Shown here piece after piece: positions 1 through 64,000 of a stretch of 64,000 nucleotides of DNA; positions within the stretch are counted from its first letter, which is position 1; each line of letters opens with the position of its first letter. Origin of the DNA: a virus. The DNA lies in IMG/VR virus record IMGVR_UViG_3300048854_000232, positions 160,618 to 224,617 of that record; one strand, given 5' to 3'. The translations under genes were made by a program, and so were the position numbers. The notes under the pieces are model-generated. The model did no database searches and was not told where the DNA came from. It worked only from the letters and a program-made list of their open reading frames with translations.

Positions 1-558
1 TCGGTCCTGCGTTACCTGGAACTGGCCCGGTTCGCGACCACTTACGCCAATCGCCTACTCATTCGTATGCTGGCTGCGGAATCGGCTACCGTCCTGAACA
101 AGGCGGCCATGGTCGATAGCGATCTGTCGCCGGCTGAAGTGGAATGGTTCAAGGCCAACCAGGCTGCCTTCCTGCAGACCCTGAAAGTCTTGGACGTGCC
201 CGCTGAGCAGCTCTCGGCCACCCTGCAATCGATTCCCGATGTGACCATCGTGCCGGAGAAAGCCTCCGTCGTGAAGTCCACCGTCGGCGAGCCGCAGATC
301 GATCCGCTGCGTATGGGTCTGATCTCGGCCAACAAGAACATCATCTACCACTTCCGCTTGCACGTGGCGGAATGGCAGGTGCGCAAGTACAAGGTCAAGG
401 AAGAAGAGAAGCGTCAGCTGGAGTACCGCATCCTGGAACTGAAGGAAGCCTATGCTGGCAAGCAGGATCCGAAGCTGCAGCAGGCGATCCAGTACTCGAC
501 CGGTCGTCTCCAGAAGCTGACCTACGAACTTCACGAAGCACAGGCGGAGCTGGTCTAA
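1..558 (+). CDS. Virion structural (head) protein, 5'-truncated
   Basis: Frame 1 is open from base 1 to TAA at 558. The coiled-coil C-terminus (EKRQLEYRILELK...DPKLQQAIQY) resembles conserved phiKZ-like head proteins that precede the inner-head cluster. Confidence 0.6.
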   Translation, partial: SVLRYLELARFATTYANRLLIRMLAAESATVLNKAAMVDSDLSPAEVEWFKANQAAFLQTLKVLDVPAEQLSATLQSIPDVTIVPEKASVVKSTVGEPQIDPLRMGLISANKNIIYHFRLHVAEWQVRKYKVKEEEKRQLEYRILELKEAYAGKQDPKLQQAIQYSTGRLQKLTYELHEAQAELV

Positions 559-578
559 CCAGCTCCAAGGGATTGACG

Positions 579-1082
579 ATGAACAACAAGTTTACCGTCT
601 ACCCTCGACTGTATACGAGCCGCTCCCCCGGGAGCGGCGTCGTGTCTTCGACGGGTGACGTCACGGTCGATACGCTCCATGGTTTCTTGACCTCTCGCAG
701 CGTCAACACCTCGGCCTGGGACTTCAAGAAGCGCGTCCTGCTCAGCGCGGTGCGCCTGTTCGGCGACTTCAACCAATGGATCAAGGATCAGCGGAACAAC
801 CCGCAGATCACCGGCTGGAACCTTGGGTTCCTGGCGGACACGCTGCAGTACATTCGTACGGGCGTGCGTGATGTATCGGTGCAAAACTGGGTAGACCTGC
901 TGGCGGAATCCAACCAGCACTCGCCCCAGGCTAACCACCTGACCACGCCGACGTTGGCTCTGGCCGCATCGGAAACCACCATCATGCTCATCCAGCAGTG
1001 GTGTTCTCATCCGGGCGGTCTCGAAGACATGCTCGCGACCCTCCATGTTCTTTTCGGTTCGGCGCGCCAGAAACTGGCGTAA
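579..1082 (+). CDS. Hypothetical protein of the phiKZ-like head gene block
   Basis: ATG at 579 after AAGGGA; 167 aa; typical codon usage. Confidence 0.6.
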   Translation: MNNKFTVYPRLYTSRSPGSGVVSSTGDVTVDTLHGFLTSRSVNTSAWDFKKRVLLSAVRLFGDFNQWIKDQRNNPQITGWNLGFLADTLQYIRTGVRDVSVQNWVDLLAESNQHSPQANHLTTPTLALAASETTIMLIQQWCSHPGGLEDMLATLHVLFGSARQKLA

Positions 1083-1116
1083 CGGATCTATCCTTATTTT
1101 CAGTCAGGAGTTTTCC

Positions 1117-2940
1117 ATGTCCTCCAAGACCCGCCTTTCCCAGCTGTTCGCTGATGCCAACAAAAGCAGCGTCGGCCTGGAAGACGACACCCGTCCGGTC
1201 GAACCGGCCGTGGACGATACCACCGATGCCCCGCTCGACGACACGGCCGCTCCGGCAGTCGATACGACCGACACCCCTGTCGATGACACAGTTGCCCCGC
1301 CGGTGATCGATGCTCCGGCTTCGACCGACGAACCCGCGGCTCCGGAAGTCCCCGAAGTCCCGGCCGTGCCGGAAGTGCCCGCTGTGGACGATACCCCGGC
1401 TGCGCCGGCTGTCGACGACACGCCTGCCGCTCCGAGCGAAGAGCCCGCTGTTGTGGACGCCCCGATTCCGGACGCGCCCATCGACGAACCCGCCGCTCCC
1501 CTGACGGACGAGCCAGCCCTGCCTGCCACCGATCCCATCGACGCCCCGGCCTCGACGGACGAACCGCCGGCTGCCGACCCGATCGATGCTCCCGCCAGCA
1601 CCGACGAGCCGGTTGCTCCGATCGACGACGCTCCGCTGGCTCCGGCCTCGGACGACGACGCCTCGCCCTTCACCCCGATCAGCGTGCCGGACACGGACAC
1701 CGCCGAGGCCTCCCTGGTCGCCGTGCGTGACTCCGCTGCCGAAGTCGCCGAAGTCGATGCGGCCCACAGCCGTTTCCACGAGATCGCCGATGGCCTGGAA
1801 TCGATCGCGCAGTACGCCTACACCCAGCTCCAGGAAGGCGGCCTCACCCCGCAGTCCGCGGGCATCATGACGATCGCCGTCGAGAATCTCATCAAGCCCC
1901 TGGGCTGGGATAAGCCGGTCGTGCTGTCGGTGGAATCCTTCGGTGGTCACTCGACCCGTATGGAAGCGACCACGCTTTCGTTCGAAGGCATCCAGGAAGT
2001 CGCCAAGCAGGTGCTGGACGCGATCATCGCGGTCGGCAAGAAGCTGTGGGAAACGGTCAAGTCCTTCATCGAGCGCGTGTTCGCCACCGCTTCGAAGGTC
2101 GAAGCTCGTGCCGACGCTCTCATCGAGAAGGCCAAGTCCGCCTCGGGCACGCCCAAGGCTTCCGAGATCGAAGTCGGCCCCGTGGCCGGGAAGCTCTCGA
2201 TCGCTGGTAAGGTCGTGGGCCCGGTCGAAGGTCTGACCGACCTGACCCGCCTCACCGACGGCTTCCTCGCCTTCGACGACGCCAACTACGCCAAGCTGAT
2301 GGAGTTCATCAGTAAGGTCCAGGCTCTGATGGGTGCTGACGACGCCAGCTTCGCTGATGCGTTGAAGGCTGTCCAGGACATGGAAACGGGCGTCAGCAGC
2401 GCGTACAGCGTCAAGGACGAATCCAATAACACTTACTCCACCCCGGTCCTGCCGGGCGGTAAGACGTTCTGGGTTTCGGTCGGCCCGTCGCTGGCCTTCA
2501 TGGCAGGCGAGCACAGTTCCGAGCAGTCGGTTCCCGAAGACGCCAAGCTGCCGACGCTTTCGCCGGCAGACATCGCCAAGGTTGGCGAGATGGCCAAGCA
2601 GGTCGCTACCGTTGCGGTGATCTTCCACAACGAAGCGAAGTCGATGAAGGAAAAGCAGCCGTTCGAGGGTCTCGAAGGTTTCCGCAACTTGAATGAAGGT
2701 AAGCTCAACGAGGAAAACTCGAAGCAGGCCGTCGAGCAGCTGCGTAGCCTGGCCAAGACCGCGACCGAAACGCGCAAGTACTCGGCCCGCCTCCTGGGCT
2801 ACGTGATCTCCACCGTGACCTCCTACCTCTCGCTCGCCGAGAAGTCGCTGGCTCAGTACGGTGCGGGCGCCACGGCTCCGGCTGAAGAGCCGGCCAAGGA
2901 AGACGACAAGCCGGCGGAGCCGGCTGCTGCCGCTGCGTAA
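1117..2940 (+). CDS. Internal head protein with long acidic Pro/Ala/Asp propeptide
   Basis: SD AGGAG before ATG 1117. Carries GLE, SVE and SFE prohead-protease-type sites and a GGLTPQSAGIMTIAVE..LG module typical of the phiKZ inner-head paralogue family. Confidence 0.75.
   Translation: MSSKTRLSQLFADANKSSVGLEDDTRPVEPAVDDTTDAPLDDTAAPAVDTTDTPVDDTVAPPVIDAPASTDEPAAPEVPEVPAVPEVPAVDDTPAAPAVDDTPAAPSEEPAVVDAPIPDAPIDEPAAPLTDEPALPATDPIDAPASTDEPPAADPIDAPASTDEPVAPIDDAPLAPASDDDASPFTPISVPDTDTAEASLVAVRDSAAEVAEVDAAHSRFHEIADGLESIAQYAYTQLQEGGLTPQSAGIMTIAVENLIKPLGWDKPVVLSVESFGGHSTRMEATTLSFEGIQEVAKQVLDAIIAVGKKLWETVKSFIERVFATASKVEARADALIEKAKSASGTPKASEIEVGPVAGKLSIAGKVVGPVEGLTDLTRLTDGFLAFDDANYAKLMEFISKVQALMGADDASFADALKAVQDMETGVSSAYSVKDESNNTYSTPVLPGGKTFWVSVGPSLAFMAGEHSSEQSVPEDAKLPTLSPADIAKVGEMAKQVATVAVIFHNEAKSMKEKQPFEGLEGFRNLNEGKLNEENSKQAVEQLRSLAKTATETRKYSARLLGYVISTVTSYLSLAEKSLAQYGAGATAPAEEPAKEDDKPAEPAAAAA
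1190..1665 (+). repeat. Low-complexity coding repeats (IDAPASTDEP x3, PEVPAV, VDDTPAAP)
   Basis: Repeated peptide units are visible in the translation, with synonymous divergence at the DNA level. Confidence 0.7.
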
Positions 2941-2946
2941 GTGGTT

Positions 2947-2993
2947 GCATAAGTAAGAGAGTCCTCCCTCCGGGGAGGACTCTCTTTATGCCG
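2947..2993 (+). terminator. Hairpin terminator with GCATA...TATGCC flanks
   Basis: AAGAGAGTCCTCCC / GGGAGGACTCTCTT stem followed by TATGCCG. Confidence 0.8.
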
Positions 2994-3006
2994 CAAAGGG
3001 CGCGAT

Positions 3007-3015
3007 GATTCTATG
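3007..3015 (+). promoter_or_regulatory. Putative late promoter GATTCTATG
   Basis: The same motif recurs upstream of structural genes; the TATG core matches the phiKZ late-promoter consensus. Confidence 0.55.
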
Positions 3016-3059
3016 TGTTAAGACCTTTTGTCGCTCTCGCCTGAATCAAAGGAAGACCC

Positions 3060-4391
3060 ATGTTCAACTCCCTGAATAGCCTGCTGCGTGTCAGCATGGA
3101 AGCCGCGGCTCCCGCAGCCTTGGCCAATACCGTTCCCGAGACCGATCTCATCGCTGAGAGCGACCAGGCCCAACTCAACCTGTGCGACGCCAAGGAAGCG
3201 GTAGTGGTGAGCCACCGTGATATGGAGCGTCTCTTCGAAGCAGTCGACTCGCTCGAAGCCATCGCCCAGAGCATGGAAGCCTACACTGCCACTGGCATGA
3301 ATCAGTCCACCGCGTTCATTGCCCAGCTGGCCATCGACCAAGCCGTGGCACCCACGGGTGTTTGCTACAAAGGCGTTTCCTTGGAAGGCTTTGTCGGTCA
3401 CCGCGCAGGCCATTCCACGCGTCTGGCCATGGAAGACCTCCACGAAACTGGCAAGGCGGTTATGGAGAAGTTGATCGAGGCCTACCGGCAGTTCCGGGCT
3501 GCTCTGGTTCGCTTCTTTCAGCAACTCCAACTGCACGTTAAGCTCAGTAAACAGCAGATTCAGAAGTTCTTGGCGGAACTGCAGTCCGCAGGTGAGGAGA
3601 AACGCCAGGAGGCCGTGAACGCCAGGATCGAAAACGGAAAGCTTTTCCGGCGACTCGCAATCGATGATGAGGTCCCCCACAGTCTCGCCCAGCTCGCTGA
3701 CGATAACCTGAAACTGGCCCAGCAATACCTCTCGACCACCGGCTACGGTAAAGACGCGTTGGAGTTCGCCGACGAGATCTCCAATTTCGCCGCTCGTGCG
3801 GCTCAGCGTCAGGGCGAATTCGAGCAGATCGTCACGGAAGCCTTCAAGCTGCGCTGCCCGATGCCGGCTGGGCTGACCGAGTACAACAGCTCGAATGGAA
3901 TCAAACATTATCGGTCACCGCTGTTGCCCGGGAACCACCGGATCGAATTCACCCAGGGCGAAGCATCTGACATGGGTGGCGAAGAGGGCGCCCGTGCGCA
4001 TTTGGGGGCGCTGTATCGAACGGGTCTTCAGTTCACCGCCGGACATCAGTCCATGGAGAAAGGATATCTCCCGCGCGCCACTCGCGCCGATCAGATCGGA
4101 ATCTGCGCTGCGAATCTGAAAGCTCTCGAGTTTGTGGAAGGCTTCCTTCAGGCCCATGGCGGGCACGAGATCAAGCACAGTGCCCTGATCAACTCCGCCC
4201 TGATCAATCATTCGGCGGTGGACACGGCCGACGGTAAGGGTAAGTACACCCTCTTCCGCCATGCCATCGACCGCGACATCGAAACCCATCGCGCTGTCAT
4301 GGGGATCTGCAACCACATTGCGGACGTCAGTCGCGCGCTGCAGAGTTACGCGCTGCAGAGTTACGGTGAGCGGTCGGCTCAGTCCGCATAA
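3060..4391 (+). CDS. Internal head protein paralogue
   Basis: 443 aa; SME, SLE and AME sites in the N-terminal propeptide region. Confidence 0.7.
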   Translation: MFNSLNSLLRVSMEAAAPAALANTVPETDLIAESDQAQLNLCDAKEAVVVSHRDMERLFEAVDSLEAIAQSMEAYTATGMNQSTAFIAQLAIDQAVAPTGVCYKGVSLEGFVGHRAGHSTRLAMEDLHETGKAVMEKLIEAYRQFRAALVRFFQQLQLHVKLSKQQIQKFLAELQSAGEEKRQEAVNARIENGKLFRRLAIDDEVPHSLAQLADDNLKLAQQYLSTTGYGKDALEFADEISNFAARAAQRQGEFEQIVTEAFKLRCPMPAGLTEYNSSNGIKHYRSPLLPGNHRIEFTQGEASDMGGEEGARAHLGALYRTGLQFTAGHQSMEKGYLPRATRADQIGICAANLKALEFVEGFLQAHGGHEIKHSALINSALINHSAVDTADGKGKYTLFRHAIDRDIETHRAVMGICNHIADVSRALQSYALQSYGERSAQSA

Positions 4392-4426
4392 ACCCCAGGA
4401 CTCCCTTCGGGGAGTCCTGTTATGCC
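4386..4426 (+). terminator. Hairpin terminator with GCATA...TATGCC flanks
   Basis: CAGGACTCCC-TTCG-GGGAGTCCTG then TTATGCC. Confidence 0.8.
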
Positions 4427-4434
4427 CTAAGGCT

Positions 4435-4443
4435 GATTCTATG
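4435..4443 (+). promoter_or_regulatory. Putative late promoter GATTCTATG
   Basis: Identical to 3007-3015. Confidence 0.55.
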
Positions 4444-4472
4444 ACATTTCAAGACATAAGTAGAGAACCCTC

Positions 4473-5768
4473 ATGACTCTGCGCCAACACCGCAACCTGC
4501 TTGCCAAAGACAACACCGCATTCGCCCTGGAAGGCCACACCGGTGGCGTGTCCATGGAGCTGGCTCACGAGGTCTCTCTGGCCATCGAGTCGTTGCAGCA
4601 TCTCTCTGACCTGGCCATGGGCCTGGAAGACCTGCGTAACGCCGCCTCCGGGATCTCGATGGCTAACCCGCAGCATCTGCTCCTGATCGAAGCGGGCTTG
4701 AACCTGGCCCACGCAGGCACGTTCCATACGGCCTCCGCAGACGAACCCAGCCTGGAAGCCTACCTCGGTAGCGAAGTATCTCTGGAAGGTTTGAACCAGC
4801 GCATCCGTGCGTTGATTGCCTCGATCCTGCAAGCGCTGAAGATCATCGGCGAACGCCTGCTGGAATTCCTCGAGTCCCTGGTCACCGATCTGGGCCAGCT
4901 GGAGACCCGCCTGGAACACGTCCAGTACGAAGCGGACGATGTCGGCGGTAAGTTCCCCAACCATCCGCAGGTCGCCTTGGGCAACGATGTCTACGGCGTG
5001 GCCACCGATCACGGTTACCCCACAGACGGTCATCGTCTGGTCGCGACGCTCTCGTTGCTGTCGATCCAGTCCAAGATGGTCTACGAGCAGTACGTGCCGG
5101 CAATGCAGCTGATTGGTCGGGCTCTCTCGGCGGAACTGAAGAAAACCGATGCGATCGCAAAGAACCCGGAAGCCTGGCTGACCGAGCTCAACACCAAGCT
5201 CAGCGTCTATAACGTAGACGCCTTCAAGAGCCACGTGGGCAAGACCTCCAACCTCATGGATAGTCGCTACCCCATGGGCAGCGCGATCGCTGCACAGCCG
5301 CTCCCAGGCATGCGCTCGATGGTCTTCGTCGATGGCTCGCGTCGTCGGGACGAAGATCGCAACCCCGTGATCAAGGAAGCCTACGATCGCCAAGCCTCCA
5401 CGGTCGAACTGGTCCGTGCCAATGGCGGACGCTCCTTCGATCCGGGCTCTGCTTCTATGGCCACGATGCCGGTCACGGTGATCCATGATGCACTGCGCGC
5501 GGTACATGGTCTGATCGGTGACATGAAGACCCATTTGGGCCACGGTGCCAAGCGTGAACTCAAAGGCACCCTGCGTGAGCTTCAGACCGCCGCCGAACAG
5601 ATGAGCACCCGTGATCCGGATTCCTCGGAGTTCCTCACGGTCGGCCTGCAGTACGTCATGGCCTACCAGCGCTGGATCAAACTCCAAGCGGATATGCTGG
5701 CCCTGGTCTACAACGTCAGTCGCTCGACGGTCAATGTCTGCGTACGCAACCTGCACGCCTACAAATAA
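4473..5768 (+). CDS. Internal head protein paralogue
   Basis: 431 aa; ALE, SME and SLE sites; PSLEAYLGSEVSLEG motif typical of phiKZ-like inner-head proteins. Confidence 0.75.
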   Translation: MTLRQHRNLLAKDNTAFALEGHTGGVSMELAHEVSLAIESLQHLSDLAMGLEDLRNAASGISMANPQHLLLIEAGLNLAHAGTFHTASADEPSLEAYLGSEVSLEGLNQRIRALIASILQALKIIGERLLEFLESLVTDLGQLETRLEHVQYEADDVGGKFPNHPQVALGNDVYGVATDHGYPTDGHRLVATLSLLSIQSKMVYEQYVPAMQLIGRALSAELKKTDAIAKNPEAWLTELNTKLSVYNVDAFKSHVGKTSNLMDSRYPMGSAIAAQPLPGMRSMVFVDGSRRRDEDRNPVIKEAYDRQASTVELVRANGGRSFDPGSASMATMPVTVIHDALRAVHGLIGDMKTHLGHGAKRELKGTLRELQTAAEQMSTRDPDSSEFLTVGLQYVMAYQRWIKLQADMLALVYNVSRSTVNVCVRNLHAYK

Positions 5769-5774
5769 GGCCTA

Positions 5775-5806
5775 GCCCCACTCCTTCGGGGGTGGGGTTT
5801 ATGCCG
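5775..5806 (+). terminator. Hairpin terminator + TATGCC
   Basis: GCCCCACTCC-TTCG-GGGGTGGGGT then TTATGCCG. Confidence 0.75.
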
Positions 5807-5846
5807 TCTATTCTATGGTGTACGTACACCTATAAGGAATATCGAT

Positions 5847-8627
5847 ATGTCCAAACTCATCAAGCAGTTCCTGGCAGCGCAGCCTTCTGTGCCGAGCCTG
5901 GAAGATCGTGACGACGAAGCTGCAGTGGCCGCTGCCGCTCCGGAAGCTCCGATCGACAATACCGCCGAAGCTCCGATCGACGCCCCGGCTTCCGACGACG
6001 TGGCCCAGATCCCCGCTGGCCTGGACGAACCCGCTCCGAGCGAGCCGGTCGATCCGACCACCGACGGCGATGGCTCCACCGACGAGGCCGCTGGCCTGCC
6101 CACCGATTCGATGGAAGACATCGAAGGTGAGCTCCGTGGTGAACCCGAGAACCAGCCCGCTGGTGACGACGTGCAGGCCTTCTTCGACGGCGACGGCGAA
6201 GTCGAGCGTGACGCGGCCGAAGACCGTGCGGTCGAAGTGGTCGAAGTCCTGAGCGCCGCGCGCGATTCCGATCGTGCCGTGGACGAGCTGTCGGTGGCCC
6301 ACGAAGGCCTGACCGACGTGCGTGACACCCTCGAGGCGATGAACCGCCAGGGCGGCGTGACGTTCGAATCGTTCCAGTTCATCGACATCGCCCTGAACAG
6401 CTACACCAAGGGCATGGGCGTGGAAAGCCTGCTCCTGGGTATCTCGGCCGAGTCCTTCGCCGACGAACCGGCGGATACCCGTCTGGCCGTCTCGCTGGAA
6501 GACATCGACGACCTGCTCAGCCGCATGGAAAAGGCCAAGCCCGCCCTGGAAGCCCACAAGGCTGACACCGGTACCCGCATGGCGGACGTCATGCGTGCGC
6601 TGGTCGGTGGTGCGACGATCCAGTTCGAAGCCTTCGATAGCGAAGGTGCTCCGATGCGTGTGCCCGCTGCCGATGTGGACGCGGATGCGTTTGCCGCCGC
6701 CCAGGCCGACAGCTTCGCCACGACCCGTCGTGAGCAGGGCGCTGCCCTGTCCGATGCCGCCACCGCCCTGGTGCGCGTGCACGGTACGATTGAAGACCAG
6801 AACGAAGCCGGCGGTCTGTCCACCGAAGCGCTCGTCGCTGCGACCCTCGCCATGGAATCGATCACCAAGCCGCTGGGGATGGCCGATGTCGACCTCGTGA
6901 CTTCGTTCGAAGGCCTTCCCCTCGATGCCAAGACCGTGATCTCCACCGAAGGTGTGGGCGATGCGATCAAGGCCGTGGGTTCGGCCATTGCCAACACCGT
7001 GAAGAGCGGCTGGCAGGCAGCGATGAATGCGTTCGGTCGCCTGAGCGGTACGGTGCCGACGACCATCAAGCGTCTGGAAGCTCTGCAGGCCCAGGCCGCT
7101 TCGGCCAGCGCTGCCGGTGGTGAAGTCAGCGGTAAGGGTGTGGTCAAGGCCCTGCACAAGGCTGGCCAGTGGCCGACCGACCTGCCGGTCTACCTCACCG
7201 ACTACTGCAAGTTCGCCAGCAAGATGACGGCGGTCTACCCGCTCAAGTCCTCGGAAGCCTTCTCCGCCAATACGGTGGCTTACGGACACCTGGACTATAA
7301 CAGCACCGAAGCGTTCTACACGTCCTTCGACGCCCTGGCGACCAACTGGAAGGATCCGCGCAAGATGGCGGGCCTGACCAGCGCCGATTTCGCGTTCGAG
7401 GTTCCGGGCGTGGGTTCCTACTTCGAATCGACGGATCTGGATGTCAGCTACACGGGCACCCGTCCGAGCGGTAAGAAGCTGCAGGACTTCTACAGCAAGA
7501 ACGCGATCAAGGGTACCTGGTACCGCGGTAGCGTCAAGCCGCCGGCCGTGGACCAGATCAAGGCTCTGACCAAGGAAGAGATCGCATCGGTCTCCGCCGC
7601 ACTGCTCGCTACGATGAAGGGGCTGCGTCTGGAAGTGCTGAAGAAGACGGCAGGTGACGTCTACAGCAAGTACGTGGAGGGCGGTAACGGTCACAGCAAG
7701 GTCATCCGCAAAGCCTCCAAGGAAACGCGCAAGGCCACCCACCCGGAAGAGTCCATCCTCGACTACGCCTACTTCGCCAGCTTCGTGCTCGCCATCGACT
7801 GGGGCTGGAACGCTGCGTCCGACCTGGTCAAGGTTGCCAACGCGTTCATCGCCTACGCGAGCCGCTCGCTCACCGCTGGTAAGGTCTCGGCCGAATCCCA
7901 CGGGGCGTCGAAGGTGACCGATGCGGACATCCACGCTGCTGAGAAGCAGGTCGGGTTTTCGTTCTCGGCCAAGTACAGCGCCTTCCTGAAGAAGCACGGC
8001 GGTACTACCAAGGGTTCGGAAGAGTTCTACGGGGTAGGCGCCGCCATGGGACATCTCGACGCCGTCAAGGAGTACGAGAGTCTGAAGAAGCACGCCAACT
8101 ACCCGGCCAAAGCCATGCCGCTGAGCGCGGTGGGTGATGGTCACTCGTACGCCATCTTCGATAACACCTCGGGCGAGATTCAGGATTGGTCCGAGCACGG
8201 TGGCGTCAAGAAGAGCCAGGCCCAGACGTTCGATGCGTGGGTTGCCTCGCTCGAATCGATCGGTGCCGAAGATCTCGGTGCCGAAGTCCCCGCCAATGGC
8301 CCGCCGGTGGAAACGGATGAGCCGGAGTCGGAGATCGGTCAGCCGGGCGCGCCGGGTGAAGAAGGTGCCATCGAAGCCGATGACGGTGCCGGTGGTAGCA
8401 AGGAAGGCGACGAGCCCTCGATGGAAGCCGACGTCAAGCAGCTGAAGTCGGGCACCAAGGTCAAGTACAGCCACGGTCACGGTAAGATCATCAAGGTCTT
8501 CACCGCGCCGTTCAAGTACAAGGGCGAGACCCACCAGGCCTCCAAGGACGCCCCGCGCTTCGAATGCAAGGCGGACAAGGGCGGCAAGACCTCCATCCAC
8601 AAGGCTTCGGCCCTGTCGCTGGTGTAA
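5847..8627 (+). CDS. Internal head polyprotein with C-terminal SMI1/KNR4-like and DUF2945 (Hva1 Tudor)-like domains
   Basis: 926 aa with many S/A-x-E sites. VTDADIHAAEKQVGFSFSAKYSAFLKKHGG is an SMI1/KNR4 signature; GKIIKVFTAPFKYKGETHQASKDAPRFECKADK...HKASAL matches the DUF2945 pattern. Confidence 0.75.
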   Translation: MSKLIKQFLAAQPSVPSLEDRDDEAAVAAAAPEAPIDNTAEAPIDAPASDDVAQIPAGLDEPAPSEPVDPTTDGDGSTDEAAGLPTDSMEDIEGELRGEPENQPAGDDVQAFFDGDGEVERDAAEDRAVEVVEVLSAARDSDRAVDELSVAHEGLTDVRDTLEAMNRQGGVTFESFQFIDIALNSYTKGMGVESLLLGISAESFADEPADTRLAVSLEDIDDLLSRMEKAKPALEAHKADTGTRMADVMRALVGGATIQFEAFDSEGAPMRVPAADVDADAFAAAQADSFATTRREQGAALSDAATALVRVHGTIEDQNEAGGLSTEALVAATLAMESITKPLGMADVDLVTSFEGLPLDAKTVISTEGVGDAIKAVGSAIANTVKSGWQAAMNAFGRLSGTVPTTIKRLEALQAQAASASAAGGEVSGKGVVKALHKAGQWPTDLPVYLTDYCKFASKMTAVYPLKSSEAFSANTVAYGHLDYNSTEAFYTSFDALATNWKDPRKMAGLTSADFAFEVPGVGSYFESTDLDVSYTGTRPSGKKLQDFYSKNAIKGTWYRGSVKPPAVDQIKALTKEEIASVSAALLATMKGLRLEVLKKTAGDVYSKYVEGGNGHSKVIRKASKETRKATHPEESILDYAYFASFVLAIDWGWNAASDLVKVANAFIAYASRSLTAGKVSAESHGASKVTDADIHAAEKQVGFSFSAKYSAFLKKHGGTTKGSEEFYGVGAAMGHLDAVKEYESLKKHANYPAKAMPLSAVGDGHSYAIFDNTSGEIQDWSEHGGVKKSQAQTFDAWVASLESIGAEDLGAEVPANGPPVETDEPESEIGQPGAPGEEGAIEADDGAGGSKEGDEPSMEADVKQLKSGTKVKYSHGHGKIIKVFTAPFKYKGETHQASKDAPRFECKADKGGKTSIHKASALSLV

Positions 8628-8647
8628 TCTGCCGTAAGGCAAAAAAG

Positions 8648-8682
8648 AAAAGAGAGGGCCTTCGGGCCCTCTCTTTTGTATG
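8648..8682 (+). terminator. Intrinsic terminator
   Basis: AAAAGAGAGGGCC-TTCG-GGCCCTCTCTTTT. Confidence 0.85.
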
Positions 8683-8840
8683 TTTTCTACCATGGGACAG
8701 TAAGTTTATACTTTCCATGACGGATAGTTTGCAAGTCTAAGCGTGTTTGTCCAAGCGTAATAAAAGCGGTCCGAGTAAGGCAGGCCGAGGCTAGGGCGTT
8801 ATGGCAACCTCGAACGAATATCTTTCAACAGGGAAACCCA

Positions 8841-9242
8841 ATGCGCATCGTCAATCACCACCTCGCCAAGGGGGAGAAAGATGCCCTGACCATTATGGTC
8901 ATGGATACTCCTCGTCCAGGTGAAGCCCATCACCGATACGAAATCACTGGCTTTGACACAGCCAAGAATCCGGCAGCCGTAGGCCCGGATGGGTACCGCA
9001 CCTGTTACAACATGTTACCCGTCATCTTCGACAACCCGGCGGCGGCTACCGACGGCCAGAAGAATGGCGTGACCATGCAACAACTGCTCGATATCTGTAC
9101 TGATCGACTGAGACATGAGGGGAGCGACGCCGAGACTCTTTCCGCGCTGGAAAGCCTCGCCCGCGTCGACGACTCCTTACGGAACCTGGCAATCCGTAAG
9201 GCGCGAGAAAAGGCGTATTTCGCTGTAGCTGCGGTTGCTTAA
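8841..9242 (+). CDS. Tad1-like protein (divergent), putative immune-signal sponge
   Basis: PGEAHHRYEITGFDT..NP...IF..NGVT.QQLLDICTDRL follows the Tad1 pattern GxGGAxHxYxI...FQxG...NG...LLxIxxDRL. Confidence 0.6.
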   Translation: MRIVNHHLAKGEKDALTIMVMDTPRPGEAHHRYEITGFDTAKNPAAVGPDGYRTCYNMLPVIFDNPAAATDGQKNGVTMQQLLDICTDRLRHEGSDAETLSALESLARVDDSLRNLAIRKAREKAYFAVAAVA

Positions 9243-9267
9243 CACCAACATCTGCGCGCAGGAAATA

Positions 9268-9306
9268 GAGACGAGCCTACCGGGGAGGTAGGCTCGTCTT
9301 ATGCCG
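9268..9306 (+). terminator. Hairpin terminator + TATGCC
   Basis: GAGACGAGCCTACC / GGTAGGCTCGTCTT then ATGCCG. Confidence 0.8.
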
Positions 9307-9462
9307 TTTTCCCGATGTTTGCCAGGGTCGCTAGTATTTCCTTACACGGATAGGGTATTTGCTTACTACCCCGTTGAAGGATATACAGGGGAAACTGCAA
9401 TTGTTGTCTAACACAACCCAACGGACAGAGACAATCGCTCGACTTGCACACTGAGGTTTACC

Positions 9463-9882
9463 ATGCGAACCATTACCGAACACTTGCAGGCGGAAGGTGA
9501 GAGCCCGACGACTGTCGTTGCGATGGACAACCCGGCCCCGGGTCACGCCAACAACCGCTACGATGCCCTCGGATTCAATACGGTATACAACCCGGCCGCC
9601 GACGTCAATGGCGTGTCTGCACGCTTCACGCGCCTCCCGATCATCTTCCAGTCCAATCCCGATCTTCCGGCCTACATGCCGCAGGACGGTATCAGTACGG
9701 AAGCCCTGCTCGCGATCTTGGCTGACCACCTTGCCAGCCAGCTCCAGACGCCCCAGGCCTGCCACGAGTACGCCGCTGCGGGCCAAGCCGTATCCCACGC
9801 CATCGAAGTGCTCGCTGCTCGTCGTGCACGCGTGAGTGGGCAGCACCCGAACGTCGTTCAGTTCCACCAGAACGTCGCCTGA
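9463..9882 (+). CDS. Tad1-like protein paralogue 2 (divergent)
   Basis: PGHANNRY...IIFQ...DGISTEALLAILADHL...PQACHEYAAA aligns by eye with Tad1 (PFSxRENAxA) and with 8841-9242. Confidence 0.6.
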   Translation: MRTITEHLQAEGESPTTVVAMDNPAPGHANNRYDALGFNTVYNPAADVNGVSARFTRLPIIFQSNPDLPAYMPQDGISTEALLAILADHLASQLQTPQACHEYAAAGQAVSHAIEVLAARRARVSGQHPNVVQFHQNVA

Positions 9883-9921
9883 GACCGCATTGTGAAAACA
9901 CAGGGGAATGCGGTCGACCTG

Positions 9922-9970
9922 ATGAGAGAGTCCTTAGCAGGGGGACTCTCTCATTACTTTCTTTATGCCG
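9922..9970 (+). terminator. Hairpin terminator + TATGCC
   Basis: ATGAGAGAGTCCT / GGGACTCTCTCAT stem, then TACTTTCTTTATGCCG. Confidence 0.7.
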
Positions 9971-9980
9971 TAAACCGCGA

Positions 9981-10007
9981 TTGAACCAGATTTCAAACAC
10001 ATAGTAC
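9981..10007 (+). promoter_or_regulatory. Putative phage early promoter
   Basis: TTGAACCAGATTTCAAACACATAGTAC; a recurring intergenic motif. Confidence 0.65.
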
Positions 10008-10025
10008 CCCGGTGAGTAGTAAGCC

Positions 10026-10217
10026 ATGTCTTCTTATCCCCTTTCACATATCCGGAGTTCTCTCGTGCATTTTCTTCAGTTCGTTCATTCGCTGCACTCG
10101 GTTTACCTCGACACCGCGATCGTCGTCGCCATCGTGGGCTGCTTTACCGCGGCGGTGCTCGATGACCGCAAGGCTCTGCGTCGTAACCGTTACAAGAACG
10201 AAGGCTTCGGCAACTAA
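10026..10217 (+). CDS. Small membrane protein
   Basis: 63 aa with one hydrophobic segment; first gene after the promoter motif. Confidence 0.45.
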   Translation: MSSYPLSHIRSSLVHFLQFVHSLHSVYLDTAIVVAIVGCFTAAVLDDRKALRRNRYKNEGFGN

Positions 10218-10258
10218 GCCTGACTTATCGCACACCCCTTCACCAGTCAAGGATTACC

Positions 10259-10981
10259 ATGGACAACAACACGCCGCTCCTGCTCGGCCTGACCCCCTAC
10301 CAGTCCCACTCGCGTTATGGTTCGCGTTCGGGCCTGGGTTCGCCAGCCAGCGACAGCACCCATGCTTTCGAAGTGTTGCCGATGGGCGACTTCGAGAAGC
10401 TCCAGCTCTTCATCCCGCGTGAAGCTTTTACCCTGATCGACACCTACGTACGCAGCAAGCACATGTACATGAAGCTCGGTCAGGACATCGTCGCCGAGGC
10501 GGACCAGGAGGAGACCGAGCGTCTGATCTTCGATCTGGAATCGATGATCTGGCTGCTGACCCAGCACACCAGCATTTCCGAAGACCTCCAGCACGCCAAC
10601 TACATCGAAGTCAACGCCAGCCTGAGCGTGTGGGCCGAAATGCTCCGTGGCTTGGGCGAAGCGCTCCTGGACATGCCACCGGTCCTGCGCGGTGCCGATG
10701 CTTACAACATGCACGAAGCGATCGAGACCCGCCTGCGCCAGTACAGCGAGAAGCTCGACGAGACGATGACCGCGGAAGCCGCGCGCATCGCCAACAGCGC
10801 CAACTTCGATCGGGAAAGCCACCTGGCGACGCTGGAGCAGACCCGCAAGATGTTCGATGCTGATCGTGCGGCGGCTGGTAAGCTGTTTGTCCTGTGGCAG
10901 CAGAAGCAGCAGGCCAAGAGCGATATCCTGGAACGCCTGCAGGTGATCGTCGACGACCCGTCGGCTAAAAACATCGATTGA
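10259..10981 (+). CDS. Hypothetical helical protein
   Basis: SD AAGGA; 240 aa; typical codon usage. Confidence 0.7.
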   Translation: MDNNTPLLLGLTPYQSHSRYGSRSGLGSPASDSTHAFEVLPMGDFEKLQLFIPREAFTLIDTYVRSKHMYMKLGQDIVAEADQEETERLIFDLESMIWLLTQHTSISEDLQHANYIEVNASLSVWAEMLRGLGEALLDMPPVLRGADAYNMHEAIETRLRQYSEKLDETMTAEAARIANSANFDRESHLATLEQTRKMFDADRAAAGKLFVLWQQKQQAKSDILERLQVIVDDPSAKNID

Positions 10982-11004
10982 ACTGGATTTCAGACACATA
11001 ACAC
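10978..11004 (+). promoter_or_regulatory. Putative phage early promoter
   Basis: TTGAACTGGATTTCAGACACATAACAC. Confidence 0.6.
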
Positions 11005-11052
11005 TCCCCCGATCCAGTAGCTACATTCACTTCAACCAGCGAGGTATACACC

Positions 11053-11181
11053 GTGGAAAGCGTCACCGGCACCATTTGCAAAACGATTATCGCACTCGCG
11101 TGGATCGGACTGGTGGCACGCCTCTTCGGTGGACCGCTGGTTGTCGTCGTCAAGGAATCGCCCGAGACGAAGTCCGAGTAA
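11053..11181 (+). CDS. Small membrane protein (42 aa, not in ORF track)
   Basis: SD GAGGT, GTG start; MESVTGTICKTIIALAWIGLVARLFGGPLVVVVKESPETKSE. Confidence 0.55.
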   Translation: MESVTGTICKTIIALAWIGLVARLFGGPLVVVVKESPETKSE

Positions 11182-11198
11182 GCGTAAAGGAAAGCCCC

Positions 11199-11342
11199 AT
11201 GGTCAACAAAGTCATTGCAGCCATCTTTGGCTTGCTGCTCCTCCGGATCGCTGGAGGGATGTTCATGTACGTCACCGTACGTGGGGCCGTCAAACAAGCC
11301 AAGGCTGAACAAGCTAAAGCCGCCGCACCGGCGGCTCCGTAA
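11199..11342 (+). CDS. Small membrane protein (47 aa)
   Basis: SD AAGGA; MVNKVIAAIFGLLLLRIAGGMFMYV... Confidence 0.6.
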   Translation: MVNKVIAAIFGLLLLRIAGGMFMYVTVRGAVKQAKAEQAKAAAPAAP

Positions 11343-11369
11343 TTCTTCCACACTGTCAGGAGACGTGAA

Positions 11370-11492
11370 ATGGACAAGCTCAAGTCGTTCTACACCCGCC
11401 ATGAGGATGTCATCATCTTCGGTGCGGTCATCGTCGCCATCAACGTGGCGGTTCGCGTCGCTGTTCGCACGGTCGACGCTGTCATCGGTTAA
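11370..11492 (+). CDS. Small membrane protein (40 aa, not in ORF track)
   Basis: SD AGGAG; MDKLKSFYTRHEDVIIFGAVIVAINVAVRVAVRTVDAVIG. Confidence 0.6.
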   Translation: MDKLKSFYTRHEDVIIFGAVIVAINVAVRVAVRTVDAVIG

Positions 11493-11649
11493 ACCAGCAG
11501 GGGGTTCTATGGCTGATCGTCATCGGAGCCCCGTCGAACGCTGGGCTCTTCCGCAACACCTACCGGTGCCCCGAGCGCCGGTAGTCTTTCGTTCCACCAC
11601 CCCGATGGCGGATGCCGCCATCCCTTCCAAACACACAAGGAACACGATC

Positions 11650-11946
11650 ATGAACCAGAGCAACAACACCGCCGAACTCACCAACGACACCCTGACCACC
11701 GACGCCGAGAAGAGCGTGGGTAGCACGGTCGTCTCGCTCGACGAGCAGATCACGGCCGTCGAAGGTCAGCTGGAATCCCTGCGTGCCCAGCGTCGCCAGA
11801 TCGGCAAGGTCGCCCAGACGCGCACCCAGCGCGTGGTCAAGTACACCGCGATCGCCCTGACGGGCGCGGCGGTGGTGGCCGTGGGCCTGCGCATGTTCGC
11901 CGGCCGTGCGATCGAAGTCGCGGTGGATGCCGCGCTCGACGCGTAA
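11650..11946 (+). CDS. Small coiled-coil protein with C-terminal membrane anchor
   Basis: SD AAGGA; 98 aa; hydrophobic segment YTAIALTGAAVVAVGL. Confidence 0.7.
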   Translation: MNQSNNTAELTNDTLTTDAEKSVGSTVVSLDEQITAVEGQLESLRAQRRQIGKVAQTRTQRVVKYTAIALTGAAVVAVGLRMFAGRAIEVAVDAALDA

Positions 11947-11951
11947 GACGT

Positions 11952-11994
11952 GCATAGCCAGGCGACCCTTCGGGGTCGCCTGGCTTCTATGCCG
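11952..11994 (+). terminator. Hairpin terminator with GCATA...TATGCC flanks
   Basis: AGCCAGGCGACCC-TTCG-GGGTCGCCTGGCT then TCTATGCCG. Confidence 0.8.
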
Positions 11995-12056
11995 TTCTTT
12001 TTTCTCCTGTCCTTCCTGATCGATCTTATGACCTTCTTTCGATTAGGAGCGTGGCC

Positions 12057-13706
12057 ATGCCTCGCGTCGCCACTGAGATCCCAGAAACCATGGAGGCGAT
12101 TGTCCGCCCTGTGGCCCTGGACATCATTCGCCAGGTGGGTAAGCTCCTGGGCCTCCCCAAGAGCACCGCCATCTATTATCCGGGCTCTGCGGAGTCTGCT
12201 GCCCAAACCGGATCGACCCTCAACTACGAGGGCGAGCCGTCGAGCTTTCCGTTCTATGGCAAGCTGAAGATCGAAGCCAACGAGCAGTACATCGAAGACC
12301 GGGTGCTGACCGATGCGGTGTACCGCCATGAGTTCCTGCCGATCTTTATCGACAAGGACCTGGGTGTGCGGATCCATCCGGTCTACAGCGCCACCGAGAT
12401 GATCTTGAGCTTCACCTACCGCGCCGAAAGCCGTGTGGCTGCCGAGCGGTTCCGTGATGACATCAAGATGCGCACCTCAATGCTGCGCAAAGAAAACCTG
12501 CACGAGCTGACCTACCATTACGGCATCCCAGCCACCTACCTGCAACTGTGCCAGGAGATCCACACGCTGCGTGAGAAGATCGCGCCGTATGGGGAGGATT
12601 TCTCCAAGTGGTTCATGGACCATGTCGATCCGCGGGTGACGAACATCACCACCCTGATCGGTACGTCGCCGACCCTGGTGATCCCCGAGCATCAGGTCTG
12701 CGCCCTGGGCTGGTTTGACTTTGCCTTCGCTCCCGAACCGGCAGTGAAGGATTCGGAGTCGGGCACCTTCGATATCTCCTTTGAGTACCGGGTTACCTAC
12801 GACAAGGTGATCTCCTGCGTGATGGAGTACCCGCTGGTTGTCCATAACCAGATGATCGCCGCCCGTTGGCACGGTCAGCGGAACGCCTCGGGGGATCTGG
12901 CCTCGGATCCGGGTCTGCGCAAACGCGCACCCAGTCTGTCGCGGTACTTCTTCGACAAATTCGTCAGCGTCTACCCGTGCGAGTGCCAACGGCAGATCGA
13001 TGGGGTGTCGATGCCGGTCTTCGATGATTGGATCCCCGACACCGTCCATCCGGATACCAGCACGGTCTTCACCGCGATTGTCCAGGTCAGCCCGACCGAT
13101 CGGGGCGATGTAGTGAACCTGCAGTCCCTGGGAGATTGGAAGATCGATCCGACCCTGCTGCCGTTCCTGCAAGGGGAAGCACCGTTCCTGACCACCTACG
13201 GACAGTCGGTGGTGTATCTGAGCTTGTACCGTGACGGCGTGCCGGTCGATGACGGTGGTCTGACGGTGGACGCCGCCCTTAACGTGCGCTACACCCCGAC
13301 GATGGATCTGCGTCAGCGTTACCACTTGCGCATTGCGCTGGTGAACGACCTGACCATCCTGGACCGTCCGGCCATTGAGCGGTTCCGTAGCGGCGGTCAG
13401 GCGGCTTTGAAGATCCTGACCACCCTCCAGGCCAAGCTGGGCAAGAAAGGCTATCTACCGGTGTTGCGTGGCGGCAAGTACATCAGCTACGCCGACATCC
13501 TCGAGATTGGCCAGCGCATCAACTCGCTTAAGACTCCCTACCAGACCGGCGTCGAGTACGCCATGCTGACCGTGGGGAATTTCATCATTGCAGCTTCGCG
13601 GAGTTCCGACTATGCCCCTGATGCAGCCGACAACGCCGGAGGCTCAACCCACGAACCCGGTACCGGTGCGGGTGACGGACAAGCCCTACCAGGGTGTGGT
13701 CCTTGA
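12057..13706 (+). CDS. Conserved virion structural protein (phiKZ-like)
   Basis: SD AGGAG; late motif GATCTTATG at 12022; 549 aa; YPLVVHNQ and FDDWIP motifs recalled from phiKZ-like structural proteins. Confidence 0.65.
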   Translation: MPRVATEIPETMEAIVRPVALDIIRQVGKLLGLPKSTAIYYPGSAESAAQTGSTLNYEGEPSSFPFYGKLKIEANEQYIEDRVLTDAVYRHEFLPIFIDKDLGVRIHPVYSATEMILSFTYRAESRVAAERFRDDIKMRTSMLRKENLHELTYHYGIPATYLQLCQEIHTLREKIAPYGEDFSKWFMDHVDPRVTNITTLIGTSPTLVIPEHQVCALGWFDFAFAPEPAVKDSESGTFDISFEYRVTYDKVISCVMEYPLVVHNQMIAARWHGQRNASGDLASDPGLRKRAPSLSRYFFDKFVSVYPCECQRQIDGVSMPVFDDWIPDTVHPDTSTVFTAIVQVSPTDRGDVVNLQSLGDWKIDPTLLPFLQGEAPFLTTYGQSVVYLSLYRDGVPVDDGGLTVDAALNVRYTPTMDLRQRYHLRIALVNDLTILDRPAIERFRSGGQAALKILTTLQAKLGKKGYLPVLRGGKYISYADILEIGQRINSLKTPYQTGVEYAMLTVGNFIIAASRSSDYAPDAADNAGGSTHEPGTGAGDGQALPGCGP

Positions 13707-14994
13707 TACCAAGTACGACCCCAAGGCCAGTCTGCTCACCTATGTGGAAGGCAGTAACTGGTCGGTCAACTACTACTCGCAGGTTCTGGGCAAAGACAAC
13801 GAAGTGATCGCTCAGCAGATGGGACGCGCCGCGCCCTATCAGCAGTACTGGCTGGTCAAGCAGTTCGAGCTCAAAGTCACCCAGGCGCTGACCTCCTCCC
13901 AGCAAGATGACAGCAAGAGCATGAACGTGACGGGGGTGGCAACCACCTACCCGCACTTCATCCCGAACAAGGGTGACATGTTCATCGCTGACATCGGCGA
14001 CGGCAACGAGGGCGTGTTCTCGATCACCGACTCGATCAAGAAGACCTACCTGAAGGAATCGCTCTACGAGATCCAGTACGAACTGGTCGCGTATTTGGAC
14101 GAAGCCCGGAAGGCGGACTTGGATGCCAAGACGGTCAAGACCACGCAGTTTGTCAAGGACTTCCTGACCTTCGGGCAAAACCCGATGGTGCTCTCGGAAG
14201 ACTACGACATGCTCCAGGCCATGGAGAAGGATTACAAGAACCTCCTGGCCCTGTACCTGCGCGACTTCTTCTCACTGAACTACCAGACCCTGGTGATCCC
14301 CGGACAAGCCGGCCGGACCAGCTACGATCCGTTCCTGGCCAAGGCGTTCTTGAACGTGGTCTCCACCGACGACAACCCGGTCGTGTCCAAGATCCGCCTG
14401 CCCAACGTGGCAACCGATCAGGCAATGGATTGCCAGACCGTCTGGGATGCCCTGCTGTCGCTGAACGGCGATATCCTGCCGACCGTGGCCCAGGCGATGG
14501 TGTTGCTGCCGACCCTGCACTTCAAGCGCTTCCCGCAGCTCTCGGGCATCTACTACACCGGTATCGAACGGGTGATCTACCCGGTGGATGCACGGACCGA
14601 TGTGGATGCGACTTACGAGCCCGGCATGCTGGCTCCGGTGGGTGACTCGGTGACCTTTGGTGGTCGTCGTTACGAGGCCCTGGAACGTCTGTTGCCCTCG
14701 CAAGCGCTGAAGGGGTTCAGCTACGATCCGCCCATGCCCAACCTGTTGCCGGACGTGGTGCCGGTGACTGCCGATCCGTACTACGTCTTCACTGCCGGCT
14801 TCTACGGCATGGACGATGCCAAACCCGCGTCCAACCTCGAGGTCTTGACCTTGCAGGCGCTGCGCGGCGACGCCCTTGATACCGTGGCTCTGCATAAGCT
14901 CGCCGCCAAGGCGATGCTGTGGGAAAACCTCGAGCGGTTCTACTACACGCCCGTGCTTCTCACACTCCTGCAGGCTGCGCTCCGCCGGAACTGA
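13612..14994 (+). CDS. Conserved virion structural protein (phiKZ-like)
   Basis: 460 aa; LLTYVEGSNWSVNYYSQ, PNKGDMFIADIGDG and LERFYYTPVL motifs. Confidence 0.7.
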   Translation: MPLMQPTTPEAQPTNPVPVRVTDKPYQGVVLDTKYDPKASLLTYVEGSNWSVNYYSQVLGKDNEVIAQQMGRAAPYQQYWLVKQFELKVTQALTSSQQDDSKSMNVTGVATTYPHFIPNKGDMFIADIGDGNEGVFSITDSIKKTYLKESLYEIQYELVAYLDEARKADLDAKTVKTTQFVKDFLTFGQNPMVLSEDYDMLQAMEKDYKNLLALYLRDFFSLNYQTLVIPGQAGRTSYDPFLAKAFLNVVSTDDNPVVSKIRLPNVATDQAMDCQTVWDALLSLNGDILPTVAQAMVLLPTLHFKRFPQLSGIYYTGIERVIYPVDARTDVDATYEPGMLAPVGDSVTFGGRRYEALERLLPSQALKGFSYDPPMPNLLPDVVPVTADPYYVFTAGFYGMDDAKPASNLEVLTLQALRGDALDTVALHKLAAKAMLWENLERFYYTPVLLTLLQAALRRN

Positions 14995-14998
14995 TCCC

Positions 14999-15619
14999 AT
15001 GACCATGACCTCCGAAGTCATCACGAACTTTATTCCGAACTACGACACGTCCAAGCACTCCGCGGCGTACAAGTTGTTCCATTACAAGTTCATCTGTGCC
15101 ATTGCGCACATGCACCTGCATACGCAAGAACACACCGAAGTCTTCGGATACGTCACCTCTGGCGATGCAGCGACCGATCGCGCCCAGGCCCAAGCCGAAG
15201 CCCACGTGCAGCTGACCGTGGCAGCGATGGCCGAGTTCCATCACGACGGGATTCCCTTCCGTCTGGTGAGCCCGGATCCGGATGCGGTCAAGATCTACAA
15301 CCTGATCTATGAGCACCTGAGCGATTGGAAGAAGCACATGGATCAGTCCGCGTCGTTCGAAGCGCCGTTGGACGACTTGCGTAAGTTCGACGCGCTGGCC
15401 GGTGAGGTCTACCAGATCGCCAAGTTCTACATGGCCACGGCGCCGCAGCACGGTGCCTTGAATGCAGCGTTGCAGACCCTGCTGGCTCGTCGCGGTGGGA
15501 TGCGTCGCCATGCTGGACCGGCCGCACCAGAGATCGTTCGTCAGGTGGCTAGCACGCACACGCCCATGGCAGACTCCATCGCCAAGGAAGTCACGGAGCG
15601 GAAGAAATCATGGCGCTAG
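14999..15619 (+). CDS. Hypothetical protein in structural operon
   Basis: 206 aa; tightly coupled to the flanking genes. Confidence 0.65.
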   Translation: MTMTSEVITNFIPNYDTSKHSAAYKLFHYKFICAIAHMHLHTQEHTEVFGYVTSGDAATDRAQAQAEAHVQLTVAAMAEFHHDGIPFRLVSPDPDAVKIYNLIYEHLSDWKKHMDQSASFEAPLDDLRKFDALAGEVYQIAKFYMATAPQHGALNAALQTLLARRGGMRRHAGPAAPEIVRQVASTHTPMADSIAKEVTERKKSWR

Positions 15620-16986
15620 AAAATACCTCGTTCGTTAACGAGATCAACCAGATCGCCCAGAACGGTCCGACCAACGTCATGTTCCATTGGCGTGCGGATA
15701 TCCTGGCCAACGGGCAGACCCTCCCGGCGCAGAAGCTGCTGTCGCGGGATCGGATCTGTAACTACGTGGAGTCCTACGCGGACGAGACGATCGTGGAGCT
15801 GGTGTTTGGTAAGGGCACCTACAACCACGATGTCCTACCGTATAAAGAGAACCTGCTGATCACCTTGTACCGGGAGCCGTTGGGCGAGGTGGCGTTGTCC
15901 GCCACCGATACCAGCACGCAGGTGATCACCCAGCAGTTTCGTGGGGTGATCATCGATCCGAAGTCCGCGGTGATCGAGGGGAACGATCCGTACGCCCAAG
16001 ACAAGGACGCCTCGGACCTGACCAACCTGGTGTACATCAAGTTCCAGTTGCTGGATCTGACGATCGAGCAGTTGCGCATGCGTACCACGGGCATGACCCT
16101 CCGCAACACCACGGGCGCGGAAGCGATTCGTTACATCCTGACCACCGAGTCGGCCAAGGTCAACATCGATTCGGATCAGAAGGTCCAGGGCGTGGATCTG
16201 TACCCACCCAACAACACCCAGCCGCAGAACCACATCGTCATCCCCCACGGCACCCGTGTTACGGACGTGCCGGAGATGATCGTGCAACGCGCTGGGGGGA
16301 TCTACAACGCCGGCTTTGGCTTTTACCTGCAAGCGGCCCGTTGGTATATCTACCCGCTCTACGACATCAAGCGCTACGACAACTCGTTGAAGACCCTGAC
16401 CTTGTTCAACGTACCAAAGAACCGGTTGCCCGGTACCGAGCGTACGTTCCGCACCACCGCCAACCAGGTCATTGCCCTGGTCACTGGCGATGTGAAGCAC
16501 ATGGACAACACCGAAGCCCAGCAGTTGAACCAGGGTAACGGCGTGCGCTTTGCCGATGCGACCAAGATCATGGATGGCTTTGTCACGGTCAAGGATAACA
16601 AGGCGCAAGTCTTGCGGTCCAAGAACAACAACGAGTATCTGGCCGAGTCCCGCGACACGGGTCTGAACAACGTGCAGCTGGCGACCAACCGCATCACCTC
16701 CAACCCGTTCCAGGAACTGTCCAAGCTCGCTCGCCGCGCCGGCAGTCACCTCATGTGCCGGTGGGAGAACTCCGACCCGGATTTGATCTTCCCCGGTATG
16801 CCGGTGAAGTACATGTACATCGTGGACGATCAGGTCGTGGAGGCTATTGGCACCGTTGTCTTTGCCCACCACTTCACGGGCACGGATCGCCCAGGTTTCA
16901 CCACCCAACGACACGTCACCAGCTCGGTCCTCACGCTCTTCTTGAACAAGAAGATCGATTGGTCACAAGTCGACGTTGACGCTTAA
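15610..16986 (+). CDS. Conserved virion structural protein (possible baseplate component)
   Basis: 458 aa; GIYNAGFGFY..WYIYPLY and WENSDPDLIFPGMPVK motifs. Confidence 0.65.
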   Translation: MALENTSFVNEINQIAQNGPTNVMFHWRADILANGQTLPAQKLLSRDRICNYVESYADETIVELVFGKGTYNHDVLPYKENLLITLYREPLGEVALSATDTSTQVITQQFRGVIIDPKSAVIEGNDPYAQDKDASDLTNLVYIKFQLLDLTIEQLRMRTTGMTLRNTTGAEAIRYILTTESAKVNIDSDQKVQGVDLYPPNNTQPQNHIVIPHGTRVTDVPEMIVQRAGGIYNAGFGFYLQAARWYIYPLYDIKRYDNSLKTLTLFNVPKNRLPGTERTFRTTANQVIALVTGDVKHMDNTEAQQLNQGNGVRFADATKIMDGFVTVKDNKAQVLRSKNNNEYLAESRDTGLNNVQLATNRITSNPFQELSKLARRAGSHLMCRWENSDPDLIFPGMPVKYMYIVDDQVVEAIGTVVFAHHFTGTDRPGFTTQRHVTSSVLTLFLNKKIDWSQVDVDA

Positions 16987-17026
16987 CCCCCAAGTCCCTC
17001 GCATCACCTGTAACCGGAGTATCGCT

Positions 17027-17548
17027 GTGACCACGAAGACCAGCACCCAGCTCGTGTTTGATCTGTTCAATCGGATGAACTCGGGCCTGCAGTATCCGCT
17101 TTCCCCGACCAACGTTGTCCTGGGCGCTCCGGCAACCAACGACAACGGCGCGATCAGCAAGAACACCAAGGCGACCCTCACCGCCATCGGCGGCCAGGGC
17201 TACAGCGGTTCGACCACGGTGTACTACAACCGTGTCGACCTGGCGGATATCCTCGCTACCGGTTCGTCGAACTTCCCGCTGACCAACCAGGTCAGCTCGG
17301 CCGACATCCTGGCGCTGTGGAATGCCGCGTTCAACACCAACCTCATCGCCGCCGACATCGTCGTCGAAGCCCTGCCCGCTCCGGCGGCCAACGGCTCGAT
17401 CAGCTACACGCTGAAGGCCAACACCGCTTCCCCGGCCTTCATCGGTCAGGCAGCGCTGGTCCTGGCTCCGGCTGCGATCCCGCTCTCCACGGCGATCACC
17501 ACCACCGACATGACGGGCCTGTCCGTCTCGGACGTCACGGCTGCCTAA
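17027..17548 (+). CDS. Tail-fibre/virion protein, single module of the repeated fibre family
   Basis: LSPTNVVLGAP...KNTKATLTAIGGQGYSGSTTVYYNRVDL module shared with genes at 39696-45922. Confidence 0.65.
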   Translation: MTTKTSTQLVFDLFNRMNSGLQYPLSPTNVVLGAPATNDNGAISKNTKATLTAIGGQGYSGSTTVYYNRVDLADILATGSSNFPLTNQVSSADILALWNAAFNTNLIAADIVVEALPAPAANGSISYTLKANTASPAFIGQAALVLAPAAIPLSTAITTTDMTGLSVSDVTAA

Positions 17549-17563
17549 GCGTTACGGCCAAAG

Positions 17564-17604
17564 CGGCATACGAGGAGGCCTACGGGCCTCCTCGGTTTTA
17601 TGCC
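17564..17604. terminator. Bidirectional terminator CGGCATA-hairpin-TATGCC
   Basis: CGAGGAGGCC-TACG-GGCCTCCTCG between convergent genes. Confidence 0.8.
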
Positions 17605-18045
17605 CTAATGGGCGACGAGTTCCCAAGGTCGGGTCTCGCCAGGGGTCGGGTTCCACGGGCTCACCGAATAGAAGGTGTAGCCAATCAAGGACTGGTAGGT
17701 GGCCAGGACCTTACGCCGGTTGTCGAAGTAGTAGGCTTGCTTGCCGTCCAAGGAGGCGACCTCGGAAATGCAGTGGCCATGGTTGGTCTCATCCAGACAG
17801 ATCACCAACCGGGATTGAAAGCCGGCCGCGATGGCGGCGCGCATGCAGATCATCGCGAACTCTTCGCAGTCACCTTTGATCGGCACGCGTTTGGTCACCG
17901 CCGGCTGCAACACGGCATCGGCTTCCCAGTACTCCAGCACGCCATGGGTTTCTTGGTCCGAGGCGTAGGTGTAGTTCTGCAAGACGCGGGTGTGGATCGA
18001 CTCCAAGGTATCGACTTGCTTAGGAGTGAAACCGACAGTGGTCAT
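17605..18045 (-). CDS. Transglutaminase-like cysteine peptidase (BTLCP/LapG-like, peptidase C93)
   Basis: Catalytic triad motifs KGDCEEFA, GHCI and YFDNR; preceded by EYW. Confidence 0.8.
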   Translation of the reverse strand: MTTVGFTPKQVDTLESIHTRVLQNYTYASDQETHGVLEYWEADAVLQPAVTKRVPIKGDCEEFAMICMRAAIAAGFQSRLVICLDETNHGHCISEVASLDGKQAYYFDNRRKVLATYQSLIGYTFYSVSPWNPTPGETRPWELVAH

Positions 18046-18215
18046 TAGCAGGAGCCCCCACGCGCCCTGAGCTCCTGACAGCCGATAGGAGCGACGGTCG
18101 GGCCAGAGGTAGACAACGGGGCTTGCGGCTTGGGCACGGGCGTCGTGCACGCTCCCAGGACGCCACAGGCGACCGTAAGGACGGCGGTAGCAACAATAAC
18201 GGAGAAGTGGCGCAT
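18045..18215 (-). CDS. Small lipoprotein (56 aa)
   Basis: Signal peptide with lipobox LGA-C; ends APIGCQELRARGGSC; TAATG overlap with the peptidase gene. Confidence 0.65.
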   Translation of the reverse strand: MRHFSVIVATAVLTVACGVLGACTTPVPKPQAPLSTSGPTVAPIGCQELRARGGSC

Positions 18216-18305
18216 GGGAAGCTCTCTTGGGTGGTTGACATACCATCTGGCAATTCTTACGCCCGCGGATATGCTTTGACTTTCACGACCTATAACGAGC
18301 GCGCC

Positions 18306-19034
18306 ATGACTACCGCTGTGACGAAACGCACTGTACCCTTCGGTCTGTTCATTACCCTGGAGGGGATCGATGGATCGGGTAAGACCACAGCGGCCAAGGC
18401 CCTGCACCACTGGCTGGACAAGGAAGGCTACGACGTCATCCTGACCCACGAACCCGGCGGCACCGAGTTCGGTTACGAATGCCGAAAGCTCTTCTTGGAA
18501 CACCACAAGACCCTGGCCCCGGAAGCGGAGATCGGTCTGCTGGTCACGGCCAAAGCCGAACTCATGCACAAGGTCATCCGTCCGGCTTTGGCCGCGGGTA
18601 AGATCGTGATCTGCGACCGCTACACCGATACGTTGTTTGCCTACCAAGGCGGCGGCAAGGGACACGATCTGAAACTCATCGATAAGATCGTTATCGCCAT
18701 GGGTTGCAATCGCGATCCGGACTACACCTTCTTCATCGACGTCCGTCCCCAGGTCGCGCTCTCCCGAGCAGCGGTGCGTACGGTGGGCGGTGGCGAAGAC
18801 ACCGACTTCGATCGGGCAGGTGTGGAGTTCCGTGACAAGCTGATCGCAGGGTTCAAGAAGCGGCTGCATTCGCGCGACCCGCTGAGCCTGCGTCACACCC
18901 GCATCGACGGTGAGCAGTCCATGCCCCGCGTGCTGGTGGACATTCAGTCCCACATCTTCGAGCTGCTCAAACCCAAAGACAACCTTTCGGCGGCCCTTGC
19001 CCGCGCCGAGGCTTCACCTGACAAGGTTTCCTAA
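18306..19034 (+). CDS. tmk: Thymidylate kinase
   Basis: FITLEGIDGSGKTT P-loop, THEPGGT, CDRY..TLFAYQGGG. Confidence 0.95.
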   Translation: MTTAVTKRTVPFGLFITLEGIDGSGKTTAAKALHHWLDKEGYDVILTHEPGGTEFGYECRKLFLEHHKTLAPEAEIGLLVTAKAELMHKVIRPALAAGKIVICDRYTDTLFAYQGGGKGHDLKLIDKIVIAMGCNRDPDYTFFIDVRPQVALSRAAVRTVGGGEDTDFDRAGVEFRDKLIAGFKKRLHSRDPLSLRHTRIDGEQSMPRVLVDIQSHIFELLKPKDNLSAALARAEASPDKVS

Positions 19035-19408
19035 TGACTGCCGTCCGTACAGCCGAGCCGATCTTCAACGACGGCGATCCCGTCCCGACGCATTACAGCG
19101 TCCCCTCCGGTGTGGTCACTGACCTCATCTTCTTCATCGGCACCTCGCCGGCGGTTGACTTTGCGCCTGCGCATATCAACCCGGTGGTCTACATGGGAAA
19201 GCTCAAGCGCATTCCCCAGCCCGGCGATAAGGGTAATCTCTTTGGCCTGTGGGCCAGCCGTGCGATCACCAAGAGCGAGCTAAAGACCATCACCACCGAC
19301 GCCCTGGCTATGTGGCAGACCATGTGGCCGGATAACTCCACTGGCACCGGTCGGGATCCGATCCGCTATGGCATGCAGTGGGCACCCGGCGCCCTGATCG
19401 AGGGTTGA
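19034..19408 (+). CDS. Hypothetical protein
   Basis: TAATG coupling to tmk. Confidence 0.6.
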   Translation: MTAVRTAEPIFNDGDPVPTHYSVPSGVVTDLIFFIGTSPAVDFAPAHINPVVYMGKLKRIPQPGDKGNLFGLWASRAITKSELKTITTDALAMWQTMWPDNSTGTGRDPIRYGMQWAPGALIEG

Positions 19409-19409
19409 T

Positions 19410-19766
19410 ATGTCCTACGAACATGTCCTATACACCGTCTTTGAAGATCAGACCGGCGAGAACTACTCGCTGCCCTTCACGGGCGATCCCGAAGACGATG
19501 CGGTGACCACGATCGTCACCGAGACCACCGAGATCCACGAGGCGATCGCCTTGGTCTTGGAAGCGGACAAGCGCCGACACGTCGCCGCCTCCCGAAAAGT
19601 GGATGGCTGCGAGATCACGATCTCGCTGGACAAGCGAGCGTTGGCACTCGTGGTGCGTGAGCTGAAGACATTCGGCTCCCACGATCCCGGCTACCGCGCG
19701 TGGATCAACGAACTGGTGTTGACCACCAATCTGCGACCTTTGTTGCATGGGCGGGTCACGAGCTAA
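19410..19766 (+). CDS. Hypothetical protein
   Basis: SD GAGG; operonic spacing. Confidence 0.6.
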   Translation: MSYEHVLYTVFEDQTGENYSLPFTGDPEDDAVTTIVTETTEIHEAIALVLEADKRRHVAASRKVDGCEITISLDKRALALVVRELKTFGSHDPGYRAWINELVLTTNLRPLLHGRVTS

Positions 19767-19838
19767 CTCGACAGGATTTGAGGTACGTACTATCCATTCG
19801 TAACCTCTCCCTGAACACCTACCTCGTAAAGGAGCTTT

Positions 19839-20495
19839 ATGCGCATCTTCCTGGTCCGTCACGGGCAGTCCGAAGCCAACGTCGGGTTGCACGATTACAG
19901 CGCCGCTGGCGATCACGCCATTGTCTTGACCGACAAAGGCCAGCGCCAAGCCGAAGAGGCGGGTGCACTGTTGAGCCCCACGCTTCAGCAGGTCCATAGC
20001 CGCACTCTGATCTACCGTTCGCCGTACACACGGACCCGGCAGACCCTGGAAGGCATGTTCCGCGGCGCTGGCGTCGCCGGTACACCGCGCGTGTTCGAAG
20101 ACCCGCGTCTGCGGGAGACCGATCACGGCTACAGCGACATCGACGAACAGCAAGCGCTGCGCAACATCCACGGTTGGTTCTACTACCGCTACGCCGGAGG
20201 TGAGAGCCCTGCCGATTGCTCGGACCGGATGAGCAGCTTCCTGGAAAGCATGATGCGCCAGGTGTGGCGGAAGGATCCTACCGAGGTCGTCATCGTCACC
20301 CACGGCCTGTCCATTCGTTGCTTTGTCATGCGCTTCCTGCACCTGACCGTGGAGCAGTTCGAGTCGATGGCCAATCCGGGCAACTGCGACATCATCCGCA
20401 TCGACAACCGCGAAAGTATCACCGACCCGGTGTTCACCAGCGGTCGTTGGGCGGTGGAAGGCATCAAGCTGCGCGAACCAGCACCTATCGCCTAA
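19839..20495 (+). CDS. Histidine phosphatase (phosphoglycerate mutase family)
   Basis: LVRHGQS, SPYTRTRQT, LRE, GGES and VTHG motifs. Confidence 0.9.
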   Translation: MRIFLVRHGQSEANVGLHDYSAAGDHAIVLTDKGQRQAEEAGALLSPTLQQVHSRTLIYRSPYTRTRQTLEGMFRGAGVAGTPRVFEDPRLRETDHGYSDIDEQQALRNIHGWFYYRYAGGESPADCSDRMSSFLESMMRQVWRKDPTEVVIVTHGLSIRCFVMRFLHLTVEQFESMANPGNCDIIRIDNRESITDPVFTSGRWAVEGIKLREPAPIA

Positions 20496-20516
20496 GTTAG
20501 CTAACAAGGATTCTAA

Positions 20517-21404
20517 GTGAACGATACTCCTGCACGCAATGTCTGCTTCTATCACAAGGACTGTTTGGACGGTACAGCCTCGGCATGGGTTGTGGGCATG
20601 TGCATTCCCAAGGTCGAATTCCACGCGCTCAACTACACCGACCCGTTGCCTGTTGACGTCTCCAACGCCGTGCTGTACATCGTCGACTTCTCCTTCGACG
20701 TCGCCACCATGCGCCGACTCATCGCTCGGGCTCGTAGGGTGATCTTGATCGATCACCATCCCCGCACCGAGGGGATCATCGAGGAACTGCGTGACACCAC
20801 GCCCCCGGGTAAGTTCTTCGGCATCTTCAACTCGCAAATGTCGGGAGCGCTCTTGACGTGGGAGTACTTCCGCCACGACTCGACGCATCGCACGCCCAAG
20901 CATTGGGGCGACCAGCCACCGCAGATCCTCAACCACATCAGCGATCGGGATCTGTGGCTGTTCAAGTTGCCTGACACCAAGGTGATCTGTGACGGCCTGT
21001 CCCAGTACCCCAAGAGCCCCGAGGCGTGGTTGAACCTGCCTGTCGATGGCACGTTCTTCCTCGACCAGATGAAGGTCGATGCGAATCCGGTCCGTCGCTT
21101 GAAGAACACCATCATCGACGAGATCGTTCTGCAGACCCTGCGCATGGTCATCATGAGCGGGTACGAAGTGCCGCTGATCAACTGTCCGCGGTTCCTGACC
21201 TCCGACGCGTTGGCCACGCTCACTGCCGACTACCCGTTTGCCGTGGCGTACTACGACTCACCCGAAGGCCGGGTGTTCAGCTTGCGTAGCGATAAGGTCA
21301 AGGGGATTAATATCCGCTCGATCTGTCAGGCCATGAACGGGGACGGTCATGACCACGCTGGCGGTTTCACCGCACCTTCCGACCATCCACTCGCCCAACT
21401 GTAA
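20517..21404 (+). CDS. DHH/DHHA1 family phosphoesterase
   Basis: YHKDCLDG, VDFS, IDHH, DRDLW, SLRS and GDGHDHAGGF motifs. Confidence 0.85.
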   Translation: MNDTPARNVCFYHKDCLDGTASAWVVGMCIPKVEFHALNYTDPLPVDVSNAVLYIVDFSFDVATMRRLIARARRVILIDHHPRTEGIIEELRDTTPPGKFFGIFNSQMSGALLTWEYFRHDSTHRTPKHWGDQPPQILNHISDRDLWLFKLPDTKVICDGLSQYPKSPEAWLNLPVDGTFFLDQMKVDANPVRRLKNTIIDEIVLQTLRMVIMSGYEVPLINCPRFLTSDALATLTADYPFAVAYYDSPEGRVFSLRSDKVKGINIRSICQAMNGDGHDHAGGFTAPSDHPLAQL

Positions 21405-21416
21405 TCCAGGACTTCC

Positions 21417-22040
21417 ATGACCATCGAAACCGAGTTCCCGACCCACGTCGACCAGATCGATCATAGCGACCTTGCCGACCACGTCGTCCAGGCGCCGTAC
21501 ATCCCCCGTCCCGTCATGGTCAAGTACCTGAAGTCGTCGTTGCGCGGCGGTACGGACCTGGAGCAGCGCCTGCAGGGCTTCCTCGAGCTGCACCTGAAGC
21601 GCATCACGGGCCTGTGGGCAGGTCGTTACCGCGACGCCGACACCCGTGAACTGCTGAACCCGACCACGCATGTGTCGATCACCTTCGACGAGCACTACAA
21701 CGCCTCGTTCCAGGCCATGCTCGACCAGGTCATGGAACTCGGCGGCAATTTCGACCTCCTCTTCGTCGAGCCGGATCCGGCCCTGAGGAAGCCCATCCGC
21801 GTGTGGCGTGCCACGCTCGAGCCGTTGCAGTCGGGCCTGTTCCCGCTGAGCCGCGACCTCGACCTCACGCCGCAGCCGCTGGATGAGGTGACCATCGAAC
21901 TGGCACCGGTTCCCGAAACGCGTTTCGGCTACAACAACGCCGACGATCTGGTCCAGGCCCAGGCATGGATCGACACCATGAACGAGGCCGGCATCCAGGC
22001 TGCCACCGCCGAGCCGACCGAACCCACCACGGAGAGTTGA
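21417..22040 (+). CDS. Hypothetical protein
   Basis: SD AGGA; 207 aa. Confidence 0.65.
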   Translation: MTIETEFPTHVDQIDHSDLADHVVQAPYIPRPVMVKYLKSSLRGGTDLEQRLQGFLELHLKRITGLWAGRYRDADTRELLNPTTHVSITFDEHYNASFQAMLDQVMELGGNFDLLFVEPDPALRKPIRVWRATLEPLQSGLFPLSRDLDLTPQPLDEVTIELAPVPETRFGYNNADDLVQAQAWIDTMNEAGIQAATAEPTEPTTES

Positions 22041-22041
22041 T

Positions 22042-22689
22042 ATGGACGACCTGACCGAGTACGAACAAGTCCAGGACATGCGCCGGGAACGCGACAGCGC
22101 GTACACCGAACGCAACCACCTGGTCGCGGTGCTGGCCAAGCTGTATCCGGCGTTGCGCTCCAAGACCGAGATCGATGGCTGGGATCCGGCATGGCAGAAC
22201 ATCGTGTACATCCGTCTGCCCACCGGTCAGGTCAGCTATCACTTCCACGACTCCGACCTGGCGTTGTTTGCTCACGTCAAGGAAGGTCCGGTCATCTGGG
22301 ACGGCCATCAGAAGCAGGATGTCCACAACCGCCTGAACGCGCTCACACCGGCCAAGGACTTCATCCCGGTAGGCGAGGCGGAAGACTTCGTCATCGAACG
22401 GCAGCGGCTCGCCTACGGCTGCTCAGAGCTGACTGCGAACGAGTTACGGAACATCCGTTTCTACACCGAGCTGGTGATGGACGAATTCGTCAAGCCCCGG
22501 GCCTATGAACGGACTCAGGCTCACGTTCCGCTGCTAAAGACGCTACACGGCATCGGTCGGGGATTGCTGAACCCGGAGTTGCACTTCATCGCGCCGTTCG
22601 ATACTGACGTGGAGGACGCCCTCAATGCAGGGGGCGAGCACTTGCCGACGATCGAGATCCGGAACGACATGGCGCTCAAGAACGACTGA
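22042..22689 (+). CDS. WDGH-motif phage protein
   Basis: YTERNHLVA...IRLPTGQVSYHF...WDGH...RL. Confidence 0.65.
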   Translation: MDDLTEYEQVQDMRRERDSAYTERNHLVAVLAKLYPALRSKTEIDGWDPAWQNIVYIRLPTGQVSYHFHDSDLALFAHVKEGPVIWDGHQKQDVHNRLNALTPAKDFIPVGEAEDFVIERQRLAYGCSELTANELRNIRFYTELVMDEFVKPRAYERTQAHVPLLKTLHGIGRGLLNPELHFIAPFDTDVEDALNAGGEHLPTIEIRNDMALKND

Positions 22690-22694
22690 CACCC

Positions 22695-22733
22695 GCCCTC
22701 CTACCTCGTAAGGGGTGGGAGGGTTCTATGCCG
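22695..22733 (+). terminator. Hairpin terminator + TATGCC
   Basis: GCCCTCCTACCTC / GGGGTGGGAGGGT then TCTATGCCG. Confidence 0.7.
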
Positions 22734-22820
22734 CTACCCAGTAATTTTCCACCCTAGCCCATCATGCTCTGCGAGGGGTCCTTTGAGAGACCTCCACCAA
22801 ATAGAAACAGGGGAAAAACC

Positions 22821-23168
22821 ATGGCTTTCATCAAACCGACCGGCCTCGCCGTGGCGAGCAAGGAACACTTGCTGCCATTGGGACGCCAGATCGACCAGCG
22901 CCTGTATCAGGTCGGGCTGGGGCAGTACAGCGTCAACCCGGTGCCTGGCGTTGTCCTGGTTCACGGCCCGCAGACGCGCGATGCGCGCGGTCGCTTCACC
23001 TCCTCGCAGAACAGCCTGTACGCGTTGGAGTCGATGGACGATCGAATTCGCAGCATGCGCCCTGCCAACGAGGACGCGCCAACCCAACCGGACATCTTCA
23101 GCGGCCCCAACCCGAAGATGGTGGTGAAGAAGCGCACCAGTAAGACGCGCCGACCCAAGGGGAAGTAA
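22821..23168 (+). CDS. Hypothetical basic protein
   Basis: SD AGGGG; contains RDARGRF. Confidence 0.6.
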   Translation: MAFIKPTGLAVASKEHLLPLGRQIDQRLYQVGLGQYSVNPVPGVVLVHGPQTRDARGRFTSSQNSLYALESMDDRIRSMRPANEDAPTQPDIFSGPNPKMVVKKRTSKTRRPKGK

Positions 23169-23169
23169 C

Positions 23170-23376
23170 ATGACGCGCAAGTTTAAGAAGGTCAAGAAAG
23201 CCATCCGCTTTATCGTACCGTTCCTAGGCTTTCGCAAGTTGCTCCCTTCCGATGTCAAGGGCATGGGTCTGGACCCGCGCTTTGACTGGGCCTCGTTCGA
23301 ATTTGAATGGATGGGCCATGGCGTGATTCTCGGAGTCCGTCCTGTGCAGCCCGCTCGTTCCAAGGGATTCTCATGA
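23170..23376 (+). CDS. Hypothetical protein
   Basis: Operonic; ATGA overlap with the next gene. Confidence 0.5.
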   Translation: MTRKFKKVKKAIRFIVPFLGFRKLLPSDVKGMGLDPRFDWASFEFEWMGHGVILGVRPVQPARSKGFS

Positions 23377-23942
23377 CCATTCGTCGGTTTGCCGGTATCG
23401 GCAGTCGCAAAGCTCCACCGCACATGCTGGACCTGATGTTCCAGCTGGGCTATCACCTGTGTGGTGCCGGCTGGGAACTCTCCGGTGCCGATGCATTGGG
23501 CTCGGACCAAGCCTTCCAGAACGGCGTGCGCGCGAATCCGCGTGTGGCCGAGGTCGGCTTCAAGCTCTACATGCCTGGCCTGGATCGGGATCGCTTTGCG
23601 CATAACCCCGAACAGGGGATCTACAACGCCAAGCTGATGCCCAACTACGCTCAGGCCCAGCAGCTGGCCTACGAGGCACGTCGCTCGTTCGAAGGGTTGA
23701 ACGAAGCGGGCATTGCCCTGCATTCGCGCAACCCCTACCAGATCCTGGGTCCGAACCTCAACGAGCCCGTGGCCACGATGGTGTTCTACGCCGAACCCAC
23801 GGCCAATGGCCGGGCAGTACACGGCGGCACCAACACGGCCTACCAGATCGCTCTGGCGCATAACGTGCCCACGATCAACCTCTTCACTCCCGATGGTCTG
23901 GAACGCGCAGAGAACTTCCTGCGCCAACTGATGGCGGCCTGA
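23373..23942 (+). CDS. SLOG/DprA-like nucleotide-binding protein
   Basis: FAGIGSRKAP, SGADALGSDQAF, HSRNPYQILG and GGTNTA motifs. Confidence 0.75.
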   Translation: MTIRRFAGIGSRKAPPHMLDLMFQLGYHLCGAGWELSGADALGSDQAFQNGVRANPRVAEVGFKLYMPGLDRDRFAHNPEQGIYNAKLMPNYAQAQQLAYEARRSFEGLNEAGIALHSRNPYQILGPNLNEPVATMVFYAEPTANGRAVHGGTNTAYQIALAHNVPTINLFTPDGLERAENFLRQLMAA

Positions 23943-23953
23943 GGAGGTTATCC

Positions 23954-24310
23954 GTGCTGTATTTCATTCACCGTCGCCGGCGGTCACTCCTCCCTGCTGC
24001 ACGAGCGGCACTGGACGGAATGTGGCTGAACCTCGACATGGCCTGGATCAACCTGGCGTTTATCTCGTACATCATCTACGTGATGCCAGAGCTCGACCAT
24101 CCCACGGCCGTGGGTTTCTTCATGTTCCATGCGCTGGGCATTTGGCTGAACGCACTGTTCGCCGAACGGTACCGACAGCGGGCGATGTATTACCTACGCT
24201 ACCTGCCCAGCCTGCAAGACTTCGAAGCGACCCTGACCCGCATCCGTAAACACGACTGCGATATGCCCGACCGAGTTCGGGAACTCGAAAGCTCGTCATC
24301 AAGGAAATGA
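23954..24310 (+). CDS. Membrane protein (two hydrophobic segments)
   Basis: SD GGAGG; two predicted transmembrane helices. Confidence 0.6.
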   Translation: MLYFIHRRRRSLLPAARAALDGMWLNLDMAWINLAFISYIIYVMPELDHPTAVGFFMFHALGIWLNALFAERYRQRAMYYLRYLPSLQDFEATLTRIRKHDCDMPDRVRELESSSSRK

Positions 24311-24314
24311 TCTC

Positions 24315-24941
24315 ATGCCTCTGTTTTCGTATTTGAGCAAGGACGAGGGGTTGACTGTGCCGATCTTGGGCACTGACCTGGATCCGAAGGGTAAGCTGCG
24401 TCAGACCCACGAGGATCTGAACAAGATCCTGGCCATTGCTCGTCAGGTCACCGGCGACGATCTGCGCATCACCCTTCACCCCTACGGCGTACGCACCCGT
24501 TGGTATCGGACCAAGATCGAGATCTGCTACCTGCTGCACATCGTGGGCCGCAACGTTCACGGTGAAGAAGTGGCCGGCAGCTACCAGCAGATCGTGTCCA
24601 CGACCAACCCCGAAGAAATCCGCCTGATCTTGGTCGGGTACGAGCAGGGGTACGTGGCCGGTACCAAGGACACCACCAAGAACATCGTCGATCGGGACAC
24701 GGGCGAACACGTCAAGACGCCTTCGGCCATTCGTCTGGCCCGCAGTGCCCTGCACACGGCGTTCGTCTGGAACGACCACAACTTCACGCGCCATCCGAAA
24801 GAGCTGGCCAAAGAAGTCGCCGTGGGCGAGGGGATCACCACCTTCGAGCAGGCCAACGAGTGGCTGGAGAAACATGCCGAGATTGGCCTGTTCACCGTCA
24901 AGCCCTCTTCGGGCGATCCGCTGTTCCATCACCCTGTCTGA
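24315..24941 (+). CDS. Hypothetical protein
   Basis: SD AAGGA; 208 aa. Confidence 0.6.
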   Translation: MPLFSYLSKDEGLTVPILGTDLDPKGKLRQTHEDLNKILAIARQVTGDDLRITLHPYGVRTRWYRTKIEICYLLHIVGRNVHGEEVAGSYQQIVSTTNPEEIRLILVGYEQGYVAGTKDTTKNIVDRDTGEHVKTPSAIRLARSALHTAFVWNDHNFTRHPKELAKEVAVGEGITTFEQANEWLEKHAEIGLFTVKPSSGDPLFHHPV

Positions 24942-24952
24942 AGGACGTTGCC

Positions 24953-25540
24953 GTGACCTCACTGCGCATGACCGACGAAGAGCGCGTCACCTTCGAGAAG
25001 AGCCAGCACGCGCTGGAACAGCATCCCTGCTTCACGTACACCCGGACGCGCCATCCCACCAATAGACACGCCAAGGCGGAAGACATGCCTCGGCCGGAGG
25101 GTGAAGGTTGGGAGCCGAATGTGGACCTCAGCCGTTACGGCGATGGGGTAGCTTGGGAGGAGGAACCGCCCTTTCCGGACGCGCCTTACGAGCTCACCTA
25201 TTACGTGCGTGGGTGGCGTCGCCATACTCGGGAGGATCTCACTCCCGATGCTCAGACCGCCATGCTCGAGATCTGGGCGATCGGTCAGAAGCAACACCCC
25301 CACTATGCCTTCGCACGATTCAACGCCACGCTGGTCGATAACGCCGTGGATCTCCATGCGCCGATTCGCCTGATGGATTACCTGTACCGCCTGTTCCCCG
25401 AGATGGCCTCTGCCGATGCGGCAGGCCAGCCCTGGTGCATCAACATGTATCACCCGACCACATGCGGCTTTACTCTCACCGGTAAGTCGGCTTCGCTCGA
25501 GGTGTATAAACCTGACCCGTTTTACGGACAAACGACATGA
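24953..25540 (+). CDS. Hypothetical protein
   Basis: SD AAGGA, GTG start; ATGA overlap with thyA. Confidence 0.55.
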
Positions 25541-26763
25541 AACAGTACCTTGATCTCCTGAGCCACGTCCTCGAACATGGCACCGAGAAATCCGATCGCA
25601 CCGGCACCGGTACCCGCAGCGTGTTCGGCTGGCAGATGCGCTATGACCTGTCGGCTGGTTTCCCGATGGTCACCACCAAGAAGCTTCACCTGCGTTCGAT
25701 CGTGCACGAGATCATCTGGTTCCTTCGGGGCGACACCAACATCGCCTACCTGAAAGAGAACGGTGTATCGATCTGGGACGAATGGGCCTCCACGGAAGAT
25801 GTCGTCGAATCGGTAAGGCTGGACAACCACGAACGCGCCAAGCTCTTGGCCACCAAGTTGGGCATATCCGCAAGCGATGCCGTGGCACTGCTCAATCGGC
25901 GCGACGCCGACGCACGTCTCAATGACGGCGACACGCTGAACGGCGAAGAGTACCTGACCGATGAGGGCATTCCCACCCACCGTGACAAGGTCATTACCCC
26001 GGCCGGTGATCTGGGTCCGGTCTACGGCAAGCAGTGGCGCTCCTGGGCGGGTCCGCGCGGTGAGGTCATCGACCAGATCAGCTGGGTGATCGATGAGCTG
26101 AAACGCAATCCAGACTCCCGTCGTCTGGTGGTCTCCGCCTGGAACGTGGCCGATCTACCCAAGATGGCCTTGCAGCCGTGCCATTGCCTGTTCCAGTTCT
26201 ATGCCGTCCCGTTGACGGTGGACGAACGCATCGCCGAATACAACCGCCGGGTCGTGACCGAAGAGGCACATTTCAACAACTCGCCGGCCGCCGACTTCGG
26301 GTTCGAGCATCGTACGTACCGCACCGTCAGTCGCGAGAGCATCATCGGCTGGAATCTCCCGGCGCACCAACGTGAGGCGGGTACGTTTACCGATAAACAC
26401 CTGCACGAGTACCTGGATCGCATGGAGGCCCCGGCGCACAAACTCTCCTGCCAGCTTTACCAGCGCAGTGGGGATATCTTCCTCGGCGTGCCGTTCAACA
26501 TCGCCAGCTACGCGCTCCTGACCCACATGGTGGCCCAGGTGACGAACATGGCCGTCGGTGATTTCGTGCACACGCTCGGCGATGCGCACATTTACCAAAA
26601 TCATTACGTCCAAGCAGAAAAACAGCTTTCTCGAGAGGCGAGGCCGCTCCCAACGCTCCACCTCAATCCGGATGTCAAAAACATCTTCGACTTCAAGTTC
26701 GAAGACATCACGGTCGTCGATTACAACCCGCATCCCGCCATCAAGGCACCGGTGGCTGTATGA
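25537..26763 (+). CDS. thyA: Thymidylate synthase with two large in-frame insertions
   Basis: [24 protein letters not shown] and [18 protein letters not shown] motifs. Confidence 0.97.
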
Positions 26764-27332
26764 CCGACCAGTTAGAGATGTGGAAGCCGATCTGTGGTTA
26801 CGAAGGCTTCTACGAAGTCTCTAACCTTGGCCGCGTTCGACGTATGGGCGGATTAGTGGTGCGTACCATAAAAGGCACCACTTTCGAACAGCGACAGCCG
26901 GAGAAGATTCTTTCCCCGTCACACACTGCTCGGCAGAGGTACCCTTTGGTTTCCTTGTCTAAAAACGGAACCGTTGAGAAAACTTACGTACACACCTTGG
27001 TTGCTGAGCATTTCATCGGTCCGCGACCAGAAGGAATGCAGATTTGCCACGGACCGAAGGGAAGCTCGGATGCTTCTGTCCTCAACTTGCGATATGACTC
27101 GCCTAAAGGGAATGCGTCCGATCGAGATGTGCAAGGAACCGGATGTAAAGGGGAGCGCAATTCTCGAGCAGTGCTTTCCGAGGATCTGGCACTGCATGTA
27201 AAAGATCGACTATCGAGTCTATCGATCAAAGAAGTAGCTCTCGAAACTGGCATCAATTACAGCACCGTTCGTTCCATTAAGAGCGGTAAGAATTGGAGTC
27301 ATCTACAAAACCAACCGCCGGTCGCGGTATAA
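26760..27332 (+). mobile_element. Free-standing NUMOD4-HNH homing endonuclease
   Basis: WKPICGYEGFYEVSNLGRVR (NUMOD4), VHTLVAEHFIGPRP..ICH..NL, C-terminal HTH; visibly more AT-rich than its flanks. Confidence 0.88.
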
Positions 27333-27341
27333 GGAACCTCC

Positions 27342-27644
27342 ATGTTCTCCAAACTCGAAACATGGTTGCGGATACGCGCCGAACGCCGCAAGCAAGAAAA
27401 GCTGCGTCGGATCATCCGTGACCAGCTGTACGATCGTCACGGCCTGCGGCAGCTGCTGCTGATCCTGCAAAGCGAAGCCAGTCACCGTTGGAACGAGGAG
27501 ACGGATGGCGGGTTGCAGGGGTTCTTGCAGGAAGAGATGGAAGGGGCGCGCCTGCGCTTCCGAGAAGAGCGCGCCCGGGCAGCTTCTATCGCCGAGAACA
27601 ACGCGCTCTGCAGCTACCGTCCGAAGTTGCCTATCTATCCTTAA
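27342..27644 (+). CDS. Hypothetical protein
   Basis: SD AAGGA; 100 aa. Confidence 0.6.
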   Translation: MFSKLETWLRIRAERRKQEKLRRIIRDQLYDRHGLRQLLLILQSEASHRWNEETDGGLQGFLQEEMEGARLRFREERARAASIAENNALCSYRPKLPIYP

Positions 27645-27692
27645 CCAGAAAGGACAGTGGGTGATCGCGCACCCACTACCATTGGAATTTTC

Positions 27693-29261
27693 ATGACCGA
27701 TCCAATCTTCGCCCGTCCCACGCCTGTGATCAGTGCCAGCGGTTGGTTTATCGAACCCGTCTCGCACAACGACAGCCTTTACGGTAAGGCTGATGCGTCC
27801 GTCCGTGGTCCGTTGAACGATCCCGATTGCCAGCTGGGGGCGGACATCGCGCATTTCTCCCAGGTCTTCCATTACCGGTTGACCCCGGACGATCATGCTG
27901 TCATGGTCGTGGGTATCAACACCCTGACTGACCTGCTCAAGGCGTACAGCGGCGTGACCGAGGGAGACGTACACTTCTCCAAGGACTTCCAAGAAGGTTA
28001 CGCCAACCGTCTGCTGGCGATGGGTCACCAGACCGATCCGGTCACCTCGCAGTTGGTGATCTCACCGGCCGTCAATACCAAGCCGGTTCTGCGGCCGGTC
28101 CAAGTCACCGACGGTCTGGGTAACCAGAGCGTGCAGCATCACACGGTCGATGGCCGGGTGCAGATGGTGACCGAGATGACCGTGGGCGATAAGTACTTCG
28201 GCCTCGGTGATTCGCTGGCCCCGACGACCATCGCCGATGACAGCTTTTCGGTCATGCCCGCGGCGAACACCCCGCTGGACCTGTTGGAAGAAGCCGCCCG
28301 GCGGAACCTGCCACCGCCGCCGGTCAAGCTCCCCGATGGCGCCGACCCGCGCCAGACGATGTCTAAGGCTGACTCACTGCGCATGGACATGGAGCAGAAG
28401 GATTACTTGGTCCTCTTCACCAAGCGCGCTCCTACGGCCCCTTGGGAGTCGTCCTTGATCCTCTTCCAGCCGGAAGTGCCGGCGTGGGACGAGAAGGACC
28501 CCAGTCGTGGGCGGTACATCCGCGTCCCGGTCGAGACCTCGAAAGAACGGACCACCTACGTGTTCCATAAACACGCCGGGCGACCCGAGTTCGTGCCCGT
28601 GCTGACGGGTCAACCGGAGTGGACGCACATGCCCTGGGCCCAGGCGCAGCTGCTCCTGGACTGGAATGCGATCGAACCTATCCTCGGTGCAAACGGCGCG
28701 CCTTACGATCGGATCGTGGCTGAGGAAGAATCCACCTGGGGCGAATCTCGCGCTGCTAACGATGAGACCTCGCACATCGATGGGGTCAACATCCAGGTGG
28801 TCGGTAATATCCCGGAAGATTCGGTCAGCCTCGTGCCGTTGGCCAGTCGGGTGGCGTACCGTGAAGGCGAGCGTCCCTTCTCGATCCAGTCCCAGGATGG
28901 CTCACCGTTCTTCGTGGCCAAGCCCGACCTCGAAGAAGCCGAGTGGTGGGAAGTGTACCTCTCCCACGATGCAGCACTCTCCAAGATCCTACCGCTGCAG
29001 TTGCTGATGTCTGATGATCACACGGTGACCGAGTATTTCATCGTCTACGAAAGTCGTGAAGGCAACACCATGTACGGCACGCGTTACCTGGAAAGCGAGG
29101 CCTCGGCCGCCGAAGAAGCAGCGCCGATCACCACGAACCTGGCCAACCGTCAGTACGTGTTCATCCGGCCGTGGGGTCGTAGGGGACTGCGTCTGCTGCG
29201 CGAAGGCGTAGTGGTCCGTTTCCCGACCAAGCCCAAGCTCACCGTGTTCCCGATCCTGTAA
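27693..29261 (+). CDS. Hypothetical protein
   Basis: 522-aa ORF with typical codon usage; start position uncertain. Confidence 0.7.
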   Translation: MTDPIFARPTPVISASGWFIEPVSHNDSLYGKADASVRGPLNDPDCQLGADIAHFSQVFHYRLTPDDHAVMVVGINTLTDLLKAYSGVTEGDVHFSKDFQEGYANRLLAMGHQTDPVTSQLVISPAVNTKPVLRPVQVTDGLGNQSVQHHTVDGRVQMVTEMTVGDKYFGLGDSLAPTTIADDSFSVMPAANTPLDLLEEAARRNLPPPPVKLPDGADPRQTMSKADSLRMDMEQKDYLVLFTKRAPTAPWESSLILFQPEVPAWDEKDPSRGRYIRVPVETSKERTTYVFHKHAGRPEFVPVLTGQPEWTHMPWAQAQLLLDWNAIEPILGANGAPYDRIVAEEESTWGESRAANDETSHIDGVNIQVVGNIPEDSVSLVPLASRVAYREGERPFSIQSQDGSPFFVAKPDLEEAEWWEVYLSHDAALSKILPLQLLMSDDHTVTEYFIVYESREGNTMYGTRYLESEASAAEEAAPITTNLANRQYVFIRPWGRRGLRLLREGVVVRFPTKPKLTVFPIL

Positions 29262-29264
29262 CAC

Positions 29265-29297
29265 CATAGCGCCCCTCCTTCGGGAGGGGACTATGCC
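29265..29297 (+). terminator. Hairpin terminator + TATGCC
   Basis: CCCCTCC-TTCG-GGAGGGG then ACTATGCC. Confidence 0.75.
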
Positions 29298-29304
29298 CTA
29301 AGGG

Positions 29305-29331
29305 TTGTATGGGATTTGAAACCTATACTAC
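29305..29331 (+). promoter_or_regulatory. Putative phage early promoter (variant)
   Basis: TTGTATGGGATTTGAAACCTATACTAC. Confidence 0.5.
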
Positions 29332-29401
29332 CTATTTGCACAAAGACGGATACACCAATCCCAACGTGCACTTCACTTAACTCCTACACCAAGGAATCAG
29401 C

Positions 29402-30160
29402 ATGATCCGTAAAACCAATCTTTCCTCGAAGATCGGCAAGTTCAACGACAAGCAGTTCGAAGAGCCGATCGAGTACAACCCGGACTGGCGTGGCTTCAAC
29501 GGCTACCTCCTTCACGTACCGCGTGAGAAGCTGTTCATGGAACGCTCTCCCGACACCGTCCTGGTGGGCTTGCACCCGATCAAGTACCAGGAAGAAGAAC
29601 CCGGTCAGCGCTTTGCAAAACACCGCATCTACCGTGACCGCGTGGAACAAGAGTGGGGCGATCATGGGTTGGTGGTCATCACGGACAACGCTGCCGAACT
29701 CTACGACATGTCGGCTCGTCGTCGCCCCAAACTCGACCGCCGTTGGGACCGCTTCTTCACGGACACGGGTCTAGACATGTGGGAGATCACTGGCGAGACC
29801 CGCTGGGAGAATGTCGTTATCAACTCGGACCGTATCCCGGCTACGTGGTACGCGTACTTCCAGCAGCTAACGCATGCTGCCTATAAAGCCTTCCATCGCC
29901 ATGATATCCGCACCACAGACCCAGTAGCAAAAAGACTGGGCCGCCTCACCGAGGACAACCCCTGCGCAATGGACCGACCGACCGGTCTGAAATCCCGTGT
30001 GCTCTATCGGCACCTGATGCAATGCTTCGGATCGCAACTTACCCGGGATGTGCTGGAAGCGGCAGAGCTGATGACCGCAGCGATCAAGCCTATCGCCGCG
30101 TATGGTCGCTTCCGCTTGGCCGATGATCCCTCGCTCGATCCGTCAGATATCTCGTTTTAA
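29402..30160 (+). CDS. Hypothetical protein
   Basis: SD AAGGA; shares IxYNPDW...GY with 30276-30668. Confidence 0.65.
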   Translation: MIRKTNLSSKIGKFNDKQFEEPIEYNPDWRGFNGYLLHVPREKLFMERSPDTVLVGLHPIKYQEEEPGQRFAKHRIYRDRVEQEWGDHGLVVITDNAAELYDMSARRRPKLDRRWDRFFTDTGLDMWEITGETRWENVVINSDRIPATWYAYFQQLTHAAYKAFHRHDIRTTDPVAKRLGRLTEDNPCAMDRPTGLKSRVLYRHLMQCFGSQLTRDVLEAAELMTAAIKPIAAYGRFRLADDPSLDPSDISF

Positions 30161-30275
30161 GCTTTTGTCCTACCCAGTGCGTCCGAGACTAGGGGAAACT
30201 CTAGGGGGTAATCCCAGGACTCTTTCCACGACTAAGGCTCGGGCCTTCTTCGTACCTCATTGAACTGGAAAACTC

Positions 30276-30668
30276 ATGAAGCACGAAGTCTATACCGTCC
30301 CACGGGAAGCTGAACAGCCCTACCGGGATTTTGTTACCCTCACCAATTCGCCGAAGGTTCGTCGGATCCCTTACAACCCCGACTGGCATTTGGCAGACGA
30401 AGGGTATCAGATACTGTTTGTCAATGGAGAGTTTCCGCAGGTTCTCTCCAAGACGACCACTCCCAATGGCCGCCGCGTTTTGTTCATTCCTCTCGATGGT
30501 GCGGGGAAGTTTACGGTCGTGTGCGAGTTGGACAAGGCGGTTCCCGGACTGTTCTCGGAGTTAGGCTATATCGAATCCATCGGCGATGGTCAGATAAATG
30601 GCGGTGGGGTGACCTTCGACCGCAAGATCACCCAGAAGCTGTCTGAGCTGGTGGCAACGATACGTTAA
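30276..30668 (+). CDS. Hypothetical protein
   Basis: 130 aa; IPYNPDW motif. Confidence 0.6.
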   Translation: MKHEVYTVPREAEQPYRDFVTLTNSPKVRRIPYNPDWHLADEGYQILFVNGEFPQVLSKTTTPNGRRVLFIPLDGAGKFTVVCELDKAVPGLFSELGYIESIGDGQINGGGVTFDRKITQKLSELVATIR

Positions 30669-30724
30669 ATGCATAGTGCCCCTCCCCGTTTGGGGAGGGG
30701 TTATGTGGGCCTCATTTTCTTTGA

Positions 30725-30751
30725 ATGAACCTACTTTCAAACCTATAGTAC
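30725..30751 (+). promoter_or_regulatory. Putative phage early promoter
   Basis: ATGAACCTACTTTCAAACCTATAGTAC, directly after the hairpin at 30671-30706. Confidence 0.65.
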
Positions 30752-30794
30752 TCGGGTGAACCCTAACCCTACTCCATTCAAGAAGGACTTTATC

Positions 30795-31715
30795 ATGAAG
30801 CGTATCAGCATTCTGAGCTTTATCTTGGGCGTTGTTCTCACCGCCGGTGCGTGCAGCATCCACGCGCAGTCCGCTCCGCAGTCCAAGTCCGCTGGTCTGG
30901 GCGTCAGCCTGACGATCGTGCGTGACGATGCACCGGCTGCGGCTTCCACTGCGCCGACCCCGGCCAACGTGCGTCAGAAGGCGCTGAAGAAAGCCACCGT
31001 CAAGCCGAGCTCCACCGGCACCTCGACGATGGCCACCAGCAGCAGCGCGAGCTTCTCGGTCGATACCGAGGACAACGGCGGTTGGAAGTCGGTCAGCCCG
31101 ACCACCGAAAAGAAGACGGCGAACGGCCATACGTTCTATCGTGGTGTGGGTGAAGGTACGTCCAGCTCCGATGCCCATGCGGATGGGTCCAACGCCGACG
31201 CTCACAGCGTGAGCAGTGGCGTCAGCACGGCGGTCAATCAATACAACCCCGCTGTTGACTACAAGGTCGATCGTCAGGTCAAGGGCGTGAAGCTGGTAAA
31301 CAGCAGCAATAATTTCTCGGCCAGCTACCCGCACAACTTCAGCGCGCGCGACAGCAACGCTCGTTGTGCTGGTGAAGGTCTGGACGGCGTGTCCGCGTAC
31401 TGTGGCCCGATGAGCGTGAAGACCCAGGAGATGGTCAATGCCGTGGGCCGGACGGCCTACGAGACCATGCTGAACGGTAAGAAGAAGCTTTCCGCTGCGG
31501 ACCGTGACCTGGTGTTTCGCATGATGCAGCGTCAGTACCTGGCCTCGTATGCGGAGGAGCATCATTACATCTTCCGCCTGACGGTCAAGGACCCGGCCGG
31601 CATGCCGATGCTCGTGGCCACGTACACCAACATGAACGATTGCATTGACCTGGGTAACGCCGCCGTGCAGTCGAAGGCTTTCGAGAACTTCGCGTGCCAG
31701 AAAGTCGAGATCTAA
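30795..31715 (+). CDS. Secreted/periplasmic protein
   Basis: N-terminal signal peptide MKRISILSFILGVVLTAGACSIHA; Ser/Thr-rich linker; paired cysteines. Confidence 0.65.
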   Translation: MKRISILSFILGVVLTAGACSIHAQSAPQSKSAGLGVSLTIVRDDAPAAASTAPTPANVRQKALKKATVKPSSTGTSTMATSSSASFSVDTEDNGGWKSVSPTTEKKTANGHTFYRGVGEGTSSSDAHADGSNADAHSVSSGVSTAVNQYNPAVDYKVDRQVKGVKLVNSSNNFSASYPHNFSARDSNARCAGEGLDGVSAYCGPMSVKTQEMVNAVGRTAYETMLNGKKKLSAADRDLVFRMMQRQYLASYAEEHHYIFRLTVKDPAGMPMLVATYTNMNDCIDLGNAAVQSKAFENFACQKVEI

Positions 31716-31755
31716 GTTCAACCTAACACCCCTCCACGGAATCAAGGAATTGATC

Positions 31756-32079
31756 ATGAAGTTCGTTACTCGTTTTGCCGTCAAGTGTGTTTTGGCTCTG
31801 ACGGTTTCTGCTTTGGTCGGCTCGGTGGTCCCGGCCCATGCCGCTGCCGCGCTCAAGCCGATCGTTGGCCATCCGGCCACGCTGTGGATCACCAAGATGC
31901 CCCATCTCAGCTCCGATGGTGAACTCATCAAAACCGAGAGCGCTCTGGCCGAGGTCCTGACGATGGAAGAGTGCATGCGTTCGGCCGACCAGGTCAACGA
32001 CATGCACCTGCCGCACGTCATTGCCGTGTGCACGACGGAAGATCGTCTGCGCGTCACGATCGAACACGCTGATAAGTAA
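31756..32079 (+). CDS. Small secreted protein
   Basis: Signal peptide ending AHA; TMEEC...AVC motif. Confidence 0.6.
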   Translation: MKFVTRFAVKCVLALTVSALVGSVVPAHAAAALKPIVGHPATLWITKMPHLSSDGELIKTESALAEVLTMEECMRSADQVNDMHLPHVIAVCTTEDRLRVTIEHADK

Positions 32080-32088
32080 GGACTCCCC

Positions 32089-32775
32089 ATGATCCGCAAG
32101 TTGCATTATCAGATCATCCCGATGGACCTGAGCCAGTCGGACACCATGTGGCAGGAACGCTTCAGCACGATCGTCGATGACATTTCCGCTCTCCGGGATG
32201 TTCCGTCCTTGAGCGAGTTGGATCGACTCACTGTGCTGAAGAAGCTGGAAGAGCATGCCCAGCACGGTAACGCCCAGGGCGGCTTTCCGATCCTGCTGTC
32301 CCAGACCCCAATCGCCGGCCCGAACCAGATGTTGTCGTTCGATCCGCAGCACCACAACGTGGCGGCATGTTTTATCCATTATCCGGCTGAGATGGTCGGT
32401 AACTGGGAAGAGCATCTGGAGTTTACTCTGAAGACCCACGCTGAGCGCTGGGTGCAGATCCAGGAATGGTGGCAGAAGCTGGGTCCGGCACTGGATGAGT
32501 CCGAGCAAAACAACCGCAACGTTCGGTTGGCGATCACCGTCACCGAAGCTTTGAGCGCAGCCAGCGACGTACTTCAGAACCGCTTGACAACGCTGGAAGG
32601 CATCCCGTCGTTCGGCCTGCCTTTCGCGATCCTCAACGCGTATATCGAAGGCCCGTTACGCTCCTTGAAAATCCGCTTCGCCGAGGCGATCGAGGCCGGC
32701 TGGAAGATCGAGTTCCATTCGCATCACGGCCCGTCGGGTTCGTTCACCGGCGTCTTCCTTTTCACCAGCACGTAA
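32089..32775 (+). CDS. Hypothetical protein
   Basis: SD AAGGA; 228 aa. Confidence 0.6.
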   Translation: MIRKLHYQIIPMDLSQSDTMWQERFSTIVDDISALRDVPSLSELDRLTVLKKLEEHAQHGNAQGGFPILLSQTPIAGPNQMLSFDPQHHNVAACFIHYPAEMVGNWEEHLEFTLKTHAERWVQIQEWWQKLGPALDESEQNNRNVRLAITVTEALSAASDVLQNRLTTLEGIPSFGLPFAILNAYIEGPLRSLKIRFAEAIEAGWKIEFHSHHGPSGSFTGVFLFTST

Positions 32776-32800
32776 TTCTTTCACTTTACAAGGAACCGTT

Positions 32801-33277
32801 ATGTCGGTGATCACGCAAATGCTTGTGGAGAACATCCACCAGTTCGGTTTCAGCTACGTCGGCGTTGCCGCAGGCGAAGATCACTACAAAGAGCCCAGTC
32901 ACATCTACACGGTGGGGTTGGTGAACTTCGGTCTGCCCGAGCTCATCTTGATTGGCAACATGAATGCCGGGACGATGAACTATGTCATGCAGACGATCGG
33001 TGACCGTTGGATTGCGCAGAAGGGCTACAGCCTCGACGAGGTGTCGGACGTGATCGTTCACCGGGACGGTCGTGATCCACTCCCGCTTCGTTTTGCTGAA
33101 GTAGCCGTGGAACCGGTGGTCGAGAAGTACATGCACCAGCACTGGCCCGCCATCCAACAGCGCCCGCTCAAGATGGTCCAGGTCATCTGGCCGGATCAGA
33201 ACGGCAAGTTCCCCGATGACCCCGCTTTCGATAGCATCCAGGTCGGTCCCCAGCCGTTGTTGGAACTGGCTCGTTAA
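32801..33277 (+). CDS. DUF4262-family protein
   Basis: YTVGL..FGLPELILIG...QVIWPDQNGKFP. Confidence 0.75.
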   Translation: MSVITQMLVENIHQFGFSYVGVAAGEDHYKEPSHIYTVGLVNFGLPELILIGNMNAGTMNYVMQTIGDRWIAQKGYSLDEVSDVIVHRDGRDPLPLRFAEVAVEPVVEKYMHQHWPAIQQRPLKMVQVIWPDQNGKFPDDPAFDSIQVGPQPLLELAR

Positions 33278-33410
33278 ATTTCACCGTTGTGTGAATGCTA
33301 TGCCACGCGTGAGCGTGCGCATTTAGGAAGCGCCCCCTTAGGCCCGGAAGAGTTCGACTCAACCCGCCTCGCTTCCGCATCATCAAGTCATCGATGATGT
33401 TCTCGATGTT

Positions 33411-33442
33411 CCCCAGGGCTTCGGCCCTGGGGTTTTATGCCG
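33411..33442 (+). terminator. Hairpin terminator + TATGCC
   Basis: CCCCAGGGC-TTCG-GCCCTGGGG TTTTATGCCG; a second hairpin + TATGTC lies at 33473-33505. Confidence 0.8.
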
Positions 33443-33559
33443 TTCCCTTCGTTGAAACCTTTTCCTGCCTATCTCCACCCACGTTGGGTGGAGGGGCTTA
33501 TGTCGCAGTACCGTTACTCCTCGCAGTAAACCTACTCTCAATCATTCAAGGAATTCAAA

Positions 33560-35695
33560 ATGAACCGTACCATTCTTTCGCTCTCCGTCCTCGCTCTGTC
33601 GATCACCTCCGTCCTGCACACCGCGCACGCTCAGGCGGTTTCGGGCGGTCTCGATCCGTTCCACCCGTGCCTGGAAGTCGGCAGCCAGCTGGCTTGCGGT
33701 AACGGCTCCTCGATCCCGGCTGTCGATCCGCAGGGTAACCCCTCGGGTCAGGTGATCGCCATCGGCGGCACCGCTTCGGGCAACCAGACCATCGAGATCG
33801 GTTACGGCTCCACCGCCAACTACGCTTCCACGGTCGTTGGTATGGCTGCCTCGGGCATGGGCCTGAACTCGGCCAACCGCAATGGCGATTACACTGGCTT
33901 CGCGGCGGTGTTCGGCAACGGTTCGCAGGGTAACGGTTACGGCTCGACTGCCCTGGGTGGTTACGCTGCGATCGCCAACAGCTATGCCTCGACCGCGATC
34001 GGCCTGCACGCCACGGCCGGTACCACCGACGCCAACGGCGGCAACGGTGACATCGCTGTGGGCTCGGCTGCCACTACGATGGTTGCTACCGGCGACCAGA
34101 CCTCCGGCAACATCGCGATCGGTTCGTCGGCCGGCACCGTTGCCGGTGGCTCTCCGGCGGGCCAGTCGATCTACGGCGGTCAGACCACGGCCACCGGTGG
34201 CAACGCCATCGCGTTGGGCACGGGTGCGGTCGCAGCGGCGGATCGTTCCATCGCTATCGGTAACCTCGCGTCCACCAGCAGCAACCAGTCGGTGGTGATC
34301 GGTAGCGAGTCGACCACGATCGGTAAGTACGGCGCCACCTCGGTGGGTTCGGCTTCGCTGTCCGAAGGCAAGACCCACATCACCGGCCAGTTCGGTTCCA
34401 CGGTCGGTTTCGCGTCCAACGCCCAGGGCGTCGGTGACACGGCTATCGGTGCGTACGCCAACACGGGTGCGGGCAATGGCAATGCCTCGGACGATTCCAG
34501 CGACAGCTACCGTACGGCCATCGGCTACAAGTCCTCGGCTACCGGTGAAGCTGCTGCCGCACTGGGTGCGTTCAACGTGGCCTCGGGCCTGGGTTCGGTC
34601 TCGCTGGGTTACGGTGCCCGTTCGACGGGTACCACCTCGGTGGCGCTGGGCGCTGGTTCCAATGACTACGGTCGTACGAACGTCGTCAGCGTGGGTTCGG
34701 TCGGTAACGAGCGTACCATCACCAACGTCGCCGCGGGCGTCAACACCACCGATGCGGTGAACAAGGGTCAGCTCGACGGCGCGGTTGCCGGCGTGACGGA
34801 TTCGATCCACCAGTCGGTGAGCTCGCTGCAGACGGACATCAGCAACCTCGGTACGGCCCTGAACGATGGCGATCACGTGTCGGCAGTCGGCATCGCCGCC
34901 GCGCAGGGTACGGCCAACCAGGCACTGCAGAACAGCCAGAGCAACACCTCGGCCATTGCCACCACCAACACCCAGGTCGTCGCCAACACGGTGCAGATCC
35001 AGGCGCTGGTGAATGGTCAGGCTGGCGTGTGCACGGTGTCCAACGGTGCGCTGTCGTGCGGTACGGGCTCCTCGGCAACGGGTGCCGGTGCGCTTGCCGT
35101 AGGTACCAACGCGACGGCCTCCACGGCCGGCTCGGTGGCCCTGGGTAATGGTGCGCAGGCCAAGGGTGACCCGACGGTTGCCATCGGTCAGAACGCCATC
35201 GCCAACGGCAACAATTCCGTCGCCATCGGCGCCGGTGCAGTGGCCAACGGGACCAACTCGGTGGCCCTGGGTGCGGGTACGGTTGCGGCACGTGACAACT
35301 CGGTGGATGTGGGCGGTCGTCAGATCACTTCGGTGGCTGCCGGTACCCAGCCGACCGACGCGGTCAACGTCTCGCAGCTGAACTCGATGCAGTCGGCCGG
35401 TAACGCCTACGCCGATGGCGCAGCAGCAAAGGCCTATGGTCAGGCACGCTCGTACGCAGCTTCGGCTGTGGCACAGGCGCTGGCCATGCCGTCGATCCCG
35501 CAGCTGGCCGAAGGTCAGAAGTGGGTGGGTGCGGCTGCAGGTAACTATGATGGGAAGAGCGCGCTGGGTGTGGCGTTCGGCTATCAGGTGACCGCCGGCT
35601 GGAACATCGGCGGCGGCGTGTCGTCGGCGCTGTCCTCCAGCGATGGTAACAAGTCCCACCTGGCCATCAAGGTCCAGACGGGTTACGCGTGGTAA
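33560..35695 (+). CDS. YadA-like trimeric autotransporter adhesin
   Basis: Signal peptide; many (S/A)xAIG head repeats; neck motifs ITNVAAG..TDAVN and ITSVAAG..TDAVNVSQL; beta-barrel anchor ending GYAW. Confidence 0.92.
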   Translation: MNRTILSLSVLALSITSVLHTAHAQAVSGGLDPFHPCLEVGSQLACGNGSSIPAVDPQGNPSGQVIAIGGTASGNQTIEIGYGSTANYASTVVGMAASGMGLNSANRNGDYTGFAAVFGNGSQGNGYGSTALGGYAAIANSYASTAIGLHATAGTTDANGGNGDIAVGSAATTMVATGDQTSGNIAIGSSAGTVAGGSPAGQSIYGGQTTATGGNAIALGTGAVAAADRSIAIGNLASTSSNQSVVIGSESTTIGKYGATSVGSASLSEGKTHITGQFGSTVGFASNAQGVGDTAIGAYANTGAGNGNASDDSSDSYRTAIGYKSSATGEAAAALGAFNVASGLGSVSLGYGARSTGTTSVALGAGSNDYGRTNVVSVGSVGNERTITNVAAGVNTTDAVNKGQLDGAVAGVTDSIHQSVSSLQTDISNLGTALNDGDHVSAVGIAAAQGTANQALQNSQSNTSAIATTNTQVVANTVQIQALVNGQAGVCTVSNGALSCGTGSSATGAGALAVGTNATASTAGSVALGNGAQAKGDPTVAIGQNAIANGNNSVAIGAGAVANGTNSVALGAGTVAARDNSVDVGGRQITSVAAGTQPTDAVNVSQLNSMQSAGNAYADGAAAKAYGQARSYAASAVAQALAMPSIPQLAEGQKWVGAAAGNYDGKSALGVAFGYQVTAGWNIGGGVSSALSSSDGNKSHLAIKVQTGYAW

Positions 35696-35714
35696 TCAAC
35701 TCAACGAGGTAATC

Positions 35715-35852
35715 ATGAAGTCGCTTCTCGCTAAAACGCTGTTCGTGGGTCTGACGGTGCTTTCGCTGTCGGGCTGTGTGTTCGTCGATCATCGTGGCGG
35801 CTATCATGGCTACCACGGTTACCGCGGCGGGTACCATCACAGTCGCTGGTAA
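35715..35852 (+). CDS. Small Gly/His/Tyr-rich lipoprotein
   Basis: SD GAGGT; lipobox LSG-C; GGYHGYHGYRGGYHH tail. Confidence 0.7.
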   Translation: MKSLLAKTLFVGLTVLSLSGCVFVDHRGGYHGYHGYRGGYHHSRW

Positions 35853-35859
35853 CCCGTAG

Positions 35860-35900
35860 GGCATAGACGCTCCTCCTCCCTTAACGGGAGGAGGAGCTTT
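35860..35900. terminator. Bidirectional terminator (TATGCC on the minus strand)
   Basis: GGCATA then GCTCCTCCTCCC / GGGAGGAGGAGC between convergent genes. Confidence 0.75.
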
Positions 35901-35908
35901 CCTGTGTC

Positions 35909-36973
35909 TTATTTTTCTTCGACGGGATCGGTGATGCGCGCGGCCGAACGGAAAGGGCTCTTCTTGATTTGCGGCAGGTCCTCGACCGGTTCCTTGAACG
36001 ACTCCAGGCCATCCAGCGAATCCAGCCAGCTTTCCTGACTGGCCGTGTCACCCTCCAGCGGCGGCTTGGTGATCACCGTCTGGTGCAGCATCAACGAAAT
36101 AGCCAACTGCAACCGATCGATGCGATCGCAGAGGATGTCGAAGATGTCCGTCGCGCAGGCCGGAACGTAGTCGCCCGCAAACAGCAGGTTGGCCGGATCG
36201 TCCTGATGTACCGCTTCGAAGACACCGTCTGCACGGAACGGCGGATCGTCGAAGTACATCGTGTCGTTGTTCTTCTCGATCTCCTCTTCAGCCTCGAACA
36301 CTTCCCCCCAGAGCTTGAAGAGTTCCACTTCCACCTTGGCCAGTTTCACCACATCCGCAGCACTGAGCGGCTGCACTCGAACTTCGACCGGCTTACCGAT
36401 CGGGAACAAGGGCTTGAACACGGGAAGATCGACGTCGTAATCTTCTTCACCGCTTTCGGTCCACGAGCCCTGGTTGGCCGGACCCATCATTGCAGCCGTG
36501 GGCAGATGTCCCTGCAGTACCTGCGCCGGCGACGGCGGGCGTTTGGCCATCTGGGCTGGGATGAGTCTCTTCAACTCCTCCAGGTCTTTCCAGTGGTGTT
36601 CGACCAGCTTCCAGGTCTCGCTAGCCCAGTGGATATACCGCAGGTTCGCCGCCTTGACCTGGGGGAGAAGCTGCCGATACACCGCCAGGTCACGTGTAAT
36701 CTCGGCAACCAGGTTCTCCACCGGTCGACCACCCCGCGTGAGGTAGTTGGCCAGGCTGTGGTGAATGAAGAAAGGCGCATCACGACACTGGGCCCGCGCC
36801 ATCCATTCGGGGTTGCCGTAGTACTCGGTGGCCGCCTTGTACCCGAGAGCCTTGACCTGCTGTTCCTTCGGAGACTCTTTGTCGTCTTCCCAGAGCTTCT
36901 TGAGCGTGTCGTACCAACCTTCCGTGGAGGCGATACCGTGAGGGCGCATGAATTGGTGCAACAGGTTATTCAC
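35909..36973 (-). CDS. Probable processed virion head protein
   Basis: GTG start overlapping the helicase stop, with SD AAGGA; N-terminal ASTE-G site and C-terminal SQE and GLE sites. Confidence 0.6.
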   Translation of the reverse strand: MNNLLHQFMRPHGIASTEGWYDTLKKLWEDDKESPKEQQVKALGYKAATEYYGNPEWMARAQCRDAPFFIHHSLANYLTRGGRPVENLVAEITRDLAVYRQLLPQVKAANLRYIHWASETWKLVEHHWKDLEELKRLIPAQMAKRPPSPAQVLQGHLPTAAMMGPANQGSWTESGEEDYDVDLPVFKPLFPIGKPVEVRVQPLSAADVVKLAKVEVELFKLWGEVFEAEEEIEKNNDTMYFDDPPFRADGVFEAVHQDDPANLLFAGDYVPACATDIFDILCDRIDRLQLAISLMLHQTVITKPPLEGDTASQESWLDSLDGLESFKEPVEDLPQIKKSPFRSAARITDPVEEK

Positions 36974-39023
36974 CGCAGTAGTCCTTGAAGTAGGTTTCGA
37001 ATGAAATGTCAAACTCGTTGTGCGGATCGTGGTAGGACTCTTCACTGGCCGTGTTGAAGTACTTGGTCAGCGTGCTGTCCTCGCCCTCGCTCAAGCCATC
37101 GCCACCGGTCATCGCTTCGACCTGTTCTTTCGACCAAGCAAGGATGTCGCTGGAGCGGGTAGAGATGTTCCCGGCATCCCCGGTGTCCAGGAGGATGTGC
37201 ACGAAGTGAACGGGCGTGTCCTGACCCAAACGATCGATGCGGGCCTTAGCCTGGGTCATCTCGTGATCACGGAAAGGCGGGTTCAAGAAGATCGCCTGGT
37301 TGGCCATGACCAAGGGCACGGCCGTCGACAACGACTGGTAGGTCGCCCCCAACGGGTTGATGTCCGGGTCCTTCTCGAAGTGACCGATGATCCCATTGAC
37401 GTTCGCGTTGGTTTCACCGTAGACCAGCAAAGGCTTGAGCCCCAGGTGTTTCCACTCGATGTCCATGGCTTTGAGCGCCTCGACGAACGAGGTGAACACC
37501 ACCGTCTTCTTCGAGGCCTGGTCGATCAGGTCTTTCCACGGCACGTACTTGACCATGTCAGCGTGGCACTGCGCCCGCTTACGGCCCAAGATCTTACCCA
37601 GCGCCTCACCCATGACCTTGAGTTTGACGTACTTGATGATCGCCCGGACGTCACGGAAGTCATCACGCTCCTGCTTATCACGCAGGGAGGGGATGATCTT
37701 CTTCAGCTCGTACGCGTTGCAGAACGCTGCCTGGGCTTTCATCGCTTCCGGATCATAACCCTGACGGATCATCGCCACGTCGCGCTTGTAGGTCTTGAAG
37801 TCCTGCTTCTCTTCCGAGGTCGTTAGCGTCTTCTCATGCACGGCCAAGCAGGTCGCGTAGAGCTTCTCGTACCGCTTCATCTGCGAGGTGTAATACGTCA
37901 TCCGTTCGGTGATGTACTTGGACATCTCCATGCGGATCGCATCCAGCGTGTACTGCTCGCTGTTGGGGATCCTGACCTTGATCGTGGTCGAGGAAGACTT
38001 GTTCTCGATCTCGGCATCGTCGGTCTTCTCTACCTTGAACGAGACCAACCCAATCCGGTTGCGCAGGATGTCCACCGCACGTCCGGCCTTGAAGCCGAAG
38101 ATCTTGCGGAAGCGCATCTCCACATCGGAAGTGAAGTACTTCGCAATCGTCTTCAGGATCGGGATCATCTCGTAACCCATCGCCTTGAGCGGGGTACCCG
38201 AGGACCAGACCACGTGCTGGGTGTTGGTGGTCTTACAGATGTCGATGAACGCGTTGGTTCGCGCAGCGGTGGACTCGTTGAAGTTATGCGACTCATCCAA
38301 CCCGACCAAGAGGTTGTGGGCACCGGCAACCGTGTGGGCCAAGGAGCGAGCCTGCTCCAATGCCTCGTAATGGAAGATCAGGTACTTCTCGTTCTTGTAC
38401 GGCTTGCCTTCTGCGGCGACCCAGTAAGTCTCCTCATGGGTCAGCAACTCGCGAATGGTCTTGACCCAGACCCGTTCCACCGAGTTCTTGGGCACCACCA
38501 GGATAACCTTGTCCGACTTCAAGCACGCGGCCAACGCCAGGATGATCAGGGTCTTACCCGAACCCGGCCGTGCCGAGAGCAGGTAGCCGGTCAGGTCCAT
38601 TGCCGGGACCACTTTGTTGTAGTGCTCCAGAAACGCCCGCTGGTGTTTCAGCAGCGGCAACTTGATCCGGGAGAGCTGACTGAAGTCCAGGATGGCTGGG
38701 TGCTCGGCGGAGATGTTCTTCAGCCAGGTGTTCTCCACCAGCTCCTCGATCAGCCGGGAGATCGTCGAGCCCTTGGTCCAGCCACGCTTGGCCCCGCCAA
38801 TGGTCTCCAAGGCGTAGACCACATCGGGAGCGAAGAACTTCGGAAAGTTGAAGCCGTTCTTGGTCAGGCGGGAGAAGAGCCATTGATTGATCTTCTCGGT
38901 CGACCAGATCCGCCGTACGTCACGAGCGATGAAATCAGCGGGGATGCCATCGACCGACACGTCTGTGGCACTCTCGGTAACTTTGATGGCGCCAAGCATG
39001 CGCCGTAGACTGCCAAAGGCCAT
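36966..39023 (-). CDS. SF2 (SNF2/DEAD-like) helicase
   Basis: ARPGSGKT, LDESH, SGTP and QAKARIDRLGQ motifs; late motif GATTTTATG upstream (39058-39066, minus strand). Confidence 0.9.
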   Translation of the reverse strand: MAFGSLRRMLGAIKVTESATDVSVDGIPADFIARDVRRIWSTEKINQWLFSRLTKNGFNFPKFFAPDVVYALETIGGAKRGWTKGSTISRLIEELVENTWLKNISAEHPAILDFSQLSRIKLPLLKHQRAFLEHYNKVVPAMDLTGYLLSARPGSGKTLIILALAACLKSDKVILVVPKNSVERVWVKTIRELLTHEETYWVAAEGKPYKNEKYLIFHYEALEQARSLAHTVAGAHNLLVGLDESHNFNESTAARTNAFIDICKTTNTQHVVWSSGTPLKAMGYEMIPILKTIAKYFTSDVEMRFRKIFGFKAGRAVDILRNRIGLVSFKVEKTDDAEIENKSSSTTIKVRIPNSEQYTLDAIRMEMSKYITERMTYYTSQMKRYEKLYATCLAVHEKTLTTSEEKQDFKTYKRDVAMIRQGYDPEAMKAQAAFCNAYELKKIIPSLRDKQERDDFRDVRAIIKYVKLKVMGEALGKILGRKRAQCHADMVKYVPWKDLIDQASKKTVVFTSFVEALKAMDIEWKHLGLKPLLVYGETNANVNGIIGHFEKDPDINPLGATYQSLSTAVPLVMANQAIFLNPPFRDHEMTQAKARIDRLGQDTPVHFVHILLDTGDAGNISTRSSDILAWSKEQVEAMTGGDGLSEGEDSTLTKYFNTASEESYHDPHNEFDISFETYFKDYCGE

Positions 39024-39106
39024 GGGGAATCCCTAGTAAGAAGGTAAAGAAACGAATCATAAAATCCTACTTCTTTGCCCTACTTTTTGAATCTCCCTTC
39101 TAGGCC

Positions 39107-39601
39107 ATGACGATGAACGAAGAGCAAGTGGAAAAGGCGCACGTAGGCATCTTCATTGAGAGCCTGCAAACCAACATCGAAAAGCACGGCCACACCTTTC
39201 TCTACGTCGGCGCGGGGGAGCACGGGGAGCCACCGTTCTTCTACACCTTAGGCCTGGCCAACCGTGGCTGGCCCGAGCTCCTGTTGATCGGTCCGATGCC
39301 CCCGACCACGGCGCAGTCATTGCTGAACTCGGTGATCGATCTGTGGAAGGAACGCGAGGCGGCCTACACCGGGATCCTGGAGGACTTCATCCTGATCCGT
39401 GATGGCGGTAAGGCTCGGGCCCGGCTCAACCTGGTGGACCGACGGGTGGCGCACACCTACACGGTGCAGGTAGCTAACGTTCTGAAGATCGGCGATAAGT
39501 ACGAGGTGGTCCAGCTTCTGTGGCCTGACCAAAGCGGCGTGCTGCCTGACGAAGAAGGCTTCGCCCTACCCGACCTGCAGACCGTTTTACCGGTCGTCTG
39601 A
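39107..39601 (+). CDS. DUF4262-family protein (paralogue)
   Basis: FFYTLGL..GWPELLLIG...QLLWPDQSGVLP. Confidence 0.75.
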   Translation: MTMNEEQVEKAHVGIFIESLQTNIEKHGHTFLYVGAGEHGEPPFFYTLGLANRGWPELLLIGPMPPTTAQSLLNSVIDLWKEREAAYTGILEDFILIRDGGKARARLNLVDRRVAHTYTVQVANVLKIGDKYEVVQLLWPDQSGVLPDEEGFALPDLQTVLPVV

Positions 39602-39695
39602 AAGCAGGGCCTACGGACCTTGCTTTTTATTTGTGCCGGGAAACCGATTTTATGACTAAATTGGTTTCGCCCCCTCGCTTTCAAGGTACAGGCCC

Positions 39696-40313
39696 ATGGC
39701 ACTCGATTTGACCAAGACCGGTGCGCAGCTCATCTACGACCTGCTCAACGCCGCCAATCCCAACCCGCGACACGGTGCGTTCTCCCCGACCAATGTGACG
39801 CTGGGTGCGGTTTCGACGCTGACCGGGGATGTGTCGGGTAAGAATACCAAGGTCACTGTCACCGCGGTGGCAGGCCAAGGCTACTCCGGCAGCCAGACCA
39901 TCAAGTTCAACCGCATCGACATCAACGCGCTCTTTATTCAGAAAGGGATCCCCGCCCTTTCGTTCCCGAACGCCAACTACACCCAGTCCACCGACTTCCT
40001 GGCGTACTTGAACAGCACCCACAGCCTGAACCTGACCGCTGCCGATGTGGTGCTGGAGACGCTGCCTGCTGACGATGACGTCACTGGCCTGATTACTTAC
40101 ACCTTGCAGATCGCCTCGACTTGCAAGACCTTCATTGGCACGCTGCCGTTGACCATTACCCCGCTGACCATCCAGTTGGCTCGCGCGTTCAAGGGTAACG
40201 TGTTGAACGGTTTCGTCCCGCCCGATACCACCCGTGTGAACTTGGCCACTGCCCTGACCGGCAAGCAGCTGGGACTCTTCACCGTGGCCCAGCTAACGGG
40301 CCAAGCGACATAA
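39696..40313 (+). CDS. Tail-fibre family protein (single module)
   Basis: FSPTNVTLGA...KNTKVTVTAVAGQGYSGSQTIKFNRIDI; late motif at 39646-39654. Confidence 0.65.
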   Translation: MALDLTKTGAQLIYDLLNAANPNPRHGAFSPTNVTLGAVSTLTGDVSGKNTKVTVTAVAGQGYSGSQTIKFNRIDINALFIQKGIPALSFPNANYTQSTDFLAYLNSTHSLNLTAADVVLETLPADDDVTGLITYTLQIASTCKTFIGTLPLTITPLTIQLARAFKGNVLNGFVPPDTTRVNLATALTGKQLGLFTVAQLTGQAT

Positions 40314-40359
40314 AGAAAGCCCCTCCTCTAGCCCGAAAGCTAGAGGAGGGCTTATGCCG
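40306..40359. terminator. Bidirectional terminator
   Basis: CGACATA...CCCTCCTCTAGC / GCTAGAGGAGGG CTTATGCCG. Confidence 0.8.
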
Positions 40360-40366
40360 CTGTTGA

Positions 40367-43072
40367 TTAAATTGCCTGTCCTTTGGCAAAGCCGGTCGGG
40401 GCCGGATAGGTGAGCGTAGCGGGAGACATGTGCAGACCCACCGACTGTGCTTGCTGCCCACTGGCGTTACCACGCACGGTACCGATCGCGGGTAGGTACG
40501 AACCGGCAGACCAGTCAACCGTCACCATGGGCAAGGTGCCCGTTGACGGGTTACCCTGCATCCACACACCGTTCCTGGAGTACCACAACTTCACCGCGGT
40601 CAGATCCGTCGCATCGCACGCAATACCGATCACGTCACCGGTGAGCCCGGCGGGTCCAATCACACCGGCTACGTTGTTCATGAACAACGCACCATGGCCG
40701 TTGGGACCATCCTGAGCCGTGAGGTAGCCGACCGAGTTGGTGCCCGCCTGATGACCAGGCCAGGTGGAGGCGACAGCTTCGGTCGACAGCTTGTAACCGA
40801 TATAGACCGTATTCCAGTTGTTGATCGTATTGCCGTTACCAAGCGCGATACAGGCCACTTCCCAGTAATGCTTAATCGGGATGAGGAACCCACCCGCCGA
40901 CACCACACCTGCACCGGAGAGCGTGTCGTTACGGGTCGCGGTAAGGGCCGGACTACCCGTGAGCGTGATGTTGGTGTGCTTCTGACCACCCGTGAACGAC
41001 AACCACTGTCCGCGGTTGACCTGCAAGGACTGCACTGGACTGACGATCGTCTCGCCGTCCGCCGTGTCCACAGCGATGTAGTAGTTCTTCGCCGAGGCTG
41101 CCGTACCGGTAGCCGTACCCGAAAGCACGACGTTGTTGCCGGAGATCGTTAGCGCCAAGCCGGCTGGCAAGGTTGCCGTGGCATTGGCCGCTGTGGTGTC
41201 CAGCCGCGGGTTGGAGAACGGCGCTGCACCCGTCAAAGCGAGACCGGAGGAGTACGCCGTACCGATAGTCACATCCGGGGTGAGTGAGCCACCGATCGTG
41301 GGCGCCGGCGCCTGGCTGAGCAAACCAATCGTACCCGTGCCAGTGAACGCAAGCGAGGTCGCGTTGGCTTGGATCGAGTAGTTGACCGTGCTGCCGTCGG
41401 ACGGATTGGTCGGCAAGGCCTCAACGACGATGTCGGCTGCAACCAGTGCATACCCCGTTGCGGTGTTGATAGCTGCCAACAGATCGCTCGAGGAGGCCTG
41501 TGTGGTCCAGGACTGCGCTGGCACGTGGCCAGTGATCACCGTGGCAAAGTCCAGACGGTTGTACTTGATCGTCTTGGCATGGACGTAACCGCCGGAGGAG
41601 CCAGTTACCACCAACGAGGTGTTGCGCAGAGATGCATCACCCGACAACGCAGTGATTGCAGTGATCGCGACGTTACTCGCCGACAATGCAACCGGCAACG
41701 TGGGGTTGTCGGCATTCAGTCGAGAGAAGAACGCCGGGCCGGAGGCCTTACCGACCGCATCGGCGGACACCAGACCAGTCAAGGTCGGGTTGGTGATCAG
41801 CAGATCCAGCTCACCGTCAATAACGATCGTCTGAGTCACACTGTTGGCCGTCTGACCATCGTCGGAGTCCACCCTCACCGTAAAGGCGAAGGTGCCCATG
41901 GTCGTGCTGTTGCCGGCCAGAGAAACGGTGGAGTTGACAATCGATAGCGACAGGCCCGCAGGCACTGCACCCGTGGCCAACCGCACGTTCTCGTAGATAC
42001 CGTTACCACCGGCAATCGCAATTGTGGACGAGTACGCTGAACCCACGTTGGAGGGAGTGGCGAACGTACCGGTCAAGGTCAGCGTGGCATAGGAGCCCGG
42101 ATACTTCAGCACCGTCCCGGCATTGAACAGCAGGTGGCCATCGACCGGGGTCATGGTCACGCCCTGATAACCGCCGGGGAGCGTCGCCAAGGCGCTCGTG
42201 GTCACATCCGAGGTCGACAGCTTCGCCCCGTAGCGCGTGTTGAACGAGGTTACGAAATCCGACAGGCTCGTCTGCCCGGCAGCCGGGAGGATATTGCTCG
42301 GGTTGGCCGAGGCGGCAATCAGATCCGCCAAGCCCACCCGGTCGTATTTGATTGTGACCGAATTGGCAAAGCCCTTGCCCGCGATACCCGTCAACACGAC
42401 CGAGGTGTTCTTGTTGGAGGCATCACCCGACAGAACGATCGGTGCAGCAGCGGTCACGTTAACGTTGGTCAGGAAGCGACCAATGCCTGGGTTGTTGCTA
42501 TTGACCTGACTCAGCAGGGCCTGGGTCAACGGTAGGTTAGTCGAGAGGATCGCCGCCGCCGTGGGGCCGGTCAGTACCGGCTGGGCAACAACCACAGCCA
42601 ACGACAGGTCTGCTGGCACGTAGGTGATCGGAATCGAGCCGACAAACGCCAACGATGTAGCATTCGCTGCCAAGGTGAAAGCGATCTGCCCTGTCGCCGG
42701 ATCGGCCGCTGGCAGGTTACCGGTGATGATATCCGCCGCGACCATGTTGATGCCGAAGGTCGTGTTAAAGATCGGCAGGACATCCGCTATCATTGTCTCG
42801 GTGGTCAGAGGGAAGACATTCGCCCCCGGCACACTATCCAGAATATCGGCCATCGACACGCGATCGTAGTACGCCGTGGTCAACCCGCTGTAACTGGTAC
42901 CGGCTTTGGCTGCGATGGAAACCATCGAGTTCTTGCTGATACTGGTATCGGTGTTGACCGACGGTGCACCCACGGTGATGTTGGTGGGCGACAGCGGAAC
43001 AGTGAGCTGAGGGTTGGCCTCGTTCAGCTTATTGTAGAACAGCTGAGAACTGGTAACCGCGCTATTGGTCAT
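40367..43072 (-). CDS. Tail fibre/receptor-binding protein: three fibre modules, two Ig-like domains, C-terminal SPRY-like domain
   Basis: Repeated module (NT.V.....G.GY....I.YDR.L); PAGLSL...G.....F..F Ig-like segments; KHYWEV...GDVIGIACD..LWYSRNGVW. Confidence 0.7.
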   Translation of the reverse strand: MTNSAVTSSQLFYNKLNEANPQLTVPLSPTNITVGAPSVNTDTSISKNSMVSIAAKAGTSYSGLTTAYYDRVSMADILDSVPGANVFPLTTETMIADVLPIFNTTFGINMVAADIITGNLPAADPATGQIAFTLAANATSLAFVGSIPITYVPADLSLAVVVAQPVLTGPTAAAILSTNLPLTQALLSQVNSNNPGIGRFLTNVNVTAAAPIVLSGDASNKNTSVVLTGIAGKGFANSVTIKYDRVGLADLIAASANPSNILPAAGQTSLSDFVTSFNTRYGAKLSTSDVTTSALATLPGGYQGVTMTPVDGHLLFNAGTVLKYPGSYATLTLTGTFATPSNVGSAYSSTIAIAGGNGIYENVRLATGAVPAGLSLSIVNSTVSLAGNSTTMGTFAFTVRVDSDDGQTANSVTQTIVIDGELDLLITNPTLTGLVSADAVGKASGPAFFSRLNADNPTLPVALSASNVAITAITALSGDASLRNTSLVVTGSSGGYVHAKTIKYNRLDFATVITGHVPAQSWTTQASSSDLLAAINTATGYALVAADIVVEALPTNPSDGSTVNYSIQANATSLAFTGTGTIGLLSQAPAPTIGGSLTPDVTIGTAYSSGLALTGAAPFSNPRLDTTAANATATLPAGLALTISGNNVVLSGTATGTAASAKNYYIAVDTADGETIVSPVQSLQVNRGQWLSFTGGQKHTNITLTGSPALTATRNDTLSGAGVVSAGGFLIPIKHYWEVACIALGNGNTINNWNTVYIGYKLSTEAVASTWPGHQAGTNSVGYLTAQDGPNGHGALFMNNVAGVIGPAGLTGDVIGIACDATDLTAVKLWYSRNGVWMQGNPSTGTLPMVTVDWSAGSYLPAIGTVRGNASGQQAQSVGLHMSPATLTYPAPTGFAKGQAI

Positions 43073-43156
43073 GGGAGGCTCGCTGTAGAAAGTAAAAGCT
43101 TAGACATAAAATGGGAAGGCGACAGCCCCCGAAGAGACCGTCGCCTTCCTTAGCGC

Positions 43157-44554
43157 TTACGTGGTGAAGGGAGACGCAAAGCCCGCAGGTGCCGAACTTT
43201 GCCAATCCAACGAGGACATGCGCAGAGAGATCTTCGGTGGCGCGGCTGTGCCAAGCGCTGTGCCGAACGTGGCGCCGGCGCAAGGGAAGAGGGACTTACC
43301 CTTACTGTCAAAGACAAACGTCGGTGCTGCTCCGGTGGCCGGGTTGGATGCCGCACCTGTAGTGTCTTGGGGGTAGCTACCGTTCGGGCGAATCCAGACC
43401 TTAACGTTGGCCGGATCCGTCGCATCCACGGCCATGCCTATGGCCGTTGCATGCCAAAAGAGGCCGCCGAACTGCTGCCCGAGCCCGCCGAGTAATGCGC
43501 CAGGATACAGCTGACCACCGCTACGCATCTCGCCGGTGAACTGCTGTACCATCCAGGCGCCGGCGTAATCGCTGGGCCAAGTACCGTCCAATGGCAGGTC
43601 GGGATCGCACAGACCCAACTCGATGACATTGTCACCGCCCACCCAATACACATCGAACTGGAAGTACCATTTCTTCGTGCCCGTGGTCAGATCGAATGCG
43701 CCTTTGGCCTTTCCGATCAATTTGTCGGTACCCGTCAACGTCCACCGAAACCCATCCGAGGTAATCGCGCCATTGAACTGTGTCGCCCAGCCCGTCACCG
43801 TCGCCGGGTGGATAATCACCGTGCGGGACTGTGATGTACCCAGTCCCTGTAACGTGTAGGTGAATGTATACGTTCCCGGGGTCGTGGGTGTACCCGTCAT
43901 GGAGATCTGATTTTGACCCGCGCCCTGCCCTGTGATCTGCGAGACGGTCAAACCAGGTGGGACGGCGCCGGAGGTTGTCACGCTGGACCACGAAGCGCCG
44001 GCCCAGATGACCGGCGCCGACTGAAACGGTTGCCCCACCTTACCCGGTCGAAAGACCCCGTAATCGCCGTCCTGCGAGATAAACCCAGCGCCCGCATGGT
44101 TGTAGGTTAGCGTGACCGTGCCGGTGTAGCCAACCGAGTTGTTGGCTGCAACACAGCCATAGGTCAGGTTGGTTTGCGGGGTATTGCCCAAAATCTGCGG
44201 AGCAAGATCGCGCATGGCATGCGCCAGACCAAACTTGGCCTTCTGCAAATTCCACATACTCGTACCGGTCGCGTTGATATCACTCACGGCCGCGATGGCC
44301 ACGGTGGGATTGATAAATGCCGTAGCCAACGGCACGCGGTTGTAATACACCCACGTACCGCCCTTCATGGTTGGGACCAGTTTCACGATCGTGCGGACAA
44401 ACGCCTTGGTGTTCGCTCCGCCGTTGGCGTTGGCTTCGGCCGTGGTGGTGGCCTGCACCTGCTCCACCGCCACATCGCGATAGGTAAGGCTGGTGCCGTT
44501 GGCCGTGTTGATCTTAAGCAACAGGGCCTCAAGGGTATTAACTTGGGTTGCCAT
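43157..44554 (-). CDS. Tail fibre protein with Ig-like and SPRY-like domains
   Basis: GAVPPGLTV..GTPTTPGTYTFT; KWYFQF...IGMAVDA..VWIRPNG. Confidence 0.7.
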   Translation of the reverse strand: MATQVNTLEALLLKINTANGTSLTYRDVAVEQVQATTTAEANANGGANTKAFVRTIVKLVPTMKGGTWVYYNRVPLATAFINPTVAIAAVSDINATGTSMWNLQKAKFGLAHAMRDLAPQILGNTPQTNLTYGCVAANNSVGYTGTVTLTYNHAGAGFISQDGDYGVFRPGKVGQPFQSAPVIWAGASWSSVTTSGAVPPGLTVSQITGQGAGQNQISMTGTPTTPGTYTFTYTLQGLGTSQSRTVIIHPATVTGWATQFNGAITSDGFRWTLTGTDKLIGKAKGAFDLTTGTKKWYFQFDVYWVGGDNVIELGLCDPDLPLDGTWPSDYAGAWMVQQFTGEMRSGGQLYPGALLGGLGQQFGGLFWHATAIGMAVDATDPANVKVWIRPNGSYPQDTTGAASNPATGAAPTFVFDSKGKSLFPCAGATFGTALGTAAPPKISLRMSSLDWQSSAPAGFASPFTT

Positions 44555-44566
44555 AGTCAGAGGTCC

Positions 44567-45922
44567 TTAGATGGTAGCTTTCATGTCAGCCAGAACCAGA
44601 CCCGGCGTGAGGTTCGTCGTTGCGATGGCCGTGGACAGGTCGGTCAAAGCACCGCCGTTGGCAACGAGAGTCTGTACGGGGGAGGTCGCCGTCTGGCCAT
44701 CATCCGAATCCACCGCAATGGTGAAGCTGAAGTTGGCACCCACGGCATCGGGTGTACCCGAAAGCACGATGTTGTTGCCCGAAATCGCCAGCGTGAGGTA
44801 GCTCGGCTTCGAACCACTGGCCACGCGGGGGTTACTGTAGTTACCACTACCGCCTGTGATCGCCAGCGTCGAGCTATACGGCATTGCGCTGGTGAGAGCG
44901 TGCGAGAGTGTACCTGCCAGGGTCAGCGTGGCGTAGGAGACCAGGTACTTGACCGTCGCGCCATCGTTGAACAGCGGATGGCCTGCCACCGGATTGAGCA
45001 CCACGCCCTTGTAGCTGTTGGGCAGCGCGACCACCGCATCGGTCAGCGCGTTACTGATCTCTGAGGCCAGGATCTTGGTGCCGTACCGGGTATTGAAGCT
45101 GGCCAGCATATCCGCCACCGTCGCCTGTCCGGTGTTCGGAACCACGTTGCTGGGATTGGCCGAACCGGCAATCAGATCAGCGAAGGTCACACGGTTGTAC
45201 TTGAAGACTTGCTGATCGCGAATGCCCTTGCCCATGATGCCGGTCAGGGTGATCGAGGTATTCTTGCCCGAGGCGTCGCCTGAGAGCGCCGTCACCGCGC
45301 CCGGGGTGATGTTCACCGTCGAAAGCTGACGCGTAAAGGTCGGGTTATCGACGTTGACACGCTGGTAGATCACCTGCAGACCGCTGTAGGTTGAGGCAAC
45401 GATGTACACTGCCGTCAAACCCGTAAGGGTGGTCGTAGTGATTCCCGTGTTGAGCGACAGATCGCTGGGCACGTAGATGAACGGCGTGCTACCCATGAAG
45501 GCCAGGGACGAGGCAGCGGCAGCCAGGGTAAAGTTGATCTGGCCGGTGGCCGGATCGGGACTGCCCAGTGGGCCATCGATGATATCCGCTGCCACCATGT
45601 TCACCGCGAAGGTCGCATTGAATGAGGCCAGACAGTCCGAGATCTTGGTCTGGTTGGTGTAGGGGAACGTGTTGGACCCTGCCACCGTGGCGACAATGTC
45701 AGCCATGGTCACGCGGTCGTAGTAGGCCGTGGCCAGACCGCTGTAGGTGGTTCCGGCCTTCGCGGTGACCTGAACCATCGAATTCTTGGTGATTGACGAG
45801 TCCGTGTTCGTCGTGGGGACGCCCACCGTCACGTTGTCTGGCGACAATGGCGTAAGGAGCTGGGGGTTGGCTTCGTTCAGCTTGTTATAGAACAGCTGCG
45901 AGCTGGTAACAACGCCACTCAT
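44567..45922 (-). CDS. Tail fibre paralogue (two modules + Ig-like domain)
   Basis: Near-colinear copy of the N-terminal half of 40367-43072 (VTSSQLFYNKLNEANPQL...VDSDDGQTA). Confidence 0.75.
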   Translation of the reverse strand: MSGVVTSSQLFYNKLNEANPQLLTPLSPDNVTVGVPTTNTDSSITKNSMVQVTAKAGTTYSGLATAYYDRVTMADIVATVAGSNTFPYTNQTKISDCLASFNATFAVNMVAADIIDGPLGSPDPATGQINFTLAAAASSLAFMGSTPFIYVPSDLSLNTGITTTTLTGLTAVYIVASTYSGLQVIYQRVNVDNPTFTRQLSTVNITPGAVTALSGDASGKNTSITLTGIMGKGIRDQQVFKYNRVTFADLIAGSANPSNVVPNTGQATVADMLASFNTRYGTKILASEISNALTDAVVALPNSYKGVVLNPVAGHPLFNDGATVKYLVSYATLTLAGTLSHALTSAMPYSSTLAITGGSGNYSNPRVASGSKPSYLTLAISGNNIVLSGTPDAVGANFSFTIAVDSDDGQTATSPVQTLVANGGALTDLSTAIATTNLTPGLVLADMKATI

Positions 45923-46080
45923 GTGGGGACTCCTGAGAGGAAAGGCGATAGAGCCCGGAAAGGGTCATAAGTTTAGCCAGTCGCCCCCTTAAGATTTTTA
46001 CAGCACCCCGCCATGGGATGAAACCGGTGCCTACCATAGCGTATGAGTCACATCACACGCACTCTTGCGAGGAACAGAGT

Positions 46081-46761
46081 ATGGGGATCGGAATGATTAG
46101 CACGTGGATCATGAGTAAGGTGAGCCTGAAGGGCTTTCTCATCCTGATCGCGCTGTGTTCGTGCAGTTACCTGGGCTACGAAGGTTACAACTGGATTTAC
46201 AATCGGGGCGCTGCCCACCAGTTGACGGCCATCGACCAGCCCAAGATCGACACCGCCGTTAAGGCGCAGGCCAAGGCTGAGGCAGACAAAGCGGCCTACG
46301 TCCAGACTTACAATGACTGGATCACCACGACCAATGCGAGCAACGCCGCGCTGATCGCGCAGCAGAAAGCCACCATCGACAAACTTCAGACCCAAGCCAA
46401 TCAGCTCCCGGCTCTGGTCCAAGCCAACGAGAAGCTCAAACATGAAATCACTTCGTACATCTCCGCTCAAGTGGATGCTGCTTGCGTACTGCCTGTCGGC
46501 TTTGTCCGCCTGTACAACAGCTCCGTCCAAGCCGACTCCCCCGCCGGGACCGGAACTGACGTTCCCGCAAGCCTTGCCGGAAATGACGCAAGCCCGTCCG
46601 GCATTGCGTGCAGTGTCATGGCCAGCGTCCTCCTCGACAACACCAACGAAGCCGTAATCCGTGGCAAGCTCTTGGGGATGTGGCAAACCTGGTACGCGGA
46701 GAACTCCGCTAACTTCAACGCAGCAGCCAAAGCCAAAGCCGCGGCCATTCCCAAGGAGTAA
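46081..46761 (+). CDS. Rz-like inner-membrane spanin
   Basis: N-terminal transmembrane segment, coiled coil, and DAACVLPVGFVRLYN motif. Confidence 0.75.
   Translation: MGIGMISTWIMSKVSLKGFLILIALCSCSYLGYEGYNWIYNRGAAHQLTAIDQPKIDTAVKAQAKAEADKAAYVQTYNDWITTTNASNAALIAQQKATIDKLQTQANQLPALVQANEKLKHEITSYISAQVDAACVLPVGFVRLYNSSVQADSPAGTGTDVPASLAGNDASPSGIACSVMASVLLDNTNEAVIRGKLLGMWQTWYAENSANFNAAAKAKAAAIPKE
46442..46657 (+). CDS. Embedded Rz1-like outer-membrane lipoprotein spanin
   Basis: +1 frame inside the Rz-like gene; lipobox LSA-C followed by a Pro-rich segment. Confidence 0.5.
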   Translation: MKSLRTSPLKWMLLAYCLSALSACTTAPSKPTPPPGPELTFPQALPEMTQARPALRAVSWPASSSTTPTKP

Positions 46762-46764
46762 GCG

Positions 46765-47382
46765 ATGCTTACCATTGCCAGCCTCGCCTTCTGCCTGCTG
46801 GGCGTCCTCTTTGTCATGATCGGCCGCTACCGGCTCAAACGTCAAAGCCGCCTGCATGCCCTGCTGGCCTACCAAATGCTCATGCGGGAGAAAGACCAGG
46901 GTGACGCGGTACGTATGGCCAACCTTTTCGCCGATAACCTGGCGGAAATGGAACTGCAGTGCAACATCGACGTCGCTCGAGCAGATTACCTGGAAGAGCA
47001 GCTGGGGGAGACCCGACATCGACTCAATCGGGCCCAGGCGGTTCATGAAGCCAATCTGGAAGCGGTCAAGCGCCGTTACCAGCGTCGCTTTGTGGAAGCC
47101 GGTCGGGAATGCCTGAACACCAAACTGGCCCAGTACAAGCTGAGTCAGGATCACCTATCCACCATGGCCTCGATGGATACCCTGGTGTCCAACGTGGTGG
47201 ACCTGTTGCGAGAGGCGAAGATCAAGCCGCCCTCGGAAGTGGACTTCGATTCGATGCGCAAAGCCAAACCGGCCGAACGTGCGATGGGTCTGCTTTATCA
47301 GTACCTGGCCGCGCGTGCGACCACCCAGGCACTGACCACGCCCGCAGTACTCCTGCGACAGAAAATCTCCCTCTCCTCGTGA
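46765..47382 (+). CDS. Membrane-anchored coiled-coil protein
   Basis: SD AAGGAG; N-terminal transmembrane segment. Confidence 0.6.
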   Translation: MLTIASLAFCLLGVLFVMIGRYRLKRQSRLHALLAYQMLMREKDQGDAVRMANLFADNLAEMELQCNIDVARADYLEEQLGETRHRLNRAQAVHEANLEAVKRRYQRRFVEAGRECLNTKLAQYKLSQDHLSTMASMDTLVSNVVDLLREAKIKPPSEVDFDSMRKAKPAERAMGLLYQYLAARATTQALTTPAVLLRQKISLSS

Positions 47383-47417
47383 GAGGGGGTTTTTGCCCTA
47401 AATTCAGTAAATTCCAA

Positions 47418-47547
47418 TCTGGGGGACGTATCTGTGAAACGCCTCAGCTTTGGGGATCCTGACCAGTCGCTCCTAGCCCTTCCTTTGAGCACAGACGACT
47501 TACCATGAGTTGTTGACGACCAAAGAAAAGACTACGAACGCTCCAGA
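47418..47547 (+). ncRNA. Candidate small structured RNA
   Basis: No plausible gene; ends pair (TCTGGGG/CTCCAGA); nested stems; bounded by two terminator hairpins. Confidence 0.4.
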
Positions 47548-47550
47548 CAC

Positions 47551-47581
47551 GAGGCTCCCCCACAAGGGGAGCTCTATGCCG
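47551..47581 (+). terminator. Hairpin terminator + TATGCC
   Basis: GGCTCCCC-CACAA-GGGGAGCT CTATGCCG. Confidence 0.75.
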
Positions 47582-47592
47582 TCAAGGACCTA

Positions 47593-47619
47593 TTGAACGC
47601 ATTTTCAAACCTATAGTAC
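47593..47619 (+). promoter_or_regulatory. Putative phage early promoter
   Basis: TTGAACGCATTTTCAAACCTATAGTAC. Confidence 0.65.
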
Positions 47620-47661
47620 TCCGGTGAACCTAAGCAATTCACAATCCTTCTGGAGACTATT

Positions 47662-47988
47662 GTGGCCCTTTCCACGCATCCCTCGTTCGACGATTACATG
47701 GCTGATCTCCGTGCACTCCGTCAGGAGCTGGATGAGGCCCGAGTAATACGCACACAGTTGCTAGATGCCCAGGAGAACGGGACCCCGCCGCTGGCTCCGC
47801 TCATTGCCCAGCTGTGCCCGATGGTCAAGGCCATCAAGCAGCGGCTGTACCACCTCCGCAAGGAGGCCAACATGCCCGACTGGTTCGACCCGTGCAAGGT
47901 CCGCGAGCACCTCGCTCCGATGGAGCAGGACGTGCGTCACCTGGAGCTGGACCTCACGGACGCAGAGATCTGCTGTGATTTCGCTTAA
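47662..47988 (+). CDS. Hypothetical early protein
   Basis: SD GGAG; GTG start. Confidence 0.6.
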   Translation: MALSTHPSFDDYMADLRALRQELDEARVIRTQLLDAQENGTPPLAPLIAQLCPMVKAIKQRLYHLRKEANMPDWFDPCKVREHLAPMEQDVRHLELDLTDAEICCDFA

Positions 47989-48027
47989 GCACTTCCTCAT
48001 CCGACTTCATTTAAGAAGGACTTTATC

Positions 48028-48156
48028 ATGAAGCTCTTGCCGTTTCTCCTGGGCTTGGTTGGTGTGCTCTGCGAAGTAGGGTTTAAGGCGGCGACCGCAC
48101 CACGCGTGGCGCCCCGCCAGTACGGGACCATGCAATACCCCCAAGATATTCACTAG
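48028..48156 (+). CDS. Small hydrophobic protein (42 aa, not in ORF track)
   Basis: SD AAGGA; MKLLPFLLGLVGVLCEVGFKAATAPRVAPRQYGTMQYPQDIH. Confidence 0.55.
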   Translation: MKLLPFLLGLVGVLCEVGFKAATAPRVAPRQYGTMQYPQDIH

Positions 48157-48170
48157 CGAAAGGATTGCTC

Positions 48171-48536
48171 ATGCGCGGATTACTCCTCCTTTACTTCGGT
48201 TTAGCTGGAATGGCCCTGTACCACATGCGCGGCAAGCACAAGGCGCAGGCAGAAGCCCGCGCGAATTTGCGTGATGCCGATCGCGGCTGGAAGCGCGTGG
48301 ACGAATTGAAAGAGCTCTTGGGTCAGTTGTCCACGGCCACACTCAACATGACCGACGACCAATACAGGGTGTTGTCGGCAGTCGCCGAAGACATGGGCCT
48401 TACCATTCCCACGGACCTGGACGCACCGTTACCCGCCGATGCGGAGCCGATCCTCAAGCACATTGTCACCCATCACCGTTTGGCGGCGGATTGCCGCGTT
48501 CAGATTCTTCTGAACGCGAGTCGACGCGCTGCGTAA
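48171..48536 (+). CDS. Membrane-anchored hypothetical protein
   Basis: SD AAGGA; N-terminal transmembrane segment. Confidence 0.6.
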   Translation: MRGLLLLYFGLAGMALYHMRGKHKAQAEARANLRDADRGWKRVDELKELLGQLSTATLNMTDDQYRVLSAVAEDMGLTIPTDLDAPLPADAEPILKHIVTHHRLAADCRVQILLNASRRAA

Positions 48537-48563
48537 CCCTTCTCTTACCTACAAGGCCCCACC

Positions 48564-48971
48564 ATGTTCAGCCTGCCCAACATGTTCCAGCGCAAGACGC
48601 CCTTGCCTCCCACCGAAGCAAAGGTGTCCTCTTTGGTGACCACCACGGTCTCCAAGGATTCCTTCGACAAGCTGTGGAAGCTGCGTCATAGCCGTAACTT
48701 CACCGTGGTTGCCCATGCCTTGGGTATTGCCACCGACGTCGAACAGTTGCAGCTCAAAGAAGGCCAGGTTGCCTTCGAGTTGGATCAGTTCGGTCGTCGC
48801 TTCTTGCACATCGGACACAAGGGCTTCGTGCTGACCTTCCACGACCAGTTTGGTCAGAAGGACGCCCGTAAGACCGTGGTCTACAAGGAACCCCGGTTCC
48901 CGGAAAGCCCGTTCACTGACATCGGTTCGGCCCGTAACCTGCTGAACCACACCGCCTACCTGTACACGTAA
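48564..48971 (+). CDS. Hypothetical protein
   Basis: SD AAGG; 135 aa. Confidence 0.6.
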   Translation: MFSLPNMFQRKTPLPPTEAKVSSLVTTTVSKDSFDKLWKLRHSRNFTVVAHALGIATDVEQLQLKEGQVAFELDQFGRRFLHIGHKGFVLTFHDQFGQKDARKTVVYKEPRFPESPFTDIGSARNLLNHTAYLYT

Positions 48972-49036
48972 GCCCCGCCTCCGCATTGGCGGTTTTGCCT
49001 CTCTTCTCTTTCACCACGTCCTCGGGGGACATCACC

Positions 49037-49585
49037 ATGAACGCAATCAAACTACTCGGCGCTGTTGTATTGGCTGGTATCGGCTATGCCAGCTATCGTT
49101 ACGCGCAACGCCGTATCGCCAATGCCCTGATCGATGCACTCGATCCGACCATCAACACCCTTTCCAGCACCAACACCCAGGAAACCAGCATGCAGTCCGA
49201 GACCACCGCAACCGCCATCGCCGAGAACTTCTCCAACCTCTTCCAGGGTCAGTTCGACGTCCTGTGGAATGCTCGTGCAGACAACGGCATGGCGCTGGCT
49301 TACGACCCGCGTTGGGAAGCCGATCCGGCGTTGGCCGTCACGACCAGCCCGCTGGCCGAAGGCGTGTACGGCTGGGTGGAAGGCGCCGACGGCGAGCGCT
49401 TCCTGGTCGTGGGCGGTGGGGACATGAACCTCATCGTGTTCGACCTGAACAAGGGCGATGGCGCTGAATACCTGTGGCCCAACACCATCGAGGGCATCGA
49501 GTCGGATGCGTACATGCTGATGCTCCTGCAGGGTCTGAATGAGCAGTTCGACGAACTCGAGCTGCAATACGCCAACCAGGCGTAA
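49037..49585 (+). CDS. Membrane-anchored hypothetical protein
   Basis: SD GGGGGA; N-terminal transmembrane segment; followed by a terminator hairpin at 49592-49620. Confidence 0.65.
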   Translation: MNAIKLLGAVVLAGIGYASYRYAQRRIANALIDALDPTINTLSSTNTQETSMQSETTATAIAENFSNLFQGQFDVLWNARADNGMALAYDPRWEADPALAVTTSPLAEGVYGWVEGADGERFLVVGGGDMNLIVFDLNKGDGAEYLWPNTIEGIESDAYMLMLLQGLNEQFDELELQYANQA

Positions 49586-49667
49586 AAGGCGGTGGGGTCC
49601 CTTCGGGGGCCCCACTCTCTCCCACCGGTGTAGTTTTTTTGAAACCTACACTATCCACTTGAAGTCA

Positions 49668-50426
49668 TGCAGAGGACGCGTTTATCGGGGTTAATCTTGG
49701 GGAGTACGTAAAGTGAACGATCCAATCAGGTTCAGCACCACGGTGGAAGAAAGTCTGATCCGCGCCGCCCATGCGTGTTTGGTTACGCATGTGCATAAAC
49801 TCGAACAGTACTATCAAACCCGCGCAATTCCGGATGACCCGTTAGAGATCCCCACTCTAGGGGTCGTTATCGTTACCCGCTTGGACCACGCACGTCGATT
49901 ACAAGCGAGTATTGCCGGATTGCTGTCCTGTTGCCATGACGGTAACGATTCCCACCACGCGGAGCGTGACCACCTCGAGAAAGTGTTGGCATCCACCACC
50001 ACACTCCTTGATCACATGGAAAGCCTGGCCACCCGCAGTCAAACGCTGGTGGCTGATCTGGCAACACATCGGCAGGCCGTTAAGGGCTGCTACCATGCCT
50101 ATTGAGTCGCTGACGGTAATTTCTTACCCCATCAGGCGATGATATAGCAACAGGCCGCGATACCTGTTGAGGACGTGAACTTACGGTGTACACGTTCTAG
50201 TTTAGTGCCAGAATGCCTACTGGGGGTACGCTGGTTAAACCGTGTTGGTCGATTGCCGTCCATAGCCGTGGACAGCACCGACCCTGTTGGTCATGGTCGT
50301 GGGTGCGCTTTGAGCGCGCTCGCTTACGGGCGAGCCACTGCCGCCATGAGCAGCCTTCAGCATTTGATCCGTGGGGCCATAACCTCGGGCCGAGTGCTGA
50401 TGGATGTTCAGGGGAGCGTCGTTGCA
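49668..50426 (+). ncRNA. Candidate large structured RNA (about 760 nt)
   Basis: More than a dozen helices tile the region, the 5' and 3' ends pair, and there is a 9-bp long-range pseudoknot. A promoter-like motif lies upstream and a terminator downstream. Confidence 0.55.
49713..50105 (+). CDS. Possible 130-aa helical protein inside the structured region
   Basis: GGAG SD and GTG start, amphipathic pattern; codon usage is atypical for this genome. Confidence 0.4.
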   Translation: MNDPIRFSTTVEESLIRAAHACLVTHVHKLEQYYQTRAIPDDPLEIPTLGVVIVTRLDHARRLQASIAGLLSCCHDGNDSHHAERDHLEKVLASTTTLLDHMESLATRSQTLVADLATHRQAVKGCYHAY

Positions 50427-50432
50427 AGGGGA

Positions 50433-50470
50433 GCATAGCGCCTAGGGAAAACCCTAGGCGTTTTATGCCG
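50433..50470 (+). terminator. Hairpin terminator with GCATA...TATGCC flanks
   Basis: GCGCCTAGGG-AAAA-CCCTAGGCGT TTTATGCCG. Confidence 0.8.
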
Positions 50471-50505
50471 TCATCTTAACTTACCACTTTACGAAGGACC
50501 GCGAC

Positions 50506-51093
50506 ATGAAGTATTTGCGTTTGATCGCCCAGCAGGACCCGAGCCAGCCGATGGGCAAGGCGCTGTGGGACGTTAACCAGGACTGCGCCGCCCGCTATGC
50601 CGATCCGGGCTTTGGTAAAATGGGTCAGAAGACGGGGCAGGAACTCAAGGCGGGCATCCTCGTCATCGACGCGCTCATCGGTGAACGGCCCGCCAATCAG
50701 ACCCACGGCTTCGTGACCGAGATGGTCTACGTGGCACCGATCTGGGCCATGGGTTACATGCGGGCAGCCTTGCTGACCCTCTTCGACGAGCACGTCAACC
50801 GCGCCTGGCGGGGCGAGCCGGTTCCTTCGGCCGGTATGGTATCAGTCGATGATCTCTACTCGGCTGTCCTGCGCACGACCTCCCACCATGTCGTTACCCG
50901 CCGTGAACTGCTGATCGACCACGAACGACTCGCCTGCGTGTGGGAGATGTATCGCCAGCTCTATCTCCTGCAGGACATCGTCAAGGACTCGCAGCAGCAG
51001 GGCGCTCGCGGCGCCCACGCGAAGCTGATCGACATCCAGATCGGCGTGGAGATCATGGTGGTGAAGGTCAATTACACCGAAGGCACCTTTTAA
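50506..51093 (+). CDS. Hypothetical protein
   Basis: SD AAGGA; 195 aa. Confidence 0.65.
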   Translation: MKYLRLIAQQDPSQPMGKALWDVNQDCAARYADPGFGKMGQKTGQELKAGILVIDALIGERPANQTHGFVTEMVYVAPIWAMGYMRAALLTLFDEHVNRAWRGEPVPSAGMVSVDDLYSAVLRTTSHHVVTRRELLIDHERLACVWEMYRQLYLLQDIVKDSQQQGARGAHAKLIDIQIGVEIMVVKVNYTEGTF

Positions 51094-51123
51094 TCACTTT
51101 ATCGGCAGTTAAGGATTTTAGTA

Positions 51124-51444
51124 ATGACCGATTTTTCTGAGTTCACCATCGGTGCACCCGATCGCTTGTCCATCTCTGCTGAGCGCAGCAAACAGGACCG
51201 TATCGACGCCGAACGCTGGCGGGCCCTGATGGCCTCTGCCCGCCTTCGCATGCTTGGGACGGCGGGCTTCAAGAGCGAAGACCCCAACGACAAGTACCGT
51301 CACATGGGTCTGGAGCTGTGGACCCAGTACGGCGGTAACCCTGCCGATCACGTCGCCGGTAATGCGGAGGCCTGTGCGAAACTTACAGCGTATGCTGACG
51401 TTATGCGGGAGCTTCAGGACACGCCGCCGACTCCGTCCACCTGA
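51124..51444 (+). CDS. Hypothetical protein
   Basis: SD AAGGA; DAERWRAL motif. Confidence 0.6.
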   Translation: MTDFSEFTIGAPDRLSISAERSKQDRIDAERWRALMASARLRMLGTAGFKSEDPNDKYRHMGLELWTQYGGNPADHVAGNAEACAKLTAYADVMRELQDTPPTPST

Positions 51445-51472
51445 CCTTCACCTCATTGATTGAGATCCTTCT

Positions 51473-51937
51473 ATGCCCACGCAGCAGCCACCTCAGGAAC
51501 TGTCGTCCAACCGACCGTATCTGTTTCGTGCGATCTACGAGTGGCTGACTGCCAATCAGCAGACACCGCACATTCGCATCAACGACACCCAAGCCCCGGG
51601 TGTGCGTGTACCGCCGCAGTTCCATACTGGCAACCCACTGATCCTGAACATCGCCAAGGTCGCAGTCGCAGACCTGGTCATGGCCAACGAGGGCATCTCC
51701 TTCTCGGCACGTTTTAACGGGCGTCAGTTCGAGATCTACGTGCCGATGGACGCCATCGCCATGCTTTACGGTCGCGAGTCCGGTGCTGGCATGCTGTTTC
51801 CGGATGAGGACTTCAATCCGGAACCGGAGAAGGTCCCTGAGCTCGCCGATCAGGACGCCGTGGTCGAAGAGACCGTACCGGAACCGCGCGATCCCAATCC
51901 GGATCCGCGTCGTGCCCACCTGCGTGTGGTGAAGTAA
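51473..51937 (+). CDS. sspB: ClpXP protease specificity adaptor SspB
   Basis: RPYLFRAIYEWL..N..TPH, LNI, ISFSARFNG, ESGAGMLF, and the C-terminal ClpX-binding tail HLRVVK. Confidence 0.93.
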   Translation: MPTQQPPQELSSNRPYLFRAIYEWLTANQQTPHIRINDTQAPGVRVPPQFHTGNPLILNIAKVAVADLVMANEGISFSARFNGRQFEIYVPMDAIAMLYGRESGAGMLFPDEDFNPEPEKVPELADQDAVVEETVPEPRDPNPDPRRAHLRVVK

Positions 51938-52002
51938 ACCCTCCGCTAGCTCAGAGATCCTGCGGGGTCTCTGGGCGGCCTATGCTTTTACAGGAGTTAG
52001 AC

Positions 52003-53061
52003 ATGTCCATCAGTGCCGTTTCTGTCTTTCAGGAAATCCACGACCTGATCGTCACGCTGTTCACCCGCAACAGCGTCGCGCGTCTCCAGAGCCTCCACCG
52101 TACCGTCGTCATGTCCGCAGAAGAGATCGGCAAGCTCGAAGATAATTGCCGCAAGGCGCTCGATGAGTTGCTGCCCACGGAGTTTTACGGCCGTGACGCC
52201 TCAGACGAAGAAGTGGCGCTCTTAGAAGACCTGCGCACTAGCGTGCGTGTTAACAAGCCAGTCAGTCTGCAAGAGCAGGACGCTTACTGGGCTCGCCTGG
52301 AAGCACTCCCGCACCTCCACCAACAAGCCGAAGCCGTCGAAGCCGAGGCCGTGAAGGTCAACGAGGTCCTGATCGAGATTCCCGAGGGCCTGCTAAACGA
52401 ACACGGTCACTTGACCGGGTTCTTGGACTGGTTCCGCTCCACCGGCATGGTGATCCCGCCCAAGACCCGTCTGGTCGGTCTGTATAAGGCCAAGAACGCA
52501 CGGGGCGAGGACGTCTACTGCCGTGCCGAGATCTTCGAGCCGAAGTGGCTGCGGCAGTACCTTCCGGAGAAGGACGCCACGAACTACATTACCGACGATG
52601 TGGTGGTCGAACATATCCAAGGTAACATGATCAAGGCGGAGCACTTCCCGTACATCAAGGCGATCCCTGCGGAAGGGGAAATTCCTGACATCATCTGGCG
52701 TAAGGGGTTGCCCGGTTACGAGGAGGGGATCTACCAGTACAGCGTCAACTACATCTACATGTGGATGGACCGGAACCTCTACGCCTGGTGGCATGCCGTG
52801 GTCCAGGATAAGAACAATCCCAAGGACAGTGCAGAGTGCCGTCGCCTGTGGAAGGACAAGACCTTCGCCACCCCGCTGTACGATATCAGCTGGCGGGGTA
52901 AGGAGTCGCCTTCACGACCCACACGTGAAGAGCTGCAGTTCTTCGAGAGGATCCGTACCCAGCATCGGACCAACGAGAACCCCTCAGTGGAATGGATCGA
53001 CGCCGTGCTGCGCGATATGCTCACCCTGTCTAACGTGAACTGGTTGGCCGGGTCGGAGTAA
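52003..53061 (+). CDS. Hypothetical protein
   Basis: SD AGGAG; 352 aa. Confidence 0.7.
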   Translation: MSISAVSVFQEIHDLIVTLFTRNSVARLQSLHRTVVMSAEEIGKLEDNCRKALDELLPTEFYGRDASDEEVALLEDLRTSVRVNKPVSLQEQDAYWARLEALPHLHQQAEAVEAEAVKVNEVLIEIPEGLLNEHGHLTGFLDWFRSTGMVIPPKTRLVGLYKAKNARGEDVYCRAEIFEPKWLRQYLPEKDATNYITDDVVVEHIQGNMIKAEHFPYIKAIPAEGEIPDIIWRKGLPGYEEGIYQYSVNYIYMWMDRNLYAWWHAVVQDKNNPKDSAECRRLWKDKTFATPLYDISWRGKESPSRPTREELQFFERIRTQHRTNENPSVEWIDAVLRDMLTLSNVNWLAGSE

Positions 53062-53121
53062 TCCCTTACGGGAGAGTGGACTGATATGTACTTTCAGCCA
53101 CTCTCCCAAAAGGACCTCACT

Positions 53122-53640
53122 GTGACCGAGACTTCGTTCGTCAAGACCTCCCGCATCAACCACATCGCCGGCAATCTGATCGGCGATCCGAACAACCCGG
53201 ATTGGGCTGCCCTGGAACGTCAGATCAACCTGATCCAGTCCGAACTGGACGAGGCCAAGGACTCCCTGGCCAAGCGCGACATCGAGACCCTGCGTGATGA
53301 CGTGGGCGATGTGCTCTTCACCGCCTATGGTCTGGGTCACCGTGCCGGCTTCCCGGTGGACGAAGACTTCGGCGAAGTGTGCCGTTCGAACATGACCAAG
53401 TTCGACAGCAACGAAGACGACGCGGTCGGGACCGTCCTCAAGTACGAGAAGATCGGTGTCGAAGCCCGCGCCACGCCCAAGGTCGTGATCGTCGATGGCG
53501 TGACCAAGACCTTCTACGTCACCCACTCGACCAAGGACCAGACCGGCACCGACGGCCGCTCCTACCCGGGTGGCAAGTGGCTCAAGTCGTTCCGCTTCGA
53601 AGAGCCGGTGTATTCCAACCTTTCCACTGCCGAGGCATAA
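53122..53640 (+). CDS. MazG-like/PRA-PH nucleoside triphosphate pyrophosphohydrolase
   Basis: LIQSELDE...RDDVGDVLFTAYG...EVCRSNMTK...GKWLKS..FEEP. Confidence 0.8.
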   Translation: MTETSFVKTSRINHIAGNLIGDPNNPDWAALERQINLIQSELDEAKDSLAKRDIETLRDDVGDVLFTAYGLGHRAGFPVDEDFGEVCRSNMTKFDSNEDDAVGTVLKYEKIGVEARATPKVVIVDGVTKTFYVTHSTKDQTGTDGRSYPGGKWLKSFRFEEPVYSNLSTAEA

Positions 53641-53644
53641 TCGC

Positions 53645-53968
53645 ATGGGCGTCCAGGTCGAAGCCGGTCCGTATGAAATCAACACCACGATCGCCGCTCG
53701 CCTGGTCAGTCACCTGACCCATCGCTGGTACGACGAAGCACGCGATGCCGTGGGCGATGACCCTGAGTCGGGTCCTCAACAGTTTCGCATCGACGCTTTC
53801 GCACTTCAGCGTGCGGATCATGTCGTGCCGAAGACGTACAAGGCGTATCGGCTTCGCCCTGAACCACGGCTACCGCTGTTTGATTTCACCGAAGAAGATT
53901 TCGATAGGGCCCGGGAGTTTATCCACCAGGCCGCGGTCGCAGGATTGTCGGCGGATTACAGTTACTGA
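53645..53968 (+). CDS. Hypothetical protein
   Basis: SD GAGG; operonic. Confidence 0.55.
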   Translation: MGVQVEAGPYEINTTIAARLVSHLTHRWYDEARDAVGDDPESGPQQFRIDAFALQRADHVVPKTYKAYRLRPEPRLPLFDFTEEDFDRAREFIHQAAVAGLSADYSY

Positions 53969-53970
53969 GT

Positions 53971-54009
53971 GCATAAAACGAGGGAGCCTCAGGGCTCCCT
54001 CTTATGCCG
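53971..54009 (+). terminator. Hairpin terminator with GCATA...TATGCC flanks
   Basis: GAGGGAGCC-TCAG-GGCTCCCTC TTATGCCG. Confidence 0.8.
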
Positions 54010-54022
54010 CAAATTTCGTCGA

Positions 54023-54049
54023 TTGAACGGTTTTTCAGACACATAGTAC
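54023..54049 (+). promoter_or_regulatory. Putative phage early promoter
   Basis: TTGAACGGTTTTTCAGACACATAGTAC. Confidence 0.65.
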
Positions 54050-54159
54050 CTTTGGGAATAGCAAGCCTAATCAAGTTAACCGAAGTGTTAAACCCTTCCC
54101 TGTGCGAAGGTGGGCGCATGGGGATTACTCCTCCCACCATACTAAAAGGAAATACACAC

Positions 54160-54660
54160 ATGTTCAGCAAGATCCGCAACACCCTCGTCGCTGCTGCCCT
54201 CGCTCTCGTGGTTTCCGGTACCGCCATCGCTGGTGACGGTTCGGCCGCCGGCCAGATCGGTGCCTACGGTGCGATCGCCGGTGGCGTCACCGCCAGCCAG
54301 TACGCCTCGTCCGCGTCCGGCACGGCTTCGTCCGATGCGGCCGGTGGTGGCCAGGCCACGGCCGGCGTCGTCGGTACCGGCAAGAGCGTTCACAGCACGT
54401 ACGGCAGCGACACCTCGACCGCCACGGCCGCTGGCCAGGTGGGCAAGGGCTATGCGGTCACGCAGACCAGCGGCAGCAACTCGGCCTACGGCGAAGCGGT
54501 CGGCAAGAACACCGGTTCGGGTACGGGTTCCTCGGACACCCAGAACGGCGGCGACTATGCTTCGAAAGCCAACAGCGGCTTCATCGTGAACTACGCCGGC
54601 ACCGATGCTTCGGCCTGGGCCGCTGGCGTCGTCGGCGCGTACGGCTCGTTCCACTACTGA
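54160..54660 (+). CDS. Secreted Gly/Ala/Ser/Thr-rich protein
   Basis: SD AAGGA; signal peptide ending AIA; low-complexity mature region. Confidence 0.7.
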   Translation: MFSKIRNTLVAAALALVVSGTAIAGDGSAAGQIGAYGAIAGGVTASQYASSASGTASSDAAGGGQATAGVVGTGKSVHSTYGSDTSTATAAGQVGKGYAVTQTSGSNSAYGEAVGKNTGSGTGSSDTQNGGDYASKANSGFIVNYAGTDASAWAAGVVGAYGSFHY

Positions 54661-54751
54661 TCGGCAACGATCGGCTTAAGTCCCAGCCTGCTTGTGCAGG
54701 CTGGGCTTTTCCCTCCTCAACGTACACTGTTTCTACAGGGGTTCCAATAAC

Positions 54752-55498
54752 GTGAAAGTCATTCGTGTAATGGCCGCTTGTGTGGCCATGGCCCTTGCAG
54801 GGCAGGCGTTCGCTCAGGACTCGACGTCCAACGCACTCGGCAATGCCAACTCGGTCGCCAATAACCAGGCGGGCGCGTCGGCGCAGAACGCCGGTGTCAA
54901 TGCCTCCATCTATCAGATCAGCGATGGTCGGATGAGTGGCGGTTACGACATCACCTCCAAGGCCCAGGTGCCGATCTCCACGGTCGGCTACGGTAGCTTC
55001 AGCCAGAACAGCTGCATCACCTCCATCGGCGGTGGTGCAACGACGCGTCTGTTCAGCTTCGTGTACAACGGCCCGAAGGCCGACATCAACTGCCAGCATG
55101 TGGTGGCCGGTGATGCCTTCGGTCGTGCCGCACAGCTGGCCATGCAGATCAAGCAGCCCCAGAAGGCGCTCGCTTCGCTCAGCATGGTGTTCTTCGCCTA
55201 CTGCACCGGCGATGAAGACATGAAGACGGCCTGCATCACGATGGGTCTGATCCGCGATACCGGCAAGACCCGCAAGGTCGACGGTAACCAGGTCGCTATC
55301 GTGGTGCCGATGCCGGCGGAAGACCTGCCGCCCGCGGCAGTGGCAACGATGCTCCCGAATCTGCCGGCTGACCAGCAGGCGCTTGTGGCCGATGACTCGG
55401 CTCACAAGTCCTCGCCGGTGAATCTGCCGCCGATTCCCGAGAACGCAAACGCTGAAGCATGGCGTACGGCCCATTGGGCCAGCGCCAACACGCACTAA
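54752..55498 (+). CDS. Secreted protein with Asn/Ala-rich N-terminus and Cys-containing domain
   Basis: Signal peptide ending AFA-Q; SC..SIGGG...D.NC...YC...AC pattern. Confidence 0.7.
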   Translation: MKVIRVMAACVAMALAGQAFAQDSTSNALGNANSVANNQAGASAQNAGVNASIYQISDGRMSGGYDITSKAQVPISTVGYGSFSQNSCITSIGGGATTRLFSFVYNGPKADINCQHVVAGDAFGRAAQLAMQIKQPQKALASLSMVFFAYCTGDEDMKTACITMGLIRDTGKTRKVDGNQVAIVVPMPAEDLPPAAVATMLPNLPADQQALVADDSAHKSSPVNLPPIPENANAEAWRTAHWASANTH

Positions 55499-55500
55499 GG

Positions 55501-55530
55501 AAAGAAGGGGCATTTCGCCCCTTCTTTTTT
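55501..55530 (+). terminator. Intrinsic terminator
   Basis: AAAGAAGGGGC-ATTTC-GCCCCTTCTTTTTT. Confidence 0.8.
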
Positions 55531-55571
55531 TCTCTCTTTGTCTGCCACCTAAAACAGGGGTGTAACGCGTC

Positions 55572-56171
55572 ATGGGTAAACGGATTCTTTTCTTAGACCT
55601 GCACCGCCCTCAGGCTGCTGAGGGACAGACGGCGCAGGCTCGCGCAGCGGAGCTGCACAAGCACTTGAAAATTACAGGCGGTGACTATCTTCTGTGCGAT
55701 ACGTACGTCCAGCGCTGCGAAATCGAACGGGACGATGATCATTGCTCGATCTTTGCCGTGACCACTGCGCCGGACATCGACGATGCCCTGCTGGTGGAGC
55801 TGTTCAGCATGCTGGTGTCCGAAAGCGCCTACAGCGACAACCCGGCACACGTGGTGTCCCCTGCCCTCTACCAGGCTGCCTTCAAGCGGCTGGGTCGGGC
55901 CGTCCCGGATCTGCGTACCTGCCATGCGCGAGTCGAGCAGCTGCGCGCGCTGTGGTGGGGCTTCCAGGAGTTCAAGCAGCTGTATCGCTTCAACCCCAAC
56001 GTCCAGCCGGCGCGGATGCGCTTCTACAACGGCATCTGGCACCTGCTGTACGAGATGGACGCTACCCCGGGTGTGGTCCGTTTGGAGCTGGAAGATCTGC
56101 GCAAGATCACCAGCCTCAAGAAGGTCTATCCGGTCCAGCAGTACTACAAGCAGCTGGAAGTCACGGCATAA
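55572..56171 (+). CDS. Hypothetical protein
   Basis: 199 aa. Confidence 0.6.
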   Translation: MGKRILFLDLHRPQAAEGQTAQARAAELHKHLKITGGDYLLCDTYVQRCEIERDDDHCSIFAVTTAPDIDDALLVELFSMLVSESAYSDNPAHVVSPALYQAAFKRLGRAVPDLRTCHARVEQLRALWWGFQEFKQLYRFNPNVQPARMRFYNGIWHLLYEMDATPGVVRLELEDLRKITSLKKVYPVQQYYKQLEVTA

Positions 56172-56205
56172 AACTGCTCTCCCTTCACGGGAGAGCAGGC
56201 ATGCG

Positions 56206-56616
56206 CTACTTGGCAGCCGGGTGACCCAGCAAGTACTGAATGACGAAAGTCACCAGCGACGCGTAGGTCGATCCGTGAATCAGGGTAACCCACTTGGCCA
56301 CGGCCATGAAGCTATCCTGACTCGCGATCGGCAGCTTGTGCTTGATCTTTCCGTAACTGACCATCCAACGAAACACACCGTCGGCAACCGCCAGGATTCC
56401 CGCGATCTGGTAGTTGGTGTAGAGCAGCAGAATGCCGAACGCGCTCACTGCATGCAAAGCAGCGATCGTATTGACTGCGCCCATCCAGCCCTGCTCGGCG
56501 GTACGGGATTTGTAAAAGCTGGTCTTCTCCAGCAGACCAATAGCAATGGCCTTGACCAGGAAGAACGCGGCCAAGGACACGATGACGCCCCAGAAGGGCA
56601 AGAGTTTCGGCAACAT
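56206..56616 (-). CDS. Membrane protein (three or more hydrophobic segments)
   Basis: SD AAGGG; convergent on the hairpin at 56164-56204. Confidence 0.6.
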   Translation of the reverse strand: MLPKLLPFWGVIVSLAAFFLVKAIAIGLLEKTSFYKSRTAEQGWMGAVNTIAALHAVSAFGILLLYTNYQIAGILAVADGVFRWMVSYGKIKHKLPIASQDSFMAVAKWVTLIHGSTYASLVTFVIQYLLGHPAAK

Positions 56617-56678
56617 GGATACACCCTTCTTTTTTGTCGTGAGGCGGCTACCTCATACGAATAACCACGGAGACAGAT

Positions 56679-56975
56679 ATGGCAAACGAAACCCTCGGTA
56701 ACCAGCTGGCTAAGCTGCTGGAGCACAAGCTGTCGAAGATGCCGATGGCGGCCAAACCCCAGCCCAAGCCGCAGCGGACCGATAACGGCCTGGTCCTGAC
56801 CAAACCGGTCAAACCCACCCCGGTGACGCTCCAGCAGAAGATTGATGCGAACCTGAAGGCCCGTCGCGAGGCCAAGGGTAAGGCCACCCCGAGCGAGATG
56901 GCCAAGGCCCAGCAGAACATGGCCCGCGATCTGCATACTACCTACGGTAAAGGAACCTCCAATGGCAATCGTTAA
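56679..56975 (+). CDS. Small basic protein
   Basis: SD GGAG; Lys-rich. Confidence 0.6.
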   Translation: MANETLGNQLAKLLEHKLSKMPMAAKPQPKPQRTDNGLVLTKPVKPTPVTLQQKIDANLKARREAKGKATPSEMAKAQQNMARDLHTTYGKGTSNGNR

Positions 56976-57327
56976 CGAGCCGGTCACCTGGATCTACTAC
57001 AAGGGTGAGCCCGATCCGGACGACACCCCGGAGAAGCGTCAAGCCCGTGCGATTGCCTGGCGGCATCGGCTGTACCGCGGGGTGTTCATCCACCGGCACA
57101 AGTGGCGTAAGGCCAAGCGGGGCTTGAGCAAGCGCAACTTCAAGCACGGTGAGCAGTGGGAACGGCATCCCCGTGACAGCGCAAGCACGCGCCGGCACAA
57201 GCGGGTCAAGATGGTTCTGGACATCGAGACTGATCTGAGTCGGCCGATTCCCGGCCAGCAGGTGCTGGCTTCGCTCCGTACCGCCGATCAGACCATCTTG
57301 CTAACAAAGGAGCAGGTCCTTGGCTGA
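56962..57327 (+). CDS. Small basic protein
   Basis: SD AAGGA; Arg/Lys-rich. Confidence 0.6.
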   Translation: MAIVNEPVTWIYYKGEPDPDDTPEKRQARAIAWRHRLYRGVFIHRHKWRKAKRGLSKRNFKHGEQWERHPRDSASTRRHKRVKMVLDIETDLSRPIPGQQVLASLRTADQTILLTKEQVLG

Positions 57328-57589
57328 GCACGAACATCTATCGATGCACGGCCTGAGCCGTGAGCAGTCGGCTCCGGACGAATCCTCCAAGGCGGTGCTC
57401 AAAGAGCGCGATAGGACCTTTGCCGCCTTCCGGGAAGCCGGTCTGGAGACCAACGCCGAAATGCGACGGTCGTGGAAGCGGGCCTTTGCGATCGCCCAGG
57501 CCAAGGAGCATCGGGCACTGCGTGGTAAGTACGTCCACACCCACAAGGGCCACAAGCCCAAGCACGGTATTTCGTACCGGAGGAAGTGA
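57320..57589 (+). CDS. Small basic protein
   Basis: SD AAGGAG; TTG start. Confidence 0.55.
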   Translation: MAEHEHLSMHGLSREQSAPDESSKAVLKERDRTFAAFREAGLETNAEMRRSWKRAFAIAQAKEHRALRGKYVHTHKGHKPKHGISYRRK

Positions 57590-57825
57590 TCATGCCTGAC
57601 GCGCTGTATAACGAATGGGCGTCCTGGCATCGGGGCGACTTCCTGCATAGCCACAAGGGACGTAGTCCCAAGCGAGGCAACCCGTACCGTCGCGGTAACG
57701 TGCATCTGACCAAGTTCCGCCCCTCGGTGCGGTTGTGCGGGGAGGGGGAGTTCCACAGCAAGACGCGTGAGAACTTTCGGAACCGGCGGTCGAGGCGCCT
57801 CATTACAAGGATGGACCGTGAATAA
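57586..57825 (+). CDS. Small basic protein
   Basis: SD GGAGG; GTGA overlap with the previous gene. Confidence 0.55.
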   Translation: MIMPDALYNEWASWHRGDFLHSHKGRSPKRGNPYRRGNVHLTKFRPSVRLCGEGEFHSKTRENFRNRRSRRLITRMDRE

Positions 57826-58234
57826 CTTCAAGCGTTTCTTGCAAACCCCCACGGCACTGGCGGTGTTGTACAGTGTCAACGCGCTGCTTGCGGTGGGGCT
57901 GGGGATTGCGGCCGGGACGTATGCGAATGCGGGGATCGATCGGGATCGAGCCAAGATCATTGACGAGGTCGTTCAGGTCCATCCCCACCTTCGTACCATG
58001 TGCGAATCGGTGCAGGCCGCGGTACCGCTTGCACTGATCATGGCAGCCGCTGTGATGTTCTTCCTGCTAGCAATCATCTTCCTGGTGATGGCGGTTAACT
58101 CCATTCGCTACGGACGCTTCCTCAAAGCGGGCGGAGAACCGGATCTGTGGCATGCGTACTGCACGGACCGGGCCTCGTACAACATCATCGCCGACACGCG
58201 CGAATACGCTCGACGGACTTCTGTCAGATCTTAA
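57818..58234 (+). CDS. Membrane protein (two hydrophobic segments)
   Basis: SD AAGGA; GTG start. Confidence 0.6.
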   Translation: MNNFKRFLQTPTALAVLYSVNALLAVGLGIAAGTYANAGIDRDRAKIIDEVVQVHPHLRTMCESVQAAVPLALIMAAAVMFFLLAIIFLVMAVNSIRYGRFLKAGGEPDLWHAYCTDRASYNIIADTREYARRTSVRS

Positions 58235-58285
58235 ACACATCGGCTCCCCATCAAGGGGAGCCTTTTATTCGTTAAGGACATCACC

Positions 58286-58678
58286 ATGCCACTAGCAGTT
58301 ATCAAACTGGAACCCACCCTGTCCGCCGAAGAGCTCGAAGATGAGATCTTCCGCATCGAAAGCGTGCGGGTCGTCATTCGGGTGCGGCGCCCGGACAATG
58401 TCAAGGCTCCGTGGAGCAAACCCATTACCATGGACGAGCCGCGGTTCATGAGCTACGCGGCCCGCTTCAAGGAACCGGCCAGAGCCAAGAGCAAGCCGAC
58501 CATCGGGCGACTGCGGGAACGCATTCTGACCATCATGCACGGCAGCGACAAGGGTTATACCTATCAGTTCGCCATCATCACTCGTGACGGTTATTGCCTG
58601 CCTGGCATTCTCTCCTCGCACGTTCGTCAACCGTTCTCCCACGGCGACTCCCTCGACCTGATTCGGTTCCCGCGGTGA
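58286..58678 (+). CDS. Hypothetical protein (paralogue of 59644-60012)
   Basis: ELEDEIFRIESVRV...LDLIR. Confidence 0.6.
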   Translation: MPLAVIKLEPTLSAEELEDEIFRIESVRVVIRVRRPDNVKAPWSKPITMDEPRFMSYAARFKEPARAKSKPTIGRLRERILTIMHGSDKGYTYQFAIITRDGYCLPGILSSHVRQPFSHGDSLDLIRFPR

Positions 58679-58748
58679 TCCTGGTCTGAGGTGTATTCCT
58701 TTACTGGCGCCCGTTGAGTTATGACTCAATCGCCAGTAAAGGATTTCC

Positions 58749-59237
58749 ATGTACGTCGTGGCTGCGTTTCCCGGGTGTGGTAAGAGCACCTTCACCAAAG
58801 CATCCCCCAGCATCAGCGACTCGGACTCCAGTCAGTTCGATAAGAGCGCCTTCCCGCAGAACTACCTGGAACACATCCAGGACCGCGTCAGCCGTCGCCT
58901 GTGCACCTTCGTCAGCAGTCACGATGTCGTCCGTAAGGCCATGGTCGCGGCGGGCATCCCGTTCGTCCTGGTTTACCCGGACATCAAGGCCAAGGACGAG
59001 TACATCAAGCGCTACATCGATCGCGCCGGTACCGGCGGTCTGATGAACGCTGATGAAACGCCCTTCGCCAACCTCATGGCCAAGAACTGGGACGACTGGG
59101 TCGGTCAGTGTATGGAGCAGAAGGACTGCATGCGCATCCAGCTGGCTCCCGGACAGTTCCTCGCCTCGGTGATCGGCTTCGATGGCCGCGAGTTCTTCAT
59201 CAAGACCGGCGACGTGGTCGGCGGTATCAATCCGTAA
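58749..59237 (+). CDS. Small P-loop NTPase/kinase
   Basis: AAFPGCGKS, DSDSSQF, FPQNY and VSSH motifs. Confidence 0.75.
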   Translation: MYVVAAFPGCGKSTFTKASPSISDSDSSQFDKSAFPQNYLEHIQDRVSRRLCTFVSSHDVVRKAMVAAGIPFVLVYPDIKAKDEYIKRYIDRAGTGGLMNADETPFANLMAKNWDDWVGQCMEQKDCMRIQLAPGQFLASVIGFDGREFFIKTGDVVGGINP

Positions 59238-59246
59238 GGGTACTTC

Positions 59247-59582
59247 ATGAACAAGGACCAGAAGGTCTTCAAAGACATCGTGCCGGGCGTTTCGCTCGAG
59301 CGCATCCCCGAGGGCGTTCCTCTGATGCAAGCCACGGTCCAGCTCCGTGGCGTGGGTGGTATCGATCTGTACTTCGTGATGGTGGTCGATTCGATCCCCA
59401 AGTTCGCTGACGACTTCGCCGACGAAGCCTACCGGGATAACTTCCTGGTCAAGCTCAACGAAACGGTCGGCGGCAAAGACCTGACCGAGCGGGTGAGGTA
59501 CATCAACTTCATCGGCCATGACGACCTGGCTACCGCCGTGCGTCTGCGCCTGGGCACCAACATGTTCGTGGTCTGCCAGTAA
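59247..59582 (+). CDS. Hypothetical protein
   Basis: SD AAGGG; followed by a terminator at 59593-59620. Confidence 0.6.
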   Translation: MNKDQKVFKDIVPGVSLERIPEGVPLMQATVQLRGVGGIDLYFVMVVDSIPKFADDFADEAYRDNFLVKLNETVGGKDLTERVRYINFIGHDDLATAVRLRLGTNMFVVCQ

Positions 59583-59643
59583 CCTTTCGACAAGCCCCGC
59601 CGTTTGGCGGGGTTTTTGTCCGCAACCGTAAGGAGCACTTCCC

Positions 59644-60012
59644 TTGCCCAGTATTCTTGACCGTCGGGCTCCTCGCGTCAACCTCAAAGAGTTGGAACAG
59701 GAGATCTACGAGATCGAGAGGGTCCGCGTGATCTTCTTGGCCGAACCCGATTATCAACCGTACTACTACGCCCGTTACGCCGAACGCTTTCCGTTACCGC
59801 TGGACCTAGCCGTTAAGAGGCCCATGGTTCGCGACTTTATCAACCGGGTCAACGAGCTCACCGCTCCGCACCCATGCAAGTTCCAGATTGTCTACCAAGA
59901 CAGTACGGGGCAAATCCTGGTTAGCCGGGGTCTGTTCCGATCCAAGGAATCGCGCCTGCGCGGCCTGGATCACCTGGACCTCATTCGTCTTAACCAATCG
60001 ATCATGCCTTAA
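59644..60012 (+). CDS. Hypothetical protein (paralogue of 58286-58678)
   Basis: SD AAGGAG, TTG start; ELEQEIYEIERVRV...LDLIR. Confidence 0.6.
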   Translation: MPSILDRRAPRVNLKELEQEIYEIERVRVIFLAEPDYQPYYYARYAERFPLPLDLAVKRPMVRDFINRVNELTAPHPCKFQIVYQDSTGQILVSRGLFRSKESRLRGLDHLDLIRLNQSIMP

Positions 60013-60025
60013 GGGGGACAGATCA

Positions 60026-60529
60026 ATGCACGCACAAACCAATGTCAAGTACACTACGGTCCTGGGTGACCGGCTCCAGCGCGCCTGGCGCGGCCTCAGA
60101 AGCGATGAAGTCATCAACCTCGTGAAGGCCTTGATGGCCTCCCAGGAAGCCCGTCACGAGCTGTTCGTGGCCACCCAGGGTCGTCGTATCCAGTCCATGG
60201 ACTACGACTGGAAGGTGGAAGAGCGCCCGCACAACTGGGAGCCGCTCACGGCCGATAAGAACGGCTGGTTCTTCCTGAAGGCCATCGGTGCCTGGCTGGT
60301 CGAACACGGTCACGTGACCAAAGCACAGGACGTCGTCGGCGCCCAGGTCTTGTGCAGCGCGATCGACAAGCTCCTGGCTAACCAGATCCCGGTCTACTAC
60401 ACCCCGGCCAAAGACGACCAGCCGCCGAAGTTCTGGTTCAACGTCTACTATACCGCGGACGGCCAAACGGCCTGCGTCACCGTGGCGGTCAAAGCACTTA
60501 ATCCCGTGGCTACCGAGGAACTGGCATGA
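60026..60529 (+). CDS. Hypothetical protein
   Basis: SD GGGGGA. Confidence 0.6.
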   Translation: MHAQTNVKYTTVLGDRLQRAWRGLRSDEVINLVKALMASQEARHELFVATQGRRIQSMDYDWKVEERPHNWEPLTADKNGWFFLKAIGAWLVEHGHVTKAQDVVGAQVLCSAIDKLLANQIPVYYTPAKDDQPPKFWFNVYYTADGQTACVTVAVKALNPVATEELA

Positions 60530-60864
60530 CCGAGATCACCAAACCGACGATCGTGAGTCCGCCACCGGATCTGGTGGTGCGTTACGTGGCCTCCGAGCAG
60601 GACCCCAAGCGCTTCACCTACATCGCCTTGCCCACGGTGGAGGGCGAGTACGGCGCCGAGTTCCTGCAGACGGCACGATTGGTCGAAGTCCTCGAGGACG
60701 TGCGCAAGACACTTCGCGCGGCGTATCCGACTCGACAGATCTACGATGTCGAATTCCGCAAGGACAGTGCGTACGGTCAGGCCATGGATAACGTCGGCAA
60801 GAGCCGTGTGTTCTCCTACCACGGCGACGGCACGTGGACATCGCCCATTAAGGAATCGCCATGA
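60526..60864 (+). CDS. Hypothetical protein
   Basis: ATGA overlap with the previous gene. Confidence 0.6.
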   Translation: MTEITKPTIVSPPPDLVVRYVASEQDPKRFTYIALPTVEGEYGAEFLQTARLVEVLEDVRKTLRAAYPTRQIYDVEFRKDSAYGQAMDNVGKSRVFSYHGDGTWTSPIKESP

Positions 60865-61271
60865 GCTTGGACTTTCGCATTATCACCCCAAATCCCGATC
60901 TCTACGTGACGTTGGAATACACCGACCGCACCAAGCGTAGCGGGATGGGCCCGGATCACACGCTACACCTGAGCCTGCCCGGCGACATGGATCGCATGCG
61001 TGAGCTCTTCAAGGATGCACAGGCCACACACGACACCTTGAACAGTCTGCGTGACCAGCTCCTGGAAATCCACCCCGAGGAAGAGATCGCGATCGTCGGG
61101 TTTGCGATGAACAGTCGGTTGATCGATCTGGTACCGGATAGGACCATTGCGAACAACGTCTACTTCGTCAACTACGGCAACCGGAGTTGGTCGGCGGAAT
61201 CGACGACGCACGAGTACCATCTCGAGTTCACCGCGGTGAATGATCTCGTGACGGGTGAAGAATCACAGTAA
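60861..61271 (+). CDS. Hypothetical protein
   Basis: ATGA overlap; SD AAGGA. Confidence 0.6.
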   Translation: MSLDFRIITPNPDLYVTLEYTDRTKRSGMGPDHTLHLSLPGDMDRMRELFKDAQATHDTLNSLRDQLLEIHPEEEIAIVGFAMNSRLIDLVPDRTIANNVYFVNYGNRSWSAESTTHEYHLEFTAVNDLVTGEESQ

Positions 61272-61273
61272 CG

Positions 61274-61321
61274 TCATAAAGCCCCTCCCACCCCTCTGAC
61301 GGGTGGGAGGGTGCTATGCCG
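61274..61321. terminator. Bidirectional terminator + TATGCC
   Basis: CCCTCCCACCC / GGGTGGGAGGG TGCTATGCCG between convergent genes. Confidence 0.75.
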
Positions 61322-61350
61322 CACTTTTCGTTTGGCTTGACGAGCTGAAA

Positions 61351-62361
61351 TTAGAAAGCTTGGTCGAAAGACACTTCACCCTGCACGCCGACCTGGTAGG
61401 ACGACACACGACGTTCGAAGAAGTTGGTCACTTCCTGGACGTCCTGCAGATCCATAAAGTCGAACGGATTCTTGACGCCGTACTTCTTCGGGTACTTCAG
61501 ACGAGCCAGGCGCTGGTCGGCGCAGTACTGCAGGTACTGACGCATGTCCGGCACCGACATCCCGGCGATACCGCCCGAGAGTACGTCCGAGGCGAACATC
61601 GTCTCGCAGTCGATCGCATCGGAAAGCATCTGCTCAACCTGGCCCTGGAGCTCAGCATCGAACAGGTCCGGTTCCTGCTCGCGCACCACGTTGATCACCT
61701 CGAAGGCGAACTCCATGTGGCAGGACTCATCACGGAACACCCAGTTGGTACCTGAGGCCAGGCCATGCAGCAGGCCGCGCGAGCGCAGGAAGTACACGTA
61801 GGCGAACGCGCCGAAGAAGAACAGACCTTCGATGCACGTGGCAAAGCAGATCAGGTTCAGCAGGAACTGGCGACGCTCGGCCTTGGTGTCCAGCGACTTC
61901 AGGCTCTGGATCGAATCGATCCACTTGAAGCAAAACTCGCCCTTGGCATGGATCGAGGGGATGTTGTCGATCGCCGAGAACGCCTTGGTCCGCTCTTCCT
62001 CGTCCGGGATATACGTATCCAGCAGGGTGAGGTAGAACTGGATGTGCAGCGCTTCCTCATACAGCTGACGGGACAGGTACATCCGTGCTTCGGGCGAGTT
62101 GATGTGCTGATACAGGTTCAACACCAGGTTGTTCGACACGATCGTGTCACCGGTGGCGAAGAACGCAACCAGGCGATGGATCAGGTGACGCTCCGGGGCA
62201 TTCATCTTCGAATGCAGATCCGTCAGGTCCGGGACGAAATCCACCTCGTCCACCGTCCAGGTGTTCTTGATCGCGTTCTTGTACATGTCGAAGAACTGCG
62301 GGTACTGCATCGGACGGAGCGTCAGCTCAAAGCCGGGGTCGAGGATAAGCTTATCAGTCAT
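61351..62361 (-). CDS. nrdB: Ribonucleotide reductase class I beta subunit
   Basis: FFATGD, EEALHIQFY (radical Tyr), IEGLFF, RDESCH and NFFERRVSSY motifs. Confidence 0.96.
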   Translation of the reverse strand: MTDKLILDPGFELTLRPMQYPQFFDMYKNAIKNTWTVDEVDFVPDLTDLHSKMNAPERHLIHRLVAFFATGDTIVSNNLVLNLYQHINSPEARMYLSRQLYEEALHIQFYLTLLDTYIPDEEERTKAFSAIDNIPSIHAKGEFCFKWIDSIQSLKSLDTKAERRQFLLNLICFATCIEGLFFFGAFAYVYFLRSRGLLHGLASGTNWVFRDESCHMEFAFEVINVVREQEPDLFDAELQGQVEQMLSDAIDCETMFASDVLSGGIAGMSVPDMRQYLQYCADQRLARLKYPKKYGVKNPFDFMDLQDVQEVTNFFERRVSSYQVGVQGEVSFDQAF

Positions 62362-62436
62362 GGGTTAGGCGTTTTCTGGTATGGGGGTAAAGTCAGGGGA
62401 GGTTTCCCTCCCCTGACGCGATGGGTTATTAGGGTG

Positions 62437-63210
62437 CTAATTTTTGGGACGGCCCGTAATTCCAGGAATCGGAACGACTCCCAGCGCATCGATGGCTATG
62501 GCGACCTCGGCTTTGTATGTTTTGCGCTTTATGATCCCTTCAATAACGCCAGGATCAACGCCAAGTTCGCGAGCCATAGGACCGCATCTCTCACCCGCTA
62601 CATACCGAGTAATGACCAGTTCGACTTGCTCTTGACGGAGCTTTCGGCTTCTCTGGTCTTCACCCGGCACCGGAACGTATCCAAGGTCCGCAGTCGCCCG
62701 TTCGAATTCTGCCCGATACTGCGTACCCTTGATGATTCTGGAGATGGCGCTGTCGTCCACGCCATGCTGGCGTCCCAATGAACCACAGTTGTCTCCGGCG
62801 ACGTATCCCCGAATCACTTCTTTCACTTGTTCTTCGGAGAGTTTTGCGCTGGAATTCAAAACGCCAGGCGCTAATGCCTGGCGTTTCTTCAGCACCTGCC
62901 ACGAGTGCCGTACGTTGTCCTGATGGCTGATCAACTCAAGATTTTCGAAAGCGGGGTTCCGCGTATCTCCATCCTTGTGGTTGAGCTCCACACCGTCACC
63001 ACCGGTCCGCTGGTAGGCGGGCAGCGACTCGCCGCTAACGCACTCGTAGACTATACGGTGGGTCTGGTGAAGTCGATTGTCATCACGAATGTATACTTGA
63101 GGATAGTCGATGTTACTACCCTTCAACTGCTTTCCGTGTGAGAAGACCTCACCTGTGCGTGTTGCCTCCACTCCAGGAAAGCGTGGGTGTGGATACCGTT
63201 CATCAGGCAT
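62437..63210 (-). mobile_element. Free-standing HNH endonuclease between nrdA and nrdB
   Basis: THRIVYE...NHKDGDTRNPAFENLE..SHQDNVRH; two tandem C-terminal HTH-like repeats; lower GC than flanks. Confidence 0.88.
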
Positions 63211-63219
63211 GGTTACTCC

Positions 63220-64000
63220 TTAACTGCAGGCCTCACAGGCTTCCGGGTTCTCCAGCGAGCAGAACACGGCCTCTTCGGCGGTGTACTCCTTGACCGGCTC
63301 GGCAGCCACCGGCGCAACCACAGCTTCCGTGGCCGAGACCGTCGTCTTGGCAATACGGGTCGCCGGACGGCTACGCAGGTAATAGGTCGTCTTGACCCCT
63401 TCCTTCCAGGCGTACATGTACATCGAGGAGAGCTGCCCGTAGTTCGGGTTCTCCATGAACAGGTTGAGCGACTGGGACTGATCGATGAACGCACCACGGC
63501 CGACGGCCAGATCGACCAGGACCTTCTGCGACAGTTCCCACACGGTACGGTAGCGCAGACGCACTTCAGCCGGGATGGCCTCGATGCCCTGGACCGAACC
63601 TTCGGCCAGCTTGATCTGATCGCGGATTTCCTGCGTCCACAGGCCCAGCGACTTCAGCTCATTGACCAGGTAGCGGTTGATCACCAGGAAGTCACCCGAG
63701 AGCGTCTCGCGCTTGAACAGATTCGACACCTGCGGCTCGATGCACTCGTAGCAGCCCACGATCGAGGCAATCGTCGCCGTCGGCGCGATGGCGATCATGA
63801 GCGAGTTACGCAGACCGGAGTCCTTGATCGTGGCACGCAGCGCGTTCCAGTCGTCTTCGGCGATCGTGCGGACCGACTTGGGCCAATGATCGAACTGCAG
63901 GTCGCCCTGGGCAGCGCGGGTATCGGCGAAGTTCGGATGCGGACCTTCGACCACAGCCAGCTCGTTGGAGGTCTTCAGCGCGTGGAAGTAGATGTTCTCC
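63220..64000 (-). CDS. nrdA: Ribonucleotide reductase class I alpha subunit (5'-truncated)
   Basis: GLRNSLMIAIAPTATIASI, IEP, FIDQSQSLN, KTTYYLRS and C-terminal CEACS; the frame is open to the window edge. Confidence 0.96.
   Translation of the reverse strand, partial: ENIYFHALKTSNELAVVEGPHPNFADTRAAQGDLQFDHWPKSVRTIAEDDWNALRATIKDSGLRNSLMIAIAPTATIASIVGCYECIEPQVSNLFKRETLSGDFLVINRYLVNELKSLGLWTQEIRDQIKLAEGSVQGIEAIPAEVRLRYRTVWELSQKVLVDLAVGRGAFIDQSQSLNLFMENPNYGQLSSMYMYAWKEGVKTTYYLRSRPATRIAKTTVSATEAVVAPVAAEPVKEYTAEEAVFCSLENPEACEACS

Follow-up and report, generated by a model that had tools for sequence, protein, structure and literature searches.

The genome of IMGVR_UViG_3300048854_000232, a virus record of 294,599 bases that encodes a phiKZ-type major capsid protein (PhiKZ_MCP), chimallin and tubulin, raises the question of why the precursor of an internal head protein should end in two small domains, a SUKH (SMI1/KNR4) domain and an Hva1-Tudor (DUF2945) domain, each placed behind an S-x-E motif. 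The initial annotation of the window, i.e., the whole stretch of 64,000 nucleotides analysed here, had read this arrangement as a polyprotein composed of a head leader, protease sites at the domain borders and captured cargo, and comparison across relatives strongly supports such a layout, with cargo that can be swapped. On sequence evidence we consider it probable that the gene encodes a head precursor whose SUKH and Tudor domains, lying behind S-x-E sites, would be freed by the protease, kept in the capsid and injected with the DNA.

Considering its profile match (Pfam phiKZ_IP, PF12699: aa 283-594, E 4e-21, 76.1 bits, cut-off 27) and its place in a paralogue cluster, with a full-length Peptidase_S80 (267 bits) encoded in the same genome, the 926-aa protein is classed as a phiKZ_IP internal head protein (Table 1). 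Its gene is the fourth and last of four tandem paralogues; the three upstream copies have leaders rich in S-x-E, none of them carries a Pfam cargo domain above cut-off, and the other adjoining genes are small and have no assigned function. The closest named relatives, LucasX, RTH11 and Xoo-sp14, all of them Xanthomonas phages, reach 25-36% identity, and this over parts of the protein only. Neither the protein nor any of its pieces is represented by an NCBIfam model. A search for sigma-70-like promoters across 2800-9500 returned none. In run X4 (RNA), 181 bases of the head domain are covered, which is no evidence of expression.

Table 1. Features of the head-protein cluster and of the 926-aa precursor, in window coordinates.
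Feature	Position	Strand	Basis
Three phiKZ_IP paralogues 5′ of the 926-aa gene	1045-2940, 3060-4391, 4473-5768 (span 1045..5768)	+	
926-aa internal head precursor gene, phiKZ_IP family	5847..8627	+	Single open frame, Pfam
Acidic N-terminal region, aa 1-125, predicted disordered, with S-L-E and S-M-E	5847..6221	+	pLDDT <50 for 20-100
Doubled helical phiKZ_IP leader (propeptide), aa 126-368, five S-x-E	6222..6950	+	Profile match
S-T-E 366-368, predicted maturation site at head-domain start	6942..6950	+	Alignments, model
Internal head domain, aa 369-683, 33.6 kDa	6951..7895	+	Pfam, model, Foldseek
Strain-variable cassette, 393 bases swapped for 21 others, in frame	7873..8265	+	Run X3 contig
V-S-A-E, predicted cut behind head domain	7884..7895	+	Ends at residue 683
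SUKH (SMI1/KNR4) domain, aa 684-803, 120 aa, 12.8 kDa	7896..8255	+	Pfam, feature search, model
A-S-L-E, predicted cut behind SUKH, least certain of three	8244..8255	+	Ends at residue 803
Acidic linker, aa 804-860, 57 aa, ends in P-S-M-E	8256..8426	+	Composition, conservation
Hva1-Tudor (DUF2945) domain, aa 861-926, 66 aa, 7.2 kDa, pI about 10	8427..8624	+	
Terminator-like hairpin, ends head-protein cluster	8648..8677	Both	Consensus match only

Positions 10-98 of the phiKZ_IP profile match twice in the protein, revealing a duplicated leader that we infer to be the head-targeting or scaffold part. Residue E368 is invariant or nearly so in the alignments and marks the beginning of a helix in the model. 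An AlphaFold model of the whole protein (41 aligned rows) is confident over the leaders, the head domain up to residue 680 and the Tudor domain from 861 onwards, and its low confidence over 681-858 is due to the lack of aligned rows for SUKH and does not indicate disorder. Foldseek matches of the head domain are virion proteins of phiKZ-like phages, while the whole model returned no PDB match below E 0.001.

Both C-terminal domains named in the initial annotation were recovered above Pfam cut-offs by profile search, an independent feature search agreeing on both families. SUKH_5 matches aa 688-800 (E 4.7e-14, 52.8 bits, cut-off 27; 57.8 bits on the piece alone), SMI1_KNR4 matches aa 690-800 (E 1.1e-9; 45.1 bits on the piece alone) and Hva1_TUDOR (PF11160) matches aa 875-923 (E 3.4e-9, 37.1 bits, cut-off 24.1; 42 bits on the piece alone). 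Folded separately from 8 rows, the SUKH piece gave a full-length model (pLDDT 71) with YobK, BF1740, Syd and Knr4 as best matches (TM 0.50-0.69 against 2PRV, 3D5P, 2ICG, Syd and Knr4; best E 1.9e-3), an agreement that is partly circular, since SUKH members made up the alignment behind the model. The Tudor model has pLDDT over 90 and five strands, and superposes on Cryptococcus Hva1 (PDB 4P5N) over 59 residues at rmsd 1.9 and Z 6.5, other Tudor and KOW folds scoring just as well. The linker between the two domains holds 17 D+E and 1 K+R, with G-A-E motifs at aa 806-808 and 811-813 shortly after A-S-L-E.

S-x-E occurs 16 times in the 926-aa protein, the top count among 271 called ORFs, compared with 6.0 in shuffles (p 0.0004), and six times in the tail (676-926) compared with 2.2 (p 0.012). 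The three border motifs lie where the initial annotation had placed them; the motif is not restricted to the borders, since the head domain contains three, SUKH a further two and the linker one. With six of 16 occurrences in folded parts or mid-linker, the bare motif is no proof of a site. What sets the border motifs apart is a hydrophobic or Thr middle residue together with conservation: S681, S858 and E860 are invariant in all eight aligned relatives, in which the internal motifs are not conserved. Least secure among them is A-S-L-E (803), which the model shows as the closing turn of the last SUKH helix.

Searching with a profile of 8 relatives gave matches to 1197 cluster representatives, of which the best 150 were examined. 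Among them, 32 carry a Tudor domain at >40 bits, one (P0149) being of the stand-alone bacterial type; head domains, leaders and contigs L004-L006 point to a phage origin for the other 31. In 29 of these 31 head-type proteins an S-x-E ends 6-9 residues ahead of the first glycine of Tudor, where the motif density of these sequences would predict 3.6; the middle residue is M in 12, L in 12 and T in 5, and the other two proteins present A-M-E and T-M-E at that place. For the bacterial counterpart, 80 loci were fetched around P0149, a family around one query, and 65 were readable: in 64 of them an ATG lies at most 15 codons, and mostly 6-7, ahead of the first glycine, and one of the 65 has S-x-E at that place. 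Thus bacterial DUF2945 begins at its own ATG whereas phage copies stand behind S-x-E, the motif replacing the start codon, and a cut before the Tudor domain would restore the bacterial native N-terminus.

The end of the head domain was surveyed in 76 of the best 150 proteins, those with a match reaching the last helix. A site within 26 residues behind the head domain is present in all 22 Tudor bearers, compared with 4/29 proteins with an acidic tail only, 1/7 with other tails and 2/18 with short tails. In a quick tree of the 76 head domains the Tudor label changes 9 times against 19.1 when shuffled, with at least six changes forced by strong branches; the relatives are therefore not independent and kinship inflates the site counts. 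From these comparisons we conclude that the border S-x-E motifs are not there by chance. Cleavage before the Tudor domain is very likely, that behind the head domain equally so, and there is a good, if smaller, likelihood of a cut directly after SUKH.

Comparing the cargo across relatives separated two things that the initial annotation had treated alike: SUKH is strain-variable, and the Tudor domain differs in kind, being an old and highly conserved passenger. Head domain and Tudor are found together in 22 other proteins. Identity to the window copy is 44-76% for Tudor and 22-42% for the head domain, with Tudor higher in 22 out of 22 comparisons and about twice as conserved overall. It is fused in all 31 head-type proteins, where only the predicted cut would make a stand-alone small protein of it, and is absent from 54 of the 76 head domains surveyed. 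Tudor is also found on paralogue P0040, on proteins that have no head domain (P0022, P0056, P0065) and on a small carrier (P0008, P0070, P0095, P0104), for which the profile alignment to the head-protein family is confined to S-x-E and Tudor. By these alignments, Tudor rides on several carriers, one of them unrelated to the 926-aa protein. The Tudor tree, short and poorly resolved, puts the small-carrier copies at three places and the phage copies in a separate group; H918, K900, P903 and L923 are common to phage and bacterial copies.

Searches for this domain elsewhere returned little. No Tudor match was obtained in LucasX, RTH11 and Xoo-sp14, in a search whose control was also silent; nothing significant was found against phage records (one match, E 0.06), and scans of viral contigs with the family and Tudor alignments gave no matches. 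Around bacterial DUF2945 (61 proteins, 30 of the 80 loci) there is no defence or toxin pattern, DUF488 lies directly downstream in 6 loci and transketolase domains lie upstream in 5. The link of Hva1 to NADPH is described as indirect (PMC5008624). For the window Tudor, the pI of about 10 and the Tudor/KOW-like fold suggest, as the foremost reading and with roughly even chances of being right, a small basic nucleic-acid-binding barrel accompanying the genome.

The evidence for exchange of SUKH comes from soil run X3, which holds a sister strain whose pieces are 90-99% alike. One of its contigs (depth 5.2), on which alone the SUKH-less form rests, joins 7872 to 8266: the sister strain has 124 codons fewer, in frame, and lacks the whole SUKH domain. 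The joint, as read, retains a single S-T-E ahead of the linker, which is the arrangement of most relatives. Besides a 12-base direct repeat at 8260-8286, the sole repeat, no sign of a mobile element was found at the cassette ends. SUKH is absent from the 149 other proteins among the best 150 of 1197 (two lower-ranked families of P0029 left out), and because no other relative has it, a gain in the window's lineage would be the simpler history. The slot between head domain and Tudor measures 11 to 353 residues in relatives and is filled by acidic spacers, by a basic coiled coil (P0010) or by glycine-zipper peptides (P0002, P0017, P0019, P0029). S-x-E precedes 12 of 15 glycine-zipper modules, a circular count of no evidential weight given that the modules were chosen by splitting at S-x-E.

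A word-index protein search, PDB sequences and phage records revealed no close relative of the window SUKH, and neither did 400 genomes of one bacterial class, a search that shows little in the absence of a positive control; with no close relative found, the donor cannot be named. Its GC3 is 0.81, compared with 0.83 for the head domain. PADLOC gave a weak partial match (PDC-M40A, E 0.0009). One contig of run X1, maybe the source of the record, runs across the whole gene and differs from it nowhere; over 8078-8379, two short pieces of run X2 are likewise identical.

A SUKH-like domain is also found in two cultured Xanthomonas phages. LUCX_36 of LucasX and its RTH11 orthologue consist of a small carrier ending in P-S-M-E followed by a SUKH-like domain, whose match (22.6 bits) is below the curated cut-off and covers the first half of the profile only. 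BLASTP finds no likeness between this domain and the window SUKH, so it is probably a separate capture, as well as a less certain SUKH. Between LucasX and RTH11 the domain is 56% identical and the carrier 48%.

By sequence and predicted fold the window domain is akin to the SUKH superfamily (SMI1/KNR4; viral US22 group). A study (PMC3113570) predicts that the bacterial members are immunity proteins directed at nuclease toxins and reports that SUKH serves animal DNA viruses against host defence; its main text has the word phage once, and its accessible passages mention no phage SUKH. Unlike bacterial SUKH, the window copy forms part of a phage head precursor and has no adjoining toxin gene; it is the single SUKH match in the genome and thus no stand-alone immunity gene beside a toxin. 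The anti-toxin or anti-defence role proposed by the initial annotation, still unproven, is plausible for SUKH and weak for Tudor. Our leading reading of SUKH, which is tentative, is that of an accessory module, gained not long ago by the window's lineage, that acts as a decoy by binding a host nuclease or another defence protein.

Parts of the proposed process have precedents. Similarly to phiKZ gp93, gp94, gp95, gp162 and gp163 and to SPN3US gp53/gp54, the protein combines PF12699 with a long multi-site propeptide; the genome encodes a protease of the same family as phiKZ gp175 and SPN3US gp245, and its S-x-E motifs are as in phiKZ, for which a protease specificity of S/A/G-X-E is reported (PMC13282480). 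Cleavage of phiKZ gp93 at SLE-13 is described, as is the abundance of PF12699 proteins in heads (PMC5694885). The phiKZ head takes up gp93 at high copy and injects it, and gp93, gp92, gp97 and others with a C-terminal fluorescent fusion were likewise packaged and delivered by injection to the early infection vesicle (bioRxiv 10.1101/2024.03.24.586471); since the gp93 fusions remained joined to their carrier on injection, they do not demonstrate ejection of free pieces. In the published accounts of phiKZ and SPN3US, as far as these go, an N-terminal propeptide is removed and one mature protein results, whereas here the leader is doubled and, past the head domain, further sites set off one or two additional folded domains, which differ between strains and carriers.

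A second precedent is found in T4, where IPI-III and Alt enter the prohead by a cleavable leader, are cut by gp21, retained and ejected (PMC7411985, PMC5694885). The T4 capsid-targeting sequence is a leader of 10-20 residues with one product per gene, unlike the 368-aa leader described here, which has two helical repeats and would yield several products per precursor. The latter would thus work like a T4 capsid-targeting sequence without belonging to the T4 type. T4 IPI* inhibits the GmrSD nuclease.

In the process proposed here, the leader would carry the precursor into the prohead, Peptidase_S80 would likely cut after each border S-x-E (368, 683, 803 and 860), the leaders and the linker would be lost, and products of 33.6, 12.8 and 7.2 kDa (head domain, SUKH and Tudor) are predicted to remain in the capsid, from which they would be injected along with the DNA. 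We find it quite likely that Tudor is kept in mature heads and, with somewhat less assurance, moderately likely that it is injected. In SPN3US, 13 out of 14 mapped cuts remove N-terminal propeptides, the sole C-terminal cut being that of the protease itself; the propeptides are mostly absent from mature heads although some pieces persist, and about 80% of the head proteins are uncut (PMC10052503). Given that SPN3US propeptides mostly leave, pieces of 7 and 13 kDa could leave too.

The data also have to be set against other explanations. Should the tail stay uncut in vivo, the protein would be a multidomain fusion with motifs that are relics of linker duplication. The head domain contains three S-x-E motifs and SUKH two, all within folded parts, and about 80% of SPN3US head proteins stay uncut; both observations go in this direction, and yet we hold it to be very improbable, since S681, S858 and E860 are invariant while the internal sites are not conserved, and the motif keeps a fixed distance before Tudor on every carrier. 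The fusion could otherwise be a chimeric assembly, a concern for a metagenome genome with a SUKH unique to it; the intact X1 contig across the gene, X2 pieces covering part of SUKH and the right junction, and the head domain plus Tudor layout in 22 other proteins make its probability negligible. Free release followed by injection also competes with a scenario in which the sites are cut and the modules have a role only while the head is assembled or within the capsid (in core contacts, packing of DNA or balance of charge), to be cleared or left there and not injected. Counter-defence proteins are typically fast-changing, unlike Tudor, which is basic (pI about 10) and strongly conserved; moreover, mapped SPN3US and T4 cuts mostly remove propeptides and scaffold, and the C-terminal propeptide of the SPN3US protease is a proposed targeting signal (PMC7411985). 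A domain missing from 54 of 76 head domains is no universal assembly part, however, and its movement between unrelated carriers, along with a cut that restores the bacterial N-terminus and so suggests that the free form matters, renders this scenario unlikely.

A different possibility accepts Tudor as real cargo and takes SUKH for a recent, nearly neutral and functionless capture in a tolerant linker. Its absence from all 149 relatives (best 150 of 1197) and from the sister strain, and the lack of any close relative found, would be expected in such a case. A full-length fold (pLDDT 71), a GC3 of 0.81 near the 0.83 of the head domain, S-x-E on both flanks and a second SUKH-like fusion kept in LucasX and RTH11 (56% identical against 48% for the carrier) speak against it, and we regard this as a somewhat unlikely though sensible alternative to SUKH as delivered cargo.

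Taking delivery further, we may speculate that head proteins in this clade of nucleus-forming phages serve as a plug-in loading system, in which any small domain brought by recombination behind S-x-E is packed at high copy, freed with the N-terminus native to it and delivered before phage expression, that SUKH was recruited in this manner on two or more occasions to block host nucleases with ready-made protein, and that Tudor and the glycine-zipper peptides are companions of the genome and the early infection vesicle, a combined reading that is possible and rather doubtful as a whole. Under it, the injected arsenal would be readable from sequence. If the proposed delivery is true, protease motifs would predict small injected proteins hidden in single hypothetical-protein genes, DUF2945 and phage SUKH domains would gain their first functional leads, and there would be a natural route to load a chosen free protein into a jumbo-phage head. 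Such delivery would bear on which proteins phiKZ-like phages inject and on how the genome is protected in the first minutes.

A description of protease-delimited C-terminal cargo on phiKZ_IP proteins was not found in the open-access literature searched; early phiKZ proteolysis work may list such cuts. SUKH, Tudor and internal head are all absent from the main text of a jumbo-phage survey (PMC7824862), and the accessible part of a 2026 review (PMC13282480) has no mention of polyprotein and describes one anti-defence protein in jumbo phages. The parts of the mechanism are already known from the T4 capsid-targeting sequence and from phiKZ gp93 processing. New to the literature searched is the C-terminal, multi-product and swappable cargo predicted here, with direct strain-level evidence.

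The window genome also encodes a small carrier of its own. A tblastn search with it against phage records returned no matches. It shares 25% identity and common short motifs with LUCX_36, and is nearer to P0008 (E 3e-6), one of the small carriers bearing a Tudor domain.

The 194-aa protein encoded elsewhere in the virus record, for which no family match was found, is the small-carrier form without cargo. Among the relatives (best 150 of 1197 matched cluster representatives), P0008, P0070, P0095 and P0104 bear the Tudor domain on this same carrier, and in the Xanthomonas phages LucasX and RTH11 the small carrier is loaded with a SUKH-like domain. The C-termini of two further relatives, P0030 and P0105, are degenerate and Tudor-like, scoring 15 and 14 bits, respectively, with the profile made in this analysis (22.5 bits on Pfam for P0030), and both were scored as lacking the Tudor domain in our counts. 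In 6 of 30 loci, spanning three phyla, a bacterial DUF2945 gene has DUF488 immediately downstream.

Among the codon changes listed between window positions 7444-8564 and the sister strain from soil run X3, those within the head domain (aa 533-663) alter the residue in 11 of 20 cases, compared with 0 of 8 for those in the linker and Tudor domain. The head domain of the window protein may be diversifying.

Peptides of 40-115 aa, made of a glycine-zipper hairpin and a basic coiled-coil and flanked by S-x-E sites (the predicted prohead-protease motif), are also present in head proteins. Some of these proteins have them C-terminal to the head domain, others within the N-terminal region; they are candidates for membrane-active ejected peptides. 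The first head paralogue of RTH11 carries, in its N-terminal region and between S-x-E sites, two repeats of a basic module without any Pfam match. The head clusters of LucasX and RTH11 additionally hold small ORFs that, by eye, resemble a lone leader.

Features of the carrier, head-cluster and associated genes
Feature	Location	Remarks
Cargo-less small carrier	virus record 96849-97433 (= L009:850-1434)	194 aa; three S-x-E sites
Small ORFs resembling a lone leader	LUCX_110, L001:4037-4435 (LucasX); L002:9315-9773 (RTH11)	no head domain; judged by eye
First head paralogue, RTH11	L002:1365-4157	basic module, ~130 aa, two copies
Glycine-zipper/coiled-coil peptides	P0002, P0017, P0019, P0029, P0051, P0105, P0128; LUCX_109, L001:1567-3942	
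DUF2945-DUF488 loci	L022, L034, L044, L064, L082, L084	
Chimallin	virus record 115430-117442	E 6e-55
Tubulin	virus record 103452-104441	
Two tandem small genes	window 8841-9242 and 9463-9882	weak matches, both to PHROG 23843

Judged from its gene content, namely chimallin and tubulin, the window phage is nucleus-forming. In LucasX, RTH11 and contig L004, too, pairs of small genes comparable to the tandem pair come after the head cluster.

Follow-up and report, generated by a model that had tools for sequence, protein, structure and literature searches.

A conserved structured RNA follows a small protein gene in a nucleus-forming jumbo phage and recurs in other large phages

The locus lies in a 64,000-nt stretch of DNA (the window, to which plain coordinates refer) from a 294.6-kb phage genome, and consists of a 130-aa protein gene followed by a structured non-coding RNA, both on the plus strand. 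The genome encodes a nuclear-shell protein and split RNA polymerase subunits, and the window phage is therefore a nucleus-forming jumbo phage. By chimallin comparison its nearest cultured phages are Xanthomonas phages LucasX and RTH11 (31-32% identity), and no close relatives were found in IMG/VR using neighbour proteins or chimallin. Genes flanking the locus (46018-53640) are spanin-like, SspB-like and MazG-like, and the gene order of this segment is conserved in LucasX and in part in RTH11. A contig from the related phage X3 skips 404 bases of the window (48147-48550) and so does not contain the 123-aa ORF. The sole tRNA of the window is a tRNA-Ala(GGC) at 20037-20115. Elsewhere in the genome, codon-based calls leave further gene-free gaps of 0.8-1.25 kb (G000:C1:148252-149504, 253214-254280, 95884-96848, 131625-132495 and 46509-47308), which may hold more RNAs or atypical genes.

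The gene upstream of the locus ends in a terminator-like hairpin with a UUCG loop and a weak U tail (49592-49615, plus strand), which is followed by a phage promoter-like motif (49634-49659, plus strand). A matrix for this motif, trained on 4 sites, gave 13 matches genome-wide, of which 9 are non-training sites, 12 are on the plus strand and all 13 are intergenic by gene calls. The motif begins 79 nt 5′ of the GTG at 49713, the corresponding distance at the other plus-strand sites being 25-137 nt. It is likely of the early class, by analogy with the AT-rich early motif of phiKZ given in the accessible text of PMC8244752. At the other end of the locus, a terminator hairpin with a U tail (50433-50470, plus strand; stem 50438-50461, pair probability 0.99; hairpin and tail 50438-50465) overlaps the TTATGCCG motif of the next gene, an 8-mer found upstream of 10 genes. 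The TATG motif at the terminator is presumably a late promoter, and the same arrangement of terminator and motif is present in LucasX and RTH11. A simple consensus terminator scan missed the hairpins at both 49592-49615 and 50438-50461. The original prediction described these flanking signals as bounding a 760-nt RNA in a transcription unit of its own. The two hairpins and the promoter-like motif were recovered as described. The promoter-like motif and the terminator hairpin imply one predicted transcript that spans both ORF and RNA, and no separate promoter was found for the RNA, which lies behind the gene in that transcript.

The protein gene extends from 49713 to 50105 (plus strand). Five homologues (P0003-P0006 and P0008; 135-145 aa, 27-31% identity) align in register from residue 1 with 23 invariant columns, and the structure model is a three-helix bundle with a pLDDT of 88.5. 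Another candidate homologue, P0002, was discarded as a repetitive chance match. PHROG, Pfam, PDB and fold searches gave no significant match, with generic helical bundles as the only returns from atlas and fold searches, and no DNA surrounding the relatives of the ORF was found in viral, metagenome or genome collections or in cultured phages. In X3, three of the 4 changed codons in the 5′ half are synonymous (among listed changes, 6 of 21 differences on the contig being unlisted), and five of the last ten codons before 50088 keep their residue, each via a synonymous change. On the strength of the homologues, the synonymous changes and the model, the 130-codon ORF, which had been described as overlapping the 5′ half of an RNA, is a genuine protein gene.

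The 5′ half had also been proposed to be structured. The complementary stretches reported for it are present, but its folding energy is unremarkable (z -0.42; 34 of 100 shuffles equally good). A claimed pseudoknot between 49869 and 49941 is at chance level, as a perfect 9-bp complement occurs in 39% of 441-nt genome tiles, and a claimed pairing of the two ends (49668-79/50416-26) has a probability of 0.02, X3 altering its 5′ arm at 49670, 49678 and 49679 with no listed change in the partner. It is thus very unlikely that the locus encodes a single RNA of 760 nt that overlaps a coding ORF, or a dedicated system of RNA and protein. Such a unit would account for the folding of the whole 766 nt (z -5.73, 20 shuffles) and of one segment inside the ORF (z -2.73), for the length of the LucasX and RTH11 RNAs (about 600 nt) and a 9-nt LucasX match to 49977-85, and for the fact that the gene adjoins the RNA in X3 too; it is contradicted by the z value of the 5′ half, by the freedom of synonymous sites and the loss of the end pairing in X3, and by the distribution of the protein. 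The 130-aa protein is absent from all four cultured relatives searched, two of which, LucasX and RTH11, have the RNA. Because these two phages carry the RNA without the protein, a link between protein and RNA is unsupported, and the protein gene is probably a mere transcript carrier for the RNA and not its partner.

The structured non-coding RNA comprises about 340 nt (50088-50432, plus strand; ends approximate), and its 5′ edge overlaps the final codons of the protein gene. Conservation with X3 sets in abruptly at 50088. Within the RNA 13 of 386 positions differ, compared with 219 of 1904 in flanking genes (p=1.4e-7), the latter count covering four gene pieces and leaving out four shorter ones; X3 is one relative only, with a contig depth of 2.6-3.6 (3.6 at the RNA). 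Twelve changed sites are listed, with one indel pair re-aligned by hand and four differences near contig ends unlisted. Four of these sites form two compensatory pairs, 50255/50276 (G-C to A-U) and 50369/50388 (C-G to U-A), three convert U-G to Watson-Crick pairs (50244, 50363 and 50368), one gains a pair, two are unpaired, and two break pairs at helix edges. A peripheral hairpin (50247-50283, plus strand) contains the first compensatory pair, the gained pair and one break. The 3′ domain (50350-50400, plus strand), a GCAGCCUWCA motif with a long stem that is common to LucasX and RTH11, contains the second compensatory pair, two U-G to C-G changes and the other break.

The 3′ part of the locus is conserved as a plus-strand RNA structure. 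The U-G to C-G and U-A changes match pairing in plus-strand RNA, and this speaks against a DNA-level element (an origin, packaging or protein-binding site), which we regard, together with a degenerate second ORF at 50175-50438, as barely credible. Either would be compatible with the single copy per genome, and the ORF has 87 codons, ends at the terminator and has its frame preserved by the X3 indel pair. Its codon score, however, is far below that of called genes, in keeping with the earlier view that this portion holds no convincing gene; in X3, 5 of its 8 changed codons are non-synonymous and there is a long invariant stretch besides, and no long open frame is found there in LucasX or RTH11. 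A soil metatranscriptome from another study provided one 221-nt contig that covers 50157-50377 with 0 differences, in a run that consists of contigs only, may contain DNA and does not reveal strand, ends or level. This run has no contig across the flanking genes of 48000-52000, an absence that is not evidence.

Folding of the 3′ part is better than that of shuffled sequences (z -3.75; 0 of 100 shuffles equally good). In a matched test, 6 of 99 random coding windows (325 nt) fold below the RNA's value of -3.48, and the claim for an RNA is therefore carried by conservation and not by energy. Helices at 50106-40, 50148-69, 50170-98, 50207-35, 50247-83 and 50357-400 have mean pair probabilities of about 0.9-0.99, in agreement with the helices proposed for this half. 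A branched domain, also proposed, at 50291-349 is less certain, with two competing folds and a closing helix at about 0.6. Taken together, these data make a conserved structured RNA at 50088-50432 very probable. What stands of the original prediction of an undescribed ncRNA of about 760 nt is an undescribed structured RNA on the plus strand; its length is about 340 nt, and the 5′ half is the protein gene.

Homologues were not readily found from the window RNA itself. Single-sequence models R1 and R2 did not significantly detect the LucasX and RTH11 copies, a BLAST search with the full region matched 50,697 phage records at the terminator only, and three window-only patterns, which gave 11 viral loci, 46 metagenome loci and 0, were rejected as yielding chance matches or none. 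At the syntenic place, both LucasX and RTH11 leave about 800-850 nt without annotation. Each of these gaps contains the same loop motif, downstream partner and GCAGCCUWCA motif, as well as a terminator with TTATGC behind it. The RNAs in these gaps are about 600 nt long (LucasX L113:375-980, folding z -4.13; RTH11 L112:316-950, z -2.12), and 5′, middle and 3′ blocks are conserved beyond a common core. A pattern derived from the window, LucasX and RTH11 had 1 match in 2.9 million IMG/VR contigs, in G001, a complete 244.7-kb chimallin-encoding genome, and BLAST starting from G001 led to RP13, Psa21, phiHQ and Xoo-sp13. The core is present once per genome in these four phages, in LucasX and RTH11 and in the IMG/VR chimallivirus G001, and it is unannotated in all public records checked.

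A sequence-only family model (R3) built from seven members had a single match in each of 8 of the 12 records searched, among them the sole held-out member, Xoo-sp13, at E 4.2e-5. There was no R3 match in FLC9, Xoo-sp14, phiKZ or RAY, and because four of the 12 searched records lack a match, the RNA is not universal. The window/LucasX/RTH11 and RP13/Psa21 subgroups appear to be joined by short motifs (a 10-nt loop and a 6-7-nt partner), a like architecture, synteny and the IMG/VR match. In a reversed-sequence control, a loose pattern of the two motifs had 0 matches in the window genome and 1 in LucasX, and for this reason the two motifs alone prove no homology. The core spans genomes with chimallins that are only 28-32% identical.

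In the window the core occupies 50095-50246 (plus strand; family model match G000:210712-210863, a sequence that was in the training set). It consists of hairpins, a stem-loop bearing ACUUACGGUG, a variable hairpin and then AACCGUG. The loop of the stem 50170-77/50191-98 supplies the 5′ strand of a predicted pseudoknot (50182-50187, plus strand), which is complementary to a 3′ strand at 50239-50244 (plus strand), where the X3 change at 50244 converts U-G to U-A. In all seven members compared, the loop UACGGU is complementary to ACCGUG or ACCGUA located 15-61 nt downstream, and the pseudoknot loop closes a stem whose sequence varies among the 7 members. The RNA would thus be pseudoknotted, as had been claimed, but through 50182-87 and 50239-44, which are conserved across homologues, and not through 49869/49941.

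Covariation was assessed in an alignment of 8 rows, in which 95.1% of 102 cells are paired and 7 of 17 pairs show two-sided change, the tested structure having been chosen from the same sequences that were used for the count. None of 500 shuffles was as high on any measure, and slid controls pair at 21-39%. Two-sided covariation comes from 5 rows (RP13, Psa21, phiHQ, Xoo-sp13 and G001), on which the two stems were counted, the window, LucasX and RTH11 being gapped in those columns. The pseudoknot itself is near-invariant, with two-sided change in 0 of 6 pairs in an alignment where MAFFT misplaced the Xoo-sp13 strand; read by eye, both sides of one pseudoknot pair are changed in that phage. The pair at 50244 is U-A in 4 aligned rows and U-G in 4. 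A search for homologues and covariation, which had been suggested as a check, yielded a core with covarying stems in seven other large phages; the pseudoknot and helices are predictions.

The surroundings of the core differ among these phages. In RP13 its 3′ end is separated from tRNA-Leu by 3 nt, and in Xoo-sp13 the distance is 7 nt, to an unannotated tRNA-Leu-like sequence identified by eye. Unannotated tRNA-like sequences, again identified by eye, lie directly 3′ of the core at L122:1290-1700 of Xoo-sp13. In Psa21 and phiHQ the core is located 3′ of a gene that has about 620-630 codons, occupies the chimallin position and, as we infer from size and synteny, encodes chimallin; in Psa21 the core is overlapped by a 243-nt hypothetical CDS on the opposite strand. 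In three phages the core falls within 0.6-1.8 kb of sequence that is free of ORFs, and a terminator-like hairpin closes the ORF-free stretch in the window, LucasX, RTH11 and G001. The G001 stretch (L115:1660-3440, minus strand) is about 1.8 kb in length and has no long sense-strand ORF; it is rich in GNRA-capped hairpins, with the core near its 5′ end and a terminator at its end, and is possibly one very large ncRNA, or several.

These contexts bear on whether the element acts only within the transcript that carries it. A cis-acting 3′ element that is never released, serving as a nuclease roadblock or a protein-binding site that stabilises or localises its mRNA or pre-tRNA, would fit the location between stop codon and terminator in the window and the position behind the long gene in Psa21 and phiHQ. 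The chimallin transcript of phiKZ, according to the accessible text of PMC10914365, likewise extends 360 nt past the stop codon, to 47888. We nonetheless consider such an element unlikely, as the core precedes a tRNA in two phages and lies in ORF-free stretches in three, the window phage's own chimallin gene lacks it, and phiKZ has no model match. The PHIKZ054-055 gap of phiKZ (L120:3530-3923) contains the 360-nt transcribed chimallin 3′ tail at the place that the core occupies in Psa21 and phiHQ. Look-alike strands noticed there by eye were not counted; one is an ordinary UUCG hairpin, and they have no model match.

The proximity to tRNAs suggests a different activity, in which the core belongs to an undescribed class of ribozymes and, by cleaving itself or processing the transcript, would free tRNA 5′ ends or part the RNA from mRNA. 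The compactness of the core, its near-invariant loop letters, the 15-61 nt that separate the two strands of the pseudoknot and the spacing of 3 and 7 nt before tRNA-Leu all agree with this, and tRNA-adjacent phage ribozymes (theta) are documented in the accessible part of PMC10879173. Yet the invariant letters are mostly the pseudoknot pairs themselves, no Rfam ribozyme matches, the window, LucasX and RTH11 have large conserved flanking domains and, more weakly, the contig from the RNA run continues past the 3′ edge of the core. We therefore regard a ribozyme as a minority possibility, if one to be taken seriously. The broader proposal, of a new ribozyme class across nucleus-forming and other jumbo phages that would mature tRNA 5′ ends and set large phage RNAs free independently of host RNase P and RNase E, seems a shade less probable again.

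The reading that we favour, with about even confidence, is that the RNA is a stable processed molecule that acts in trans as a folded scaffold, in the manner of GOLLD and ROOL. It would be transcribed behind the small protein gene from the phage promoter, the transcript would be trimmed to a stable RNA of about 340 nt, and this RNA would act during infection as a binding or assembly scaffold. The differing contexts make control of one particular gene unlikely, and the varied settings (genes, tRNA, ORF-free stretches) are the behaviour of an independent RNA gene that rides on available transcripts. The cores 3 and 7 nt before a tRNA argue against a scaffold, since a processing role fits them better. 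Whichever applies, an RNA that is kept across genomes with about 30% identical shell proteins has gone unannotated in cultured phages, and its presence there makes its structure, cleavage and role directly testable. Were it catalytic, it would represent a ribozyme class not yet described; as a scaffold, it would extend GOLLD- and ROOL-type RNAs to tractable lytic phages in which DNA is shielded and RNA is exposed to host defences.

Comparison with known RNA classes supports the novelty of the motif. At gathering and E-value thresholds, Rfam gave nothing relevant in the window, LucasX, RTH11, G001, RP13 or Psa21, and ARAGORN found nothing at the locus; specifically, group I and II introns, RNase P, tmRNA, 6S RNA and riboswitches had no Rfam or ARAGORN match there. 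The scan is sensitive here, since away from the locus it did detect 3 group I introns of this genome. These introns are at L004:2571-2899, L004:6414-6717 and L006:18831-19195, the first two 3′ of RNA polymerase subunit ORFs. Type III toxin-antitoxin RNAs consist of repeats of 30-60 nt in tandem and precede the gene of the toxin; this class was rejected, the RNA here being downstream of a gene and having no self-BLAST repeat, and the protein having no significant Pfam or fold match. With regard to retrons and DGRs, no repeat partner was found in the genome (best E 0.06), and a PHROG search with 15 ORFs in and near the locus gave no RT match.

Known self-cleaving ribozymes (hammerhead, HDV/theta, twister, pistol, hatchet) had no Rfam match, theta possibly being without an Rfam model of its own. 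Theta ribozymes sit at the tRNA 3′ end, whereas the element here is 5′ of the tRNA, has one predicted pseudoknot and lacks an Rfam HDV-type match. The likeness to the theta (HDV-like) ribozymes of gut phages, as far as the available text describes them (PMC10879173), is that of a small pseudoknotted RNA beside phage tRNA genes. The accessible portions of PMC10914365 describe ncRNA1/2 of PAK_P3 (about 210 and 120 nt) as processed RNAs from phage mRNA 3′ ends, and for the UTR-derived ncRNA candidates of phiKZ and PAK_P3 they report conservation at the level of a genus; the RNA here shares an origin 3′ of a gene and is set apart from that description by a core spanning such divergent chimallin genomes. 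The motif is not described in the accessible text of PMC10914365, PMC8244752 or PMC12571901 on phiKZ transcripts and small RNA candidates. A literature search, with subscription journals mostly outside its range, found no description of a conserved structured RNA in jumbo phages that form a nucleus. Outside Rfam, candidate RNA motifs of viruses have been compiled computationally in large catalogues, and the motif may be listed in them.

The closest parallels are GOLLD and ROOL, which the available text of 10.1101/2024.12.08.627333 presents as phage-encoded, large, ORF-free, pseudoknotted RNAs that frequently neighbour tRNA genes, combine a conserved part with variable domains and have an unknown function. 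The RNA here is likewise phage-encoded, large, ORF-free and, by prediction, pseudoknotted, with a tRNA nearby in some phages and a conserved part accompanied by variable domains; all eight members are in phages and two of the 8 are directly before a tRNA, a placement like that of GOLLD, ROOL or OLE. In contrast, it has no Rfam match, covariance models of GOLLD, ROOL and OLE do not match in the window, LucasX, RTH11, G001, RP13 or Psa21, the core measures no more than about 95-150 nt, the size of the RNA ranges from under 0.3 to possibly 1.8 kb, and its hosts are large lytic phages of Proteobacteria. The RNA is thus likely to represent a new class of phage structured RNA that belongs to neither the GOLLD nor the ROOL family.
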